Below are positions 1-64,000 of a stretch of 64,000 nt of DNA, one piece after another. Under the pieces are notes generated by a model. The model made no database searches. It saw only the letters and a program-made list of their open reading frames with translations, and had not been told where the DNA came from. The number at the start of each line of letters is the position of its first letter. The stretch's first letter is position 1. The stretch lies in IMG/VR virus record IMGVR_UViG_3300045988_171124. One strand, written 5' to 3'. The DNA comes from a virus. Position numbers and translations under genes: made by a program.

Positions 1-8198: not shown

Positions 8199-8561
8199 TT
8201 GTTTGAGGTTATTTTTTACAAGGATAAGAAAGGCAAAGAGCCGGTAAGAGACTATTTTATCTCATTGTTTGAGAATGATAGTAAAGACAACAGAATAAAA
8301 CGTGAGAAAATCGAAGACTGCATGAACGTTCTAAAGAAAAACGGTGCAAGAGCAGGGCTTCCATATGTAAAACATCTTGAAGGGGAAATATGGGAATTAA
8401 GACCATTAAGTGATAGGATCTTATTTTTTACATATGTTAATAATACAATAGTATTGTTATCCCACTTCCAAAAGAAAACACAAAAAACTCCCAAAAGGGA
8501 AATTAAAAAGGCTGAAAAGCTAATGAATGATTATATAGAAAGGAGTAAGGACAATGAGTAA
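8199..8561 (+). CDS. RelE/ParE-superfamily toxin (phage Gp49/HigB-like)
   Basis: 120 aa, TTG start after AAAGGAGA. FYKDKKGKEPVRDYF...GEIWELRPLSDRILFFTYVNNTIVLLSHFQKKTQKTPKREIKKA is the typical Gp49/DUF891 pattern. Overlaps the next gene by 8 nt. Confidence 0.8.
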   Translation: MFEVIFYKDKKGKEPVRDYFISLFENDSKDNRIKREKIEDCMNVLKKNGARAGLPYVKHLEGEIWELRPLSDRILFFTYVNNTIVLLSHFQKKTQKTPKREIKKAEKLMNDYIERSKDNE

Positions 8562-8853
8562 AATGAAGATAAGTCCCAGGGGTTCATCCTGGGACGACTT
8601 TGAAAGACAAATGTATACACCAGAAGAGATTGAAGCAAGTAAAGTTCGGTCTGAAATCATTACGGAAATGATTAAAGCAAGAGAAGAGGGTGGTGTTACT
8701 CAAAAGCAACTTGAAATTATGAGTGGTATTAAACAGCCTGTTATTTCTCGAATGGAGAAGGGAACTACAGATCCTCAATTATCTACAGTATTAAAAGTGC
8801 TTAACTCTTTGGGAAAAACTTTAGAAGTTGTGTCAATGAAACCTGTAAAATAA
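8554..8853 (+). CDS. XRE-family HTH antitoxin-like protein
   Basis: 99 aa. VTQKQLEIMSGIKQPVISRMEKGTTDPQLSTVLKVLNSLGKTLEV is a Cro/C1-type HTH. Positioned as the antitoxin partner of 8199. Confidence 0.75.
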   Translation: MSKMKISPRGSSWDDFERQMYTPEEIEASKVRSEIITEMIKAREEGGVTQKQLEIMSGIKQPVISRMEKGTTDPQLSTVLKVLNSLGKTLEVVSMKPVK

Positions 8854-8894
8854 TAATAAATTAAATAACCTCAATTAATAAACGGAGATAGATT

Positions 8895-9317
8895 ATGCCA
8901 TTTGTAAAAGTTGATGTTGAAAAGCAAATTGAAGAAAAAAGGCAAAATGATCCTAAATTTAGAAAGGCGTGGGACAGAAGGCAAATTAAAGAAAATATGA
9001 GTCCAGAGGGTTCTTCTTTTGACGATTTCTTAAAGGAAATGTATCAAGATCCTAAGTTTAGAGATTCATGGTATGATTTGACTGCTGACAAAGATATTGC
9101 AAGTGCAATTATTAATGAGCGAAATGAAAAAGATTTATCTTTAAAACAGTTCGCTAAGAAAGTAGGAATATCTAAAAAGAAACTGGTTAAAATTTGTGAA
9201 ATGGGTAATAATCCGTCACTTAATCAACTAAAGAAAATTGCCAAGGGAATGGATAAAGTGCTTAAAATTGAATTTGTTTCAAAAGACGAGATCGACAAGA
9301 AAGTAATGGAAAGGTAA
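8895..9317 (+). CDS. second XRE-family HTH protein, paralog-like of 8554
   Basis: 140 aa. Shares SP(E/R)GSS(F/W)DDF...MY and the C-terminal HTH (LSLKQFAKKVGISKKKLVKICEMGNNPSLNQLKKIAKGMDKVLKIEF) with the preceding gene. Confidence 0.7.
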   Translation: MPFVKVDVEKQIEEKRQNDPKFRKAWDRRQIKENMSPEGSSFDDFLKEMYQDPKFRDSWYDLTADKDIASAIINERNEKDLSLKQFAKKVGISKKKLVKICEMGNNPSLNQLKKIAKGMDKVLKIEFVSKDEIDKKVMER

Positions 9318-9332
9318 TAAAAGTAACATAAG

Positions 9333-9361
9333 AGAGTCTATCATTAGATAGGCTCTTTTTT
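9333..9361 (+). terminator. rho-independent terminator
   Basis: AGAGTCTATC / GATAGGCTCT stem (one G-U), ATTA loop, TTTTT. Confidence 0.7.
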
Positions 9362-9469
9362 AATGCACAAAAATAATTCTCATTTTTTTAGAAGGGAGAT
9401 TGTGTTTATTATGTCAGCTCCAAAAACAACCACAAAATAAAATTACATTCTAAGAAGGGAGATCATAAA

Positions 9470-9973
9470 ATGAAAAAACTTCTCGTAGCTGCAACATTCG
9501 CAGCATTAACAATTACCACACCATCAACAATTTCAGCAAAGGCAAACGTCCGGTATAGTACTGGAATTGTGACCGGTGCAAAATCTATTACAACTACAGA
9601 CGGTAATGTCTGGTGTACAAAACGAAAACTCCATTTACACAAGGGAGCCAGTGTCCAGGTTAAATTTGACACTAAGGGAACTAAGCGGAAAAAGGATGAT
9701 GCAATCCTTAAAGTTTCCAGGGTACCAAAGGCAAAACAAGCGAAACCGGAGATTAGTATTCCGGTATCTGATATTGCTCTGGTGTATACGGATTCCCTGG
9801 GCTACACCACATTACAGCTGAAAGATTACGGCTGTGTTGGAGATGATCCAAACAACATTAGTTATACAGAAATTAAACAAATGGTCAACTCTTATTACGT
9901 CTCTGTAAGGGAAGCTACAGATTCCGTGACGGTAACAGAGCCAAACGGAAATATCTGGACAGTAAGAAAGTGA
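9470..9973 (+). CDS. secreted hypothetical protein
   Basis: 167 aa. N-terminal signal peptide MKKLLVAATFAALTITTPSTISAKA; AAGGGAGA SD. Confidence 0.7.
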   Translation: MKKLLVAATFAALTITTPSTISAKANVRYSTGIVTGAKSITTTDGNVWCTKRKLHLHKGASVQVKFDTKGTKRKKDDAILKVSRVPKAKQAKPEISIPVSDIALVYTDSLGYTTLQLKDYGCVGDDPNNISYTEIKQMVNSYYVSVREATDSVTVTEPNGNIWTVRK

Positions 9974-9983
9974 GGTATTTACA

Positions 9984-10142
9984 ATGTCAGAATCAGTTAA
10001 AAACTATAAAAAAGAGGCAATTATTATTGCAAGGGATTTTCATTACTCAACTAGTATCCTTGCACGTCTCAACAACGCAACAACAGAAAGTGAGATCTGC
10101 CGACTGATGATCGAAGGCAGACACACAAAAAGATACTACTAA
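9984..10142 (+). CDS. small hypothetical protein (52 aa)
   Basis: Not in track. ATG 9984 lies 10 nt after the previous stop (GTGAGGT upstream). MSESVKNYKKEAIIIARDF... A terminator follows. Confidence 0.5.
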   Translation: MSESVKNYKKEAIIIARDFHYSTSILARLNNATTESEICRLMIEGRHTKRYY

Positions 10143-10174
10143 ATAACACCTATATAATAAGGAAGCTTTTCGTT

Positions 10175-10202
10175 CCATCTACGGTTCGTAGGTGGATTTT
10201 TT
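10175..10202 (+). terminator. rho-independent terminator
   Basis: CCATCTACG / CGTAGGTGG stem (one G-U), 3-nt loop, then ATTTTTT. Confidence 0.7.
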
Positions 10203-10274
10203 AATATAAAAAGTTTCCGATTTTGGAAGAGAAACATAGATAAATAAAAATCAAACTACAGGAGGAATTTAAAA

Positions 10275-10514
10275 ATGATGGATTACACAGAAACTTATAC
10301 AGATCCAAACATTAAACTTGATAACGGAGACCCAGTGTTACTTTGGATTAGGTACCAGGGTAGCAATAAAGGAAATTGTACTATCACCATTAAGGGAGCT
10401 TATAATCCGCTTCCACTTAATAAGATGGTAGCACCTTATTTTCAAGCTACTCGATTAAAGAAATGGCTCACGGATAGTGGATTTAAGTACCTTGGTTATT
10501 CAAGAGAAATTTAA
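10275..10514 (+). CDS. hypothetical protein
   Basis: Track ORF; CAGGAGGA SD; no motif recognised. Confidence 0.65.
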   Translation: MMDYTETYTDPNIKLDNGDPVLLWIRYQGSNKGNCTITIKGAYNPLPLNKMVAPYFQATRLKKWLTDSGFKYLGYSREI

Positions 10515-10656
10515 TTCAACTAAAACTAGACAATGCAGAGAACAGAGCCGACTGAACGGTTGAACCTCTTAGTCGAAGGTACGTTTTTCTCGCAAGGCAA
10601 ATCAAGTTGTCTGCATTGATGTGGTTATTTAAAAAACACAAGGAGGTGTAAGGCAA

Positions 10657-10896
10657 ATGGTTAGAACATATGCACTAGCTGAGCGACAATACGACAAACT
10701 TAAAGCTGTTGTAATTTATGATCGATGCGAGGATGGTTTTCCACTAGCCATAATGATGTTTGAATTTGCAGATGAAACTTATCCATACAAGTATCCTTCA
10801 CCATTTGGCAATATTAAAAATATCTCATGTGATACTGCAAGAAATGAGAAGGAAATGAAAGAGAAAGGATGGGTGAAACTTACAAATGAAACGTAA
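10657..10896 (+). CDS. hypothetical protein
   Basis: Track ORF; AAGGAGGTGTAAGGCAAATG start context, a context reused at 11085, 12121 and 14708. Confidence 0.65.
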   Translation: MVRTYALAERQYDKLKAVVIYDRCEDGFPLAIMMFEFADETYPYKYPSPFGNIKNISCDTARNEKEMKEKGWVKLTNET

Positions 10897-11068
10897 ATAT
10901 TATAACTGTGAGCTTCAGGAAGTAGATGCTCAGAAGTTCAAGGCAAAACTGAAAGAAGAAAATATTACATATGAATCCTCATCCGCAGGATTCGGATATA
11001 CACATTTCGAAATTCTGTGTAATGACGCAGAAGTAGAAACTATTGATAAGTTTTTAATGGAACTGTAA
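10886..11068 (+). CDS. hypothetical protein
   Basis: Track ORF overlapping the previous stop by 11 nt; co-directional train. Confidence 0.55.
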   Translation: MKRKYYNCELQEVDAQKFKAKLKEENITYESSSAGFGYTHFEILCNDAEVETIDKFLMEL

Positions 11069-11084
11069 TGGAGGTGCAAGGTAA

Positions 11085-11270
11085 ATGGTAGAGGTATTAG
11101 CAACAATCAATACTACTGAAAAATCAGTAGGAAGAGTATGCAACTATTTGACAAACAGAAGAGTGAAACACAGAGTAGTTTCATCTGGTGACAATATGCA
11201 GATCAAACTACTCACCACTCGAAGCGAAATATCAGCAATAAATAGATTCTTAGAAAAAGAGGTGAATTGA
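11085..11270 (+). CDS. hypothetical protein
   Basis: Track ORF; GGAGGTGCAAGGTAAATG context. Confidence 0.6.
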   Translation: MVEVLATINTTEKSVGRVCNYLTNRRVKHRVVSSGDNMQIKLLTTRSEISAINRFLEKEVN

Positions 11271-11271
11271 A

Positions 11272-11661
11272 ATGGGAGTAGCAGAGGCAATTAACTATGA
11301 TTATGATGTTATTGATACACCAACTGAAACATCGACAACAGATAAAATTGTTCGGTGTTTCACAGATAGCGAGCTTAATGATGAGCTTGCTAATCTGTTA
11401 AAGGACAGTCTTACAGGAGTACGCAAGGCAAACCTGGAATCTCACGGTTTAGAAATCCGTAAAAGAAACCGCGAATTAATCATCAGAGAGAAGAAGAAAC
11501 AGAAACTTCTTTCCATGGTTGAATTATTTATGATGATCTTTATGTTATTACTGATTCCGGTTTTAGGGACCGTAATTGTAAGAGAAGCTGTGTATTTATG
11601 GTTGTACATTATCACAGGACCAGTCGCAGCTTACTTGATAAACCAGTTAAGAAGAATGTAG
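11272..11661 (+). CDS. hypothetical protein with C-terminal transmembrane segments
   Basis: Track ORF; GAGGTGA SD. C-terminal hydrophobic stretch LLSMVELFMMIFMLLLIPVLGTVIV...WLYIITGPVAAYLI. Confidence 0.65.
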   Translation: MGVAEAINYDYDVIDTPTETSTTDKIVRCFTDSELNDELANLLKDSLTGVRKANLESHGLEIRKRNRELIIREKKKQKLLSMVELFMMIFMLLLIPVLGTVIVREAVYLWLYIITGPVAAYLINQLRRM

Positions 11662-11673
11662 GAGGATACAGAA

Positions 11674-11917
11674 ATGGTAAAAAGATTTTACAAAGGGAAA
11701 CCATATTCTTTAATGCTTACAAAGCAGGATGAAAACGGTGTTCCGTATACATGGACAGTAAACGTTACTTTCAAGGAACGTGTAAAGGGGAGATCTTCTT
11801 TTTAAAGCATTCGAATTTTCCTACTTGGTTCATCCAGACAATTCTGTATATTATACAAATGGCTATTCTAACAATCGTTGCCACTGTGCAAATATTGTAC
11901 AGGGATGGCAGTTCTAA
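11674..11917 (+). pseudogene. hypothetical gene split by a +1 frameshift in a T5 run
   Basis: ATG 11674 after GTAGGAGGA SD reads 43 codons to TAA 11803-11805. The +1 frame from 11801 continues FKAFEFSYLVHPDNSVYYTNGYSNNRCHCANIVQGWQF to TAA 11915-11917, directly before the next SD. The junction is TTTTT at 11799-11803. Confidence 0.5.
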
Positions 11918-11932
11918 AGGGAGGTATAATTT

Positions 11933-12115
11933 ATGTATAAAAGAAAAACAGTTGATTGCTATGCCATAGAAAGTAACTGCGGATATGGCTGGGGCATTGA
12001 ATGTAACTGTGAAGACTTGAAAGATGCAAAGATACAGTTAAAAACATATAGAGAAAACGTCAATTATCCAGTACGAATTAAAAAATGGCGTGAGAAAATC
12101 CAGGAGGAGGCATAA
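11933..12115 (+). CDS. hypothetical protein
   Basis: Track ORF; AGGGAGG SD. Confidence 0.6.
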   Translation: MYKRKTVDCYAIESNCGYGWGIECNCEDLKDAKIQLKTYRENVNYPVRIKKWREKIQEEA

Positions 12116-12120
12116 GGCAA

Positions 12121-12288
12121 ATGGAACTGAAAAAGTATATTACCTACGAGGAACCATTGGAAGGAAAAAGTTTTACAATCAACCAGCTTCATGAGGTTTA
12201 CCGTGATCTGGTTAATAAAGAAGAATATCAAGATTTTGATTGTTGGTTTACCGATATGTTGAAATCGGGAGTATTTAAGGAGGTATAA
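12121..12288 (+). CDS. small hypothetical protein (55 aa)
   Basis: Not in track. ATG 12121 after GGAGGAGGCATAAGGCAA. MELKKYITYEEPLEGKSFTINQLHEVYRDLV...; ends 2 nt before the next start. Confidence 0.55.
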   Translation: MELKKYITYEEPLEGKSFTINQLHEVYRDLVNKEEYQDFDCWFTDMLKSGVFKEV

Positions 12289-12290
12289 CA

Positions 12291-12542
12291 ATGGGAAAGA
12301 AAACAACTAAATCATGGGATAAGAGACAGGAGCGCAAACTCCGGTCTTATCTAAGGGCAAACGGATATTTATATGTATGCTCAAAAGGAGGTCACGATAA
12401 ATACCGTTCACAGATTACCGGTAATAATATTGAGGTAAATAATCACATTAATAAGATGGTCTGGCAACGGCTCATTAAAGAAGTCGCAGATGACCTAAAG
12501 TTAAAAGGCTACAATTACGTTCCTTATGAGCGTGTTCGGTAG
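12291..12542 (+). CDS. HicA-like protein (putative mRNA interferase fold)
   Basis: 83 aa. KLRSYLRANGYLYVCSKGGHDKYRSQITGNNIEVNNHINKMVWQRLIKEV resembles the HicA pattern (G-f-x-v-x-x-k-G-s-H). No adjacent HicB. Confidence 0.45.
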   Translation: MGKKTTKSWDKRQERKLRSYLRANGYLYVCSKGGHDKYRSQITGNNIEVNNHINKMVWQRLIKEVADDLKLKGYNYVPYERVR

Positions 12543-12634
12543 TCTTTTTTTTTATTGGGAAAATTTTGAAAATTGAATAATGGATGCCATAAGGCAAATT
12601 GAAAATACATTGATGAATAAAGGAGAATAAGATT

Positions 12635-13699
12635 ATGACAACAGTTAATATGAAAGATTATGTAAATGGAAACGTAAATGAAAATAAGGCAGTACAGGAA
12701 GTTATTGGAAAGATTAGTAAGGCAGAAACTAAAGTTAGTGCAAATGTTATAAATACAGTTGTTCCGATTCTTGGAAACAAAGAAAGAACATTAGAACAAA
12801 GAGCTGAGGATATTGGAGAGCTTAAGGGAATTCTTGCATCTTCTATTGCATCAGGTTTATCAAAAGTTATACTTAAAATTCCTGTAAGATTACTTGCAAT
12901 GGATACAGCATATCAGATTCCAGAACGAACAGAAAGAAGTTTGGGAAAACTGTTAAAAGAATGGGACTATGATTCATGTGATCCATTACTTGGTGTACCA
13001 CATTTTGAAGATGGATACATAGCAGTTGTTGATGGAACTGGTAGAGTTCGTGCATCTAATGTTATTGATAGTGACAAATACGAAAAACTTGATGTTACTG
13101 TCCTTTTAAAAGCTCCAAGTGACCCAAAGGAAAGACAGAAATTTGAAGCTAAAAAATACGAATATCAGAATTCTGGAACAGAGCCATTAAAAGATTATCA
13201 GAAGCATGGTGCAAGATTAATTAGAGAAGATCGCCCTACTATGTTGCTTGAAGAATTAAAGCACCAGTATGATTTTGACTGGGTTTTAAAGAAAGGTCAA
13301 AGAGAGGGTGGAATTCTTGGTTCATATCCTTACACAAGAGAATTGTGCGAGAAATATGGAAGAAGCTGTATGGAATATATTCTTGATATTTGTAAAAAGT
13401 CAGGCTTTAACCGTCTTTCAAATGGATATTCAAGATGTGTATTTAAAGCGTTAAGGGATATGTGGAGATATTATGCAAGTGATAGAAATAAGACTGAGCA
13501 GTTTTTATCAGAATATTTACACGGAAAAACACCTGCACTCATTAAAGCAAGATCAAAGGTTGCATATGAATATCTTGACGCTGATGCAGCATTTAGTTTT
13601 TACATAGAAGATGCAATTGTTGAAAATCTGCATTTACAGCAGACTAGAAAACTTTCAGATGATGAACAGAAACTTGAAGTTATTCGCAAATTTGCATAA
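12635..13699 (+). CDS. ParB/Srx N-terminal-domain protein
   Basis: 354 aa. LLAMDTAYQIPERTERSLGKLLKEW...YIAVVDGTGRVRAS matches the ParB-like nuclease/NTPase fold signature (DGxxR). Confidence 0.55.
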   Translation: MTTVNMKDYVNGNVNENKAVQEVIGKISKAETKVSANVINTVVPILGNKERTLEQRAEDIGELKGILASSIASGLSKVILKIPVRLLAMDTAYQIPERTERSLGKLLKEWDYDSCDPLLGVPHFEDGYIAVVDGTGRVRASNVIDSDKYEKLDVTVLLKAPSDPKERQKFEAKKYEYQNSGTEPLKDYQKHGARLIREDRPTMLLEELKHQYDFDWVLKKGQREGGILGSYPYTRELCEKYGRSCMEYILDICKKSGFNRLSNGYSRCVFKALRDMWRYYASDRNKTEQFLSEYLHGKTPALIKARSKVAYEYLDADAAFSFYIEDAIVENLHLQQTRKLSDDEQKLEVIRKFA

Positions 13700-13791
13700 C
13701 AAACTTTACATAAACTAAGAAGTAGAGGGTAGCAAGCGAAATTAAAACTTGTTGCCCTCAAATTATATAAGCAAGAAGGTAGATAAAAATT

Positions 13792-14070
13792 ATGGCATCA
13801 ACAATTGAAGCAACATCAAAAGTTTATAAAAATGTTCGGTCTTACTTTTCAGCTGGACATGGAGTTGAAAATTATAATCTTGTATCAGTTCGACAAAAAT
13901 TAACCGAAACTTATCTTTATAGGGTAATGGCACAGCACAAGACAACTGGGAAGTATGCAGTGTGGACATGTTGGAATGAAAGCACGCAGTCGTTGAACTT
14001 TGGTCATTACAATTTAAATTTAGAGGATGCTATGGACATTTTATATTGCAAAGGAGAGTGGGATTTTTGA
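13792..14070 (+). CDS. hypothetical protein
   Basis: Track ORF; GAAGGTAG upstream. Preceded by a 12-bp hairpin (13735-13746 / 13758-13769) without a U-tract. Confidence 0.6.
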   Translation: MASTIEATSKVYKNVRSYFSAGHGVENYNLVSVRQKLTETYLYRVMAQHKTTGKYAVWTCWNESTQSLNFGHYNLNLEDAMDILYCKGEWDF

Positions 14071-14198
14071 AATATGTATATTTTATATTCTTTGTTCTCT
14101 TTATAGGTATCACCCTTGGAATTGTAGACATTGATGTAAAGCTTTCAGATGGAAGTCATTTTCATTATGATAGTTGGATTCACTTATTTATGAGATAA
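14067..14198 (+). CDS. possible small membrane peptide (43 aa)
   Basis: Not in track. TTG 14067 overlaps the previous TGA (TTGA). KYVYFIFFVLFIGITLGIVDIDVK... is hydrophobic. It fills an otherwise empty 129-nt gap. Weak call. Confidence 0.3.
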   Translation: MKYVYFIFFVLFIGITLGIVDIDVKLSDGSHFHYDSWIHLFMR

Positions 14199-14226
14199 AA
14201 TGAAACTTTTAAGGGAGGAAAGTAAA

Positions 14227-14568
14227 ATGAAGAAATATGAACTTACAACAGAAACTAAAATTAATGCTTTTGGTAAAAAACTTTTTAGAATTAAGGCACT
14301 TGTTTCTTTTGGACCTGTATCTGCTGGAGAAAAAGGTGGATGGGTGGAAAAAGAAGAAAATCTAAGTCAGTCTGGTAACGCATGGGTATTTGGTAACGCA
14401 GAGGTATATGATAATGCATGTGTACGTGATAATGCATGTGTACGTGGCAACGCATGTGTACGTGGTAACGCATGTGTACGTGGCAACTCAGAGATATCTG
14501 GCAATATAGAGATGTCTGGTGACGCAGAGATATCTGGTAATGCATGGGTATCTGGCAAGCTGCATTAA
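14227..14568 (+). CDS. hexapeptide-repeat (left-handed beta-helix-like) protein
   Basis: Track ORF trimmed to ATG 14227 after AAGGGAGGA. C-terminal half is 10 tandem six-residue units (GNAWVF GNAEVY DNACVR DNACVR GNACVR GNACVR GNSEIS GNIEMS GDAEIS GNAWVS). Confidence 0.7.
   Translation: MKKYELTTETKINAFGKKLFRIKALVSFGPVSAGEKGGWVEKEENLSQSGNAWVFGNAEVYDNACVRDNACVRGNACVRGNACVRGNSEISGNIEMSGDAEISGNAWVSGKLH
14374..14553 (+). repeat. 10 tandem 18-bp coding repeats
   Basis: Units of 18 nt from 14374. Units 3 and 4 are identical (GATAATGCATGTGTACGT). They generate the spurious reverse ORFs at 14291..14545 and 14367..14558. Confidence 0.9.
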
Positions 14569-14707
14569 AAAGAGATTTAACCGCAGAAGAAAAAACACGA
14601 TATATTAAAGAAACTGCCCACGAATGTATGATGTTAATGATTGGGTTAAGTTGCTCATTGGATGAAGCATATAATACGCTGATGAATTAAAAACGGAGGT
14701 AAGGTAA

Positions 14708-14833
14708 ATGAAATGTGATGAATGTACATGCACTTATGAATCATGTTCTTGTAAATTGCCAGGTTCAAAATGTGCTTACGAAACTGATGACGAAAAAGAC
14801 GATGGAGTAAGAAAAATAAACCAAGATGATTAG
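14708..14833 (+). CDS. small Cys-rich protein (41 aa)
   Basis: Not in track. ATG 14708 after ACGGAGGTAAGG. MKCDECTCTYESCSCKLPGSKCAYETDDEKDD... Confidence 0.5.
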   Translation: MKCDECTCTYESCSCKLPGSKCAYETDDEKDDGVRKINQDD

Positions 14834-14886
14834 AGAACATGGGAAACAGAAAGAAAAAGAAGTAAGAGAAACGGAGGACAAATAAT

Positions 14887-15120
14887 ATGAGCATTACAAA
14901 ATTGATCGAGTTACTTCCAGATAGCGTCAAGTGTGACACTGTAGATTTTAAAGATGTTCGGTTGATGGATGGTCGTAGCGCCATCCGTGTTACTATTGAC
15001 AGACTTCTTACCCAGGAAGAGAAAGATAAAATGACCAGTAAGAGATTTGTTGGTCTTGACTGCGTAGGTTTTTACAAATATGCACCGGAAATCAAAAAAT
15101 CATATTTCTATGTGGTTTAG
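14887..15120 (+). CDS. hypothetical protein
   Basis: Track ORF; ACGGAGGA SD. Confidence 0.65.
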   Translation: MSITKLIELLPDSVKCDTVDFKDVRLMDGRSAIRVTIDRLLTQEEKDKMTSKRFVGLDCVGFYKYAPEIKKSYFYVV

Positions 15121-15135
15121 TGAGGTAAGGGGAAA

Positions 15136-15378
15136 ATGAGAGAATTTAATGTAGATATTGAAATGTTTAAAAAGAAATTTGATGAAGAATATGATTTTTT
15201 GTATAAAAATCGAGATCAAGTTGCAGGTTTTAATGAAGCAGTAGAAGCCGGAGACAAATTCTTAAATGATCATGGAGATTTTGTTGGAAAATTTGCAAAT
15301 TATAGAGGCGATTTTATTACAAGTGATAGAGAGGTTGCAGCATTTATGTTTGCACTTGATAGTTTGACGGAGGGGTAA
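15136..15378 (+). CDS. hypothetical protein
   Basis: Track ORF; GAGGTAAGGGG SD. Confidence 0.65.
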   Translation: MREFNVDIEMFKKKFDEEYDFLYKNRDQVAGFNEAVEAGDKFLNDHGDFVGKFANYRGDFITSDREVAAFMFALDSLTEG

Positions 15379-15383
15379 TGGAA

Positions 15384-16103
15384 ATGAAAGAAAACCAGAT
15401 CTGTTATTTCATAGAAAATGATATGGTTATTTTTGGTGCATACAGCTATAAAAGCACATGTACACATGTTGTAAAAAGGCTCAGAACACCAGAAGTTCGG
15501 TTGATTAATGGAATTCCGTTTGATGAATTTGAATCAGAAATTGAGTTCAAAAAGTTACCTAAAGACTGGACCTATAACACAAGACTTTGGGAAGAATCTA
15601 TTGACCAATGGAAATATGAAAAATATGTTGCAGAATTTGGAACTGTCAATGTAAAAGATACAAAAAGAATACAGGAGTTGTTTGACAATGGTTTATTAGT
15701 GATTGCTCCAATAGTTGATAAATTTATTGAAGCAGAAATTGACCATGGTTTTTATAGAATAGTTAAAAAAGCGCATGGCTATCCACTTGGATATGGTGAG
15801 CACAATGATTATTATCCTGATGATGTGTTTGATACATACGAGGAATGTGAAAAACATTTAAAGATTCAAAGGGAAAACAGATATAAAAATCATATCTACT
15901 GTAGACTTTTAGATGTATATGAAAACATTGATTGGGCTTTAGAAAAATATGAAGCGGATCATGGTGGAAGAGAAATTGAATTTATAAAGCAAAAGCTTTT
16001 ATCCATTCCAAGGATTTGGGAATACATGTTTAGATACTATAAAGGTCAGATTCTTAAAGGAAAGCGTGAAGAGAAAAACGAAGAATGGGAAGTAATTGCA
16101 TGA
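15384..16103 (+). CDS. hypothetical protein
   Basis: Track ORF 15378..16103. The second ATG (15384) has better spacing to the ACGGAGGGG SD. Confidence 0.7.
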   Translation: MKENQICYFIENDMVIFGAYSYKSTCTHVVKRLRTPEVRLINGIPFDEFESEIEFKKLPKDWTYNTRLWEESIDQWKYEKYVAEFGTVNVKDTKRIQELFDNGLLVIAPIVDKFIEAEIDHGFYRIVKKAHGYPLGYGEHNDYYPDDVFDTYEECEKHLKIQRENRYKNHIYCRLLDVYENIDWALEKYEADHGGREIEFIKQKLLSIPRIWEYMFRYYKGQILKGKREEKNEEWEVIA

Positions 16104-16285
16104 GTAAAGAAGATCTAATTCAGTTGATGGATTTATTAACTGAATATAGTGAAACATATTGTGAACCAGATATTAAACAGTATGCAGATATTAAAGATAA
16201 GAGCGAATTTGCTGTGATGCTTATGGTATCAGAGCATAAAAGAGTAATCGAACAGATTAAGGAAATTATCTGCTTAAACTTTTAA
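16100..16285 (+). CDS. hypothetical protein
   Basis: Track ORF trimmed to the ATG overlapping the previous stop (ATGA at 16100-16103). Confidence 0.6.
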   Translation: MSKEDLIQLMDLLTEYSETYCEPDIKQYADIKDKSEFAVMLMVSEHKRVIEQIKEIICLNF

Positions 16286-16319
16286 ACAATAAAACGGAAA
16301 TTTTAAGGGAGAATTTTAC

Positions 16320-16499
16320 ATGCAATATATAGTACTCGAAAGAAAAGTTTACGAGCGTTACTCTGTTGTTGATGCAGATGATCCGGAAGAAGCAAAAGAA
16401 ATTTCTAGAAATAAATCATATGAGAATGATGAACCAGCCACTTATGTGGGAACCGAATATATTGCGTCAGAAATTTTAAGAGTAAGAAAGGAAAATTAA
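16320..16499 (+). CDS. small hypothetical protein (59 aa)
   Basis: Not in track. ATG 16320 after TAAGGGAGA. MQYIVLERKVYERYSVVDADDPEEAKEI... Confidence 0.55.
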   Translation: MQYIVLERKVYERYSVVDADDPEEAKEISRNKSYENDEPATYVGTEYIASEILRVRKEN

Positions 16500-16500
16500 A

Positions 16501-16668
16501 ATGAAAAAGTATAGTGTAACTTATCACGAAACATATGAAGAGAATTATGAAGTCGAAGCCAACTCGCCGGAAGAAGCAGAGGAAATTCTTCGAGAAAGAA
16601 TTAGAGAGGGCAAAGAAGATGGTCCAGAACAGTGCAGTGACAGTTGGTGTGATGTAACAGAACTATAA
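16501..16668 (+). CDS. small hypothetical protein (55 aa), similar in pattern to 16320
   Basis: Not in track. ATG 16501 lies 1 nt after the previous stop. MKKYSVTYHETYEENYEVEANSPEEAEEI... shares the Y-x-V...(D/S)PEEA(K/E)EI pattern. Confidence 0.55.
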   Translation: MKKYSVTYHETYEENYEVEANSPEEAEEILRERIREGKEDGPEQCSDSWCDVTEL

Positions 16669-16694
16669 AATCAACATTTATAGGGAGACACAAA

Positions 16695-16931
16695 ATGGAT
16701 ATTAATTTTGACAAATTAGCAATTGCTATCATTGACGAATTTGAATCTGACAGAGAGTATTCTGGCCGAGATGAAATTGTTAAGGGAATGGAGTATGTAC
16801 TTAATAAATATACTTCAGAACATGATCGAGAAATTATTGATCAAATGCTTATGACATTTACTGGATGGACTCTACAAACACTGCTTGAAAAGGCAGAAGA
16901 AGTATCAGATGAAGAAATTGAAGAACTATAA
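16695..16931 (+). CDS. hypothetical acidic protein
   Basis: Track ORF; TAGGGAGA SD. Confidence 0.65.
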   Translation: MDINFDKLAIAIIDEFESDREYSGRDEIVKGMEYVLNKYTSEHDREIIDQMLMTFTGWTLQTLLEKAEEVSDEEIEEL

Positions 16932-16960
16932 AATCCGCATTTTGTAAGGGGAGATAAAAT

Positions 16961-17329
16961 ATGTATAAGGTAAAATATGAAAAATATCGTTACGGCTATG
17001 GTGGAACACAAGAAGTAAAAGTATTTTCTTCGTTAGAGGAAATTGCAGATTGGCTATTTGGAATGGTAAAAGGGAAATATGAAGGCTCTATGTTCTTTGT
17101 TAACCCTGATGACAAAAATGATAAAGAATTGCATTTAGATAGTTCTTGTATTTCATCAAGGGATGATGAAAGATACCGTTACTGGGTTGAACAGATTGAA
17201 AAAGACGGATTAATTATTTATTCTTGTGGAACGTTCACAAACGGAGTGTGCTATTGGAATGAGGAAGTAAAACAGTGGTTAAGGGAATGTATTCAGCGAA
17301 AAGAGAATCCTCAGTTCAATTTTGGGTAA
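16961..17329 (+). CDS. hypothetical protein
   Basis: Track ORF; AAGGGGAGA SD. Confidence 0.65.
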   Translation: MYKVKYEKYRYGYGGTQEVKVFSSLEEIADWLFGMVKGKYEGSMFFVNPDDKNDKELHLDSSCISSRDDERYRYWVEQIEKDGLIIYSCGTFTNGVCYWNEEVKQWLRECIQRKENPQFNFG

Positions 17330-17342
17330 GGGAGATGAAAAC

Positions 17343-17753
17343 ATGACATTCGAGGAAGCGAAAAAGAGACCAGACTATAAGTTTGTGCTTAATGGAATTG
17401 AAAACGATATTGAAGATATTCGAAATAATTATATGAAAAGTTTATATGAGTATGGTGATCCGGAAAGAGGAATTGCTATTCTTCAACTTGGATATGTAGA
17501 TGTTGAAGTAAATTTGATGACATATGAACAATCTGGAAAACATCCTGGTGATAAACGTCCAATTATTGATTACTTTTCCTGTATTAAATGGGGAGAGGGA
17601 GATAATGATTGGAGATCTGATGATTATGTCGATCATGATATTAATGTAAATTGGGTTTTAGACAACTGGGCAGAACAGCTTGAAAGGGATATGTTTGAAG
17701 CTCTTAATAAATATGTTGTCCAAAAAGGTTATAGTTATGATCACGCTAATTAG
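17343..17753 (+). CDS. hypothetical protein
   Basis: Track ORF trimmed to ATG 17343 after AAGGGAGA. Confidence 0.65.
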   Translation: MTFEEAKKRPDYKFVLNGIENDIEDIRNNYMKSLYEYGDPERGIAILQLGYVDVEVNLMTYEQSGKHPGDKRPIIDYFSCIKWGEGDNDWRSDDYVDHDINVNWVLDNWAEQLERDMFEALNKYVVQKGYSYDHAN

Positions 17754-17770
17754 TAAAGGAGATGAGAATT

Positions 17771-17920
17771 ATGACAGTAGGTCAGCTAATTGATGGATTA
17801 AAGCATTACGATTCAGAATCTGATATAACTATTCTTGATAATCACAATGGTAATCAGTATGATATTAATTTTATCATTGAAGATGAAAAGAAAAATTCAC
17901 AAGTAATAATAGTATTTTGA
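17771..17920 (+). CDS. small hypothetical protein (49 aa)
   Basis: Not in track. ATG 17771 after AAAGGAGATGAG. MTVGQLIDGLKHYDSESDITILDNHNG... Confidence 0.5.
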   Translation: MTVGQLIDGLKHYDSESDITILDNHNGNQYDINFIIEDEKKNSQVIIVF

Positions 17921-17955
17921 TGGAGATAAAATTCGTATTTGATCGGAGGAGAAAA

Positions 17956-18324
17956 ATGGAATATTCAAAAATTGTAAAAAAAGAATGCCCAATGTGCGGT
18001 AAAACATATTTTGTTAAATTAACAGAAGTTGAATATGATCAGTACAAAAAATATATTGCATATGGAAGCTTGATTCAGAATGCCCTTTCAAACACAAGTC
18101 CAACAGTAAGGGAATTTTTGAAAACTGGGTATTGTCCAGACTGCCAGAAATTATTGTTTGGAAAATGTGAGCAGAAAGAATTGTTCTTTTCTTATGACGA
18201 TATTAGAGAAGATGTTACAAAAGAGTTCTGTGAAAGGCATGAAAATATATTAGATGCTCTCACGTCTGATGATGCTGATGTTTTGACAGAAGAAGAGTGG
18301 CTATTACTAATGTATGAGTTTTAG
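17956..18324 (+). CDS. hypothetical zinc-ribbon protein
   Basis: Track ORF trimmed to ATG 17956 after CGGAGGAGA. Contains CPMCGK...CPDCQK. Confidence 0.6.
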   Translation: MEYSKIVKKECPMCGKTYFVKLTEVEYDQYKKYIAYGSLIQNALSNTSPTVREFLKTGYCPDCQKLLFGKCEQKELFFSYDDIREDVTKEFCERHENILDALTSDDADVLTEEEWLLLMYEF

Positions 18325-18341
18325 TGAAAGGAGCAATGGAA

Positions 18342-18524
18342 ATGGCATATTACCATAGTCCAAAAGAGTATGAAGCAAAAACAGGAAAACGTTTTTCTGA
18401 TAAAGGAGCATCAATTCACAGAACTGGATCTGTAAGGGGAATGGTTAAATTAGGATACTGGGATAAAGATACAGATAAGGTAAGGTGTGGAAGCTACATT
18501 TATCTGCAAAATAATTTTAGGTAA
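18342..18524 (+). CDS. hypothetical protein
   Basis: Track ORF trimmed to ATG 18342, 8 nt after AAAGGAG. Confidence 0.55.
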   Translation: MAYYHSPKEYEAKTGKRFSDKGASIHRTGSVRGMVKLGYWDKDTDKVRCGSYIYLQNNFR

Positions 18525-18550
18525 AAATTATAATCTACGGAGGTATTTTA

Positions 18551-18709
18551 ATGTATAGAGTAGAGTGGATCGATGATGAAGGAAATCTTAAAATTAAAAG
18601 AGGTTTTAAAAAATCAGAACTGGCGCATCTGTGGATTGAAAAGATGCATTTAAAAATAGACAGTTTCCCAATGGTATTTTATGAGGGAGAGGGAGAAAAC
18701 GATGACTAA
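18551..18709 (+). CDS. small hypothetical protein (52 aa)
   Basis: Not in track. ATG 18551 after ACGGAGGT. MYRVEWIDDEGNLKIKRGF... Confidence 0.5.
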   Translation: MYRVEWIDDEGNLKIKRGFKKSELAHLWIEKMHLKIDSFPMVFYEGEGENDD

Positions 18710-18860
18710 ATTAGAAAATATGGCAGCCGATGAATTTAAAAAGTTGCCGAAAAAGAAACAGAAAGAGATTAACAAGGCAAAACGCATTCCGGTAGCAAAA
18801 CCTGGACATGAGTTTAATAAAAGTAATGTTCGGTGTAAACGCTGGAATACGGATGAGTGA
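18702..18860 (+). CDS. small basic hypothetical protein (52 aa)
   Basis: Not in track. ATG 18702 after GAGGGAGAGGGAGA, overlapping the previous gene by 8 nt. Confidence 0.5.
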   Translation: MTKLENMAADEFKKLPKKKQKEINKAKRIPVAKPGHEFNKSNVRCKRWNTDE

Positions 18861-18872
18861 TGGAGGTACTAC

Positions 18873-19133
18873 ATGAAAGGATTTGATTTACCTGTAATGG
18901 ATGGAACACGAAAAAGTTTTTATGGAAAGGCAAAAGTAATTGAACACGATAATGGAGATATATGTCTGATAAGTTATTCAACATTGGTTGCTAGAATACA
19001 TAATGGAAATTTTGAGAAGTTATGGGATGGATATAGTGCTACAACAATGCGGCATATAAATTCATTCCTTTTATTTTACAATCTTCCAGGTGGTGGAAAG
19101 TTGTGGTGGAATAAATTAGAGGTGGTGGCATGA
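18873..19133 (+). CDS. hypothetical protein
   Basis: Track ORF; GATGGAGGT SD. Confidence 0.65.
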   Translation: MKGFDLPVMDGTRKSFYGKAKVIEHDNGDICLISYSTLVARIHNGNFEKLWDGYSATTMRHINSFLLFYNLPGGGKLWWNKLEVVA

Positions 19134-19375
19134 CTGAAAGAGAGAGAAATCTAATTAAAAGTAACCTAAAAGCTTTCGTACATAATTTTGGAACAGTTCG
19201 TATTGAGAAAGAAAATTGTGGTAAAGGCTTTTATGTGTTTTATCCGGAGGATAGTGATTCATATATCCAGTATTGCTATAGCATTGAGTACCTGGATGGT
19301 TGGCTTTATGGATGTGTTCAAGGCAAACTAAGATTAAAGCTAACTGATGAAAGGGAGTGTGAGTTATATGGCTAA
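19130..19375 (+). CDS. hypothetical protein
   Basis: Track ORF; GGAGGTGG SD; ATGA overlap with the previous stop. Confidence 0.65.
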   Translation: MTERERNLIKSNLKAFVHNFGTVRIEKENCGKGFYVFYPEDSDSYIQYCYSIEYLDGWLYGCVQGKLRLKLTDERECELYG

Positions 19376-19574
19376 AAGATTTAGAAATCCAGAGATGGTC
19401 GAAGCATACAATGTTGCCGGATTCAGAGAGAGATACGTAATGGAAAATGGAAATAAAAGTACAGTGTATCTAAATGGACATAAATGTTGCAAGTTTACAT
19501 ATTCAAAAGATGTTGATTATCAGGATGCTAATGGAGCCTTATATGATACTGTCGAGAAAAGATGGAGGGCTTAA
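19368..19574 (+). CDS. hypothetical protein
   Basis: Track ORF trimmed to ATG 19368 after AAGGGAG. Confidence 0.6.
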   Translation: MAKRFRNPEMVEAYNVAGFRERYVMENGNKSTVYLNGHKCCKFTYSKDVDYQDANGALYDTVEKRWRA

Positions 19575-19575
19575 T

Positions 19576-19902
19576 ATGTTAAAAGATATTAAAGATGCAA
19601 AAGAAATTAGCTGCTATGACGCACTGACAGGAAGATATACTGGTGAAGAGGACGGTTGGCAGAAATGGAAAGATTTAGATGAAGATACAAGTTATGAAGT
19701 GTTTTGCTTATGTCGTGAATTTGTAGCAAAAACAGCTAGGGGAAATCGGAAAACAAGAATTATGAATAAAGGAAAAAATTATGTTGAGCCTTGTGGAATT
19801 CTCAGAAGACTTGCATATAACTTTAAGAGAGGTGAAATTGAGTATACTGCTGGCCAAGATTACAATGAAGAAATGAAAACATTAAGAGGAATTTTTGATT
19901 AA
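19576..19902 (+). CDS. hypothetical protein
   Basis: Track ORF 19474..19902 trimmed to ATG 19576 (GGAGGG SD), 1 nt after the previous stop. Confidence 0.65.
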   Translation: MLKDIKDAKEISCYDALTGRYTGEEDGWQKWKDLDEDTSYEVFCLCREFVAKTARGNRKTRIMNKGKNYVEPCGILRRLAYNFKRGEIEYTAGQDYNEEMKTLRGIFD

Positions 19903-19916
19903 AGGAGGATAAAAAT

Positions 19917-20114
19917 ATGTTTAAACTTACAATTAATACAGGTAATGCAGCTTTTCACGATGAGTATAATGATGATAAGGCTTATGACAAATACTGTGAG
20001 GCAGAAGAAATTTCCAGAATTTTAAAAGAAGTCATTGATAAACTTGAGTATGGTTGTGAGTCAGGCGTTTTAATTGATATCAATGGAAATAAAGTTGGAG
20101 AATGGAGCCGGTAA
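19917..20114 (+). CDS. hypothetical protein
   Basis: Track ORF; AAAGGAGGA SD. Confidence 0.65.
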   Translation: MFKLTINTGNAAFHDEYNDDKAYDKYCEAEEISRILKEVIDKLEYGCESGVLIDINGNKVGEWSR

Positions 20115-20129
20115 AAGGGAGGTTTTACG

Positions 20130-20762
20130 ATGAGAGAGATAATTAAAAAGTTCAATGTTTACCAGTATTCTGAACTATCTGATGAAGCGAAAGCAAAAGT
20201 TCGGAGTTGGTATATTGACGATCCATTTAGAGCAGAAGAATTAACTGACATGATTAACGAAGATTTGAAAAATTTGTTTCCTAACAGCAAACTTAAAGTT
20301 GAATGGAGTTTATCATCTTGCCAGGGTGACGGAGTAAATGTCTACGGTGATTTGTGCTTTATGGATTTAGTAAATATGGTACAAAATCATTTGTGTGGAG
20401 ATAACTACAAAGCTTTTGAGAATTTCTTTTCATGGAAGGAAATTAAAACTGCAAAGTTTTATTCTGAATATTGTGGCGATGTAAAATTACCATCTAATAG
20501 AATGGGATATACGTATTGTTATGTCAGTCAAATTGATCTCGAAGCTGATTTTACATATGAGATGTCACATTTTAGGAATATCAATTTAGATTTACTAGGC
20601 AAAATGGAAGCTTATGTCAAGATGGTAATTAGGAAATACTGTTTAGATTGGGAAGAAATAGGTTATAAATACCTGTATGAACCTGATGAAGAAGAAGTTG
20701 AAGAAGCTTGTGATGGAAACGAATGGGAGTTTCTTGAAGATGGAACATATTATGCAGCATAA
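20130..20762 (+). CDS. hypothetical acidic protein
   Basis: Track ORF; AAGGGAGG SD. 210 aa with an acidic C-terminus. Resembles leading-region/anti-restriction-type proteins only in general character. Confidence 0.7.
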   Translation: MREIIKKFNVYQYSELSDEAKAKVRSWYIDDPFRAEELTDMINEDLKNLFPNSKLKVEWSLSSCQGDGVNVYGDLCFMDLVNMVQNHLCGDNYKAFENFFSWKEIKTAKFYSEYCGDVKLPSNRMGYTYCYVSQIDLEADFTYEMSHFRNINLDLLGKMEAYVKMVIRKYCLDWEEIGYKYLYEPDEEEVEEACDGNEWEFLEDGTYYAA

Positions 20763-20769
20763 ATTATAA

Positions 20770-20806
20770 GACAACTGGGAAGTACATGGTACCAGTTGTC
20801 TTTTTT
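20770..20806 (+). terminator. rho-independent terminator
   Basis: GACAACTGG (20770-20778) pairs perfectly with CCAGTTGTC (20792-20800), followed by TTTTTT. Confidence 0.75.
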
Positions 20807-20830
20807 AGTACAAAAATGGAGGTAAGAAAA

Positions 20831-21097
20831 ATGATTAAAATTCTTGTAAGATTAGATTTTTTCTATGACGATGAAGATGCAATTGATCAATTTATATTGA
20901 TGGTAAAAAGTGGCACATCATTTGATGACGTAGAGGACGAATTGCTGAAAGCTCATAAATTTCTTTGCAAAGAAGATGAAACGGATTTGTATGGAAAATG
21001 TGGAAGAATACCACTTACATTAATTAACTATGTTTGCGAAAAAAATGGATGGAAATATTACGATTTAGAGTATGATATTGACTTAAATCTTGACTGA
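20831..21097 (+). CDS. hypothetical protein
   Basis: Track ORF 20786..21097 trimmed to ATG 20831 after TGGAGGTAAG. The discarded 5' part is the terminator. Confidence 0.65.
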   Translation: MIKILVRLDFFYDDEDAIDQFILMVKSGTSFDDVEDELLKAHKFLCKEDETDLYGKCGRIPLTLINYVCEKNGWKYYDLEYDIDLNLD

Positions 21098-21113
21098 AAG
21101 GCAGTAAGGAAAA

Positions 21114-21272
21114 ATGATTAGATGCGCAATGGATATATCAATTCCAGAAAATGACAAATGTGATATATGCTGTATTCATTGTAGTGATAAAAATTGTGAA
21201 TATAGATGTGTTGGAGTCGATAAATGTAAAACAGAAGATGAAATTAAGAAATATTGTATTAATGCATATTAA
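21114..21272 (+). CDS. small Cys-rich protein (52 aa)
   Basis: Not in track. ATG 21114 after GTAAGGA. Ten Cys residues (CDICCIHCSDKNCEYRCVGVDKC...YC). Confidence 0.5.
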   Translation: MIRCAMDISIPENDKCDICCIHCSDKNCEYRCVGVDKCKTEDEIKKYCINAY

Positions 21273-21288
21273 ATGGAGGTAAGAGAGA

Positions 21289-21669
21289 ATGAACAAAATG
21301 AAAGAAATTTTAAGTCACAGTGGCAGCGCAGAGATGATGATTATTTATTATATGCTTGACAAGGGAATTGAAAATTTAAAATCCATTACAGAAGATGATA
21401 TAAAAACTGTAAGAGGAAATGGGTTAATGACAGAAGAGTTTTGCCAGTCAATTGTTAGAACTGCGGTTCGGATTGCAAATGAGTGTGATACTCATGAAAT
21501 TTTACAATACATCAGATGTGAAGCATGGTTTACTCCTGCAGTAAAAGAAATCGAAATATGTAAGGCAGTAAGGTCAAATTACAGTTGGGAATATTTATGT
21601 AATGAGATGGATGTTGATCCAGAAGAAACAGATTATATGAAATTAAAATTTATTGTGGAGGAACTGTAA
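21289..21669 (+). CDS. hypothetical protein
   Basis: Track ORF; TGGAGGTAAGAGAG SD. Confidence 0.65.
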   Translation: MNKMKEILSHSGSAEMMIIYYMLDKGIENLKSITEDDIKTVRGNGLMTEEFCQSIVRTAVRIANECDTHEILQYIRCEAWFTPAVKEIEICKAVRSNYSWEYLCNEMDVDPEETDYMKLKFIVEEL

Positions 21670-22025
21670 TGAACAAAACATTAGATATTACTCTTGATGA
21701 GTTATTAAAAAAACTTGGCAAGACAAAAGAAGATTTAGTAATGGAGTTGGATGAACTTAATAAGTGGATGGAAACAACTAACTATAGACATGGTTTTACC
21801 GGAATGGAAAGGTTCGTTTCATTAGGCTATATGTTTTATAAGAAAAAAATTTTCGAAGGTAAGGTTGATGATGTATTGAATCGTGCAGATGATTGGGGTT
21901 ATGACATCAGTTGGGAAGAAGCTGAAGAAGTTGTTATATTGTTTCAAGGAATTTATGACTGTAACTTAAGTGAGAATGACCAGATTGAGAATTGTATCAA
22001 AACTGTTATACAGAAAGGAAACTGA
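21669..22025 (+). CDS. hypothetical protein
   Basis: Track ORF; GTGGAGGA SD; start overlaps the previous stop. Confidence 0.65.
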   Translation: MNKTLDITLDELLKKLGKTKEDLVMELDELNKWMETTNYRHGFTGMERFVSLGYMFYKKKIFEGKVDDVLNRADDWGYDISWEEAEEVVILFQGIYDCNLSENDQIENCIKTVIQKGN

Positions 22026-22028
22026 AAA

Positions 22029-22337
22029 ATGGCAGAAATTATTAATATGATTAACATAAGTGCAAATAGTTTTAGTGATTTGAAAACATATTTGGATAAA
22101 AAGCCTGAGTATCTATTATTCTCAAGCCCATCAGGTGCAGCATTAAAAGTTGATCTTGAACAACAGGACGAGAGCAGTTCCGGTAAAGCAAAAAATTCCG
22201 TAATTCGGTGGTGTGAACAGATTATAGAAATTGTTAATAATTATTATTCAAAAGAAAATCCAAATGCAGATGTATATTTTAATTCAATTAAACAGATATG
22301 TGAAGCAATTAAAATTGCTGCAGGTTGTGTGGAATAA
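22029..22337 (+). CDS. hypothetical protein
   Basis: Track ORF; AAAGGAA upstream. Confidence 0.6.
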   Translation: MAEIINMINISANSFSDLKTYLDKKPEYLLFSSPSGAALKVDLEQQDESSSGKAKNSVIRWCEQIIEIVNNYYSKENPNADVYFNSIKQICEAIKIAAGCVE

Positions 22338-22364
22338 AATGTAGATTTTGTGGAGGTATAAAAA

Positions 22365-22754
22365 ATGAAGATATTAGCATTTTGTGATGTTGACAAGGGA
22401 ATTTTAAAAGATGCAGCAGGTCACACTTACATAGACGATGACGATTATAGTGCAGATGATATTCTTAGTGACTTTGACAATGAATTTAATTGGCTTAATC
22501 AGTCTGGTGTAAATCTTGATGGATTTACAGAGTTTGATTCTTATGAAGAAGACGAAGAATACCAGGCGTACATATTTAGACATGAATCTGGATATGTGCC
22601 AAGCGGAAAAGCTACACTCAATAAAATGTTGTGTGAAGAGAGATTGATGAAACGTCTGCATGAGCTGCCAGAAGAGAAATACGATGTAACTCGGTATAAA
22701 ATCTTGAAGAGAACAGTGTATACAGTTTGTACAAAATACGAGGAGGTGTGCTGA
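22365..22754 (+). CDS. hypothetical acidic protein
   Basis: Track ORF; GTGGAGGT SD. Confidence 0.65.
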   Translation: MKILAFCDVDKGILKDAAGHTYIDDDDYSADDILSDFDNEFNWLNQSGVNLDGFTEFDSYEEDEEYQAYIFRHESGYVPSGKATLNKMLCEERLMKRLHELPEEKYDVTRYKILKRTVYTVCTKYEEVC

Positions 22755-22756
22755 TT

Positions 22757-23020
22757 ATGACGACAAGAGAAAAGATTAGGCAAGTAGAGTTGTTAAATAC
22801 CAGTACTCCTGAAGGTATAATTATTGATTCAGACACAATTTTGGCCGATTTGTTATCAAATGTAGATAATGAAATCTCAGGTTTCTCACAAGATATTTTT
22901 AATATTTATAAGAGAAGTAAGGATAAAGATGCTGTAAAACAAATGTTCTTTGAATTTACAGATACGGAATTTGATGATTACTTGGATAAATGTATGAAAG
23001 AGATTACGAGAGGTAATTAA
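22757..23020 (+). CDS. hypothetical protein
   Basis: Track ORF trimmed to ATG 22757 after GAGGAGGTG. Confidence 0.65.
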   Translation: MTTREKIRQVELLNTSTPEGIIIDSDTILADLLSNVDNEISGFSQDIFNIYKRSKDKDAVKQMFFEFTDTEFDDYLDKCMKEITRGN

Positions 23021-23021
23021 T

Positions 23022-23216
23022 ATGAGAAGAACGCCACAGATTATAGTTAAACAGACAGAGGAATGGCTGGATGAACGATGGAGAATTTTATGGATGGATA
23101 ATCCACCAAGGCAGGCTGATCTAAGTTATTACAATGGTGCAATTAAAGCTGTAGAGTTTCTTGGATATAGTTGGAAAAGAGATGAAAACGGAAAACATAC
23201 TATTATAAAGGACTGA
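23022..23216 (+). CDS. hypothetical protein
   Basis: Track ORF; GAGAGGT SD. Confidence 0.6.
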   Translation: MRRTPQIIVKQTEEWLDERWRILWMDNPPRQADLSYYNGAIKAVEFLGYSWKRDENGKHTIIKD

Positions 23217-23303
23217 TGTAATGTTAAAACAAATAACCTTAATGAAGAAGTGTTAACTGCTATTGAACAGTTAGTAAGCAAAATTGAAAGCGAGGTTTGA
23301 TAA

Positions 23304-23621
23304 ATGGAAGAAATTACATGGACATTTTTTGTATTGGACTTTGATGACACATTTGATAATGAAGAGCCGGATAGTTTAGGATGTGCCCCATTAGTTTTTA
23401 TGGTTCCAGAAAGTCAAATAGATGCTGTTAAATACTTAGCGTATGATGCTCACGATGCTTTTCATGAAGATATTGAGTGTGACACAAGTATTGGAGAATT
23501 TTTCACAAATTTTCTTGATGAAAATAAAATTCCATATATGGAAATTGGTACAATTTCATTGCCTTTTATCAAGAGAAGTTGCAATTATTTGGCTGATGAT
23601 ATACATATGGTATCAATCTGA
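23304..23621 (+). CDS. hypothetical acidic protein
   Basis: Track ORF; GCGAGGT SD. Confidence 0.65.
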   Translation: MEEITWTFFVLDFDDTFDNEEPDSLGCAPLVFMVPESQIDAVKYLAYDAHDAFHEDIECDTSIGEFFTNFLDENKIPYMEIGTISLPFIKRSCNYLADDIHMVSI

Positions 23622-23650
23622 TAAAAGAGATATTTGGTCGGAGGTATTTT

Positions 23651-23869
23651 ATGAAGCAGTGTTTATGGACCGGTGAAGAGCTTGAGCCATGGAGTTATAA
23701 AACCTCACTCAATAATGGAATTGCAGTTGGAATTTTTGATGGTATGTGTGGTAAAACAAAAGCATTGGTAAATGTTGAAAATTTTGATGCAGGAAAAACT
23801 TTCGATAAAAGAATCGTTATTAATAAAGAACTTGCTGAAAAATATGGATTCAAAATAGTGATTAGATAG
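23651..23869 (+). CDS. hypothetical protein
   Basis: Track ORF; CGGAGGT SD. Confidence 0.65.
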   Translation: MKQCLWTGEELEPWSYKTSLNNGIAVGIFDGMCGKTKALVNVENFDAGKTFDKRIVINKELAEKYGFKIVIR

Positions 23870-23880
23870 GGGGCAGAACT

Positions 23881-24105
23881 ATGGCAAAGAAATTTATTTA
23901 TACAAAAGTACAGGATCTTGGTAAGATTGGTGATAAAACTGTTGAGATTGGTCACTACATAGTAGATGGTAAAGTAATGCCAGATAAAGTTTATATGGTA
24001 AATCACTTTACAAGAAAGAATGGAAACGAGGATAGTAAGGCAACTGCAATTTGTGCAATTGGTGAAGCAAAGGAAATTGGAAAGTTGCTTATGGAAATAA
24101 AATAG
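23881..24105 (+). CDS. hypothetical protein
   Basis: Track ORF; TAGGGGG SD. Confidence 0.6.
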   Translation: MAKKFIYTKVQDLGKIGDKTVEIGHYIVDGKVMPDKVYMVNHFTRKNGNEDSKATAICAIGEAKEIGKLLMEIK

Positions 24106-24137
24106 CAATTTTGTTCTGAAGAAGGGAGATTGAAAAT

Positions 24138-24608
24138 ATGAGAATAGAAAAAAGAGAAAAGACGGTATACGAAGAAATTTATATTGCAGATGATGGAACA
24201 CAATTTGATACAGAGCGTCATTGTTTAAATTATGAAAAAGAAATTAAAATGCAAAAAAATGAAAATAATGCAGAGAAATTAAGAGTACATGAACTTGATG
24301 ATTTAATGCCATTAATTGATACCGAAACATATGAAGACCATGAGTATGTTTGGTATAAATTGGAAAGCGAAAAAGATTTTAATACTTTAAAAGAAGCATT
24401 TGAATATTCAAAAGATTTTACTGTACCAGATGGCTATCCGACATTTTATTGTGTAGAATCTTTTGGTTACGACAATATATACGCGAACGATAATGCATGG
24501 ACATGCACGCTTAATGAATGTAAAGATGCTGCAGTAGAGTTTTGGGAAAGATTTGGTTACAAGCTAACATTTAAAAAGGTTGGTGATGTTAATGCAGGTA
24601 CTATTTAG
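24138..24608 (+). CDS. hypothetical protein
   Basis: Track ORF; GAAGGGAGA SD. Confidence 0.65.
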   Translation: MRIEKREKTVYEEIYIADDGTQFDTERHCLNYEKEIKMQKNENNAEKLRVHELDDLMPLIDTETYEDHEYVWYKLESEKDFNTLKEAFEYSKDFTVPDGYPTFYCVESFGYDNIYANDNAWTCTLNECKDAAVEFWERFGYKLTFKKVGDVNAGTI

Positions 24609-24855
24609 AAAAGATAAATATACGAATGAGGTCATTGCGTTTCTTCCTGAGATACCAGTAAACACCGGCATGATAATGAGTTATATGCACATAGGGCAGC
24701 ACGATGAGGCTGCTCTTTCTTATTACTGGGATACAGTTAAAGCAAATAAGGAAGAATATAATGATCTGTATGATGAGCTATGTGAAATATACGAAGAGAA
24801 ATTACGAATAAAGCAAAGGATCAATTATGATTTGTTGAGAGATTCCTGGAGGTGA
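24592..24855 (+). CDS. hypothetical protein
   Basis: Track ORF 24580..24855. ATG 24592 is preferred (GGTGA about 5 nt upstream); start uncertain. Confidence 0.55.
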   Translation: MQVLFRKDKYTNEVIAFLPEIPVNTGMIMSYMHIGQHDEAALSYYWDTVKANKEEYNDLYDELCEIYEEKLRIKQRINYDLLRDSWR

Positions 24856-24859
24856 AAAC

Positions 24860-25111
24860 ATGACTTTTGATGAAACAGATTTTGCAAAACGTGTCCCAAA
24901 GAAAATATTAGACCGCACAAAAGAAAATATGGAAGTATATAATATGGGTTTATATGACTCGTTTAAAGAGGCAGTAAGAGAACTTTCAAAGCCAGGAACT
25001 AAATTATGGAAAGCGTGGTACTATGATGATTTTAGAGAATATATACCATGCGTTTATATTTCGGAATATTTAAATTTTAAGAAATATCCACTGAAATATA
25101 AAGATAAATAA
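24860..25111 (+). CDS. hypothetical protein
   Basis: Track ORF; TGGAGGTGA SD. Confidence 0.65.
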   Translation: MTFDETDFAKRVPKKILDRTKENMEVYNMGLYDSFKEAVRELSKPGTKLWKAWYYDDFREYIPCVYISEYLNFKKYPLKYKDK

Positions 25112-25145
25112 AACAAGAATTCTACAAGAGAATTGAGGTGAACAT

Positions 25146-25361
25146 ATGTCAAAGAGAAAATACTTAGTAACAGTAGTTGAAACATATAAACATACTTATC
25201 TTGTAAAAGCTAATTCTAAAAGTGAAGCGGAAGATATTGTTATGAGAAATTCAAATGGATGTGATAGCTGTGGACATGATTTTTGTGGAACTGATTATGT
25301 TATAAGATTACCGAAAAAGGAAGACAATTTAGATTTATATGATGTATGTGAAGATAGATGA
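25146..25361 (+). CDS. hypothetical protein
   Basis: Track ORF; TGAGGTGA SD. Confidence 0.65.
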   Translation: MSKRKYLVTVVETYKHTYLVKANSKSEAEDIVMRNSNGCDSCGHDFCGTDYVIRLPKKEDNLDLYDVCEDR

Positions 25362-25372
25362 GGTGAAGCCAA

Positions 25373-25978
25373 ATGAACAATGTGAATGTAAGAATAAAAT
25401 ATAGAACAGGTAAGTATACACCAATTGATAAAAATGTAGAAGAAGTTGTTTCGTGTTCTGAGTCACAAGCAATTCATGATTTAGTTTCAAAATTTCTATA
25501 TTTCAATCCAAACTATAAAATTGAAATAATTGAATCTGAAATTATAAAAAATAAAACAAGATTTTCATTGGAAGAATGGAGAAAAGATATGACCTATTTA
25601 GAATTAGCAAGAAAGATAAAGAGTGCATATAAGGAATTAAAGCAAGATGAATTATATAAATTTTACAATGTCATATGGAATAATGTCCTTGGAGAGTCAG
25701 AAATTACAGTTGAAAATGATGCTGGATTTAGAGCAATTATTATTGGTAATACATGTGGTGTAAAAAAATCAAGAGGTTATATGTATTTGTTCTATACCAA
25801 TGATGACACAGAATCATTTCCGACTGTTAAAGAAATAGAACACAGATTAAAAGTAGTTGCAAATCAAGAAATTTTAACAGATAAAAATGCGGATTATTTT
25901 GATTGGGAACAGTATGGTTCTTTAGAAGCGCAGAGAAAATATTTTTCAGAAATAATTTTAAATGCAATAAAACGATGA
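25373..25978 (+). CDS. hypothetical protein
   Basis: Track ORF; TGAGGTGA SD. Confidence 0.65.
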   Translation: MNNVNVRIKYRTGKYTPIDKNVEEVVSCSESQAIHDLVSKFLYFNPNYKIEIIESEIIKNKTRFSLEEWRKDMTYLELARKIKSAYKELKQDELYKFYNVIWNNVLGESEITVENDAGFRAIIIGNTCGVKKSRGYMYLFYTNDDTESFPTVKEIEHRLKVVANQEILTDKNADYFDWEQYGSLEAQRKYFSEIILNAIKR

Positions 25979-25995
25979 TTTGAAAGGAGGATAAT

Positions 25996-26232
25996 ATGGT
26001 TAAGGACGCAACATTTATTTCAGTTTGGGATGGTGGTTTCGAATTACTTAGCAGCTGTAAGGTAAACACAGAAACAAGAGAAGTATTTAATATTGAACAA
26101 TTTGAAGATGCAGTTGACGATGATGGAGATGAGTTAGAAAACCTCATTAGAGAATATATAATTGTGAATGGTACAGAATACTGTGTTGAAAGTGCTGATT
26201 CTAAAACAGATAAAGATTATTGGTATAAATAA
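25996..26232 (+). CDS. hypothetical acidic protein
   Basis: Track ORF; AAAGGAGGA SD. Confidence 0.65.
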   Translation: MVKDATFISVWDGGFELLSSCKVNTETREVFNIEQFEDAVDDDGDELENLIREYIIVNGTEYCVESADSKTDKDYWYK

Positions 26233-26344
26233 ATTATAATATAAAGTGAATGATTGGAGTAGAATAATATACAGAGAATACAAATTTGAAAGAGCTGCTT
26301 GAAGATTATGAATTATGGCAGATTAAGTAGTCTGGAGGTGTGGT

Positions 26345-26551
26345 ATGAAATATAAGATAGGTCAAGAAATTCCAATAGTAATTAACAGCATATTTAAGCA
26401 AGGAAAACTTGTTGATACAACTGTAATAGTTCGGAAAATCATTGGTAATATTGTTTTTGTACAGATACCCATGGAGTATGATACATACCAAAATTTATAT
26501 GGTACAGAAGATCAGCTGGATAATTTGATTGAAAATAAAAGTCGTATTTGA
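26345..26551 (+). CDS. hypothetical protein
   Basis: Track ORF; TGGAGGTG SD. Confidence 0.65.
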   Translation: MKYKIGQEIPIVINSIFKQGKLVDTTVIVRKIIGNIVFVQIPMEYDTYQNLYGTEDQLDNLIENKSRI

Positions 26552-26565
26552 TTGGAGGAAATGTT

Positions 26566-27126
26566 ATGACGAGAGACGAATTACGGAAAGAATTAAAATC
26601 TGGTGTGAAATTAGAGGATATATTTGAATTCACAGATGGTCAGGATTGTCTGATTTATAAAGGAAAATTTCTTCCTGGTATTATTGGAGATGATATTTGT
26701 TATATTTCTGATCTTTCTTTAGTTGATATCCCAGTTAATAAGAGTATTGTCAAAAGTTATGAAATTGATAGCGTTATGGGTCGGTGTTATACAACAAACG
26801 ACTTTATAAAAGAATGCAATGGGCATGAAAATATTGCAGAAGATTTATTTAATTATGTTGATTGGCAAACTCCTGATATTAATGATTTTATGGAAGGGTA
26901 CGATGATAAGGAGCAGTTTTTTAAAGAATATAGATTTCCTATGGACGATTTGTTTGTAACAGAAAAAATGAAAGATTTATTATCCAGAATTGCAGATTTA
27001 GCAGCACAGGCTTCAGATGAGGTTTATGACGATGACGATGATAATGGAACCTATGGAATTCTTTCTCTTTGTGACCAGCTATATGAGAAGATTAATAGAT
27101 ACTTGGAGCGTGATAGCGATGACTAA
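26566..27126 (+). CDS. hypothetical acidic protein
   Basis: Track ORF trimmed to ATG 26566 after TTGGAGGA. Confidence 0.65.
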   Translation: MTRDELRKELKSGVKLEDIFEFTDGQDCLIYKGKFLPGIIGDDICYISDLSLVDIPVNKSIVKSYEIDSVMGRCYTTNDFIKECNGHENIAEDLFNYVDWQTPDINDFMEGYDDKEQFFKEYRFPMDDLFVTEKMKDLLSRIADLAAQASDEVYDDDDDNGTYGILSLCDQLYEKINRYLERDSDD

Positions 27127-27295
27127 ATATCAGCAAGCGAAAAATAAAATACGTGATCTGGCTGCAGATTGGCAGTCGGATTTTGAAAACAACAATTACT
27201 CCTGGTTGGAATTACTCCAATGGCAGGAGTTTTTTAGTACAAAGGCAAAACGATATGGATTGGTAAATGAATTTCGTGAGAACGGAATTATTTGA
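27119..27295 (+). CDS. hypothetical protein
   Basis: Track ORF 27017..27295 trimmed to ATG 27119, which overlaps the previous gene end by 8 nt. Confidence 0.55.
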   Translation: MTKYQQAKNKIRDLAADWQSDFENNNYSWLELLQWQEFFSTKAKRYGLVNEFRENGII

Positions 27296-27310
27296 AAGGA
27301 GAAGATATAG

Positions 27311-27523
27311 ATGAAAGAGACAATTGAGTATTTAAAAAAGGACCGGAAAGTAAATGACACTTTTATGAAAAAGCTTCAGAAAGTAGGATTTGAAATTGAT
27401 TATACACGATGTGGTTATTGGAATAATGTAGAATGCGTTCGGATTGGAAGAAGCTGCATACCCTTGTATGAAACACACTTTTCTGATAATGGAAATTCAG
27501 AGTCATTAGATTATAGATATTAG
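27311..27523 (+). CDS. hypothetical protein (TAG stop followed by 33 open in-frame codons)
   Basis: Track ORF; AAAGGAGA SD. See the finding at 27521-27625. Confidence 0.65.
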   Translation: MKETIEYLKKDRKVNDTFMKKLQKVGFEIDYTRCGYWNNVECVRIGRSCIPLYETHFSDNGNSESLDYRY

Positions 27524-27638
27524 AATGATGTAATTAAAGATATCTACAACGCACTTGAAAAAGAAAAGAAAAAGCAGAAGAATCAGATAAGATGGTTGAC
27601 GATTTCTTTGCAAAACTTGGATTAAAGGAGGGTTAACA

Positions 27639-27920
27639 ATGGAAATTGCAAGAATGTGGACACTGAGTACAGCGCATATTTCAAGAGAAACAGACAAATG
27701 GTTAATAGGGCAAGTAAAAGAACCGACTGAGGGATTATGCGTGTATAAAAAAACTGGTGGATATTTTGTTTATGTGCCAGATGATTTTGATTATGAAGAA
27801 ATGAATCTTCCGGAAGATATTGAAACAATAATTGCTTTTGCAATTGGATGTGGAGTAGATTGGATCTGTCTTGATTCCGATGGTCCGATTGAGAATGGAT
27901 TTAAAACATATGAATGGTGA
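27639..27920 (+). CDS. hypothetical protein
   Basis: Track ORF; AAAGGAGGG SD. Confidence 0.65.
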   Translation: MEIARMWTLSTAHISRETDKWLIGQVKEPTEGLCVYKKTGGYFVYVPDDFDYEEMNLPEDIETIIAFAIGCGVDWICLDSDGPIENGFKTYEW

Positions 27921-27929
27921 GGATAAATT

Positions 27930-28145
27930 ATGACTGAAATAGAAAAACAGAAATGTTATAAAGCAATGTGGGAAGGAATCAGGAACAGAAGAGAAGCACA
28001 AGAAGTTTTCAAGCGAACCAATATATCTGCGGTACAGATGAGGTTTGCTGATCAGAAAATTGGTTATGCTCAAGGAGTTAACCAGGCACTTGCTTACATT
28101 GGTTATAGACATCCAGATATGAAAATGTTATGGGATGTAATTTGA
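27930..28145 (+). CDS. hypothetical protein
   Basis: Track ORF; GGTGAGGA SD. Confidence 0.65.
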   Translation: MTEIEKQKCYKAMWEGIRNRREAQEVFKRTNISAVQMRFADQKIGYAQGVNQALAYIGYRHPDMKMLWDVI

Positions 28146-28158
28146 AAAAGGTGATTAA

Positions 28159-28533
28159 ATGAGAGAAGAATGGGTTTGTACAGATTCAGATAGCAGTCAG
28201 TATTGTAAGATAAATTCAGATGGAACATATAGTTTCATAGAAAAGGTATGGTTAGATACTTGTAAGGGAGATCCTGGATATCCAGATAAATCATATACAG
28301 TAAAAACTGCTTTTGTCGATCTCGATGATTATACAGAGCATGAAAAGGAATGTAATATTTCCGGATATTACGATTCTATTGAATCATTAAGAGAAATTTA
28401 TGATGATTATTCTGATCAGATTATTGCGGAATGTATTTTTGAAGAAATGACAGATGGCAGCGCTTCAACTACTGAAATGATGACAGAAAAAGAAGCAGAT
28501 GATTATATTCAGAAATACATTTCAGAAAGATAA
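28159..28533 (+). CDS. hypothetical acidic protein
   Basis: Track ORF; AAAGGTGA SD. Confidence 0.65.
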   Translation: MREEWVCTDSDSSQYCKINSDGTYSFIEKVWLDTCKGDPGYPDKSYTVKTAFVDLDDYTEHEKECNISGYYDSIESLREIYDDYSDQIIAECIFEEMTDGSASTTEMMTEKEADDYIQKYISER

Positions 28534-28560
28534 AATCGAGTTTTTACGGAGGTAGCAAAA

Positions 28561-28749
28561 ATGGGAACAACAGTTGGAGATTTGCTTTCATTACAAAATG
28601 GTTCTTTTGGAACAGTAAAAATATACAATAGAAAGGAAATATTTTCAGGATCTGTTAAAAAAGCCATGGAATTATATTCTAAGTACAATGTGGTGAGCTT
28701 TGGAACAAATTGGTATGAAGATTTGTGTATATATGTAGAAATAGATTAA
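28561..28749 (+). CDS. hypothetical protein
   Basis: Track ORF; ACGGAGGT SD. Confidence 0.6.
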   Translation: MGTTVGDLLSLQNGSFGTVKIYNRKEIFSGSVKKAMELYSKYNVVSFGTNWYEDLCIYVEID

Positions 28750-28788
28750 TATAAAATCAACTTTTTATCGGAGGAAGAGAAAAATAAA

Positions 28789-29049
28789 ATGGATTATAAA
28801 TATGATGTAAAAATAAAAAGTGGAACAGGTCAATATTATGATTATGATAATTGCGATTTATTACTTAAGAGATGTGAAACACATTTTCTTCCAAGAATAG
28901 GTGAAACAATTCAGATTAATTTATCTAAAGAAAAAAGGATACAATATTATAGTTTTTTAGTTCGTGATATTGAATATTGGATTAATGAAGATAAAAGTGG
29001 AATTTATGTTTATGTAATTCCACTTGATGGATATAAAATTAATGATTAA
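28789..29049 (+). CDS. hypothetical protein
   Basis: Track ORF; CGGAGGAAGAG SD. Confidence 0.6.
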   Translation: MDYKYDVKIKSGTGQYYDYDNCDLLLKRCETHFLPRIGETIQINLSKEKRIQYYSFLVRDIEYWINEDKSGIYVYVIPLDGYKIND

Positions 29050-29155
29050 CAATGGAGGAAGAGAAATGGACGATAGATATTTAAAGTATGTAAAAATTTG
29101 CGAGAGAGCAGAGTAGCTTGGTATTGATGAAAAAAATAATCGGATTCAGGCACTA

Positions 29156-29503
29156 ATGGATATAGAAAGTGCTGATAAAAAATTTAATTTGAAACTGGAT
29201 GAATTGTTAAATACCAGAATTTTCGATTTTGCACACGATTATTGTGGCATTCGAAATAATATTAATCGAAATGAATTTCCAGCAACAGACTTTGGATTAT
29301 TTGCACCACGATTTGCAAGCGAAAAGGAAAAGAAAATGGAGTTTCATGTAAATCTTGATTTTAATATGAAAATGCGTCCTGGAGAAGCTGAAGAAGAAGC
29401 AGAAAACAGATTCTATGAAACTCTTTATGCAGCAATGTGTAAGGATAATGATGAGTTTGATTTTACAATTTGCGAACAAGAAGCGAGAGAAATTCAGAAA
29501 TAA
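29156..29503 (+). CDS. hypothetical protein; probably the 3' part of a gene starting at 29066 and interrupted by in-frame TAG 29114-29116
   Basis: Track ORF, but there is no SD before ATG 29156. A strong SD (TGGAGGAAGAG) precedes the in-frame ATG at 29066. The two segments are separated only by one TAG. Confidence 0.6.
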   Translation: MDIESADKKFNLKLDELLNTRIFDFAHDYCGIRNNINRNEFPATDFGLFAPRFASEKEKKMEFHVNLDFNMKMRPGEAEEEAENRFYETLYAAMCKDNDEFDFTICEQEAREIQK

Positions 29504-29530
29504 AATACATGTTCTACGGAGAAATTGATA

Positions 29531-29794
29531 ATGAAAGAAATTAAGGTTTATTTATTCACAGAAGATGAAGCAACTGAAATTTTACAAAATATATTAGATA
29601 ATAAAACTTTGGTATTAACACAATATTTAGATTGTTTTGTAGCAGAGACATCAGAGCAGGAACTTGATGCCTCTCAAATTGATGAGAGAATGGCACAATA
29701 TTTAGAAATTGATTCTTGTGAACATCATGCGTTTATTAGTTATAATGGGAAAACTTATATGTGTGTTATTCCTACAAACGAAATTGGAGATTAA
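29531..29794 (+). CDS. hypothetical protein
   Basis: Track ORF trimmed to ATG 29531 after ACGGAGA. Confidence 0.6.
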   Translation: MKEIKVYLFTEDEATEILQNILDNKTLVLTQYLDCFVAETSEQELDASQIDERMAQYLEIDSCEHHAFISYNGKTYMCVIPTNEIGD

Positions 29795-29796
29795 AA

Positions 29797-30351
29797 ATGA
29801 CTAGAAGAGAATGGACTGCTGAAGAAGAGAAATACATGAATAAGTATTATTTACGCCAGCCTACCAAGCGAACTGCGAAAGTTCTTAATCGAAGTATTGA
29901 GTCTGTTCGTAAAAAAGCTGTACAAATGGGAATTAATACATATTATGATGGTTATTTAAGTGCTCATGTACTTGCAGAATGTTTTAGCACTAACACTCAA
30001 GTGATAAAACGATGGATAGAAAAATTCAATCTCCCAGCTATTAAGATAAATGATTCAAAACATAGAACTAGATATCAGATAGATCCAGAGAATTTTTGGA
30101 AATGGGCAGATGGTCACCGAGACGTAATTAATTGGTCTGGCTATGATTTATGCTCAATACTTCCGGAGCCACAATGGGTAGAATTTGAACAATCAAGATA
30201 TAAAACAAAACGGCATTGTAGAAAATTTACTGCAAATGAAATAGTGCAAATTAAGCATATGTTACGTAAGTGCATGACATATAAGGAGATAGCTGAAAAA
30301 CTTGGACGGACTGAAAGAAGTATTGAGGCGAAAGTAAGAAAAATTGCATAA
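29797..30351 (+). CDS. Myb/SANT-like HTH DNA-binding protein (two repeats)
   Basis: Track ORF 29761..30351 trimmed to ATG 29797 (TTGGAGA SD). REWTAEEEKYMNKYY...SIESVRKKAVQMGIN is repeated near the C-terminus as FTANEIVQIKHML...EIAEKLGRTERSIEAKVRKI. Confidence 0.55.
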   Translation: MTRREWTAEEEKYMNKYYLRQPTKRTAKVLNRSIESVRKKAVQMGINTYYDGYLSAHVLAECFSTNTQVIKRWIEKFNLPAIKINDSKHRTRYQIDPENFWKWADGHRDVINWSGYDLCSILPEPQWVEFEQSRYKTKRHCRKFTANEIVQIKHMLRKCMTYKEIAEKLGRTERSIEAKVRKIA

Positions 30352-30363
30352 GGAGTGATAAAT

Positions 30364-30681
30364 ATGATGAATTATAGACCTAAACATGGCGATATGGAAC
30401 TTTGGCTAATTTGCGCCGCGACTAATGGAGATAATGATAAAATTCTCGAAATGGTTAACGAGAAAGATGGAACATATCCGGTAAAATTTGAAGTTGGTGG
30501 AGTTGAATTGGATTTTTCAGTAGTTGCAAAGAGAATTGAGGACTCTATTGATGAGCTGGTTGCATCAAAAGCACAAGAATTTCTGGATGATAAATATGAA
30601 AATTTAATTAAGGGCATAAGTGACATCCAGGAGCGAATATATGATCAGAAAGAAAAGTTTTTCAAATATAAAGATGAGTGA
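30364..30681 (+). CDS. hypothetical protein
   Basis: Track ORF trimmed to ATG 30364, 8 nt after AAGGAG. Confidence 0.6.
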   Translation: MMNYRPKHGDMELWLICAATNGDNDKILEMVNEKDGTYPVKFEVGGVELDFSVVAKRIEDSIDELVASKAQEFLDDKYENLIKGISDIQERIYDQKEKFFKYKDE

Positions 30682-30686
30682 GGTAA

Positions 30687-30905
30687 ATGGAAATGGATCG
30701 GCTTGATAAAGTAATGAAATATCTCCATAGTAACACAGCTCAAGGACGGACCGATGGGGATCAGCTTATTCAATTAGCATGTAATTGTATTAAATATGCA
30801 GATTTCTATACAGGACGTAGTTCAAAGAACTGGACAGCAAGGGAATTATTCGATGGTGTCTTAACAGAGGACCAGATAAAAGAAGTTTTTGATTCGGAGG
30901 TATAA
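30687..30905 (+). CDS. hypothetical protein
   Basis: Track ORF; GTGAGGT SD. Confidence 0.6.
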   Translation: MEMDRLDKVMKYLHSNTAQGRTDGDQLIQLACNCIKYADFYTGRSSKNWTARELFDGVLTEDQIKEVFDSEV

Positions 30906-30906
30906 A

Positions 30907-31425
30907 ATGGATAATAAGAGAAATGGAAATAAAAAATATGTAATGATAGTAACGAGTGAAGATGATAGATACAATCCAAATGCTCCATACGATGGTGTTG
31001 GTGTACAGCTTGGATTTTTTGCAGATAACCCTTGGGAAGGCAGATTTGAATGTTGTATAGATGGAGATAGTTTTGGAGAATTATGCGAAGAAATGGAAAG
31101 AACTGATGTAGGAGGTCTTTTTTATCAGCTTTACGAGAATAAATATGGAAACCGCATTAGTTATGGTACTATCGATTATGATGCTATTCAGGATGAAATT
31201 GATGAATATGAAATTAAGAATGTAGATGATATTGATGCATCATCATATGACGTTCAGTATAGAGATGAAATACTTTTAAAAGCATATAACTTAGAATATG
31301 CAAAAATGTGTAAAAAATATTTCCAGGAAAAAATACTTAATGGTGCATTTGATGAGAAATGGAGTATTAGACCAGAAGAAAGAAGAGTTGTTGCAGATGA
31401 AATTGTCATTATTCCTGTAAACTAA
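30907..31425 (+). CDS. hypothetical acidic protein
   Basis: Track ORF 30889..31425 trimmed to ATG 30907 after CGGAGGT. Confidence 0.65.
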   Translation: MDNKRNGNKKYVMIVTSEDDRYNPNAPYDGVGVQLGFFADNPWEGRFECCIDGDSFGELCEEMERTDVGGLFYQLYENKYGNRISYGTIDYDAIQDEIDEYEIKNVDDIDASSYDVQYRDEILLKAYNLEYAKMCKKYFQEKILNGAFDEKWSIRPEERRVVADEIVIIPVN

Positions 31426-31470
31426 TGAAGAATATAAAATTGGTGTTATATTTATAAAAGGAATTTATAG

Positions 31471-31584
31471 ATGATGCATGAATTAAGAAAACTTTATATT
31501 GATTATAATTCAATATTCCGTCCATCAAAAGAAATAATACATAGAAATAAAAAAGCTATGGATAATATAGAACAGAATGTTTAA
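31471..31584 (+). CDS. small hypothetical protein (37 aa; TAA followed by 25 open in-frame codons)
   Basis: Not in track. ATG 31471 after AAAGGAA. See the finding at 31582-31662. Confidence 0.4.
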   Translation: MMHELRKLYIDYNSIFRPSKEIIHRNKKAMDNIEQNV

Positions 31585-31663
31585 ATAAGAAGACTGGAAA
31601 ATGGATTTGAAGCAAAAATTAAAGATTTAGATTTATCATTTATAGATAAGATGAAGGAATAAA

Positions 31664-31864
31664 ATGAAAAATTATTATAAACGAACTTTTGATGGAGCGG
31701 TTTTCTCAGAAGAAACATTAAAAGAATTTTTTGCACAGATATTACTTAAAGAAGAAAAATTTCATGCGTGGCTTAATGAAAATTTGACTAAGGGAAACAT
31801 TACAATTATTTCCAGAACTGAATATACGAGAAAATTAATAAATGATTATAATCGGATGAAATAA
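31664..31864 (+). CDS. hypothetical protein
   Basis: Track ORF; GAAGGAA upstream. Confidence 0.6.
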   Translation: MKNYYKRTFDGAVFSEETLKEFFAQILLKEEKFHAWLNENLTKGNITIISRTEYTRKLINDYNRMK

Positions 31865-31877
31865 ACGGAGGTATAAT

Positions 31878-32327
31878 ATGGGCAGTTTTAGTTGGTTAAG
31901 AGCAGATAAGACAACAAAGCGAAAAAATCTTACAAAAGGAGATCGCTACAAAATACTTATTCCAAAGGAATTTGGTGGTGGATTTATTAAAGACACATAT
32001 TATGATTATGGGTATGTTTTTCATGGAACAGAAAATGAAGCAGATTTATATGGGATTCTGGCATATTGGAATAGTTGTGAAGGAATGGATTATTCATACG
32101 AGTGTGGACATTATCCAAGAACTATGGAAGAAATCCTTAAATATGGGAATACATGTAAGCAGTCAAATCGCAGTCAAGGAATTAATGTTGGATGTGGTAA
32201 GGAATGCATTGATAAACTAAAATATCCTTTAAAGCTTGTTTCGGCTTCTTATAAGGGAGCTTATGAAGATTGTAAAGGTCGCAGTTATAATGATCCTGAA
32301 CAGGGATTTATAAAGACTTACTGGTAA
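31878..32327 (+). CDS. hypothetical protein
   Basis: Track ORF; ACGGAGGT SD. Confidence 0.65.
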   Translation: MGSFSWLRADKTTKRKNLTKGDRYKILIPKEFGGGFIKDTYYDYGYVFHGTENEADLYGILAYWNSCEGMDYSYECGHYPRTMEEILKYGNTCKQSNRSQGINVGCGKECIDKLKYPLKLVSASYKGAYEDCKGRSYNDPEQGFIKTYW

Positions 32328-32357
32328 TAAAATGAGAGTTTGATTGGAGGTAGACAA

Positions 32358-32927
32358 ATGGATTTATATGCATATTCACAGATTGAAAATGAAGAGATTA
32401 AGAGAATCGTCAAAGCAAATGGAATTGAAGTACCACGACTTCGTGGTTATAGATTAATGAAAGATGAAGAGCCGGTAACTAAGGATTCTATAAAAGGAAA
32501 CATTGATTGTGCAATAGTTGACGTAGTTGAATGGCTATGTAGGACTGAACCAATTTGGAATGTTAATGATCCTGGTAGATTGTATTCAAGTAGCACAGAT
32601 AGAAAGTGCCAATATTATCTAACAAAAGATGACCAAAAAGATTATGATTATTCTGGTATTCGCTGGGATAGAATTCATGGAAAGAAAAGGAAAATTCTTA
32701 AATTTGAAATTAAAAAGGCAAAAAAGAAAGTACTAGATCAGTTTAATACTTGGAATAAATATGCTGGTAGAGATAATGTACTTTATATCCATGCTAGAAT
32801 TGGTGGAAATAATTGGAATTTTTATGGTGGTTTTGAATTAGCAAGGCAACCGTGGTTTATTGAAAAAGTTGACGATTCTTTTGATAATACATACTGTGAT
32901 ATTTATGCTAAAATATCTGTGAGGTGA
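32358..32927 (+). CDS. hypothetical protein
   Basis: Track ORF trimmed to ATG 32358 after TTGGAGGT. Confidence 0.65.
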   Translation: MDLYAYSQIENEEIKRIVKANGIEVPRLRGYRLMKDEEPVTKDSIKGNIDCAIVDVVEWLCRTEPIWNVNDPGRLYSSSTDRKCQYYLTKDDQKDYDYSGIRWDRIHGKKRKILKFEIKKAKKKVLDQFNTWNKYAGRDNVLYIHARIGGNNWNFYGGFELARQPWFIEKVDDSFDNTYCDIYAKISVR

Positions 32928-32931
32928 TTTA

Positions 32932-33396
32932 ATGAACGATGGGTTTGAACCAATTGAAGAATATAATGGAGATATAATTTTGATAGAAAAATTACATGAA
33001 TTTATACCATCTGAATGTTGGGAATGGAATGAAGGTGAAGAAATATCTTTAGATGATATTAGTATCGCAATTATTGAAGCCATTCCGGAAATTTCAGAAC
33101 CATACGGAGATACTTGGAATCATCCTGTCTTAGAACATAAAGCAAGAGAATGGCATATTGGAAGAATTATTTATTTCATAAATCATCCAGAAGAAATTCG
33201 AGACATAGACATTGATAATCAATGTGAATGTGATCAAATACTGCCAATTCCGGTTATAGTAGATGGATGGCATAGATATGCCGCAGCTATATGGCTATAC
33301 GATCAAGGAAAATTAAAAGAAATACATTGTACGTATGGTGGAAGAGTAGATGTTCTTGAATATTTACAAGGAAAAAGAAAAAAGTTGGAGGAATAG
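32932..33396 (+). CDS. ParB/Srx-fold (ParB-like nuclease domain) protein
   Basis: 154 aa. PIPVIVDGWHRYAAAIWL carries the DGxHR signature of the ParB N-terminal/sulfiredoxin fold. GTGAGGTGA SD. Confidence 0.5.
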   Translation: MNDGFEPIEEYNGDIILIEKLHEFIPSECWEWNEGEEISLDDISIAIIEAIPEISEPYGDTWNHPVLEHKAREWHIGRIIYFINHPEEIRDIDIDNQCECDQILPIPVIVDGWHRYAAAIWLYDQGKLKEIHCTYGGRVDVLEYLQGKRKKLEE

Positions 33397-33400
33397 ATAA

Positions 33401-33517
33401 ATGGACGACATAGATATTGTTATAGAGATTGATGGATATACCATTAATGTAAATACAGATATGATTGAAGAAGATGTAATTCGGCAGCGAATGGGATTGA
33501 AACCAAAAGAAGTGTAA
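33401..33517 (+). CDS. small hypothetical protein (38 aa)
   Basis: Not in track. ATG 33401 after TTGGAGGA. A terminator follows. Confidence 0.45.
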   Translation: MDDIDIVIEIDGYTINVNTDMIEEDVIRQRMGLKPKEV

Positions 33518-33520
33518 GTA

Positions 33521-33550
33521 AGCGATCAGATTAGGTTCTGGTCGCTTTTT
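33521..33550 (+). terminator. rho-independent terminator
   Basis: AGCGATCAG (33521-33529) pairs with CTGGTCGCT (33538-33546; one G-U), then TTTT. Confidence 0.7.
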
Positions 33551-33580
33551 GTAAAAGTTGGATTTTACAAGAGAAATTTA

Positions 33581-33609
33581 CTGACAATACAAGATAAATG
33601 TGGTATGAT
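33581..33609 (+). promoter_or_regulatory. sigma-70 promoter with extended -10
   Basis: CTGACA (33581-33586), 17-nt spacer ending in TGG, TATGAT (33604-33609). The same TGGTATGAT word recurs at 36062-36070. Confidence 0.65.
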
Positions 33610-33655
33610 TTAAGAAATTAATTGTACGTGAAATAATTGAAATGGAGGAAAGAAA

Positions 33656-34414
33656 ATGGCACATTATGGAAATGATGATCGGTTTGATCATATCTTTTTT
33701 TACGATTCTGATGATTTCTTGAGTAGTAATAAGAAAATATTAGCATCTCAACTAGAACAATTTGCAGAAATGTTTGAAAAAGGTAGAAAAAGAGAGTTTG
33801 GATATTCAAAATTTATGCTTATTTATGGTTGTACAACAGATGACTATGAGAGGGACATTTTTAATTATGAATGCTTAGAGTTTAAAGGTGTCATGACAAA
33901 TGAAGAGAAAGAGTTTTTTAAGGAACTTTTATTTGTAAAAAATGCACAACCATACATAGATGCAGGTTATCTTGTATACGATGGAAAAAAGACTAAACCA
34001 CCTATACATGCATATGCTCCATCAACAACAGATGATTATTGGTTCCCAACTGAAAAATGTAAAATTGATTACGAAAAATATGTAGAGGAAAAGAAGCAGA
34101 AAAAATACAATGAAGCTTTGAGAAAAGCAGCGATAGAAGCAGGTGTATTATCAACTGATGGAACAGGTAAACCAGCAGAATTTTGTAATTCAGATTGTTA
34201 TAATAATATTCCTTTTTTCACAGCCGATCAGATTAAAATAGGATTAGGATTACTTGTTGTATCCGGAATACTTCTTATTACAATATTTGCACCTTTTATT
34301 GTATTAATTTGGGTTTGGTATCTTTGTGACGTTTATAAAGATTATAAACAAAGGCAATTTGCAGCAGAGCGATATTATAGAGCCACACATGGACTTCCAT
34401 ATAATAAAAAATAA
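33656..34414 (+). CDS. membrane-anchored hypothetical protein (moron-like unit)
   Basis: 252 aa; TGGAGGA SD. C-terminal TM stretch IGLGLLVVSGILLITIFAPFIVLIWVWYLC. Bracketed by its own promoter and terminators. Confidence 0.7.
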   Translation: MAHYGNDDRFDHIFFYDSDDFLSSNKKILASQLEQFAEMFEKGRKREFGYSKFMLIYGCTTDDYERDIFNYECLEFKGVMTNEEKEFFKELLFVKNAQPYIDAGYLVYDGKKTKPPIHAYAPSTTDDYWFPTEKCKIDYEKYVEEKKQKKYNEALRKAAIEAGVLSTDGTGKPAEFCNSDCYNNIPFFTADQIKIGLGLLVVSGILLITIFAPFIVLIWVWYLCDVYKDYKQRQFAAERYYRATHGLPYNKK

Positions 34415-34427
34415 TATTTACAATAGA

Positions 34428-34456
34428 AACAGCTTACATAAATGTAGGCTGTTTTT
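34428..34456 (+). terminator. rho-independent terminator
   Basis: AACAGCTTACAT / ATGTAGGCTGTT stem (one G-U), 2-nt loop, T-run. Confidence 0.7.
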
Positions 34457-34486
34457 GTATTTAAGAAAACCGGAGGTATAAGCGAA

Positions 34487-34795
34487 ATGAAGAATATAAG
34501 ATTATTACAGGCTGCCAATTCAGAATGCACAAATAAAGCTTTCATCATAAGAATGTGTGAATGTGTAAAGGATAGATTACTGGAACTACAAATGCGTACA
34601 ACATTTCGTCCTACAAGTGTTAATGAAGAAACGCTTAGTGAATGGGAAGAAGTTGCTGATGTAGCAAATGATATTATGAAAAAATATAAGGAGGATGAAA
34701 TTGATGATGAATTAGAAGATATGATTGTAGATATGAAAGAAAAAATATTGGATTATCATATGAATTATCAGGGAATAAGCAAATTGGTAATATAA
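34487..34795 (+). CDS. hypothetical acidic protein
   Basis: Track ORF; CCGGAGGT SD. Confidence 0.65.
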   Translation: MKNIRLLQAANSECTNKAFIIRMCECVKDRLLELQMRTTFRPTSVNEETLSEWEEVADVANDIMKKYKEDEIDDELEDMIVDMKEKILDYHMNYQGISKLVI

Positions 34796-34810
34796 AGTGA
34801 GGTGATAAAG

Positions 34811-35833
34811 ATGACAGGTAGAATGGAGATAGAAGTCAAATATACAAACAATATAGATCGGCTCCTAAAAAATGAGCCAGAATATATGGATCTGTTTAAT
34901 GTGTTTATGATCGCAGATGATAAAACGGTAAAGACAAGATTAAACTACATTAACAATGTAGTAAGGTTTATACATTATCTAAAAGATTCTGGATATCCAA
35001 CGGAAACTATAGATGATATTGGAAAATTAAATGTAGAAACTATAAGAAAATATATTGTAGACGATGATAATCGTGTAATTATAGATAATGGAAGAATTTC
35101 TGATTCTTATAAGTACATTAGATATTTTTCTTTAAATTGCTTTTTTAAGTTTTTGGAAGATGGGGATCATATTAATAAAAATCCAATGAGAAAAATTAAA
35201 ACTCCAAGCAATAAAAGAATGAAGAAAAAAGTATATTTGGATGTTAATGAAGTAAGGGAAATTGAGAAAAATGTGTCTTCTGGAAATACTAAAAGAAGCA
35301 AATCATATCTTTCTCAGTGGCATGAGAGAGATGAGGCTATAATTAATCTTGGATTCCATAAGGCACTACGAGTTTCTGCGATAATCTCAATTAATCTTGA
35401 AGATATTAACTGGGAAGGTAAATCTTTAAGTGTTATTGAAAAAGGAAATGACCCACGGCATATTCATCTCAGTGACGGTACAATCAAAATACTTCAGTGT
35501 TGGGTCCAGAAGCGAAATGAATATACTAAAGTAAATGGAGTGGAAAGTCCTGCATTATTTATTTCAAACAAATCTGGCAGAATTTCACAAAAAACAGTTG
35601 GAAGGATATTAAGATCATATGCCGGTGACATCAATAAAGAAAAAAGAATTGTACCACATACAATGCGAAGCTCTACCGGCACGAATTATTATTTAAAAAC
35701 CGGAAATGCTAGAGCTGTGCAACAGTTACTTGGACAAAAGAGTTTAGCAGCAACACAGAAATATTTGGATGATACAGTTCAGCAGAGAAGAGAAATTACT
35801 GATGCAGTAGAAGATTTATATGGGGATGATTAA
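34811..35833 (+). CDS. tyrosine recombinase / phage integrase family
   Basis: Track ORF trimmed to ATG 34811. N-terminal SAM-like domain plus catalytic region: ALRVSAI (Arg), HTMRSSTGT (His-x-x-Arg), LLGQKSLAATQKYLD (Gln where His/Trp is usual, then the catalytic Tyr). Confidence 0.85.
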   Translation: MTGRMEIEVKYTNNIDRLLKNEPEYMDLFNVFMIADDKTVKTRLNYINNVVRFIHYLKDSGYPTETIDDIGKLNVETIRKYIVDDDNRVIIDNGRISDSYKYIRYFSLNCFFKFLEDGDHINKNPMRKIKTPSNKRMKKKVYLDVNEVREIEKNVSSGNTKRSKSYLSQWHERDEAIINLGFHKALRVSAIISINLEDINWEGKSLSVIEKGNDPRHIHLSDGTIKILQCWVQKRNEYTKVNGVESPALFISNKSGRISQKTVGRILRSYAGDINKEKRIVPHTMRSSTGTNYYLKTGNARAVQQLLGQKSLAATQKYLDDTVQQRREITDAVEDLYGDD

Positions 35834-36052
35834 ATGAATAAAAGTTTAGATGATATATTAAGAAATAAGGGAGACTTGAAGCCACGCCAGGTTGAGAAGA
35901 TATTTAATGCAAATGGATGGTACATAGTCAGAACAAATAATCATAATATATATAAGAAGGAAGGCAGATCGGAGCTGGTAATAGCTCCGATTGGTAATAT
36001 GAATTGGAAAACATTTCGTGATACTTGCAAGAGATGCGGTATGGCAATGTAA
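35834..36052 (+). CDS. HicA-like protein
   Basis: 72 aa starting 1 nt after the integrase stop. KPRQVEKIFNANGWYIVRTNNHNIYKKEGRSELVIAPIGNMNWKTFRDTCKRCGM resembles HicA but lacks the GSH triplet. Confidence 0.4.
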   Translation: MNKSLDDILRNKGDLKPRQVEKIFNANGWYIVRTNNHNIYKKEGRSELVIAPIGNMNWKTFRDTCKRCGMAM

Positions 36053-36126
36053 TGTAATTTATGGTATGATTAAAATAATTTAAATTTGTAAAATTGCAAA
36101 ATCAACGTTTTAAGGAAGGTGTTTAA

Positions 36127-36488
36127 ATGAATTACGAACAGTACGATAGATATGTTTTTACGCAAAAAATCTCGATAAGTATTTAGAAGAATTCAACAAA
36201 GATATAGAACGGCAGAAACAGGAAATTATAGAATTCGAAAAACGTGCAAAAGAAAGAATCAATTTAATTGATAACTGGGAACAACAGAAGAATTTTATAA
36301 TATTAGGAAGTGCATACAAAAATGGAAAGACAAAGGTGATATTTTTAATAAAAAGATATCCGGATCAATCACAGAGAGACGAAAGATATGAGTTCAATAA
36401 AATTGCTGACATGAGAAAGAAAATGATAGAACTTGAAGAGAAATATTCAGATTCCGATTGGTCAAATTTTGTAAGGGAGATTGAATGA
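36127..36488 (+). pseudogene. hypothetical gene split by a -1 frameshift in an A6 run
   Basis: ATG 36127 (AAGGAAGG SD) reads MNYEQYDRYVFTQK then hits TAG after 5 more codons. The -1 frame from the A-run 36164-36169 reads NLDKYLEEFNKDIERQKQEIIEFEKRAKE... to TGA 36486-36488, which overlaps the next start as ATGA. That frame has no start codon of its own. Confidence 0.55.
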
Positions 36489-36718
36489 AAAAAATAGAAT
36501 TGTCAGATGTGCAAAAATTATATAATGGAACAAAAGTGTATGTTGAATGTGTTGGAGCAGAATGGTATTTTTCAGATAAGGAAAAATATAAAACGTGGAA
36601 TGTAAAACAAGAAGATGGACTTCATTATGAAATCGAAACTAAAGACAACACTATAAGCTTTCCATATGATTTTGACTATAATGGATATAATATGGAAATT
36701 GCCTGTTATATTGAATAA
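36485..36718 (+). CDS. hypothetical protein
   Basis: Track ORF; AGGGAGA SD; ATGA coupling to the upstream frame. Confidence 0.65.
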   Translation: MKKIELSDVQKLYNGTKVYVECVGAEWYFSDKEKYKTWNVKQEDGLHYEIETKDNTISFPYDFDYNGYNMEIACYIE

Positions 36719-36750
36719 ATATAAAATTTAACTTTTACAGAGGTAGAAAT

Positions 36751-37356
36751 ATGGAATCGGAATTATTAAAATTGAAAAATAATTATGAATTTTGGGATTT
36801 GTTTTTTAAATTAGATAATAACGAAGAGATTTCTTTTAATGATTTAGAATATTTGATTTGGTCGATTATAAAACTGAAGTATGAAAATTTAAATAATGAT
36901 GAAAAAATTGAACTAAAAAAAAGTATTGTAGAAAACAGAATGATACATTGTATTCAAAAATTCGAGCAATATTTTAATAAAAATTATATTAACGGTCTTA
37001 TAAAAGAAAGTAAATATAGAGAGTGGTTTAAGTTAGAAGGAAGCCATATTATTGATTCATATTATTTTATTGATCCTGTTAATAGATATTTGAAAAAAAT
37101 ATTATTTGAACAGTTATTTGAGCATACAGAAGTAAGCGATGGTGGAAATAAAGATTTTTCAGAAATAGGTATAGATGACTTTGGTACTAGATTTTGTGTT
37201 AATTATGGCGTGTCTGAAGATAAAATAAGTTTAGCACAAGATTATGTTTATGAATATATGGAAAATGTAAAAGAAAATATAAAGAAAACAAATATTGCTG
37301 GCAAATTAATTAATGCAAATGAAAATCAAAAGTATATACAAGATAGTATTTTATAA
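36751..37356 (+). CDS. hypothetical protein
   Basis: Track ORF; CAGAGGT SD. Confidence 0.65.
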   Translation: MESELLKLKNNYEFWDLFFKLDNNEEISFNDLEYLIWSIIKLKYENLNNDEKIELKKSIVENRMIHCIQKFEQYFNKNYINGLIKESKYREWFKLEGSHIIDSYYFIDPVNRYLKKILFEQLFEHTEVSDGGNKDFSEIGIDDFGTRFCVNYGVSEDKISLAQDYVYEYMENVKENIKKTNIAGKLINANENQKYIQDSIL

Positions 37357-37374
37357 CTTCTATGGAGGTAGAAA

Positions 37375-37626
37375 ATGTATTTAAAGTCAAATAGGGCTGG
37401 TGTCGTTGTAGAACGAATTGGAAGCAAAAGACAGCACAAATATAAACTTACAGAAAAGTCAATCACAATGGTTTCTGCAGGAACATTGGTTATACCGGTA
37501 CATTTTCTTAGCGACAACTTTCAATTGTATAACCAAAATTGTAATGAGTTAATACAGCCAGAAGGGAACTTTTGGATTACTGCTGAGACCATTGATCCGT
37601 ATCATGTGGTAATTGATATGTTTTAA
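37375..37626 (+). CDS. hypothetical protein
   Basis: Track ORF; TGGAGGT SD. Confidence 0.6.
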   Translation: MYLKSNRAGVVVERIGSKRQHKYKLTEKSITMVSAGTLVIPVHFLSDNFQLYNQNCNELIQPEGNFWITAETIDPYHVVIDMF

Positions 37627-37637
37627 GGAGATATAAA

Positions 37638-37817
37638 ATGATAGACGAATATGGAAGAATCAATACAAAATCTCAAGCTATAAGGGAATTTAAAACAGAG
37701 CAAATGGCTTATCTATTAAATGACATAAATATAAATCCAGAGAAATATCCAAGTAATTATGAAGATTGGCTTAAATGGCTAGATGAAGTTAGTGGAGACT
37801 CTGTGGAAAAATTATAA
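37638..37817 (+). CDS. small hypothetical protein (59 aa)
   Basis: Not in track. ATG 37638 after TAAGGAGA. MIDEYGRINTKSQAIREFKTEQ... Confidence 0.55.
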   Translation: MIDEYGRINTKSQAIREFKTEQMAYLLNDININPEKYPSNYEDWLKWLDEVSGDSVEKL

Positions 37818-37848
37818 TATAAAATGACGATTTGAAGGGAGATATAAG

Positions 37849-38073
37849 ATGGCAAGATTAAAATGGAACATAGTTCACGAGTGTGACGATGACAACGGAA
37901 ATCCAACTCAATGGGCTGCTGAAATAAATCATCCGGATTATGGAAGATTCGTTTGGATCGACGATGAAGGTGAGAAGTTTGGAGTATACAGTGGAAAGAA
38001 CTGTAATACAAAATTGGCGGAATGTAAATCTCTTGCAAGTGCGAAGAGATGGGTTGCGACATATATATTTTGA
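37849..38073 (+). CDS. hypothetical protein
   Basis: Track ORF; GAAGGGAGA SD. Confidence 0.65.
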   Translation: MARLKWNIVHECDDDNGNPTQWAAEINHPDYGRFVWIDDEGEKFGVYSGKNCNTKLAECKSLASAKRWVATYIF

Positions 38074-38086
38074 ACGGAGGCGACAT

Positions 38087-38350
38087 ATGAGAACATTATA
38101 TGATGAATACACATCTGGCATATTAGCAGAATATGCATATTGCATTCAGTTAGGGCATGATATGCATATTGGAGACACATATCCTATTGGTAAAATTTGG
38201 AATGGCGTTGGAAACATTTCTGAAATTTTAAGAAACCGAAAAATTTCAGTAGAAGATGAGGACGGAGAAATATATACATTGTTTTTTAGAATTATCAAGA
38301 AAAAATCGCAAATATTAAGAACTACGGTAGAAATTATTGATGCAGATTGA
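38087..38350 (+). CDS. hypothetical protein
   Basis: Track ORF 37940..38350 trimmed to ATG 38087 after ACGGAGG. Confidence 0.6.
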   Translation: MRTLYDEYTSGILAEYAYCIQLGHDMHIGDTYPIGKIWNGVGNISEILRNRKISVEDEDGEIYTLFFRIIKKKSQILRTTVEIIDAD

Positions 38351-38386
38351 TTAATAAAACAGATATTTAATCGGAGGTATTAGTTC

Positions 38387-38983
38387 GTGAAAGCAGAATA
38401 CTTAGAACAGCTGATGACTATATACGATAAATGCATAGTTGAAAAGAACAAGTTAACCGAGAAAGATAAAGAAAATATTTTATTAGCAGTCGTTGATGGG
38501 CTTTTGCCGGCAGAAGATAAATATGAAATTTATCTTTTTAAAATGAAATGTGAAGCTCACAAAGTATTTAATGAATTTCATAAGTGGTGCATGAGTGGAA
38601 AACCTGTCAGAACATTTGAGGAATATGAAAATTTTTATAAAAATACACTAAATAATATATTTGTTTATCAAGTGTATGAAATAATATATGATGTGTTTCA
38701 TCCTATTGTAATAAAAAAGAATTTTACATATTTGGATAAACATAATAATAATGTGATTTTCAATGATGAATTTATAATGGCTGCCCTTAAAAGTGAATTA
38801 TATAAAAAAATGGTATTTAAAGAACAGGTAGAAACCATAGATTGGGAACGTAAATACTCACCAGATGAAAGTAAATTTAGGTTTGCAACGTTAGTGTCTT
38901 ATAATGAATATGGCGACCCATTTATATATAATGAACCTGAATATCACCTGTATTCTGATAAAAAAGACAGAATACTATTTTAA
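38387..38983 (+). CDS. hypothetical protein
   Basis: Track ORF; GTG start 8 nt after CGGAGGT. Confidence 0.65.
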   Translation: MKAEYLEQLMTIYDKCIVEKNKLTEKDKENILLAVVDGLLPAEDKYEIYLFKMKCEAHKVFNEFHKWCMSGKPVRTFEEYENFYKNTLNNIFVYQVYEIIYDVFHPIVIKKNFTYLDKHNNNVIFNDEFIMAALKSELYKKMVFKEQVETIDWERKYSPDESKFRFATLVSYNEYGDPFIYNEPEYHLYSDKKDRILF

Positions 38984-39004
38984 CAGAGCAAAGGAGATAA
39001 CGCT

Positions 39005-39250
39005 ATGGAAGAGCCACCAATAAGGCAAACAAAATATGAATATGAATATGGACTTTGCAAGCGAATGCATTATAGAGGACTATGGTTGGTTCAGTATGAC
39101 GGTTATCCTGGTGAAATGAAGAAGACAAAAATGGCTTGTTCTTGTGTACAAGATGGTTGTGATAAGGATTGTGCAGTAATGGAAACGGCAGATGAAGTAA
39201 TTCCAATTGATTGGGAATGGCACATGCTGGATAAACCACCGATTGGATGA
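39005..39250 (+). CDS. hypothetical Cys-rich protein
   Basis: Track ORF; AAAGGAGA SD. Confidence 0.6.
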   Translation: MEEPPIRQTKYEYEYGLCKRMHYRGLWLVQYDGYPGEMKKTKMACSCVQDGCDKDCAVMETADEVIPIDWEWHMLDKPPIG

Positions 39251-39273
39251 GACTTGATAAAGGAGAGGAAATT

Positions 39274-39573
39274 ATGAGTTACTATAATACAATTAGGTTG
39301 TTAAAAGGAACGGCATTCCTTACGACAAGGGAATATAAAAATTTTGAGCCTGGTGATACAATATGGGGAAATGATTCTGATGCAGAAGAGATTTCTCGAT
39401 GGAATGAAGATGAGAAAGAAAAGGCTTTAGATGCATTGAAAAAATACAAATGCAGTTATCAAGAATCGAATGGAATGTATGATATTGAAGAATATGCATT
39501 AGAGTATTTTGATTCAGATGAAGATGGAGAGTTTGTTGCAGGATCTGATTATGATATTGCAGAAACAGAATGA
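39274..39573 (+). CDS. hypothetical acidic protein
   Basis: Track ORF trimmed to ATG 39274 after AAAGGAGAGGA. Confidence 0.6.
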   Translation: MSYYNTIRLLKGTAFLTTREYKNFEPGDTIWGNDSDAEEISRWNEDEKEKALDALKKYKCSYQESNGMYDIEEYALEYFDSDEDGEFVAGSDYDIAETE

Positions 39574-39592
39574 AAATATAATGATTATACTT

Positions 39593-39620
39593 AGACATCA
39601 CATTATGTGGTGTCTTTTTT
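39593..39620 (+). terminator. rho-independent terminator
   Basis: AGACATCAC (39593-39601) pairs with GTGGTGTCT (39607-39615; one G-U), then TTTTT. Confidence 0.7.
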
Positions 39621-39649
39621 ATACTAAAAACGAAAGGAAGTGAGAAGTA

Positions 39650-40090
39650 GTGGACGAATACAAACAGTTTGATATTGTTTACGCTGATCTTTCTAGTAAA
39701 GGAACCATAGGATCTGAGCAGAAAGGTATACGACCTGTGATAATCATTCAAAATGATACCGGCAACATTCACAGTCCAACTGTTCTTGTAATGGCGCTTA
39801 CAAAGGAACTTAAGAAAGCAAATCAGCCAACCCATTACATAATTAGGAAGAATAATGCGAATGGGTTGAAATTTGATTCGATGGTATTAGGGGAGACTAT
39901 TACACAGATCTCAAAGCAGCGTATTAAACAGAAAATTGGTGTAGTAGATAATACCGCAGATAAAGATGGAATTATTGGAACATATATGGCTAATCTTACT
40001 GGAAAAAGTAGATATGGAAATCCATTATGGACCAAGATTACACAGCTTTTCTGTAAATTGGTTAAGGAGGGGCAAATATGTGCGAATTGA
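39650..40090 (+). CDS. mazF: MazF/PemK-family endoribonuclease toxin
   Basis: 146 aa; GTG start after AAAGGAAG. FDIVYADLS...GSEQKGIRPVIIIQNDTGN...PTVLVMALTKE...THYIIRKNNANGLKFDSMVLGETITQISKQRI matches the MazF/PemK pattern. No MazE-like gene is evident upstream. Confidence 0.8.
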   Translation: MDEYKQFDIVYADLSSKGTIGSEQKGIRPVIIIQNDTGNIHSPTVLVMALTKELKKANQPTHYIIRKNNANGLKFDSMVLGETITQISKQRIKQKIGVVDNTADKDGIIGTYMANLTGKSRYGNPLWTKITQLFCKLVKEGQICAN

Positions 40091-40338
40091 ATAAGGTGGA
40101 GGCAATGGAACTTATAAAAGGGATTGTAGGAAGTAAAGTTTGTGCAATGTACTATAACAAGAAGAAAGGTATATCTTCAAAATCTAAGAAAATTGGCAAG
40201 AGGAGGGTGGAGAAAAATATTCAGAATGCAAAGACTATTACTTATAGCGGTTCTGAATATATCAGGAAGATAGAGCTTCATGGAATCAAAGGGAAATTCA
40301 AATTTTCTCCATGCAGCTCTATTGTTATTCTGTTCTGA
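40078..40338 (+). CDS. questionable basic ORF overlapping the mazF end
   Basis: Track ORF, 86 aa, no clear SD. Kept only because of its position after an antitoxin-less toxin. Confidence 0.3.
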   Translation: MCELNKVEAMELIKGIVGSKVCAMYYNKKKGISSKSKKIGKRRVEKNIQNAKTITYSGSEYIRKIELHGIKGKFKFSPCSSIVILF

Positions 40339-40760
40339 TCGAAAAAAATCGAACAAAAGTTCGAAAATGTTAAATTATACCTTTTTATTGGTACGATAAA
40401 GTGGTATAATCAAATACATAAAAGAACAAATGTTCTGATTTTTAATCGACATTGATCTTATAAAGAAAAATGCCCTACCAGCAGAAAGTTTGGCGACCGT
40501 CGGCTGATAGGACAGGGTTTTCTGTACCCACGGATGGATACATACATATTATGTAGCAATTCAATGGAAATGTCAATATTTTCCAATTCTAATCTCTTGC
40601 CATTCTGTAAGAGAAATTCCGTGAGTATAACTGTATATTAAATATGCTATTTGCTAAAAATGGAATTGTTATCTTTTTAAGAATAATTTCATTCTCTTTT
40701 TAGAAGCAAATGGTGTATTTAGTATACGAAAATTTAAAATATAAAGGGAGAATGAAAATT

Positions 40761-41429
40761 ATGGGATCAGAGAAATGGAGCAAGAATGAGAAACTTACAG
40801 AAGATGAGGTAAATAACATAGTTGACTTTTTCTACAAAGACAAGAGAAAGGAACTTAAAAAAATTTGCAACCAGATACTTCATATAATTTGGAATGATAT
40901 TCCAGATTATTACAGAGATGATTTTGAATCTTTGGCAGGATATATTATTACATTTTGCTTAGAATCTTATGATCCAACTACTGGTCCATTTAGAGCGTAT
41001 GTATATCCATATATGCAAAAGAAATTTATCAGTTATATTTATGGAATTAATTCTCTTAAACGTGGTGGTGATGGAAATTGGGATTCTGAAAAACGTGATG
41101 AAAATGGTAAGAAAATTAAGAAAAGCGTGAAAGTAAAATTTGTCAATATAGATGACAAGGTAAAGGAAGATTCAGACTCTACATATGCAGATATTATCAA
41201 AGGTGGTAAATCTGTTGAAGAAATTATTTTTGAGGATAAAAAAGATTCAAAACTAGAAGCATGTATTAACAAGCTTAATAAAACACAAAAGAAAATAGTT
41301 TCTCTGATGATTGATGGCTACAAGCCGAACGAGATTCAAGAGGAATTGCAACTTACTAACAAACAGTACTTTGATTATGTAACCGACATGAGAACTTCAG
41401 AATTTAGATTAGCATTGGAGGAAGACTAA
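40761..41429 (+). CDS. sigma-70-family (ECF/phage-type) RNA polymerase sigma factor
   Basis: Track ORF trimmed to ATG 40761, 9 nt after AAGGGAGA. Region-2-like YYRDDFESLAGYIITFCLESYDP...FRAYVYPYMQKKFISYIY and region-4-like LNKTQKKIVSLMIDGYKPNEIQEELQLTNKQYFDYVTDMR. Confidence 0.7.
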   Translation: MGSEKWSKNEKLTEDEVNNIVDFFYKDKRKELKKICNQILHIIWNDIPDYYRDDFESLAGYIITFCLESYDPTTGPFRAYVYPYMQKKFISYIYGINSLKRGGDGNWDSEKRDENGKKIKKSVKVKFVNIDDKVKEDSDSTYADIIKGGKSVEEIIFEDKKDSKLEACINKLNKTQKKIVSLMIDGYKPNEIQEELQLTNKQYFDYVTDMRTSEFRLALEED

Positions 41430-41431
41430 TT

Positions 41432-43033
41432 ATGTTATGCATCAGACCAAACAAAAACGAAAAGATGGTAAGAGACCAGAAGTTTCTTAAAACTCTTCTT
41501 GGTAAGTTGGATAGAGGTGAAATTAGAAGAGACTTTTGGCTGCAGAGAAAATCTACTCAGTGGAATAATCAGATTCGTGACCAGGCAATTGTAACAACTG
41601 TACAGGGTGAAGATATTGATCCAGTAAAAATCTGTGAAGAAATTCGAGAAGGCAAATCATCTCAAAAGTGGATTGTAGATGGTGGAAACAGATTTGAAAC
41701 ATGGAATAATTTCTATAATAATGTGTTTGCTCTTGGGAAAAATCTTGAAAATTACATTGTTCCATACGAGTCAACAAAAAAGGATGAAAACGGAAATGTA
41801 GTTAAAGATGAAGATGGCTATCCAATTATGGAAGAGCTTGAGTTTGATCTTCGTGGAAAACGCTATAAAGATCTTCCTATGGAGCTTAAGGAAAGATTTA
41901 ATAACTACAAAGTAATTTATGTAGAGCATTCAAACTGTACAGAAAGTAGAATGGGGTATCATATTCGAAGATATAACAACCAGAAGAGTATGAATAAAAA
42001 TCAGAAATCCGTTACATATATGGAGCAGACTGCAAAATGGACAAAGGAAATTATGAATTCCAATCCATTCTTTAAAGAGCTTCCGTGTTATCATGGAGCT
42101 TCTGAAAAGAACAGTGATCCAGAGAGAGTAATGCTTGATACTGTAATGATTATCTTTTTTAAAGATGAATGGAAAAGTAATGCAGAGAAAAATGCTTTAT
42201 ATGTGGAAACAAATGGAGAAAAAGAGCAGTTTAATCTCCTTGATAACTATCTTGGAAGAATGTATGCATTAGTTGAAGACAACGATGAACTTTCAAAACT
42301 TTTTGAGAAAAAAGATGCGCCAATGTGGATTGCTTTATTCGATAAATTCTCAAAACTTGAAATGGATGATTCTAAGTTTAAAAAGTTTTTAGAGGCATTT
42401 GTTGGTGGGTTAAGAGAAACTAAAATTAATGGAGAATCTTTCGCTGAAATTAAGGGAAATAAATCTACAAAGAACAGAAATACAATCTTTGGAAAATTAG
42501 AGTATCTTGAATCTCTTATGATGGATTTCTTCTCTATTAATAAGGAAGATATTGTTGAATCTTTTGAGACAACTGACAGATTTGATGCATTTGCAACAAA
42601 ATTTGAGAACACAGAGTTAATGGAAGCACTTGGAATCCCAATGGGAAGTGATATTGATCGCATTGCTGCACAGACACTTATGACAGTATGTGGAAAGACA
42701 GATTTTTCTGATAAGACAATTCAGGAATTTATCACAGCTGACGAGTATACAGAAGACAATATTGAAGATGCAGATCTGTACCTGGATGAAGTGAACGAAT
42801 GGAGTTTGGAGCTTCCAGCTGGTACTACACTTCTCAAGGCAAAATACGTTCCTGCAATGGTAGGATTCGTAAAATATACATATGATAACGATACAAATAC
42901 AGATGCTCTTAATTGGTTTAAAGATTATGCTTTCCAGTGTACAAAACCAGAGAACGATGTTCAGAAACTTCTCAACGATATGAAGGAAGATTTTAATTCA
43001 TATTTGACATACAAAGAAAATAAGACAGCGTAA
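41432..43033 (+). CDS. DUF262-type ParB-like NTPase/nuclease-superfamily protein
   Basis: 533 aa, starting 2 nt after the sigma gene. N-terminal WLQRKSTQWNNQIRDQAIVT...KWIVDGGNRFETWNNFY matches the DUF262 DGxQR-type motif. No DUF1524/HNH-like C-terminus seen. Confidence 0.55.
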   Translation: MLCIRPNKNEKMVRDQKFLKTLLGKLDRGEIRRDFWLQRKSTQWNNQIRDQAIVTTVQGEDIDPVKICEEIREGKSSQKWIVDGGNRFETWNNFYNNVFALGKNLENYIVPYESTKKDENGNVVKDEDGYPIMEELEFDLRGKRYKDLPMELKERFNNYKVIYVEHSNCTESRMGYHIRRYNNQKSMNKNQKSVTYMEQTAKWTKEIMNSNPFFKELPCYHGASEKNSDPERVMLDTVMIIFFKDEWKSNAEKNALYVETNGEKEQFNLLDNYLGRMYALVEDNDELSKLFEKKDAPMWIALFDKFSKLEMDDSKFKKFLEAFVGGLRETKINGESFAEIKGNKSTKNRNTIFGKLEYLESLMMDFFSINKEDIVESFETTDRFDAFATKFENTELMEALGIPMGSDIDRIAAQTLMTVCGKTDFSDKTIQEFITADEYTEDNIEDADLYLDEVNEWSLELPAGTTLLKAKYVPAMVGFVKYTYDNDTNTDALNWFKDYAFQCTKPENDVQKLLNDMKEDFNSYLTYKENKTA

Positions 43034-43050
43034 GGCAGGTGGTGATAAAT

Positions 43051-43263
43051 ATGGCTATATTTTGTAGACATCCAAAAAGTGTAATTGTCGCAAAATCTAA
43101 CGTAATTCAGTTTGATCAAAGTGGATTTCCTATGAGACTGGAGACTATGGAGTGTTTGGTTTGCGGCAAAAGATATTATGCTTGGAATTATATTAAGAAA
43201 AGTGAACTTGATGAACTGAGCACAGGAAAATCTGTGCTCTGTAAATGGGAGAACGTGGAATGA
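43051..43263 (+). CDS. hypothetical zinc-ribbon protein
   Basis: Track ORF trimmed to ATG 43051 after AGGTGGTGA. Contains CRH...CLVCGK. Confidence 0.6.
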   Translation: MAIFCRHPKSVIVAKSNVIQFDQSGFPMRLETMECLVCGKRYYAWNYIKKSELDELSTGKSVLCKWENVE

Positions 43264-43277
43264 TTTGAGGTGATTTT

Positions 43278-43688
43278 ATGATTATTATATGTCTATTGAT
43301 TATTATATTATGTACAACATTTACACTTCTGGGAACTATAGATGATATAAGTAGTAAATGGGTATTCCCTATTTGTGTTATTGGATTTGCCATATCAATT
43401 GTAGGAATGATTATTTGTGTACCTGATATGATAATTACACATTGTAATACAAATAAAAAAATTTATACAAAACAACTTGAATATGAATCACTTGTAAAAC
43501 AATGTCAGACTGTTTCAAGTAATTATGAGGACGTTTCAAAGGCAAACGTAATCCAAAAAGTATACGAATGGAACGTAGAAGTATATGATGAAAAATATTG
43601 GGGAAATAACATTTGGACAAATTGGTTTTTTAACAAAAAAGTCGTAGATTCATTAGAATATATTAATTTGGAAGATTATGGATTATAA
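43278..43688 (+). CDS. membrane protein
   Basis: Track ORF; TGAGGTGA SD. Two N-terminal hydrophobic helices. Confidence 0.65.
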   Translation: MIIICLLIIILCTTFTLLGTIDDISSKWVFPICVIGFAISIVGMIICVPDMIITHCNTNKKIYTKQLEYESLVKQCQTVSSNYEDVSKANVIQKVYEWNVEVYDEKYWGNNIWTNWFFNKKVVDSLEYINLEDYGL

Positions 43689-43705
43689 GATAAAAGGAGA
43701 ATTTT

Positions 43706-43819
43706 ATGGCGGAGTGTTATGGATGTTCATACACAGAAAAAGTACAACGGAAATTTGGAATAATAACACACTGTAATCTGGAGCCAACATATATGGGCGT
43801 AAGTTATTTTTGCCCTTAA
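43706..43819 (+). CDS. small Cys-containing ORF (37 aa; TAA followed by 36 open in-frame codons)
   Basis: Not in track. ATG 43706 after AAAGGAGA. See the finding at 43817-43930. Confidence 0.4.
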   Translation: MAECYGCSYTEKVQRKFGIITHCNLEPTYMGVSYFCP

Positions 43820-43936
43820 AAACATAAGAATGAAGAAAATAGTTTATGTCCATTTATTTGCAAAGGAACCAGATTTCTTGGTGTTGATTATAGAAAATAC
43901 GAAACAGATTTTTTAGAAGTGAAAGGATGATTATTT

Positions 43937-44734
43937 ATGGGTAAATTTAAAATTGGAGATAAGGTAATTGTAACTGAACATAAGGATAATATGTTAAACC
44001 CAGGTGTTTGTTCTAAAGATGTTTTTAATTTAATTGGAACAATATGTGATGTACATTGTATTACCTGGCCTGATAAAAGTATATTTTATGGAGTTAAATT
44101 TAAAGAATATATTGATGGACATGACTGTGATGGAAATTGTGAATACGGTTATGGACAGAATATAAATGAAAGATACTTAAAATTATACGATGAAAAGAAA
44201 AGCGAGGATAAAATTATGCAAAAAAAGAAATATGAAAAGAAACCTTTAGAGCAGCAGATTAAAGAGAAATACGAAAGTAAGAGAAACGTATTAAATGCAA
44301 GAATTGGATTTACAGATGGACACGAACAAACTTTAGTTCCTAAAAAAGTTTATCATGATTCAATGACTAGCACAATTGTAATTGATTTTGGAGATAGCGT
44401 TGGAAAAATTAAAGCAAAACCAATTGCAGATGATAAGTATGATCCAAGTGTAGCATTCAATATTATTACTGCAAAGGCAATTTATAAAAGGTTCAACTTT
44501 CCGTTTGAGTCTGATATGAGTTCTTTTGAAGCAAAAATAACTGCAAAATATTTATTACATAAAAATGCCGGTATTGCACTTGATAAATACGTAAAATATC
44601 TTAAAAATATGGTGCAGACATTTTTACAGGAGGATGCAGAATTAGAAAAGGCAGAACAGATTCGTAAAAATCAGAAAGCTAAAAACAGAATTCGAAAAGA
44701 AAGACAGAAACAGAAAAGACAGAATAGAAAATGA
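43937..44734 (+). CDS. hypothetical protein with basic C-terminal tail
   Basis: Track ORF; GAAAGGATGA SD. C-terminus RKNQKAKNRIRKERQKQKRQNRK. Confidence 0.65.
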   Translation: MGKFKIGDKVIVTEHKDNMLNPGVCSKDVFNLIGTICDVHCITWPDKSIFYGVKFKEYIDGHDCDGNCEYGYGQNINERYLKLYDEKKSEDKIMQKKKYEKKPLEQQIKEKYESKRNVLNARIGFTDGHEQTLVPKKVYHDSMTSTIVIDFGDSVGKIKAKPIADDKYDPSVAFNIITAKAIYKRFNFPFESDMSSFEAKITAKYLLHKNAGIALDKYVKYLKNMVQTFLQEDAELEKAEQIRKNQKAKNRIRKERQKQKRQNRK

Positions 44735-44763
44735 GATTAAATTAAATATTAAATAAGAAGAGT

Positions 44764-44798
44764 AGAGTGTCAGGTAATAAACTTGGCACTCTATTTTT
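44764..44798 (+). terminator. rho-independent terminator
   Basis: AGAGTGTCA (44764-44772) pairs with TGGCACTCT (44784-44792; one G-U), then ATTTTT. Confidence 0.65.
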
Positions 44799-44819
44799 AT
44801 ATAAGGTAGGTGAGAATAT

Positions 44820-45494
44820 ATGGATTATATAATTGGCAACGGAACACAATACTTAAATTGCGACAGTAACGGTAGATATCAGCTTTGTGGCAAGGGAATG
44901 GCAAAAATATTTACTGAAAAGGCAGCTAATGGATTTATAAAGCATACACCAAAGCAATTTAGAAAATATCATATGAAAATGTTTCCAGTGTGTGAAAAGT
45001 CTGAGTATGAGATTAAACAAGAGCAGATTTTGATGAAAGCAGAGAAACATGCTAAGAAAGCAGGTTATATTGTAAATGGAAATGAAAAAAAAGTAAAACA
45101 ATCAAAAAAATACGATCCTGATGTATGGATAAAAAAATTAAAAAATTGTAATGGTATAAAAACTGAAGCCCAAGAAAGACTTGCTTATTTATATAAAAAA
45201 TTAAGCATTATAGACCAGGCGCAAAATGTAATGTTACATATAATTGAAAACAATAATCACCCAAGTGCATTTCAAGGATATGATGAAAGAATGGATATTT
45301 TAAAAATTCGAGATAAAAGGAGAGATGTGAAAAATGAACTAGAGGTTGTATTGGCTATAGTTCACAGTGATGTGTCTTCAAAGTTATGTAACCAAGTAGA
45401 AAATATGACAGAAGGGTTAATCAATCCAAAGAATATTGATAAAAAATATTCTAAAGAAGTATTAGATGAACTTATAAAGGAATTTGATAAATAG
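44820..45494 (+). CDS. hypothetical protein
   Basis: Track ORF; TAGGTGAG SD. Confidence 0.65.
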   Translation: MDYIIGNGTQYLNCDSNGRYQLCGKGMAKIFTEKAANGFIKHTPKQFRKYHMKMFPVCEKSEYEIKQEQILMKAEKHAKKAGYIVNGNEKKVKQSKKYDPDVWIKKLKNCNGIKTEAQERLAYLYKKLSIIDQAQNVMLHIIENNNHPSAFQGYDERMDILKIRDKRRDVKNELEVVLAIVHSDVSSKLCNQVENMTEGLINPKNIDKKYSKEVLDELIKEFDK

Positions 45495-45505
45495 GAGTAA
45501 ATTGT

Positions 45506-46633
45506 ATGAAAGCATTCAGAGAAGGCAGACGAAATTTTAAACCTGATGAAATCGTATATGTAATTGATGATAGTTTAGATTGTCAATGCGATATTAGCGA
45601 TATTGGCGATATTATTCTGTATGGTAAAGTATCAAGCTATTGTGGATATGGAGAATACTATATTGATTTATATACCCCAATTGAAAGTATATTTACAGAT
45701 TATCTTATTACATTTTTAGATGATGACAGTATAAGAAAAGCTTTTAGAGAAGGATTCTTAATACCACGTTCATCAATTAAAGATTGGAAAAAATTACATC
45801 CTAATATGCCTACAGGCATACATGTACATAAAGATAAAATATTTTATACAAGTAATGAAGCTTTGGATGAAATTAACAGACAAAAGAAAATAGCTGAAAA
45901 AATAAAAGAACGTCACAGCCACATGACTGAAGAAGAAATTTGTATGGAAGAAGATACTGATTATCTGAAAAGACGTGGTCTATCTAAAAGCGAAATTAAA
46001 AAATATGTTTCATTAGTAAAAACTGCAGACTATCTTCCAGAGATTTATGATCTTTTAATAAGGGTACATGGAGATGAAGTCCAATGGAAAGATGAATCTG
46101 GATGGAAAACTCTTATGGAATTGAATAGACCTAAAAAAGTAGAAGAGGTTCATACAGAAAAATATTATATAAATGTATACCATATTTGTGACGCAGATAA
46201 AAAACCTATTCTAATAGGGTATACGAATTTGTCACCGGAATCTATATTTGAGATGTATGGTGATCCTAGAGAATATGTAATGAATATTGCAAATAAGCAA
46301 TGGAAAATTGAAGACGCATTGACCACTCCAATTAGATATAAAAATGAAATAACAAGAAATGAAAATGGAGAATTTGTTCCGTTATTTGTTACTCAGTATC
46401 AAATAGAAAAAGGAACATTTGAAATTGCGAATGGAAAACTTAGAAATTTTGATATAAGTATTGATTCAAAACATTCTATAAATCAATTTTGGATTTCAGT
46501 ATTATCCAATACATCATTAAATGACCAAGAGATTCGTGAATGGTTTTCAAAAAAGATTAAAAATATGGTTGGTGATTTTTTTGAATTATTTCAAGAAGAA
46601 ATTGAGAAGTTAGAAATAAGAAAAGATTTTTGA
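45506..46633 (+). CDS. hypothetical protein
   Basis: Track ORF, 375 aa; TAGGAG SD. Confidence 0.7.
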   Translation: MKAFREGRRNFKPDEIVYVIDDSLDCQCDISDIGDIILYGKVSSYCGYGEYYIDLYTPIESIFTDYLITFLDDDSIRKAFREGFLIPRSSIKDWKKLHPNMPTGIHVHKDKIFYTSNEALDEINRQKKIAEKIKERHSHMTEEEICMEEDTDYLKRRGLSKSEIKKYVSLVKTADYLPEIYDLLIRVHGDEVQWKDESGWKTLMELNRPKKVEEVHTEKYYINVYHICDADKKPILIGYTNLSPESIFEMYGDPREYVMNIANKQWKIEDALTTPIRYKNEITRNENGEFVPLFVTQYQIEKGTFEIANGKLRNFDISIDSKHSINQFWISVLSNTSLNDQEIREWFSKKIKNMVGDFFELFQEEIEKLEIRKDF

Positions 46634-46654
46634 AAGGTTAAATAAGGTGAAATT

Positions 46655-46951
46655 ATGTTTATTAGAACACAGGATGGAGATAAAATTATCAATCTAAATA
46701 ACGTAACAAATGTTCATTTTGGAAGAATAATTGATAACGGAAAACAGAAATATATATTGTACTTTGATAATTTTTCTGTGGGTGTATTCAAAAAACAGGA
46801 AGATGTTGAAAAAGTTCTAATGATGCTTGAAAGAAAAATTGGTGAAAGCTGCAAAGCACAAATTGTAGATGGTAATGGAGATGAACCACCTAAGATTATT
46901 TACTATGTAGATAGAATATTCAAGATTCCAGGAGAGGATGAATTGGTATGA
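46655..46951 (+). CDS. hypothetical protein
   Basis: Track ORF; TAAGGTGA SD. Confidence 0.65.
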   Translation: MFIRTQDGDKIINLNNVTNVHFGRIIDNGKQKYILYFDNFSVGVFKKQEDVEKVLMMLERKIGESCKAQIVDGNGDEPPKIIYYVDRIFKIPGEDELV

Positions 46952-47250
46952 AGAAACAATTATCTGCAAAAGACAAAGCATTTGAAAAAGAAAGAGCTGA
47001 GTTCAGAAAGCAAATCAGAGAATTAAACCATGAACTGAATTCAGTAAAAATTGAATTATACGACAAAATACATAGTATGCAAAGGAAACTTGATTCTAAA
47101 AATAATAAGATAAAAAATATGCAGATGGTAATTGATGAGTTGAAAAGATGTGCAAAATTATCTGATGATGAATTGAAAACTTTATTAGAAGCAAGAGAAT
47201 TTGATAAAAAGATATATGGTTTTTTTCTAAAATATTTAAAGAAGGTTTGA
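46948..47250 (+). CDS. coiled-coil hypothetical protein
   Basis: Track ORF; GGAGAGGATGA SD; ATGA overlap. Heptad-like charged sequence. Confidence 0.65.
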   Translation: MKKQLSAKDKAFEKERAEFRKQIRELNHELNSVKIELYDKIHSMQRKLDSKNNKIKNMQMVIDELKRCAKLSDDELKTLLEAREFDKKIYGFFLKYLKKV

Positions 47251-47251
47251 T

Positions 47252-47416
47252 ATGAGAAAGAATAGAGCAATCGTGTACATAATGATATGGATCTGTTGCA
47301 GTATTGTTACCGCAATATCTGTAGCAGCTACAAAGCAATATTGTTGTTTGACTACGATGGTAGTGCCGTTGGCATTTATATTAATGGATTATATGTTTTT
47401 TGGAGGTGGAAAATGA
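47252..47416 (+). CDS. small membrane protein (54 aa)
   Basis: Not in track. ATG 47252 lies 1 nt after the previous stop. Hydrophobic IVYIMIWICCSIVTAISVAA...VVPLAFILMDYMFF. Confidence 0.5.
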   Translation: MRKNRAIVYIMIWICCSIVTAISVAATKQYCCLTTMVVPLAFILMDYMFFGGGK

Positions 47417-47565
47417 GATCTATAGCATGTGCAATTATTAGTTTTGTTATTTTCTATATGGAAAATAATGTAAAAAGTACAGAAATAAAACTTAGGGCGA
47501 TTTATTTAATTGCATCTCATATATTTTTGATTGCTGCAATTATCTTAATGATGTTGGGAAGGTAG
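47413..47565 (+). CDS. small membrane protein (50 aa)
   Basis: Internal ATG of track ORF 47287..47565, preceded by TTGGAGGTGGAAA and overlapping the previous stop (ATGA). Sequence begins MRSIACAIISFVIFYM... Confidence 0.55.
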   Translation: MRSIACAIISFVIFYMENNVKSTEIKLRAIYLIASHIFLIAAIILMMLGR

Positions 47566-47570
47566 AAAAG

Positions 47571-47783
47571 ATGAGATTGATTAGTTCTAAGGAAATTTGG
47601 TACGAAGAAGAATGTGTTGAATACAATAACGAAGAAGAGTATAAAGAAGATCTTAATAAAAGAAAACAAGATCGTTGGAAGCAGATGAAAATACCTGATT
47701 TTGAGAATGGAAAGATGAAACTACTTCAAAAAAAGACAAACAAAGGATTTTGTCAATTTTATAGAAAATATCATAGAATGTAG
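47571..47783 (+). CDS. hypothetical protein
   Basis: Track ORF; GGAAGGTAG SD. Confidence 0.6.
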   Translation: MRLISSKEIWYEEECVEYNNEEEYKEDLNKRKQDRWKQMKIPDFENGKMKLLQKKTNKGFCQFYRKYHRM

Positions 47784-47799
47784 ATCGGAGATAGATTGG

Positions 47800-48132
47800 A
47801 TGATTAGTTCGGTAAATATATGTATATCGTGTGGAAAAGAGATGCCAGCATTTTACAAAGGTTGCTCGAAAACTTATGATCCGAAGTTCCATAAAAATAT
47901 TTATGTTTGTAGTAATAAGTGTAAAGAAAAATGGGAAAACCAATATTTTGTAGAAAAATATAAAGGAAATAATATTTACTGTATTGATGGTAAATATGTT
48001 CCATATTTAGATTGCTCATACTATTTCACTACATTAGAAGATTGTAAAAAGAGAATTGATAAACCACATATAGCTTATGTATCAAGAGAAGCATGGAGAA
48101 CATTTATAAGAGAGGAGTTTGGTAGCGATTGA
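47800..48132 (+). CDS. hypothetical Cys-rich protein
   Basis: Track ORF; CGGAGA upstream. Contains CISCGK...CSNKC. Confidence 0.6.
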   Translation: MISSVNICISCGKEMPAFYKGCSKTYDPKFHKNIYVCSNKCKEKWENQYFVEKYKGNNIYCIDGKYVPYLDCSYYFTTLEDCKKRIDKPHIAYVSREAWRTFIREEFGSD

Positions 48133-48695
48133 GAGATCCAAAGAGAATTGATAAATTTTGTGATGAAATTAAAAGAATATGGAAAGACAATGTTCCAGAT
48201 TGGAGATTTGGGCAGCTGATAAGTAATTTTGAATACTGGCTTAAAGGTAAGGGAATTGATATGTTCTTTCCGGAAGAAAAAGAAATGCTTAGATTATTTA
48301 AAGAATTTCTTGGCGTAAATGATACAGGAAATGAAAAAAAGATATGGGACGAAATGATGTTTTGTTCGCCACTTGATTTCAAAGATCTTGATGGAAATAA
48401 ATATGACCAATGGCCAGAGGGTGTCATTTATACTCCTGGAATAAAATTAACTGGAATATTAAAAAAGAAAGCGAGAACAAATTATTGTGGAGTGACTACA
48501 AAAGATGCAAAAAAGATAATTGACAATATATCTGATAAGCGAAAACAAAATGTAAAAGTTGTTATTGGAAATAGAGCAGAAGTCTGTGATGCAATTTTAT
48601 ATATTATCAAATCTAATTACGGATTAATTGTATCTGTCGATGATGCTGAAGAAATTAAATTCTGTGAAGAACTTTTTGAAAAGGCAACAACTTAA
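48129..48695 (+). CDS. hypothetical protein
   Basis: Track ORF; TTG start overlapping the previous TGA. Confidence 0.6.
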   Translation: MRDPKRIDKFCDEIKRIWKDNVPDWRFGQLISNFEYWLKGKGIDMFFPEEKEMLRLFKEFLGVNDTGNEKKIWDEMMFCSPLDFKDLDGNKYDQWPEGVIYTPGIKLTGILKKKARTNYCGVTTKDAKKIIDNISDKRKQNVKVVIGNRAEVCDAILYIIKSNYGLIVSVDDAEEIKFCEELFEKATT

Positions 48696-48742
48696 AATTG
48701 GAGTTTTATCGGGTGAATAATTTTATAAAAGGAGAATGGAAA

Positions 48743-48910
48743 ATGAGTAATTTAGTTATTAAAAAATATGATTGCCAAAAATGTGTAAAAGATAACTGGT
48801 GTGATTATAAGAAATATCAGGATAAATTTGAAAGCAATGTAGAAGAGCAGTTTAGAGATAAAAATGAGGTAATGTTTGAAATAAGCTGTAAGTTCTATGA
48901 AGAGGCATAA
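48743..48910 (+). CDS. small hypothetical protein
   Basis: Track ORF 48698..48910 trimmed to ATG 48743 after AAAGGAGA. Confidence 0.55.
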   Translation: MSNLVIKKYDCQKCVKDNWCDYKKYQDKFESNVEEQFRDKNEVMFEISCKFYEEA

Positions 48911-49000
48911 GTTGAATTTCTGGAATAAGTGATAATGAAAAATGGAAGTAATGAATGTGAGGTGATGATAGATATGATTGATTGAGATTTAAATAAAAAT

Positions 49001-49304
49001 GTTGTTTATTACAAAATATAAATTAATAGGTATACAAAACGATAGGATTACAAAAGAGTATATCATTGATGTTTTGTAACCATGTAAATTAAGAGGTATA
49101 CAAAACGGTCATACTGAAGAAGTAAATGAAAAATATGTTTTGTAACCATGTAAATTAAGAGGTATACAAAACCAGAGAGTTACCATCCTTTGCTTGTCCC
49201 TTGTTTTGTAACCATGTAAATTAAGAGGTATACAAAACACTGAGCTGGACAGGGCAGAACAGGAGCGAGTTTTGTAACCATGTAAATTAAGAGGTATACA
49301 AAAC
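49001..49304 (+). CRISPR. mini-CRISPR array: 4 identical 36-nt repeats plus 1 degenerate repeat, 4 spacers of 30 nt
   Basis: GTTTTGTAACCATGTAAATTAAGAGGTATACAAAAC at 49071-49106, 49137-49172, 49203-49238 and 49269-49304. A degenerate 40-nt copy sits at 49001-49040 (last 22 nt match 21/22). Unique 30-nt spacers at 49041-49070, 49107-49136, 49173-49202 and 49239-49268. Confidence 0.9.
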
Positions 49305-49548
49305 CTCAAAGTATAGTTTTATACCTCTTATTTTAAGGCACTTCTATGAAATAGACTAAGAGAAATCTACGTTATAAAAAGATAATATGTTATGGTGTCG
49401 CTCTAGCTGTAATTATATCGTTTGTACCTAAACATACACTGTGCCGAACATGATTGGTGTAAGTGATACAAACATGTAACTTTTTATAACATTGTCGAAG
49501 AGCATGACCAATTTTAAATTGAGATTATATTATAAAGGAAATAAAAAT
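49305..49548 (+). ncRNA. candidate anti-repeat plus omega-RNA/tracrRNA-like scaffold between array and iscB
   Basis: GTTTTATACCTCTTA (49316-49330) is complementary to the 3' part of the repeat (TAAGAGGTATACAAAAC). The remaining ~220 nt are ORF-free, contain long-range complementarity (GTTTGTA ... TACAAAC), and end at the iscB start. Boundaries and strand are inferred, not demonstrated. Confidence 0.5.
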
Positions 49549-51288
49549 ATGAATTATATGGATTTTGTATTAATTGTGGATAAAAATAATAAACCATGCA
49601 TACCAATAAAAAATGGTAAAGCAGGTTATTTATTAAGAGAACATAAAGCAGAAATTATAAATCACGAGCCATTAGTTATCAAAAGAACTGATGATTATAA
49701 TTCGGATTTAGAAAATAGAGATATATTTGAATTAAAAGTAGATAGTGGATATTTAAATATCGGATTTTCCGTAAGCGATAATGAGCATGAATATATTGCA
49801 GGTCAAGTTGAAATGCTAAACGGAATGAGTAATAGATTGTTAGAAAGAAAATCTATGCGTAGTTCCAGAAGAAATCGTTTACGTTATAGAAAAAATAAGA
49901 ACATTGATTATAAAACAGTACATAATCCTACATATAAAAATGGAAATGAAGATGGATGGTTTGCACCGTCTATTGTACATAAAATGGAAACGCATATCAG
50001 AATCATTGAGCAATTAAAACAATGGGTCCCAATCGATAAAGTTATTGTAGAGGTGGCAAATTTTGACATTGCTGCAATGGATGCATATTTAAAGGACGGA
50101 ACTATTTTAAATGGAAAAGATTATCAAAATGGTGAAATGAAAGGATATGAGAATGTTGTATCTTATGTAAGAGCCAGAGATAATTATTCTTGTTACTTTT
50201 GCAATAAGAAAAAGAAAAAAGATGGTACACTAAAAGAGAAACCAAAAAGAATAGAAGTACACCATAAAATTCCAAGATCCTGGGGAGGTACTAATAATCC
50301 AGGAAATTTAATTTGCGTATGTCAAGGATGTCATCAGAAAATACATTCGAATAATAATAACAACAAATATTTTAAAGAATTATTAGAACAAGCTTTACAA
50401 GAAAATACATTTAAAGATTCTACATATATGAATATTGTTAGATGGGAATTATTAAACAGACTTACTGAAAAATATCCAGAGTTTGATATTGAAGCTGAAT
50501 ATGGTTATAACACAAAAATTAATAGAAAAGAAGCAGGTTTGAGAAAATTCCATTATAATGATGCAGTTTGTATAAAAGAATTTAAGAATACAACTTTATC
50601 TAAAAAAGTATTTATTGTCGAACAAAAGCGTTGTAATGATAGAAAAATGGAAAATTTTGCAGATGCTAAATATATAGATTCAAGAGATGGTAAAAAGAAA
50701 AGTGGAAATGATTTAAAAGTAATTAGGCATAGTACTAAATCAAAACGTTCTACAAACAAAGAACATATTGATAATGAAAGAGTCTTTAGAAAAGAGAAAG
50801 TATCTAAAGGTAAAATACAATTTGAGTGTCATTCATATTGCGTAAAACCAGGAGATTTAATATACATAAAAGAAGGTAAACATAAAGGGAAAATTGCAGA
50901 AGTTTCTACAATACAGATTGTAGGCGGAAAAATTCCTAATCCGATAATTGATATTAATGAGATAAATAATAAAAAAATTGATTTCAACAGAGAGTTGAAA
51001 AAAAGAAAAACAATTTCTAATATGACTGATTATCAAAAGAGTTTTGCAAAATATCAAATTAGATTTACATATAAAGAATCTGATGCAGATGGACCATCTA
51101 TAACGCTTACGCAAAAAGAATATGAAAAGCTTAAAGAAAATAAATCAGATAGAGTAAAAATTATTCGTACCAGACGTGGATTAGTTTGGAGAGAGTACGA
51201 CAGACTTACATATGAAGCTGAAAATATGGATCAGGAAGAAAAGAAGTTAGAAGTAAAAAATAAGAAACAAGAATTAAAAGCTGCATAA
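49549..51288 (+). CDS. iscB: IscB-type RNA-guided nuclease (PLMP-RuvC-bridge helix-HNH-RuvC), CRISPR-associated
   Basis: Track ORF 49492..51288 trimmed to ATG 49549 after AAAGGA. PLMP-like N-terminus NKPCIPIKNGKAGYLLREHKAEII. RuvC-I ELKVDSGYLNIGFSV. Arg-rich helix RKSMRSSRRNRLRYRKNK. GWFAPSIVHK. RuvC-II VIVEVANFD. HNH CYFC...HHKIPRSWGGTNNPGNLICVCQGCHQKIH. RuvC-III HYNDAVCI. No REC-size insertion. About 580 aa. Confidence 0.8.
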   Translation: MNYMDFVLIVDKNNKPCIPIKNGKAGYLLREHKAEIINHEPLVIKRTDDYNSDLENRDIFELKVDSGYLNIGFSVSDNEHEYIAGQVEMLNGMSNRLLERKSMRSSRRNRLRYRKNKNIDYKTVHNPTYKNGNEDGWFAPSIVHKMETHIRIIEQLKQWVPIDKVIVEVANFDIAAMDAYLKDGTILNGKDYQNGEMKGYENVVSYVRARDNYSCYFCNKKKKKDGTLKEKPKRIEVHHKIPRSWGGTNNPGNLICVCQGCHQKIHSNNNNNKYFKELLEQALQENTFKDSTYMNIVRWELLNRLTEKYPEFDIEAEYGYNTKINRKEAGLRKFHYNDAVCIKEFKNTTLSKKVFIVEQKRCNDRKMENFADAKYIDSRDGKKKSGNDLKVIRHSTKSKRSTNKEHIDNERVFRKEKVSKGKIQFECHSYCVKPGDLIYIKEGKHKGKIAEVSTIQIVGGKIPNPIIDINEINNKKIDFNRELKKRKTISNMTDYQKSFAKYQIRFTYKESDADGPSITLTQKEYEKLKENKSDRVKIIRTRRGLVWREYDRLTYEAENMDQEEKKLEVKNKKQELKAA

Positions 51289-51296
51289 AAAAGGAG

Positions 51297-51431
51297 ATGA
51301 TCATTATAGACTCAGAAGAGAAAAATACTCAACAGTCCATTCTGCGTAAACACTTCGAGATGCTGTATCCAGAGAAGCTTAAGGATGATGAATGGATAAG
51401 ACTGGTTGGAGTAAGGAAAGGTGTTTATTAA
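51297..51431 (+). CDS. questionable small ORF (44 aa), locally GC-richer
   Basis: ATG 51297 directly abuts AAGGAG (poor spacing). It ends 1 nt before the GIY-YIG start. Confidence 0.3.
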   Translation: MIIIDSEEKNTQQSILRKHFEMLYPEKLKDDEWIRLVGVRKGVY

Positions 51432-51432
51432 A

Positions 51433-52740
51433 ATGGGAAATTATGTTTATAAATATGTCTATGATAATGAAATTATTTATATTGGTAAAAATGATACTGA
51501 TCTTACTTCTAGGTTAAATCGACATGGAAAACCTGGTGATAATATTCCAGAAGAAGGTTGGGATGAAATAAATAATTCAGACATTTTTTATTGTGAACTA
51601 GCTAATAGAATTATGTCAGATGTTGTAGAAAGTGAATTAATTAGAAGATACAAGCCAAAATACAACAAAGCAAAAACTTCAGAATGGTCCGGATTAGAAT
51701 TTGTGGAACCAAAATGGGAAAAATACAACAAAGAAAAATTATCTAACAAAAGGGATACTGAATATAAGTTTTATGAAGATCAGATAGAAACAGACTATGA
51801 TAGAACAATGCGAATTATAAACGGTGGAAAGGAAACATTAACAAACGAAATTAATCTTCTTATAGACAAAATGTATAACTTAAGAAGAGAAATAAGATTT
51901 CTAAAAGATATAAAAAAAGAAAACTTTGTAATGAAAAAAATAAGAGTGGAACGAAGATATTCCTATGAAGAAATGATTAATTTCTACCAATATTTAAATT
52001 GTGATTCAAATGTGAAATTTACATCAACTGTTCAAAATGAAAATGGAAATACGTTATGTCATGTTGAATTTTGGTGTGAAAATAAAACAGTTAAATGTAA
52101 GTTAGAATATTATGACGAAGACAAAAAAGATTATGTAACTGATATTAAGTTGGTTTGTGAAGATGAATATATACGCGGTGTGGTTTATTTTAATGGCAGC
52201 ATTCAGTCTACATATGGATTAGTCGCAGAAACAAACAATCATTATTATATAAATGATGTAATTGTATTATCTAATTATAAAAAATTAAATATAGAGAAAG
52301 AAAAATTAATAGAAGATATAAATACTGCTATTAAAATTGATTGTCATTGTGGAAGGAATATATCATATAAAGAATTTATAGAAAATATTGATTTTTATCA
52401 AAAATATTATTGGAGTTTTTCTTTTTCAATGCACAACAATCAAGTTCAGTATGATTTTTGTTCTTATAAAGAAAGGGATGGATGGAGGTTTAATCATAAT
52501 CTTATTTGTATAAAGAAAGAAAAAAATCTTTTGTGTAATGGGGAAACTATTGCGGTCGAATATGAAGAAGTAGATGTATTAGATAATTATAAAGAATTTA
52601 AATTTGACGTAACTTATAGATTAAAAAGCAATATTGAATATTATAAGAAAAATTTAGAAGCAATAAATCATAATATAAGAAATATGGAAATTCAATATCC
52701 ATCTTTATTTGTAGACAGATATGATTATAGTCCGCTATAA
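51433..52740 (+). CDS. GIY-YIG nuclease-domain protein with long unknown C-terminal region
   Basis: Track ORF trimmed to ATG 51433. YVYKYVYDNEIIYIGKNDTDLTSRLNRH...VESELIRRYKPKYNKA matches the GIY/YIG/Arg/Glu/Asn signature. 435 aa. Confidence 0.7.
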   Translation: MGNYVYKYVYDNEIIYIGKNDTDLTSRLNRHGKPGDNIPEEGWDEINNSDIFYCELANRIMSDVVESELIRRYKPKYNKAKTSEWSGLEFVEPKWEKYNKEKLSNKRDTEYKFYEDQIETDYDRTMRIINGGKETLTNEINLLIDKMYNLRREIRFLKDIKKENFVMKKIRVERRYSYEEMINFYQYLNCDSNVKFTSTVQNENGNTLCHVEFWCENKTVKCKLEYYDEDKKDYVTDIKLVCEDEYIRGVVYFNGSIQSTYGLVAETNNHYYINDVIVLSNYKKLNIEKEKLIEDINTAIKIDCHCGRNISYKEFIENIDFYQKYYWSFSFSMHNNQVQYDFCSYKERDGWRFNHNLICIKKEKNLLCNGETIAVEYEEVDVLDNYKEFKFDVTYRLKSNIEYYKKNLEAINHNIRNMEIQYPSLFVDRYDYSPL

Positions 52741-52838
52741 AACAACAGTTTTATGGGGAAAATGACCCTCGTGAATCCCTTATTTTTAAAGGGATTGCGA
52801 AAATGGAATTTTGAGAAAATTCATAAAAAGGAGAAAAA

Positions 52839-53339
52839 ATGTTACTTGCTATTATATTAACAATTATTTTTACAGTATCATTTAGGTTTTGCTTAAATGA
52901 AACAGAAATATCAGATCGAATTGTAGTATTTAGCTTTAGCTATTTTGTATTATTTATTATAGGTATTTCTATTTTTATGATTATAGGAAATTCTGTCTTT
53001 TCTGGAACTGCTAATCAAGAAATGATTACAAAAGAAGAATCTATTGTGTCGTTTATAGACAATAAGGATAATCCAGTTTACGTTAAATATTCATTTAAGT
53101 GGAATGGTGGAAGTACATATAGATATGTAGAACAGAACGGAAAATATCTTGAGTATAAAGAAATCCCAATTAGTGCAGACGTAAATATAGTAGAAGGAAA
53201 TTATGAACCGGTGTTAATTACTCATAGTTATAAAGCAAATAAAAATTGTGATCTATTATTTGGTCAAACTGCAAATAAGTTTACACATGATACTTGGTAT
53301 GAATTTTATATACCGGAGGGGACTTTTATTACATATTAA
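52839..53339 (+). CDS. membrane protein
   Basis: Track ORF; AAAGGAGA SD. Two N-terminal TM helices. Confidence 0.65.
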   Translation: MLLAIILTIIFTVSFRFCLNETEISDRIVVFSFSYFVLFIIGISIFMIIGNSVFSGTANQEMITKEESIVSFIDNKDNPVYVKYSFKWNGGSTYRYVEQNGKYLEYKEIPISADVNIVEGNYEPVLITHSYKANKNCDLLFGQTANKFTHDTWYEFYIPEGTFITY

Positions 53340-53353
53340 TGGAGGATAAGAAA

Positions 53354-53821
53354 ATGTTATATTGGCTTAAACATCGTGATTATAGAACGATTAATTATAC
53401 AGAAGATTTGGATGAAGCATATAAATTTTGTGCAACGCATCCTGGATATGAGATTATAGTAGCTGAAAAGTTAAAAAAAGACATTGATTATAATGAAACT
53501 GAGTTTATTTATAGATATATTGTTTCTTTTAATTTATCAATGGATGAAAAGTCTTATGTCATGATAAAACACTTAGAGAATGAATCAGAATTTAATTATT
53601 GTAATTGTTATACTAAAAATTTTGAATTCCATGATTCAGTAGGTGCTTATAGAGAAGGACGGCGTGTCTACTTCAATATTTTTATTGGAGAAAGAAATTA
53701 TAGCATTGCTTGTAAAATTGCTGAAGAATATTTAAATAAATTAATTAATATGGGCAATGGAAAAGTTACAAAAGAAAACATTGAGTTGATGAATGAAGAA
53801 TTACGAATTGCTAAAAAATAA
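53354..53821 (+). CDS. hypothetical protein (possible -1 frame extension to 53946)
   Basis: Track ORF 53339..53821. ATG 53354 is better spaced from TGGAGGA. See the finding at 53813-53946. Confidence 0.6.
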   Translation: MLYWLKHRDYRTINYTEDLDEAYKFCATHPGYEIIVAEKLKKDIDYNETEFIYRYIVSFNLSMDEKSYVMIKHLENESEFNYCNCYTKNFEFHDSVGAYREGRRVYFNIFIGERNYSIACKIAEEYLNKLINMGNGKVTKENIELMNEELRIAKK

Positions 53822-54000
53822 AGTATTTATATAAGGTTAGATATTTTGAAGATGCAATTCGCAAATCGAAAGTTTATATAAAAAATAAAGAAAACGATTT
53901 ACAGAAATTAAAAGAAGAATATGAAAAAGAAATTGGAAGTAAATAATAGCTGAAAAGCATTATAAAAGATATATAAATAAAAAAAGGAGAAAAGATAATT

Positions 54001-54606
54001 ATGATGAACAATTTTTTAAACGGTATGTTTGGTAAAGTAGGTAACGGAATGTGCAGACTTTCTATGAGTGGCGGTATTGCAGTAAAAACATCTAATGGTT
54101 ATAAAAGTTATAATGTGAAGACTGGTAGACTTACAAATTGTGACAATTTTGCATTTGATATTGGACAGGATTTCTTCTTTATTATTCCAACAAACAAAGT
54201 TAGTGCAGGTGATATTATATTTGCAAATGGAAAGCCTAAATGTGTTATTAAAGTAGAGAAGAATATGATTACTGCAATCAATTATGAAGATTCTACTGTA
54301 GAGAATATTATTCCAGAGCGACACGTATTCATGGGAAATACATATTTTTATGGAAAGATTGTTTCTTTACTTGGAAGTAATATTACTAAGGGAAAAAACG
54401 GAATGAACAATATTTTCAAATATATGATGCTATCTCAGATGATGAATGGAAATGGTTCTACCGGAACAGCGAACAATATAAACTCAATGCTTCCGTTTAT
54501 GATGATGGGCGGTAATATGGGTGATATGTTTGATGGTATGTTTGATTTTGATGAAGTAGACGATACTAATGAATTTAATGAAGTAGATACAGAGGAGGAA
54601 GAATAA
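54001..54606 (+). CDS. hypothetical protein with Met/Gly/Asn-rich region and acidic tail
   Basis: Track ORF; AAAGGAGA SD. C-terminus MLPFMMMGGNMGDMFDGMFDFDEVDDTNEFNEVDTEEEE. Confidence 0.7.
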   Translation: MMNNFLNGMFGKVGNGMCRLSMSGGIAVKTSNGYKSYNVKTGRLTNCDNFAFDIGQDFFFIIPTNKVSAGDIIFANGKPKCVIKVEKNMITAINYEDSTVENIIPERHVFMGNTYFYGKIVSLLGSNITKGKNGMNNIFKYMMLSQMMNGNGSTGTANNINSMLPFMMMGGNMGDMFDGMFDFDEVDDTNEFNEVDTEEEE

Positions 54607-54608
54607 TT

Positions 54609-55511
54609 ATGGGATGGGGAGAATGGGATACAAATAGTTTTATAAGATATTCAACATCAAAGGGATTAGCGACAGATTCATTAGGGTTTGTTACTTCAAG
54701 TGTTTCTAATCAGGAAATGTTTAAGGCAAGATCTCTTGATCCAGTACTTGATCCAAACAATGTTATTAGAGAATGTTGCGATTCAGAAGATCATCCAAAT
54801 ACATTACCAGTTGTGATTGCACTTGATGTAACTGGATCTATGGGGCAAGCTGCAGTTGAGGTAGCAAAAAAACTTAATGGAATTATGACAAAACTTTATG
54901 AAAAAATTGCAGATGTTGAATTTATGATTATGGGTATTGGAGATTTATCATATGATTATAATCCAATTCAAGCATCTCAATTTGAATCAGATATAAGGAT
55001 TACAGAGCAACTTGATAAAATTTACTTTGAATTTGGCGGTGGTGGAAATGGATTTGAGTCATATAGTGCTGCATGGTATTTTGGAACTCATCACACTAAA
55101 CTTGATTGCTGGAATCGTGGTAAACGAGGAATTATTATTACAATCGGTGACGAGAGATTGAATCCTTATCTTCCAATCCGAAGTAGATGTTCTGGTTTAA
55201 TTGCAACACTTGGAGATAATTTAGAAAAAGATGTGGAAACTCCAGAGCTATTTGAAGAAGCTTCTAAGAAATTCGACATTTATCATATTCATGTAAATCA
55301 TGGTAGTAACTATGACAAAGAAGGTATTGAAAAATCCTTTAAGTCTATTATTGAAGAAAATCATTTCAAAGAAGCGACTTTAGATAATATTGCAGAGACT
55401 ATTGTAAATATTATTGTTGATGCAGCTGAGAACGATGTTAATACAATTATAACACCTGCGACAACACCTACTCAGGTAAGTACAAATGAGAATGGTGAAA
55501 TTGTTTGGTAA
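54609..55511 (+). CDS. von Willebrand factor A (vWA) domain protein
   Basis: 300 aa; GAGGAGGA SD. MIDAS-like VVIALDVTGSMG followed by an alternating beta/alpha pattern (IIITIGDERL). Confidence 0.6.
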   Translation: MGWGEWDTNSFIRYSTSKGLATDSLGFVTSSVSNQEMFKARSLDPVLDPNNVIRECCDSEDHPNTLPVVIALDVTGSMGQAAVEVAKKLNGIMTKLYEKIADVEFMIMGIGDLSYDYNPIQASQFESDIRITEQLDKIYFEFGGGGNGFESYSAAWYFGTHHTKLDCWNRGKRGIIITIGDERLNPYLPIRSRCSGLIATLGDNLEKDVETPELFEEASKKFDIYHIHVNHGSNYDKEGIEKSFKSIIEENHFKEATLDNIAETIVNIIVDAAENDVNTIITPATTPTQVSTNENGEIVW

Positions 55512-55533
55512 AATAGAATAGGAGATAAAAACG

Positions 55534-56631
55534 ATGAAAGACATTAAGATTGTGGCTGGAGCAAACTGGGGAGACGAAGGAAAAGGACTAATGACTGATT
55601 ACTTTTCACAGAAACCTAATAGTATTGTAGTATGTTCTAATGGTGGAAGTCAAAGAGGACATACTGTGGTAACACCGGACGGAATCAGACATGTCTTTCA
55701 TCATTTTGGTTCTGGAACTTTTAATGGTGCTGCTACATATTTACCAAAAGAATTTATTGTAAATCCACTTATTTTTGCTCAAGAATATAAAGAACTGATA
55801 AACAATAAGGTTGTTCCTAATATTTACGTTCATAATGATTGTATGGTTTCGACTCCGTATGATATGATGGCAAACCAGGTCATCGAAGAGAGTCGTGGAA
55901 AACAAAAGCATGGCAGTTGTGGATTTGGAATTTTTGAAACCATTAAGAGATATAAAAATGGTATAACCGATTTTGATAAAATAAAGAACTATTATCTTGA
56001 AAAATTTGAACGAGATAAAATTCTACTATCGGACGATTGGAAAAGAATATTTAATGATCCAGGAATAAATGATCATTTTATAGAAGATTTGGATTTTATG
56101 AATGAACACATTAAATCAATTAGAGATGAAAGCTTTCTAAATATGTTTGATCATATTATTTTTGAAGCCGCTCAAGGATTACTACTCGATCAGAATAATC
56201 TAAAATATTTCCCATATCTTACGCCATCTAATACAGGTCTGAAAAATCCCAAAGAAATTATTGAAAGAATTGATTGGTATGATGAATTGAATATAGAAGT
56301 ATGTTATGTGACACGTACATATTTAACTAGGCATGGTGCCGGTCCGTTTCCAACTGAGTGCGATAAAGAAGAAATTAATTCTGAAATGCATGATAGGACG
56401 AATGTACCTAACCCACATCAGGATACTTTACGTTACGGAAAGTTAGATTTAAATGAGTTATATCAAAGAGTGATGGAAGATGTTGGAAATTATAAATGTA
56501 AGAAATCTATTGCCATTACACACTGTAATGAATTTAGAATGGATGAATATAAGTTTGAGAAGTTATTTTTAGGATGGAATATTTATAAATCAGATGGTGA
56601 AACACATAATAGCATAAAGGAGACAAAATAA
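55534..56631 (+). CDS. short adenylosuccinate synthetase (PurA/PurZ)-family protein
   Basis: 365 aa. GANWGDEGKG (P-loop), GGSQRGHT, HHFGSG, FEAAQGLLLD, FPYLTPSNT and RHGAGPFPTE are collinear with PurA motifs. GSCGFGI replaces TTGRGIG, and no TTGR-x-RR motif is present. Confidence 0.7.
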   Translation: MKDIKIVAGANWGDEGKGLMTDYFSQKPNSIVVCSNGGSQRGHTVVTPDGIRHVFHHFGSGTFNGAATYLPKEFIVNPLIFAQEYKELINNKVVPNIYVHNDCMVSTPYDMMANQVIEESRGKQKHGSCGFGIFETIKRYKNGITDFDKIKNYYLEKFERDKILLSDDWKRIFNDPGINDHFIEDLDFMNEHIKSIRDESFLNMFDHIIFEAAQGLLLDQNNLKYFPYLTPSNTGLKNPKEIIERIDWYDELNIEVCYVTRTYLTRHGAGPFPTECDKEEINSEMHDRTNVPNPHQDTLRYGKLDLNELYQRVMEDVGNYKCKKSIAITHCNEFRMDEYKFEKLFLGWNIYKSDGETHNSIKETK

Positions 56632-56632
56632 A

Positions 56633-57196
56633 ATGAAAACTAAAAACTCAACATGGAAAGTTGTATTAATCGCAATAGCAATTATTATTGCTGTAGCTCT
56701 TATGGCTGTATTTGGAGTCCAGAGCTACATGAATAGGGCAATCAGTATGGAAGAACAGGTATCAACCGCAAAATCTGATGTAAATGTACAGGAGAAGCGA
56801 AGAGTAGACCTGCTTGGTAACCTGGTTGATTGCGTAAAGAATTATGATAAACATGAATATGAGACATTAAAAGCAATCGTGGATGGTCGCTCATCTAATG
56901 ATGATAAGGCTACTGAAATTAAAACTTCTATTAAGGCAGTATCTGAAGCATATCCGGAATTAAAATCCAATGAGAATTATAAACAGCTTATGAATGAGCT
57001 GGCAACAACTGAAAATCTGATTGCAAATTATAGGGAGAACTACAACAAACAGGTCAAAATTTATAATGCGTATGTGAGAAAGTTTCCGCAGAGAATGTTT
57101 TTGGATTTTCTTGGATATGAGAAGCAAGAATATAAATTATTAGACTTTGGTGATGATCTCCAGGATGCACCACAGGATTTGTTTGCGGAGGATTAA
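56633..57196 (+). CDS. lemA: LemA-family membrane protein
   Basis: 187 aa. N-terminal TM helix, then VNVQEKRRVDLLGNLVDCVKNYDKHEYETL...AYPELKSNENYKQLMNELATTENLIANYRENYNKQVKIYNAYVRKFPQRMF, the LemA pattern. Confidence 0.8.
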   Translation: MKTKNSTWKVVLIAIAIIIAVALMAVFGVQSYMNRAISMEEQVSTAKSDVNVQEKRRVDLLGNLVDCVKNYDKHEYETLKAIVDGRSSNDDKATEIKTSIKAVSEAYPELKSNENYKQLMNELATTENLIANYRENYNKQVKIYNAYVRKFPQRMFLDFLGYEKQEYKLLDFGDDLQDAPQDLFAED

Positions 57197-57199
57197 TTT

Positions 57200-57544
57200 A
57201 TGAAAAAGAAACAAAAATGTGATAGGCATTTTTATGTGGCACTTGGTTGTGGTAAATATTATGCAGTAATAGAAGAAAATGATTGTCATAAAATTTACAT
57301 AATTTCACCTTGTATATGTGAAAAATGTAAAGATTTTGAATTTGGATCTTTGAATCCAAGCATATTTCCTCACACACAAGAAGGCTACGAAAATTACAAA
57401 AATGCGATTCAAGTTCTTAAGGATTGTAAGTATAAACCATTTGAAGAATTTGAAAAGGAATGCCCTGAATATTATGAAAGAATTGTAGAGAAATTGAGGA
57501 TTGAAAATGAAAAACATAAAGTTTCGGAACTTTACGATTACTAA
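57200..57544 (+). CDS. hypothetical Cys-rich protein
   Basis: Track ORF; GCGGAGGA SD. Confidence 0.6.
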   Translation: MKKKQKCDRHFYVALGCGKYYAVIEENDCHKIYIISPCICEKCKDFEFGSLNPSIFPHTQEGYENYKNAIQVLKDCKYKPFEEFEKECPEYYERIVEKLRIENEKHKVSELYDY

Positions 57545-58247
57545 AAGAGAAATTCTTGTAAGTATTGTAATTGCAGCTTTGATGATTATGTTTGGCTTTC
57601 TGATCAGCACACAATGGTCAGAGAGCCAACAGGAATCTGATATTAAATATAACAAGGCAATTCAAATAGATAATGATACAGATCTGTTCCAATATGGAAT
57701 AAATACAAATGTTGGTAATGCATTTGTTTATGGAGAGCTGAAAGCAGTAGATTCAGTTACATATCCGGAAATTGGTGGAGAATACATGTATGTTCGAAAA
57801 GTAGAAGAACATTATAATATGCACACTCGAACTGTTACGACTACTGACTCAAAAGGGAAAAAGCATACAAGAACAGAAACATATTGGACTTGGGATTATG
57901 CCGGAGAAGAAGATAAAAGTTGTAAAACAATTAATTTTTGTGGAATTGATTTTGATAGCAGTAAAATTCCATTTCCTGGTAAAGACTACATTGATACATT
58001 GAGTGGCGGTTATCATATCAGATTTGAATATTACGGTGTTCCTGCAGTTAATAAAGGAACTATATTTACAAATCTTAAAGATAAAACCATAAATAATACA
58101 AAATACTATAACAATATGGATTTAGAAGAATCTTTTAGATATGTTACAACTCATTTTCCGATGTGGTTATTTTGGCTGTTGTGGATTATGTTGATAGGAG
58201 CTGTCATATATGGATTTTGTTACTTGGAAAATAGATGGTTGGAGTGA
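57507..58247 (+). CDS. membrane protein (N- and C-terminal TM helices)
   Basis: Track ORF trimmed to ATG 57507 after TGAGGA. TM helices ILVSIVIAALMIMFGFLIS and FPMWLFWLLWIMLIGAVIYGFCYL. Confidence 0.65.
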   Translation: MKNIKFRNFTITKREILVSIVIAALMIMFGFLISTQWSESQQESDIKYNKAIQIDNDTDLFQYGINTNVGNAFVYGELKAVDSVTYPEIGGEYMYVRKVEEHYNMHTRTVTTTDSKGKKHTRTETYWTWDYAGEEDKSCKTINFCGIDFDSSKIPFPGKDYIDTLSGGYHIRFEYYGVPAVNKGTIFTNLKDKTINNTKYYNNMDLEESFRYVTTHFPMWLFWLLWIMLIGAVIYGFCYLENRWLE

Positions 58248-58252
58248 AAAAT

Positions 58253-58603
58253 ATGGATAAAATTAATAACTTAAAATATAGAGGATTCCATGCAAAGTTT
58301 AATCACGATTTAAATCAAGAGAAGATAATAGGATGTATTGCTGACATTGAGGACCTTGTAACATTTGAAGTCGAGCATAGCAGTGATATTGAGTTCGAAT
58401 TTCATAAAGCAGTAGATGATTACATGGCATTTTGTAAAGAAGTTGGAAAAAAGAGAATTAAAAATTGTCCTGGTATTGCAATACAGTGTCGTGGAAAAAT
58501 TGTAATGGCAGAACCACATCCGAGGTTTAAAGGAGCTTGGAGATATGAACTAAATGGTGAAACTTGGGTTTGTAGTAGTTGGGCGTTTGAAGAGGGTTAT
58601 TGA
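58253..58603 (+). CDS. HicB-like antitoxin N-terminal-domain protein
   Basis: Track ORF trimmed to ATG 58253 after TTGGAGTGA. YRGFHAKFNHDLNQEKIIGCIADIEDLVTFEVEHSSDIEFEFHKAVDDYMAFCKEVGKK resembles the HicB-like fold pattern. Confidence 0.45.
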   Translation: MDKINNLKYRGFHAKFNHDLNQEKIIGCIADIEDLVTFEVEHSSDIEFEFHKAVDDYMAFCKEVGKKRIKNCPGIAIQCRGKIVMAEPHPRFKGAWRYELNGETWVCSSWAFEEGY

Positions 58604-58878
58604 TGGATATTATTGAAGATAAGAATGTATATGTTTACACAGAAAATGACACAGTGTTTATTCTTCCTAAAGATCAAGATAAGCCAGTGAAAATTTATTA
58701 TGAAGATCCTAATAGACGAGTTATTACAAGCAATGATGATTCTATAATAATTGAGGATACAGTATCGTTAGAATGGCTTGCAAATCACATTGTCGATAAA
58801 GAAGATTATGAGAAAATTGAGAATGCCTTAAAAGAGGCTATAAGTAAAACAAAGTGTACTGTATATGAAGAACAGTAA
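58603..58878 (+). CDS. hypothetical protein
   Basis: Track ORF; ATG 58603 overlaps the previous TGA. Confidence 0.6.
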   Translation: MDIIEDKNVYVYTENDTVFILPKDQDKPVKIYYEDPNRRVITSNDDSIIIEDTVSLEWLANHIVDKEDYEKIENALKEAISKTKCTVYEEQ

Positions 58879-58938
58879 AAGATATGTTTTACGAAAGTGT
58901 ATATACTTATGGTTAAATTACAAAATATGGGGGTAAAA

Positions 58939-59229
58939 ATGGGCTGTCCAGATATCAGTTATAAAATTATGTGCCAACGCTTTGATAAGTTGATTTATAG
59001 TCGAAAGGATATTGATTTGTCGGCTGATATAAAAGAGTTGGAAAACAGAATTCAAAGTAAAGAACATACGCCGGAATATTATTTTAACGCCGGAGTGATC
59101 GCCAGGGGATATCTGGATGAGATTCATAAGAACGGTGATGCAGTTAATGCTTACATTGGTGGATTAAATCAATTCTGTTGGCTAATTGGTTTAGATAATG
59201 AAGAGGATGATAATGATGAGAATAACTAA
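58939..59229 (+). CDS. hypothetical protein
   Basis: Track ORF 58897..59229. Start uncertain (58897, 58927 or 58939). Confidence 0.5.
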   Translation: MGCPDISYKIMCQRFDKLIYSRKDIDLSADIKELENRIQSKEHTPEYYFNAGVIARGYLDEIHKNGDAVNAYIGGLNQFCWLIGLDNEEDDNDENN

Positions 59230-59548
59230 ATTTCCTGACAAGTGTGATCCAAATAAAATAATGATGGATACAATTATAAAAAGAAATAGTGTATGTCCAT
59301 GCTGTGGAGAGAATAGATTTTGTACAATTAAAGACGAATTATATGCGATAAAGAAACATGAAAAATTATCCGGTGTAAGACAAATTGATGGTATACGTTT
59401 TAGAAGATTGGGATTTCAAAAGCCTTGGTATAAACATATTTTTCAAGGAGAGAAGTGGTGGAACTCATTAAGTTTTAAATGTGAAACTTGCGGAGCAGAA
59501 TGGGAATCGGAAGAGTTTCCGGATATTGAATGTTGTATTGAGGAATAA
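59213..59548 (+). CDS. hypothetical zinc-ribbon protein
   Basis: Track ORF trimmed to ATG 59213 after AGAGGATGA. Contains CPCCGE...CETCGA. Confidence 0.6.
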   Translation: MMRITKFPDKCDPNKIMMDTIIKRNSVCPCCGENRFCTIKDELYAIKKHEKLSGVRQIDGIRFRRLGFQKPWYKHIFQGEKWWNSLSFKCETCGAEWESEEFPDIECCIEE

Positions 59549-59549
59549 G

Positions 59550-59912
59550 ATGGATAAGATTATATATTTTGAACTAAATAATTGGATTCCTGGAATATTC
59601 TATCCAGACGATGAACCGTTTAGATTATGGATGAAAAATGATTTACAAATCAAATTTGATGATGAGACTTGGGTAAAGAAAAGCAGATTATGTGTAGTTA
59701 GAGAATTAATTGATATGTCTTCAAATTATTGTATTACTGCTACACGAGAATGGGTCGTGAATAATTGTCCAAAACTGCTTACTGATTATGCAGAGTTTAT
59801 TAGATATAAAGAAGATGATGGTAAGGTATATGGACGGTTTGGGACGGAATTTAAAGAATACAGAGAAGAAAATATTGGTATATGGGATTTGGAGGAAAAC
59901 TATGAGCGATAA
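59550..59912 (+). CDS. hypothetical protein
   Basis: Track ORF 59481..59912 trimmed to ATG 59550, 1 nt after the previous stop (TGAGGA SD). Confidence 0.6.
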   Translation: MDKIIYFELNNWIPGIFYPDDEPFRLWMKNDLQIKFDDETWVKKSRLCVVRELIDMSSNYCITATREWVVNNCPKLLTDYAEFIRYKEDDGKVYGRFGTEFKEYREENIGIWDLEENYER

Positions 59913-60279
59913 AAATTTTTTGGTTGGAGATACTGTTTGGTTTTATATTAGAAAACACGATTTTATGTCTAAGGGAATTATAAAAGAAATATTTATTTTA
60001 GATGAAATTCCTTTTGCACTTATTAGAAATGGACATATGGAAACTAAAATGCCTATTTCTCAAATATTTCATGACGATCTTGAACTTATTGCTTGGATTG
60101 AAAAAGAAGAGAAAGCAAATGTAAAACGCATAAAAGATAATATTCATGATGCGAAAGAGCTGGTTGAACTTATGTATTCTGTAATTGAAGACTGTGAATT
60201 CATGCCAGTAGCAGATTTAAATGATAAGAAGATTGCTATTAAAGAAAGAGCAAAAGAAATTTTTGATGTAAAAATTTAA
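59902..60279 (+). CDS. hypothetical protein, paralog of 60292
   Basis: Track ORF 59788..60279 trimmed to ATG 59902 after TTGGAGGA. Starts MSDKNFLVGDTVWFY. Confidence 0.6.
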   Translation: MSDKNFLVGDTVWFYIRKHDFMSKGIIKEIFILDEIPFALIRNGHMETKMPISQIFHDDLELIAWIEKEEKANVKRIKDNIHDAKELVELMYSVIEDCEFMPVADLNDKKIAIKERAKEIFDVKI

Positions 60280-60291
60280 AGGACATTGATT

Positions 60292-64000: not shown

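Follow-up and report, generated by a model that had tools for sequence, protein, structure and literature searches.

A CRISPR array joined to an omega-RNA gene and iscB on a large human-gut phage: a probable minimal type II-like effector module

The question raised by this locus is which kind of RNA-guided system is encoded where a short repeat array lies directly ahead of a nuclease gene on a phage, how its spacers are supplied and against what they are directed. The element is a human-gut phage of ~216 kb (contigs of the phage measure about 211–220 kb), of which a stretch of 64 kb, hereafter the window, was analysed. The reading favoured here, to which a probability of roughly three in four is given, is that of a phage-borne CRISPR-associated IscB, a minimal type II-like effector module without adaptation genes of its own in the 64 kb. 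The array spans positions 49005–49304 and is composed of one degenerate and four identical 36-nt repeats (consensus GTTTTGTAACCATGTAAATTAAGAGGTATACAAAAC; identical copies starting at 49071, 49137, 49203 and 49269) and four spacers of 30 nt, with a period of 66 nt. Between the end of the last repeat (49304) and the ATG of iscB (49549), the gap is exactly 244 nt; the repeats, spacers and gap given in a preliminary description of this DNA were all reproduced. On the + strand the order is array, anti-repeat, omega-RNA scaffold and iscB, with the following features:

49005–49040, + strand: degenerate terminal repeat at the trailer (oldest) end, with 9 mismatches to the consensus repeat
49041–49070, + strand: spacer A (S1), the oldest; 27 of 30 positions are those of spacer L, the distal spacer of same-species sister arrays
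49071–49106, + strand: repeat 1, 36 nt, identical to the other three full repeats
49107–49136, + strand: spacer B (S2), 30 nt, 27% GC
49137–49172, + strand: repeat 2, one of the four identical full repeats
49173–49202, + strand: spacer C (S3), 30 nt, 47% GC
49203–49238, + strand: repeat 3, one of the four identical full repeats
49239–49268, + strand: spacer D (S4), 30 nt, 60% GC; putatively the newest, by array polarity, and the guide of a cis single-guide-like RNA
49269–49304, + strand: repeat 4, predicted to fold as the 5' strand of the extended omega-RNA P1 helix
49305–49311, − strand: junction motif resembling the type II-A leader-anchoring motif (CTCAAAG on the + strand, CTTTGAG/GTTT on the − strand)
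49316–49352, + strand: anti-repeat, the tracrRNA-like 5' part of the omega-RNA, from its pairing with the repeat
49317–49508, + strand: omega-RNA (HEARO) scaffold, from an Rfam RF02033 match and covariation
49549–51288, + strand: IscB RNA-guided endonuclease, 579 aa, from NCBIfam, Pfam, fold and catalytic residues

Spacer D abuts, on the 5' side, repeat 4, which runs on into the anti-repeat and the omega-RNA. The features of a CRISPR array, namely direct repeats and unique spacers of constant length that differ between relatives, were found in the window and across its clade. The GC contents of spacers C and D are far above that of the phage element (31.7%).

The gene was taken to start at the ATG at 49549, as in its homologues (MNY.../MEY...), the TTG-initiated ORF of 598 aa being the mechanical maximum. 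In the profile-HMM comparison that had been proposed as a check, the protein was returned as an IscB, with 251.6 bits against the NCBIfam model NF040563 (guided_IscB; cutoff 175) over residues 7–342. Pfam matches were obtained to RRXRR (114 bits) and HNH (31.6 bits), and sequence matches to the solved IscBs HfmIscB (9k2z, 3e-25) and OgeuIscB (7xht/7utn). An AlphaFold2 model (pLDDT 76.4, pTM 0.64; first 90 residues at ~90 pLDDT or above) was searched with Foldseek, and the eight top PDB matches were IscB-omegaRNA-DNA complexes (E 6e-23 to 6e-16), with the type II-D Cas9 structure 9lgi ranking behind the IscBs (E 3e-9). The domain order read in the preliminary description was present throughout: a PLMP-like N-terminus (profile and PDB alignments begin at residues 4–7; variant P-C-I-P, P16–P19), RuvC-I (D65), an Arg-rich bridge helix (~96–117), GWFAPS (136–141), RuvC-II (E168), HNH (C215/C218, H238-H239, N253 and C258/C261-H262) and RuvC-III (H335/D338-A339). 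RuvC is split, as in IscBs, by the bridge helix and the inserted HNH, with its catalytic residues intact. These motifs are invariant or nearly invariant across the clade, and D65, E168, H238/H239, N253, H262, H335 and D338 are invariant in all 57 of the 57 sequences. The span between the bridge helix and GWFAPS is only ~25 residues, with no REC-sized insertion, as had been claimed. The C-terminal KOW/SH3-like region (residues 433–516) holds a sub-clade-specific insertion of ~40 aa (~459–500) and is followed by a charged tail. Judged from its sequence and modelled fold, the ORF is an IscB, and the identities of HNH homing endonuclease and Cas9 are rejected. The former is excluded by the guided_IscB score, the sequence matches to solved IscBs and the IscB fold matches.

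A covariance-model search of the gap, also proposed beforehand, returned an omega-RNA of the HEARO family directly upstream of iscB on the same strand, preceded by an anti-repeat; the match to RF02033 covers the model full-length (E 1.1e-10) with 56.4 bits, a score under the gathering score of 83. RNAalifold predicted 42 pairs over 17 lineages, 22 of them with compensatory changes, and the G-U pairs in this structure fix the strand of the omega-RNA as +. Downstream of the scaffold lie a conserved terminal hairpin and the ribosome-binding site AAAGGAAA at 49534–49541. In the predicted fold of 49239–49548, the 3' two-thirds of repeat 4 pair with 49316–49338, and its 5' GUUUUGUA pairs with UAUGAAAU, just ahead of the UAGAC core. 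Since the 5' GUUUU of the repeat closes the helix beside the spacer, the spacer would sit where the guide stands in canonical omega-RNA, and since the last repeat and the anti-repeat lie on one physically continuous stretch, a natural single-guide RNA with the adjacent spacer as guide would result. The 5' end of the omega-RNA is also predicted to be able to pair with each repeat over its full length; repeat 2 as a free crRNA and the omega-RNA 5' region gave a predicted −18.7 kcal/mol, compared with −9.4 ± 2.8 for shuffled partners, and 3 of 500 shuffles equalled it. Pairs of repeat and anti-repeat from the same lineage averaged −19.2 kcal/mol, compared with −10.7 ± 3.6 for foreign pairs (192 comparisons, with anti-repeats from lineages whose repeats are <80% identical), and by this predicted pairing repeat and anti-repeat co-evolve, each lineage's repeat pairing best with its own anti-repeat. 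The array adjoins iscB, with the anti-repeat joining it to the omega-RNA scaffold, in an arrangement conserved across the clade. In a terminator scan of 48650–51500, the only terminator-like site lay on the − strand, the + strand being free of them.

Cas1, Cas2, Cas4, Csn2, Cas9 and Y1 TnpA were found in none of the 217 window ORFs, in agreement with the preliminary description; 148 non-overlapping ORFs were scanned against PADLOC and Pfam (complete lists of 13 and 17 families), and a further 69 ORFs of at least 60 aa, displaced in the first ORF selection, against Pfam. The Cas9 with a REC lobe and the cas1-cas2 adaptation module of a type II CRISPR-Cas system are absent from the 64 kb. Similarly, the genes called up to 10 kb from iscB in six relatives (L001–L006), or up to 3–4 kb from it in four other lineages, included no cas Pfam families. 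The neighbouring gene (51421–52740), earlier named as a GIY-YIG nuclease, gave no GIY-YIG or any other match in Pfam, PHROGs or NCBIfam, and only a motif-level resemblance is left of that claim. Residence in an IS200/IS605 element was not observed either, with no Y1_Tnp in the 217 ORFs or beside clade members, whereas the sister IscB of ~455 aa is accompanied by Y1 TnpA and a canonical HEARO RNA. Without TnpA, unlike this sister group, the locus belongs to the IscB protein family and not to the transposon system. The clade (proteins of 515–579 aa) sits on viral contigs of 80–220 kb, and nearly all of its members have an array. In 27 of 27 IMG/VR loci the omega-RNA is joined to an array or to one repeat or more, and the same applies to nearly all 30 metagenome loci that extend far enough upstream; the basal member (41% identity) also has an array. 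A few relatives (L025, L069 and L075) have a single repeat and no spacer, and a coupled array was found in 0 of 44 IS-type outgroup loci. In 185,579 reference genomes no clade member was found, the best match being 33% identical.

Two other identities for the system were weighed against these results. The presence of an array and a tracrRNA-like RNA, a length of 579 aa that exceeds that of typical IscBs and the significant fold match to 9lgi would suit a miniature Cas9 of the type II-D kind. Nevertheless, the REC lobe is missing after the bridge helix, the score passes the NCBIfam equivalog cutoff for IscB, a HEARO omega-RNA accompanies the protein, the fold matches to IscB structures are 14 orders of magnitude stronger than that to Cas9d and the extra length is that of the C-terminal domain insertion and tail, and this identity is considered highly improbable. 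An ordinary IS200/IS605 OMEGA element, with a transposon-homing IscB and tandem repeats that are incidental duplications of the guide region, would be consistent with the IscB and HEARO families of protein and RNA and with the three relatives that have one repeat and no spacer. It has very little probability in view of the lack of Y1 TnpA in the window and adjoining any clade member, the syntenic, single-copy phage context of the locus across samples, and the diverse, fixed-length spacers, which in relatives appear to derive from foreign coding sequence.

The arrays of the clade differ at one end. Within one phage species encoding an identical IscB, they read L-M-N, L-M-O-P-Q (3 samples), L-M-O-R-S (2 samples) and L-R-S, and the window array compares with these as A(=L, 27/30)-B-C-D. 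Three more sibling pairs have distal spacers in common and differ at the proximal end, and the repeats decay toward the IscB-distal end in nearly all relatives. The preliminary description had held that a conserved tandem repeat other than CRISPR would show identical spacers in every relative; copies encoding a protein identical to that of the window do share its four spacers, but relatives at 98–99% protein identity differ, and at least 85 distinct spacers (77 + 8), almost all of 29–30 nt, were counted across the clade. From these sequence comparisons, the arrays are demonstrably extended at the omega-RNA-proximal repeat. At the same position, [A/T/C]TTTGAG/GTTT was found in 19 of 20 distinct lineage variants, amid varying surrounding bases, with ATTTGAT in rumen-type lineages; the IS-type sisters lack the motif in their canonical HEARO RNAs. 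[quoted passage not shown] Alternatively, CTCAAA may be conserved through a constraint on the RNA, in which it would form the apex of P1. The reference genomes do not contain the exact window repeat, and neither a host nor a type II-A locus of a host bearing it came to light.

The spacers of relatives gave the only targets. Spacers L035-S1 (27/30) and L032-S1 (25/30), from sibling phages, both match a 74-aa ORF of a third phage (L034:4506-4730), this sibling-phage target consisting of two imperfect matches to one gene. The mismatches are synonymous third positions in 8 of 8 cases, and the phages carrying these spacers are without the target gene within 6–10 kb on either side of iscB. Additionally, some clade spacer pairs are synonymous or conservative alleles of a single coding site. 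None of the four window spacers was matched in GenBank phages, PLSDB, IMG/VR, JGI metagenome contigs or the window itself: no target was found for spacer A, the matches of spacer B were short and at chance level only, spacer C had no match in GenBank phages, PLSDB or IMG/VR (3' 20 nt used), and spacer D had none in GenBank phages, PLSDB, IMG/VR or JGI metagenome contigs (probe written to exclude the array). The spacer search, proposed beforehand for the four window spacers, was productive for the relatives and not for the window. The earlier suggestion of a mobile, adaptation-less, multi-guide nuclease of inter-element conflict finds support, for the clade, in its viral contigs and in the sibling-phage gene matched by two spacers, whereas "adaptation-less" holds only for the 64 kb, the arrays still extending.

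In the mechanism proposed, the locus would be transcribed as a single + strand RNA, and, probably once host RNase III has cleaved it, the upstream spacer-repeat units would serve as crRNAs that pair in trans with the tracrRNA-like omega-RNA. Double-stranded DNA matching ~16–20 nt at the 3' end of the spacer, beside a target-adjacent motif, would then be cut by the IscB complex; among CRISPR-associated IscBs, spacer-programmed cleavage has been demonstrated for DelIscB only (PMC12660989). New spacers may be gained via host adaptation proteins, with a type II-A Cas1-Cas2(-Csn2-Cas9) of the host acting in trans on the retained ATTTGAG/GTTT leader-repeat junction. With this junction placed within the omega-RNA gene and read from the other strand, each new spacer would directly become the guide of the cis single-guide RNA. 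If the host type II-A system adds spacers, PAM selection by host Cas9 would be on the wrong side for an IscB reading the other strand, and the source of TAM-compatible spacers would then be unexplained. Exclusion of competing close-kin phages is supported as the role in relatives and would by inference extend to the window. The fullest form of this account, in which gut jumbo phages have made IscB a self-contained minimal CRISPR effector with host-written memory via a type II-A anchor in the omega-RNA gene, an insertion polarity opposite to transcription, a newest spacer that is at once the guide of the single-guide RNA, and a use in sibling-phage warfare, is put forward tentatively, at odds clearly short of even.

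The supply and aim of the spacers may be explained otherwise. Turnover might proceed without Cas1-Cas2 at the leader anchor, if related phages in the same cell recombined or swapped cassettes with one another or with host arrays, CTCAAA being kept for an RNA-level reason (P1 hairpin apex, protein contact or processing signal) or by descent from a captured type II array. Such exchange would be in keeping with the lack of adaptation genes near any locus examined and with a junction motif that is predicted to lie inside a transcribed RNA, and the array L-R-S (L148), compared with L-M-O-R-S, shows that recombinational deletion occurs. It is nevertheless rather unlikely, as several independent sets of arrays share their distal spacers and diverge in a strictly polarized manner, spacer length is uniform (29–30 nt), distal repeats are degenerate, the motif stands exactly at the active end and matches one with a demonstrated role in integration, and new spacers from the coding genes of rivals are not created by recombination alone. 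That an adaptation module of its own (Cas1-Cas2, perhaps Cas4 or Csn2) lies elsewhere in the ~216-kb genome, making a complete but dispersed CRISPR-Cas system, would account for spacer acquisition that is clearly ongoing, and the remaining ~150 kb could encode Cas1-Cas2; against this, 0 of 217 ORFs are cas genes, the surroundings of iscB in the relatives scanned were equally devoid of them and adaptation genes usually adjoin their array, which leaves only a small chance for it. As for the targets, spacers aimed at the bacterial host (chromosome, defence loci, resident prophages or plasmids), in host takeover or gene regulation, would fit the GC contents of spacers C and D, unlike that of phages of 31.7% GC, and the lack of matches in viral collections. 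This aim is judged improbable, since the sole protospacers found lie in a sibling-phage gene, the newest window spacer (D) is also missing from the metagenome contig collection and neither self nor host was matched.

The window locus is a further CRISPR-associated IscB, a kind of system that is on record already, IscB being the compact nuclease from which Cas9 descends. Such IscBs were reportedly known already from the work of Altae-Tran et al. in 2021 (Science 374:57). DelIscB belongs to this group and cleaves DNA with a 16-nt guide; ahead of its iscB lies an ncRNA of the repeat/anti-repeat kind, which combines an anti-repeat and an omega-RNA scaffold with CRISPR repeats and spacers. An sgRNA can be made by trimming the repeat:anti-repeat hairpin, and CRISPR-associated IscB is seen as an intermediate between IscB and Cas9 (PMC12660989). 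Associations of IscB with CRISPR arose independently in several small IscB branches (PMC10734277). The window locus has the same ncRNA plan before iscB; compared by description, DelIscB, from an estuarine metagenome, is 457 aa long, whereas the window IscB has 579 aa with a C-terminal domain insertion. Carriage by jumbo phages, polarized turnover of spacers at the population level, a leader junction like that of type II-A and sibling-phage spacers were not found described in the searchable literature, which does not include the text of the 2021 paper. With the canonical IS200/IS605 IscB-omegaRNA (OgeuIscB, PDB 7utn/7xht/8csz; RF02033), the locus shares family, fold, catalytic residues, a homologous omega-RNA core and a guide directly 5' of the P1 helix; it differs in the lack of TnpA and transposon context, in a P1 split into repeat and anti-repeat and in having several interchangeable guides instead of one fixed guide. 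The 36-nt GTTTT...AAAAC repeats presumably resemble those of type II-A (S. thermophilus CRISPR1). Type II-A loci are similar also in their 30-nt spacers, dual-RNA logic (crRNA and anti-repeat RNA), degenerate trailer repeat and ATTTGAG/GTTT-type junction at which new spacers are added, but the window effector is an IscB without a REC lobe, cas1, cas2 and csn2 are not present, its "leader" is the omega-RNA gene and crRNA transcription would run toward the junction, not away from it. The type II-D Cas9d (PMC9755519, PMC11903963) is likewise a compact RuvC/HNH effector beside an array and a tracrRNA, usually without adaptation genes. Cas9d differs by its REC domain and ~700 or more aa, and its fold match to the window protein is far weaker than that of IscB.

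CRISPR-Cas systems of huge phages are said to have been described by Al-Shayeb et al. in 2020. Virus-borne mini-arrays without adaptation genes, with spacers against related viruses, were read as a means of superinfection exclusion by Medvedeva et al. 2019 (PMC6858448); these archaeal mini-arrays are without an effector of their own and rely on host Cas, whereas the window phage brings effector and guide scaffold. In plasmid type IV-A3 systems, host Cas1/2e adds spacers in trans at the leader-repeat junction (Benz et al., 10.1101/2023.06.23.546257), and their arrays are similar to the window array in being borne by a mobile element without an adaptation module, with variable spacers and a part in mobile-element conflict. 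Their repeat and leader resemble those of the co-resident host system. The two cases differ in CRISPR type (IV/I-E and IscB/II-A) and in carrier (plasmid and phage), and acquisition in trans was demonstrated for the plasmids and would be the counterpart proposed for the window clade.

The natural RNA processing, spacer supply and biological role of CRISPR-associated IscB remain open (discussion of PMC12660989), and the one studied so far has been handled mainly as an editing tool. The present clade offers a natural history, with dozens of related loci on large phages, arrays whose visible growth has a defined polarity, a candidate cis-signal by which spacers could be acquired in trans and identifiable sibling-phage targets. 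These data make it testable how an omega-RNA guide becomes an exchangeable crRNA, whether an effector-only element uses host adaptation, and whether IscB acts between phages. From a practical point of view, the compact nuclease family (515–579 aa) would provide natural dual- and single-guide forms and many co-evolved repeat/anti-repeat variants. If the fullest form of the account is true, the clade would be a living example of the coupling of IscB and omega-RNA to an adaptation-competent array, the step thought to lead to Cas9.

By every sequence-level criterion the window locus is a CRISPR-associated IscB, an already published kind of system, and it is classed with these systems on that basis. 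The preliminary description of the array and of the reading frame downstream proved accurate, the repeats, the spacers and the 244-nt gap all being found again. The features of the locus are:

49005-49304, plus strand, CRISPR array with period 66
49005-49040, plus strand, degenerate repeat with 9 mismatches
starts 49071, 49137, 49203 and 49269, plus strand, four identical 36-nt repeats, GTTTTGTAACCATGTAAATTAAGAGGTATACAAAAC
49549 (ATG) to 51288 (end), plus strand, IscB ORF of 579 aa, preceded by the ribosome-binding site AAAGGAAA

The four unique spacers between the repeats are each 30 nt long, and exactly 244 nt separate the end of the array from the iscB start codon, the methionine at 49549 being the common start in homologues. 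A 66-aa minus-strand 'ORF' through the array (window 49109-49309), with an internally repeated peptide, was rejected as a repeat artefact and is no gene.

The earlier assignment of the protein to IscB was borne out by its NCBIfam score, fold matches, invariant catalytic residues and lack of a REC lobe. The NCBIfam equivalog 'RNA-guided endonuclease IscB' scored 251.6 bits (cutoff, 175; residues 7-342), Pfam returned RRXRR (114 bits) and HNH, and a phmmer search of PDB sequences matched HfmIscB (3e-25), OgeuIscB and further IscBs. The best structure matches of an AlphaFold2 model (57-sequence alignment, pLDDT 76.4, pTM 0.64) were IscB-omegaRNA-DNA complexes (8csz at 6e-23, 9liq, 9nvu, 7utn, 9k30 and 7xht), followed by IsrB and then by type II-D Cas9 only at 3e-9. 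Residues D65, E168, H238/H239, N253, H262, H335 and D338 are the invariant catalytic residues of the family alignment. The length beyond that of ~455-aa IscBs is made up of a charged tail and a ~40-aa insertion in the C-terminal KOW/SH3-like domain, the insertion being sub-clade-specific.

The gap between array and iscB, which had been proposed for an omega-RNA search, matched the Rfam HEARO model over its full length (window 49317-49508, plus strand) with E 1e-10 and 56.4 bits, under the gathering score of 83, and RNAalifold on 17 diverged lineages predicted 42 pairs, 22 of which are kept via compensatory changes. Directly 3' of the last repeat stands CTCAAAGTATA, followed by the anti-repeat. 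In the MFE fold the 3' two-thirds of the last repeat pair with 49316-49338, and a duplex prediction pairs the first eight repeat bases, GUUUUGUA, with UAUGAAAU, just 5' of the conserved UAGAC core, which would set the spacer directly against the helix, exactly where the guide stands next to P1 in a canonical omega-RNA; the canonical RNA of L060, an IS-type locus, has GTCAACTA...TAGTTGAT on either side of its P1 insert. The repeat:anti-repeat helix was not recovered by RNAalifold on the 17 lineages, because indels shift the alignment register there, and duplex energies were hence used. It was found that, in every lineage, the strongest pairing of the repeat was that with the lineage's own anti-repeat (mean -19.2 kcal/mol), against -10.7 +/- 3.6 kcal/mol for foreign anti-repeats from lineages with <80% repeat identity. 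On this pairing, the last repeat is the 5' strand of a predicted natural single-guide RNA. Additionally, the upstream repeats of the window could pair in trans with the anti-repeat to give the same helix (predicted -18.7 kcal/mol, vs -9.4 +/- 2.8 for shuffles). A promoter scan was uninformative, since its 23 sites were no excess over the 18.9 +/- 3.8 expected in shuffled sequence.

The window has 31.7% GC, with genes nearly all on one strand, and contains a tyrosine integrase, PHROG families, toxin-antitoxin genes and many ORFans. The identical IscB protein was found in 144 sample blocks of human-gut metagenomes, on contigs that are repeatedly 211-220 kb long (longest, 346 kb) and are classed as viral in IMG/VR; the carrier is a jumbo gut phage. 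The reported absence of cas genes and of Y1 TnpA from the 64 kb was confirmed, as 0/217 window ORFs matched Cas1, Cas2, Cas4, Csn2, Cas9 or Y1 TnpA. The evidence from scans of the relatives' flanks for cas genes extends to the 25 families listed. In a profile search, 27 IMG/VR contigs and about 30 from metagenomes proved to carry members of the clade of array-bearing, phage-borne IscBs (41-99% identity); the clade was absent from 185,579 reference genomes and from GenBank phages, where the best match was 36-37% identical. This best GenBank phage relative, Clostridium phage c-st, was set aside, as its IscB is of the IS type and is accompanied by a truncated TnpA. Between 2 and 8 repeats are present at almost every clade locus with sufficient upstream sequence, and a single one at a few. 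In the nearest IS-type relatives the HEARO RNAs are canonical (79-86 bits), Y1 TnpA is present and the array is lacking, and a coupled array was found at none of the 44 outgroup loci. With arrays near-universal in the clade and lacking in the IS-type relatives and the outgroup, the array association is, on this distribution, a shared derived character of the phage-borne clade. The loci L025, L069 and L075 lack spacer-repeat units, their one repeat being joined to the anti-repeat; such single-repeat loci are in the condition of an ordinary fixed-guide omega-RNA, so that close relatives include both multi-guide and single-guide forms. The sole outgroup locus with periodic repeats, L138 (8941-9155), was rejected as an unrelated type I-E array ~850 nt from IscB, with 29-nt GTTTTCCCCGCG... 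repeats of period 61 and an IS-type IscB of 33% identity. Proximity of this kind, without anti-repeat or omega-RNA coupling, could be mistaken for a CRISPR-associated IscB.

A conserved non-CRISPR tandem repeat, the alternative raised in the preliminary description, would carry identical 'spacers' in every relative. Six contigs encoding the identical protein have the same four spacers, and relatives at 98-99% protein identity have spacers that differ from those of the window; the array of the window is thus a true CRISPR array, and a living one. Across the clade at least 85 distinct spacers were counted, almost all of 29-30 nt. For the IscB variant P0124, within one phage species, the arrays read from the distal to the omega-RNA-proximal end as L-M-N, L-M-O-P-Q (three samples), L-M-O-R-S (two samples) and L-R-S, each letter being one spacer; the window array reads A-B-C-D, and its distal spacer A agrees with L at 27/30 positions, as a drifted copy of it. 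Three further sibling pairs (L023/L024, L035/L089 and L034/L074) have distal spacers in common and different proximal ones, and repeat decay increases toward the distal end. Shared distal spacers, divergent proximal ones and decayed distal repeats together argue that new spacers enter at the omega-RNA-adjacent repeat.

At that end, where the last repeat meets the omega-RNA, the minus strand reads [A/T/C]TTTGAG/GTTT (slash, junction) in 19/20 distinct lineage variants, the flanking bases varying freely; rumen-type lineages have ATTTGAT at the junction, and the motif is missing from canonical HEARO RNAs. [quoted passage not shown] 2015, describes the sequence as essential for spacer integration at S. 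thermophilus CRISPR1. Together with the 36/30-nt geometry, the junction motif suggests in-trans extension, in which adaptation proteins of a host type II-A system would lengthen the phage array. The in-trans use of host Cas1/2e has been demonstrated for plasmid type IV-A3 arrays (10.1101/2023.06.23.546257), whereas for the phage IscB array we infer it. The exact window repeat was not found in the 185,579 reference genomes, so that neither a host nor a parent array came to light. In L084 (~2370-2400; compare L085), the usual 11-nt ATCAAA... loop from the last repeat to the anti-repeat is swapped for a 30-nt spacer-like sequence, TCTACGCACTGACTCCGATATACAGTTTCC, as if integration had taken place with the anti-repeat serving as repeat.

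No protospacer was found for any of the window's four spacers (S1-S4, from distal to proximal) across phage, PLSDB, IMG/VR, metagenome and window searches. These comprised BLAST of 11 spacers from the window species against GenBank phages and PLSDB, exact scans of the 3' 20-22 nt of S1, S3 and S4 against IMG/VR, and an exact scan of S4 against metagenome contigs, all without a match; nor was there a convincing self-targeting match in the window or related loci. The A-rich matches of window S2, 15-18 nt long, were treated as chance, as was that of spacer L to the IscB gene of another lineage (21/30, with non-synonymous mismatches). In the sibling phage L034, a 74-aa helix-turn-helix-like ORF (4506-4730) is matched by the first spacers of L035 (27/30) and L032 (25/30, opposite strand) at sites ~45 nt apart, and the mismatches of both are synonymous third-position changes (8/8). 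L074 encodes a homologue of this ORF at 79% identity, and no copy was found within 6-10 kb either side of iscB in the spacer-carrying phages. Codon-degenerate probes for three recurrent spacers returned only the arrays themselves and the already known L034 site. In each of three spacer pairs, the two spacers are alleles of a single coding site that differ synonymously or conservatively: L033-S3/L036-S1, with all four differences in one codon phase, and the array neighbours L047-S3/S4 and L049-S2/S3, which encode MYPADE[V/A][Q/E]M and MW[F/Y]WH[N/D]P with synonymous or conservative codon changes. The neighbouring allelic spacers of L047 and L049 point to the same target-gene site having been sampled twice from diverged targets. 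These patterns bear the signature of an arms race in which protein-coding sequences of related phages are the targets, and they have a parallel in the mini-arrays carried by archaeal viruses (PMC6858448).

Other genes of the window include:

39650-40090, plus strand, PemK/MazF-family toxin gene, overlain by a longer antisense ORF
54609-55511, gene of the conserved unknown family phrog_2971 (E 9e-74), upstream neighbour of the next
55534-56631, plus strand, adenylosuccinate-synthetase-like gene (PHROG 1211, E 2e-70)
56633-57196, LemA
in the window, IS110-family transposase (Pfam Transposase_20, E 3e-19)

The GIY-YIG nuclease previously placed next to iscB (51421-52740) found no profile support in three libraries. 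The slot just downstream of iscB is variable, being occupied by a 439-aa ORFan in the window (51421-52740, plus strand), by a 574-607-aa protein with weak or faint HTH_36/TrmB matches in L012-L015, and by a radical-SAM protein in L154/L155, whose IscB is 99% identical to that of the window. PemK toxin genes recur in other lineages at a distance of a few kb from iscB, on its upstream side (e.g., L026:459-830), and one adjoins the IS-type IscB of phage c-st (CST144). Further window accessory genes typical of mobile elements are HicA/HicB, Lar restriction alleviation and a sigma-70 region-4 protein, and one PHROG is a 'virion structural protein'. Gene orientation and GC skew flip near 4 kb (window 1-6000), the skew being negative up to about 4 kb and strongly positive (0.15-0.40) over the remaining 58 kb, with genes nearly all on the plus strand; the flip may mark a replication or transcription-module boundary. 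PHROG 1211 bears the annotation of the PurZ-type enzyme from 2-aminoadenine (Z-genome) phages, and the product of 55534-56631 is far under the NCBIfam cutoffs (PurA, 109 bits vs 402; PurZ, 42 bits vs 300). Adenine modification by the window phage, if true, would bear on nuclease self-protection.

CRISPR-associated IscBs, reported by Altae-Tran et al. (2021), form several small, independent branches (PMC10734277). One of them, DelIscB, has 457 aa, a NAC TAM and a 16-nt guide, and its cleavage of DNA has been shown with an ncRNA that comprises repeats, spacers and anti-repeat (PMC12660989). In the Metagenomi survey, 16% of HEARO/IscB contigs were viral and HEARO systems were described as not CRISPR-associated (PMC9755519). 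The carriage of a CRISPR-associated IscB by jumbo phages appears to be undescribed in the searchable literature, as do population evidence for polarized acquisition, a type II-A-like junction inside the omega-RNA gene with polarity opposite to transcription, and sibling-phage targets of such a system. The clade makes both the IscB-to-Cas9 transition and in-trans adaptation open to experiment.

Follow-up and report, generated by a model that had tools for sequence, protein, structure and literature searches.

The window analysed here, a 64-kb stretch of the ~216-kb genome of a large human-gut phage, carries a mini CRISPR array and, in the same orientation, the gene of a small nuclease of the IscB type, the ancestor of Cas9, the array ending 244 nt 5' of the iscB ATG at 49549 (Table 1). 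In a repeat search of the window, the terminal 36-nt repeat, GTTTTGTAACCATGTAAATTAAGAGGTATACAAAAC, was recovered as copy 5 of a period-66 array, and the degenerate copy that opens this array also opens the arrays of all other strains of the window's lineage.

Table 1. Features of the array, the downstream scaffold and iscB in the window
Feature	Position	Strand	Description and basis
Mini CRISPR array	49005-49304	+	Five 36-nt repeats and four 30-nt spacers, period 66; repeat search and array parsing
Repeats 1-5	49005-49040, 49071-49106, 49137-49172, 49203-49238, 49269-49304	+	
Spacers 1-4	49041-49070, 49107-49136, 49173-49202, 49239-49268	+	30 nt each
Degenerate distal repeat	49005-49040	+	9 mismatches, all within the 5' half; old, leader-distal array end
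Terminal spacer	49239-49268	+	Directly 5' of the terminal repeat; polarity from spacer sharing
Terminal repeat	49269-49304	+	nt 1-8 in lower stem, nt 15-36 in upper stem; MFE folds, covariation
CTCAAAG motif	49305-49311		Conserved, abuts the terminal repeat, inside the hairpin loop; putative leader-anchoring sequence
Anti-repeat	49316-49335	+	3' strand of the upper stem, partner of repeat nt 15-36; folds, compensatory changes
Lower-stem 3' strand, UAUGAAAU	49345-49352	+	Partner of repeat nt 1-8 (GUUUUGUA); directly 5' of a pseudoknot strand
Omega-RNA (HEARO) scaffold	49317-49508	+	Rfam RF02033 match; RNAalifold
Pseudoknot strands	49354-49358 and 49492-49496	+	Within the HEARO scaffold
Central stem	49371-49381 with 49480-49490	+	Within the HEARO scaffold, alongside internal hairpins
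Conserved terminal hairpin	~49509-49521	+	3' of the HEARO match
iscB, 579 aa	49549-51288	+	Pfam, PDB relatives, invariant catalytic residues

By its domains and closest relatives, the protein encoded at 49549-51288 is an IscB. An N-terminal RRXRR domain (Pfam PF14239, residues 7-195, E 7e-33) includes the PLMP-like motif KPCIP at residues 15-19, an HNH domain (Pfam, residues 215-267, E 2e-7) is inserted in a split RuvC, and a bridge helix and a C-terminal beta-barrel-like region are also present. Residues D65, E168, H238/H239, H335 and D338 are invariant in 25 homologues, and the nucleases of the family are compact (515-579 aa). The best relatives in the PDB are themselves IscBs (HfmIscB 9k2z, 3e-25; OgeuIscB 7xht, 1e-21), with YnpsCas9 reaching just 3e-6; a REC lobe is absent, and the protein is closer to IscB than to Cas9. 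A scan of the neighbours detected neither TnpA nor any other transposase domain that would mark residence in an IS200/IS605 element, and the 5' boundary of the scaffold is formed by a CRISPR repeat, not a transposon end. TnpA is also absent from many known IscBs (PMC9755519).

Pairing of the terminal repeat and the downstream scaffold

In the initial annotation, the terminal repeat had been proposed to fold onto an adjacent anti-repeat. Its coordinates are right: GTTTTATACCTCTTA at 49316-49330 is complementary to repeat nt 20-36 through 10 bp, a 2-nt bulge and 5 bp, the spacing between repeat and anti-repeat is 11 nt (49305-49315), and additional pairs between TAAA (repeat nt 15-18) and TTTA at 49332-49335 are possible. 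A repeat search returned inverted-repeat arms at 49283-49301 and 49317-49335 with 89% complementarity. The 244-nt interval 49305-49548 has no ORF of its own, as had been stated, the sole ORF across it being a TTG-extended reading of iscB. When the repeat was folded with the next 48 nt, an energy of -18.0 kcal/mol was obtained, compared with -9.3 +/- 2.5 for dinucleotide shuffles, of which 9/2000 reached the observed value; elsewhere in the 64 kb, 22 of 5288 windows did so. Judged from this window alone, the pairing is unusual, not overwhelming, and the comparative evidence is decisive. Co-folding, which the annotation had suggested as a check, placed the hairpin in both the MFE and the centroid structure of the full 322-nt context; the whole 322-nt fold is no stabler than shuffles (z = -1.34).

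A second stem had been overlooked by the initial annotation. Repeat nt 1-8 (49269-49276) are predicted to pair with 49345-49352, and with these nucleotides also paired, the guide adaptor hairpin of the omega-RNA would have the complete repeat as its 5' strand. The lower stem of this window is weak, with G-U accounting for 3 of its 8 bp, and the full-length MFE pairs repeat nt 1-7 with the spacer instead. In the Rfam model, P1 is instead drawn within the scaffold (49317-24 with 49344-51), an alternative closed conformer. The resemblance to an engineered sgRNA that had been drawn from the upper stem therefore requires amendment, because that drawing leaves 14-19 unpaired nt between guide and duplex; once the lower stem is added, the topology becomes sgRNA-like. 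With 15-22 bp, the upper stem would be a plausible substrate for RNase III.

Downstream of the anti-repeat, the suspected omega-RNA scaffold was recovered as a match to the Rfam HEARO family (RF02033, E 2.5e-10). This match begins at the anti-repeat and covers the full model (1-211) at 56.4 bits, a score under the Rfam gathering score of 83. RNAalifold on 26 sequences predicted 35 scaffold pairs with compensatory changes in 23 of them, and the omega-RNA is encoded directly 5' of iscB on the same strand.

Covariation of repeat and anti-repeat across the phage family

A scan of viral sequences returned 34 loci, 27 of which are 49-98% identical and lie on IMG/VR contigs of 6-217 kb; a 28th (L028), 34% identical, likewise has an array. 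A period-66 array ends 231-291 nt 5' of iscB in 26 of the 27 loci, the other (L003) having a single repeat. With further family loci from metagenomes, the family comprises ~15 lineages from gut and rumen samples, nearly all on viral contigs of 17-220 kb; the repeats of these lineages differ, with matching changes in the anti-repeat. Distant aquatic IscB loci (L029, L079, L098, L103, L108), considered as possible relatives of DelIscB, were set aside because they have no arrays. Among GenBank phages no near-identical phage was found, and a genome collection gave three distant matches only, all without arrays.

Compensatory change between repeat and anti-repeat had been named beforehand as the observation on which the pairing would stand or fall, and such changes are clearly present. 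Across the 15 lineages, the mean energy of cognate repeat:downstream combinations is -20.1 kcal/mol compared with -11.4 (sd 3.7) for non-cognate ones (permutation p<1e-5), cognate pairing is the column best in 13/15, and both the lower and the upper stem are predicted in 13/15. Pair changes of the compensatory kind occur at 20 of the 36 repeat positions; they were counted separately at 9-10 of the 13 upper-stem pairs (10/13 on a model-fitted alignment), and at position 6 of the lower stem A-U alternates with G-C across lineages (AU 9, GC 10, GU 3). With plain MAFFT alignment, the share of paired cells is 81.7% (shuffles 70.2%) and the covariation score 0.340 (shuffles 0.153; 0/500 reach the observed score), slid registers giving <=0.13; on the model-fitted alignment, these values are 87.8% and 0.458. 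RNAalifold did not predict the repeat:anti-repeat helix on the MAFFT alignment because loop indels shift the register, and the helix was assessed by the cognate/non-cognate matrix, an explicit structure and a covariance model. A pairing of a conserved CCUC with GAGG inside the repeat was also considered and rejected, GAGG not being conserved. From the comparative sequence evidence, the repeat:anti-repeat pairing is confirmed as real.

These data also bear on the alternative, raised in the initial annotation, that the hairpin is an intrinsic terminator or attenuator by which the array transcript ends before the scaffold and iscB. A stable hairpin followed by UUUU at 49331-49334 is indeed found in this window, but the U-run overlaps the bases paired with repeat nt 15-18, and thus lies inside the stem, and most homologues (L009, L011 and L026 among them) lack it 3' of the stem. 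On the + strand no terminator is called; a terminator-like call in this DNA (49307 to 49291) belongs to the - strand. The stem is rich in A+U, and its loop, at 11 nt, is long. Moreover, a terminator would have no need to track the repeat sequence over 15 lineages, and the conserved scaffold downstream would be useless without a guide. Termination is accordingly disfavoured, and it is regarded as very improbable.

Whether the paired form is RNA can be approached from strand asymmetry. Read on the + strand, there are 391 repeat:downstream pairs, 46 of them G-U, and on the - strand 263, of which 13 are G-U; the G-U counts favour a + strand RNA, and the same comparison by energy shows no significant difference (p = 0.15). 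If the inverted repeat acted as DNA, either as a palindrome at the leader-repeat junction that aids the integrase or as a relic of an IS200/IS605 end hairpin, selection should be strand-symmetric, whereas G-U is 3.5x commoner in the + strand RNA and that strand has 49% more pairs. The putative leader-anchoring motif lies at the centre of the palindrome, and spacers are gained at the same junction; in true IS elements, the guide adaptor region of the omega-RNA is also the transposon end (PMC9581776). The lower stem, however, links the repeat to sequence abutting the pseudoknot strand, as in HEARO P1, and the scanned neighbours lack a transposase. An exclusively DNA-level function is thus given hardly any weight, and a dual role of the inverted repeat in RNA and DNA is possible.

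The family further includes natural variants that have a single repeat, have lost the terminal repeat or carry a degenerate copy of it, and these are pertinent to the question of whether pairing occurs in cis or in trans. The scaffold could be a separate, classical tracrRNA with which every repeat of the pre-crRNA pairs in trans, followed by RNase III cleavage, and the proximity of the last repeat would then be incidental. This is the mode of type II systems (PMC10734277), and the intact repeats of the window's array are all identical and would pair equally with the anti-repeat. In the close relative L001, the mutated copy is the terminal repeat, in which two substitutions weaken the cis hairpin, and L028, a distant lineage, has a degenerate terminal repeat and an anti-repeat that fits its upstream repeats instead (-15.8 as against -6.0 kcal/mol for the terminal one); some lineages may therefore depend mainly on pairing in trans or over a long range. 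On the other hand, an intact terminal repeat lies 11-40 nt from the anti-repeat in 41 loci, a spacing that favours intramolecular pairing, no conserved sigma-70-like promoter was found between repeat and scaffold or inside the repeats, and the hairpin is kept in single-repeat loci without a spacer array (L003, L042). In addition, DelIscB functions with a single fused RNA (PMC12660989). As the sole account, the separate tracrRNA is considered unlikely; the trans mode is compatible with a fused guide, and both modes may operate.

Spacer gain at the scaffold-proximal end

Seventeen of 27 distinct arrays have CTCAAA(T/G/A) directly after the terminal repeat, the remaining arrays being one base off. 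In type II-A systems, the leader ends with the motif ATTTGAG and the junction is GAG/GTTT (PMC5382924); the junction AAAAC/CTCAAA(T/A/G) observed here is the reverse complement of this leader end and junction. The polarity of spacer gain can be read from strains with identical IscB, the arrays of which are a-b-h, a-b-c-d-e, a-b-c-f-g, a-f-g and a'-X-Y-Z. Among these 11 strains from a single lineage, every shared spacer lies distally and every unique spacer on the scaffold-proximal side, and five further pairwise comparisons agree. Spacer 1 of the window is common to seven other strains with 3 mismatches, spacers 2-4 are found in this window only, and the position of the degenerate repeat, which is the distal one, fits the same direction. 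As judged by spacer sharing, new spacers enter at the scaffold-proximal end, and therefore the newest spacer would always occupy the fused single-guide position. Apparently new are the inverted type II-A-like motif, CTCAAA, spacer gain at the scaffold-proximal end, and the resulting placement of the newest spacer.

Adaptation genes were not found in the 64 kb of the ~216-kb genome: cas1, cas2 and csn2 were sought, with Pfam applied to the 10 non-IscB ORFs of >=250 aa for Cas1 and Cas2-sized ORFs scanned near the locus only. When the family repeats were compared with PLSDB plasmids in search of a host-type array, no match was obtained.

A candidate fused guide RNA and its relation to known systems

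The locus is probably the guide-RNA gene of a phage-encoded, CRISPR-associated IscB nuclease, with a fused guide and scaffold-proximal spacer gain. A + strand transcript would pass through the mini-array into the omega-RNA scaffold, and in the cell its terminal repeat would fold back on a two-part anti-repeat, nt 15-36 with 49316-49335 and nt 1-8 with 49345-49352. The two stems would rebuild the guide adaptor hairpin, which is one piece in canonical omega-RNA, and in that case the spacer at 49239-49268 would sit exactly at the omega-RNA guide position; we infer that this terminal spacer is the newest one and the guide of the fused, single-guide-like RNA. The product would be a natural single-guide RNA for IscB, probably trimmed at its 5' end, with a possible host RNase III cut in the upper stem, and the nuclease would load this RNA and use it for cleavage. 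For older spacer-repeat units, access to the scaffold would require pairing with this anti-repeat in trans or over a long distance; new spacers are inserted beside the inverted type II-A-like motif CTCAAA, next to the scaffold. No convincing + strand promoter was found upstream of the array, which would therefore have to be expressed by read-through from + strand genes that precede it.

A broader reading is put forward tentatively, namely that a lineage of large gut phages has made IscB the core of a Cas9-like adaptive system, with an origin apparently independent of Cas9. In such a system the omega-RNA gene would serve as the CRISPR leader, with the inverted motif in the loop of the adaptor hairpin, and each acquisition, presumably by hijacked host type II-A Cas1-Cas2-Csn2, would duplicate the terminal repeat and put the newest spacer in the cis-fused slot. 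If this is true, the newest spacer would get priority loading without a separate tracrRNA.

The idea, expressed in the initial annotation, that such an RNA is a literal intermediate between a fixed omega-RNA and a crRNA:tracrRNA pair has a precedent of the same architecture, and it is hence not new. In the DelIscB ncRNA, a DR/anti-repeat hairpin precedes an omega scaffold, the system is active and cleaves DNA, and DelIscB has been discussed by its authors as an OMEGA-Cas9 intermediate (PMC12660989, citing Altae-Tran 2021). The repeat:anti-repeat duplex of Cas9 corresponds to the guide adaptor hairpin of IscB (PMC9640706). As here, the DelIscB array lies before iscB and the ncRNA consists of spacer, direct repeat, anti-repeat and omega-like scaffold; its DR/anti-repeat hairpin can be truncated as in an sgRNA. 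The likeness is one of described architecture, and the proteins differ in length (579 aa here, 457 aa for DelIscB). Compared with that description, the present family is distinguished by its viral contigs of 17-220 kb, its type II-A-like repeats and junction motif, and its scaffold-proximal spacer gain. The concept is already published for DelIscB, of which this phage family is a further case.

With canonical OMEGA IscB (OgeuIscB 7XHT, 7UTN) the protein shares RRXRR/PLMP, split RuvC, HNH and the lack of a REC lobe, and with canonical omega-RNA/HEARO (RF02033) the RNA shares nexus, pseudoknot and central stem, as well as a guide directly 5' of the adaptor hairpin. Unlike the canonical OMEGA arrangement, the 5' strand of the adaptor hairpin is here a CRISPR repeat and the guide an exchangeable spacer, not a transposon-end flank, no TnpA was seen near this locus, and HEARO scores 56 bits against the 83-bit cut-off. 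Type II-A CRISPR-Cas9 resembles the locus in its 36-nt repeats and 30-nt spacers, the repeat start GUUUU(A/G)(G) and the leader-end motif ATTTGAG/GTTT (PMC5382924). Type II-A crRNA:tracrRNA and sgRNA share with it a lower stem GUUUUA:UAAAAU followed by a nexus-like ...CUA..GUUAU segment. A repeat of the L009 type is identical at 26 of 36 positions to the S. pyogenes repeat. In contrast to type II-A, the effector is an IscB without a REC lobe, not Cas9, the scaffold measures ~230 nt, and the final repeat and the anti-repeat are joined in one piece. The leader-end motif, which is inverted, is found on the tracr/scaffold side, and the position of the leader is thereby taken by the scaffold gene.

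For the evolutionary step from a fixed omega-RNA to the exchangeable crRNA:tracrRNA of Cas9, one transitional example, DelIscB, has been characterised. The phage family adds a deep natural data set of ~15 covarying lineages, including strains that have identical nucleases and differ only in recent spacers, and it makes cis versus trans guide use, the roles of the two stems and the coupling of acquisition to guide expression testable. It also offers a ready-made sgRNA design with compact nucleases.

The system would most likely serve phage-phage conflict, and the family suggests that phages can turn host adaptation machinery on rival phages. The short arrays resemble virus-borne mini-arrays and phage CRISPR-Cas in lacking adaptation genes of their own and in having one or more spacers that match a related phage, whereas the present loci have their own effector and a co-evolving anti-repeat and would not rely on a host effector. 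In line with a foreign origin, 84 spacers average 40.6% GC, compared with 29-33% for the phage. For the window's own spacers no target was found, spacers 3 and 4 having no exact match in IMG/VR as a 30-mer or as 20-mers. Comparison of 10 and then 73 spacers with INPHARED gave nothing apart from a 25-nt match to Bacteroides phage BU2-1 (E 0.08), which is not trusted. Likewise, spacer 'a' has a weak local match to iscB of the L004 clade (21/23) and spacer W2 has one at 17/18, neither of which is claimed as a target. A spacer of L013 agrees with a gene of L012, a related phage, in 27 of its 30 positions.

Pairing of the terminal repeat with the anti-repeat

The array, the 11-nt gap behind its terminal repeat and the duplex with the anti-repeat (10 bp, a 2-nt bulge and 5 bp, lengthened to 49335 by UAAA:UUUA pairs) all read in the sequence as the initial annotation had described them, and folding with ViennaRNA in a 322-nt context gave the claimed hairpin as part of the MFE structure and of the centroid alike. 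The terminal repeat pairs with the next 48 nt at -18.0 kcal/mol (shuffles -9.3 +/- 2.5, with the observed value reached in 9/2000), which is equalled in 22 of 5288 other windows of the 64 kb; such energy statistics, taken from the window only, are suggestive and not conclusive. The complementarity of the terminal repeat to the adjacent anti-repeat is confirmed, and its interpretation as a fused single-guide-like RNA is supported once a lower stem is added.

Features of the array-iscB locus, its phage setting and a spacer-matched region in a related phage
Feature	Position	Strand	Description
CRISPR array	49005-49304	+	five 36-nt repeats, period 66; four 30-nt spacers
Terminal repeat	49269-49304	+	followed by the gap before the anti-repeat
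Anti-repeat core	49316-49330	+	GTTTTATACCTCTTA; complementary to repeat nt 20-36
Lower stem, 3' strand	49345-49352	+	UAUGAAAU, paired with repeat nt 1-8 GUUUUGUA in the fold
HEARO (omega-RNA) match	49317-49508	+	Rfam, full model length, 56.4 bits, E 2.5e-10, under the gathering score of 83
iscB ORF	49549-51288	+	579 aa; Pfam RRXRR (7e-33), HNH
Tyrosine integrase	34802-35833	+	Pfam Phage_integrase 2.6e-25
Phage-only protein	54609-55511		phrog_2971; neighbour of the PurZ-like gene
PurZ-like adenylosuccinate synthetase	55534-56631	+	phrog_1211 2e-70; Pfam Adenylsucc_synt 7.5e-39
Spacer-matched region in phage L012	2524-2730; 2690-3478 (L012)		HTH-like ORF; adjoining Sir2-family ORF; ~1 kb upstream of the L012 array

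Across the ~15 lineages of the iscB family, the repeats differ and the sequence following the last repeat shifts in step. In an alignment-free matrix of 15 lineages, cognate repeat:downstream RNAduplex energies averaged -20.1 kcal/mol, as against -11.4 (sd 3.7) for non-cognate ones, and the cognate pairing topped its column in 13/15 lineages (permutation p<1e-5). Lineage-by-lineage folds share one architecture, with compensatory pair types at 20 of the 36 repeat positions, such as position 23 (G-C 7, A-U 4, U-A 11) and position 30 (A-U 8, C-G 12). With the window structure imposed on a plain MAFFT alignment, 81.7% of cells were paired (70.2% when shuffled) and the covariation score was 0.340 versus 0.153, reached by 0/500 shuffles; sliding the register by one column lowered the paired share to ~51% and the score to 0.13, and both sides had changed at 9/13 upper-helix pairs. 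A covariance model built from this alignment found, at each of 41 loci, a single full-score copy, together with five weak matches within arrays, and its own alignment had 87.8% of cells paired, a score of 0.458 and compensatory changes at 10/13 pairs. These four independent tests agree, and homologous loci do show compensatory changes between repeat and anti-repeat, whose absence the initial annotation had named as refuting its reading.

Scaffold, lower stem and the terminator reading

The hairpin could instead be an intrinsic terminator of the array transcript, as had been offered alternatively, but no terminator is called on the + strand, the U-run sits within the helix and is absent after the stem in most homologues, and a terminator gives no reason for the stem to follow the repeat sequence between lineages; this explanation is very improbable and was rejected. 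The minus strand does have a called terminator-like hairpin (49307 to 49291, GAGGT..ACCTC then TTAATTT), made by the terminal repeat and a conserved CCTC, with the GAGG part not conserved in other lineages.

The downstream interval, proposed to be an omega-RNA scaffold, bears out that proposal: the HEARO match begins exactly at the anti-repeat, and the scaffold has a conserved RNA structure, 23 of its 35 consensus pairs carrying compensatory changes. The + strand holds 391 repeat:downstream pairs, 46 of them G-U, and the minus strand 263, 13 of them G-U, an asymmetry that fits selection on a + strand RNA; comparison of the strands by energy alone gave no significant difference.

Folds of the terminal repeat with its downstream sequence add a lower stem in 13/15 lineages, which joins repeat nt 1/2-7/8 to the bases directly 5' of AU-AGAC, the pseudoknot strand, at the point where HEARO P1 closes. 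Repeat position 6 within it switches between A-U and G-C among lineages (AU 9, GC 10, GU 3). The stem mirrors GUUUUA:UAAAAU, which closes the duplex of the sgRNA from S. pyogenes as its lower stem. From the sgRNA-like topology first drawn, the duplex stands; the drawing itself does not, since in it 14-19 nt stay unpaired between the guide and the duplex, a gap that the lower stem fills. Since this stem closes repeat nt 1-8, the entire repeat would make up the guide adaptor hairpin's 5' strand, with the spacer directly adjoining it, as the guide does in omega-RNA. The same equivalence of repeat/anti-repeat duplex and guide adaptor hairpin has been drawn in the literature (PMC9640706, PMC9581776).

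The Rfam alignment pairs the anti-repeat start (49317-49324, UUUUAUAC) with the lower-stem partner at 49344-49351, a pairing that the palindromic ends of the repeat allow, and this suggests a closed, guide-less conformer of a free scaffold in lineages where the anti-repeat reaches GUUUU. Four loci (L054, L055, L056, L067) have a 20-40-nt insertion between terminal repeat and anti-repeat with ATTACTC, complementary to repeat nt 7-13; its place on the 5' side of the main anti-repeat keeps it from nesting with the upper stem, and it may be a pseudoknot or a second anti-repeat fragment in permuted order.

Array polarity and guide use

The six bases 3' of the terminal repeat are conserved as CTCAAA[T/G/A] in 17/27 distinct arrays and are one base off in the others; the distal repeat, a degenerate copy, has no such motif in front of it. 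The reverse complement, (A)(A/T)TTTGAG|GTTTT, equals the leader end of type II-A group-1 arrays, which have ATTTGAG, a GAG/GTTT junction and 36-nt repeats (PMC5382924); the repeat length is common to both families, whereas the leader-end motif is inverted in the IscB family. Among human-gut metagenome strains with identical IscB, arrays read from distal to proximal a-b-h, a-b-c-d-e, a-b-c-f-g and a-f-g, with a'-X-Y-Z in the window (letters denote spacers, a' a variant of a). Without exception, spacers common to several strains are distal and those found in one strain adjoin the scaffold, a polarity repeated in five further comparisons in other lineages; spacer gain is thus recent and takes place at the scaffold-proximal end. 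The newest spacer would thus always occupy the fused single-guide position. Neither scaffold-side acquisition nor a newest spacer in the fused slot was found described in the papers compared, among them the 2025 DelIscB study (PMC12660989).

Several metagenome contigs of the window phage (L125, L126, L127) end inside or right beside the array, as would fit assemblies broken by spacer differences among strains. In the L025 and L027 arrays, neighbouring spacers nearly duplicate each other (e.g., GATGTACCCGGCAGATGAAGTCCAGATGTT and GATGTACCCAGCAGATGAAGCAGAAATGTT), which suggests that variants of a single target prompted acquisition more than once.

Upstream repeats had been thought able to pair with the same anti-repeat, and indeed every intact repeat pairs with it equally well, so older spacers could be used through trans or long-range pairing. 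In L028, a distant array-bearing lineage (3382-3840; IscB 34% identical), the scaffold-proximal terminal repeat is degenerate, the CTCAAA motif is absent at the array, and the anti-repeat ATACCTTATTTT matches only upstream repeats (-15.8 vs -6.0 kcal/mol), which suggests reverse array polarity and tracrRNA-like use. L003 (terminal repeat 3723-3758) and L042 keep one repeat and no spacers with anti-repeat and scaffold intact, a state like that of an omega-RNA, in which a fixed upstream sequence takes the guide position. In L058 (1556-1785), the terminal repeat and CTCAAA-type motif are gone and a 30-nt spacer-like segment abuts GTTTTGGAATTAT, the anti-repeat start, which is similar to the repeat start; its sister L059 (705-798) has the normal arrangement. 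L058 seems to have lost the stretch between the two starts by deletion, which would make it either an artefact of assembly or a natural variant with its guide fused to the scaffold. We think that cis and trans modes probably both exist, with the terminal spacer favoured in the window lineage.

IscB family, phage setting and possible spacer targets

The product of the iscB ORF is an IscB: the closest solved structures are IscBs (HfmIscB 3e-25, OgeuIscB 1e-21), with a Cas9 only at 3e-6, and the catalytic residues of RuvC and HNH do not vary among 25 homologues. Protein searches recovered a graded series at 99, 85-87, 68-70 and 47-59% identity. In almost all family loci, drawn from IMG/VR, metagenomes and exact look-ups, a period-66 array ends 231-291 nt upstream of iscB; the genome collection gave no array-bearing relatives, only distant array-less ones.

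CRISPR-associated IscBs arose several times (PMC10734277). DelIscB, discussed as an OMEGA-to-Cas9 intermediate, has a spacer / DR / anti-repeat / scaffold RNA and cleaves DNA (PMC12660989); the window locus has the same order in its sequence, and the fused arrangement is in this respect already known. What may be new is the phage setting, the type II-A-like repeat with its inverted leader motif, and scaffold-side acquisition.

The window is phage-like in its low G+C (29-33%), strong GC skew, long ORFs nearly all on the + strand, integrase and PHROG-only proteins, and two IMG/VR contigs, 88 and 217 kb long, carry copies at 98% identity. Genes flanking iscB contain no Pfam domains, and none of the window's 10 ORFs of >= 250 aa other than iscB gave a Cas1 match in Pfam. 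With a mean G+C of 40.6%, above the ~30% of the phage, the 84 distinct spacers are foreign. The HTH-like gene (68 aa) of the related phage L012 is matched by spacers of L013 (27/30) and L010 (25/30), two phages from which the HTH/Sir2 region is absent; the likeliest role is in conflict between phages. Searches with the spacers of the window itself gave no target.

The integrase, on an apparent ~216-kb phage, suggests a temperate or integrative lifestyle. Given the PurZ-like gene, adenine in the phage DNA may be replaced by 2-aminoadenine, which, if true, would affect restriction and RNA-guided targeting of the phage's own genome. In L009, a skipping-rope RNA (RF02924, 74.9 bits; 5758-5838) lies just downstream of iscB, and the L022 locus is surrounded by a cluster of 13 tRNA genes.
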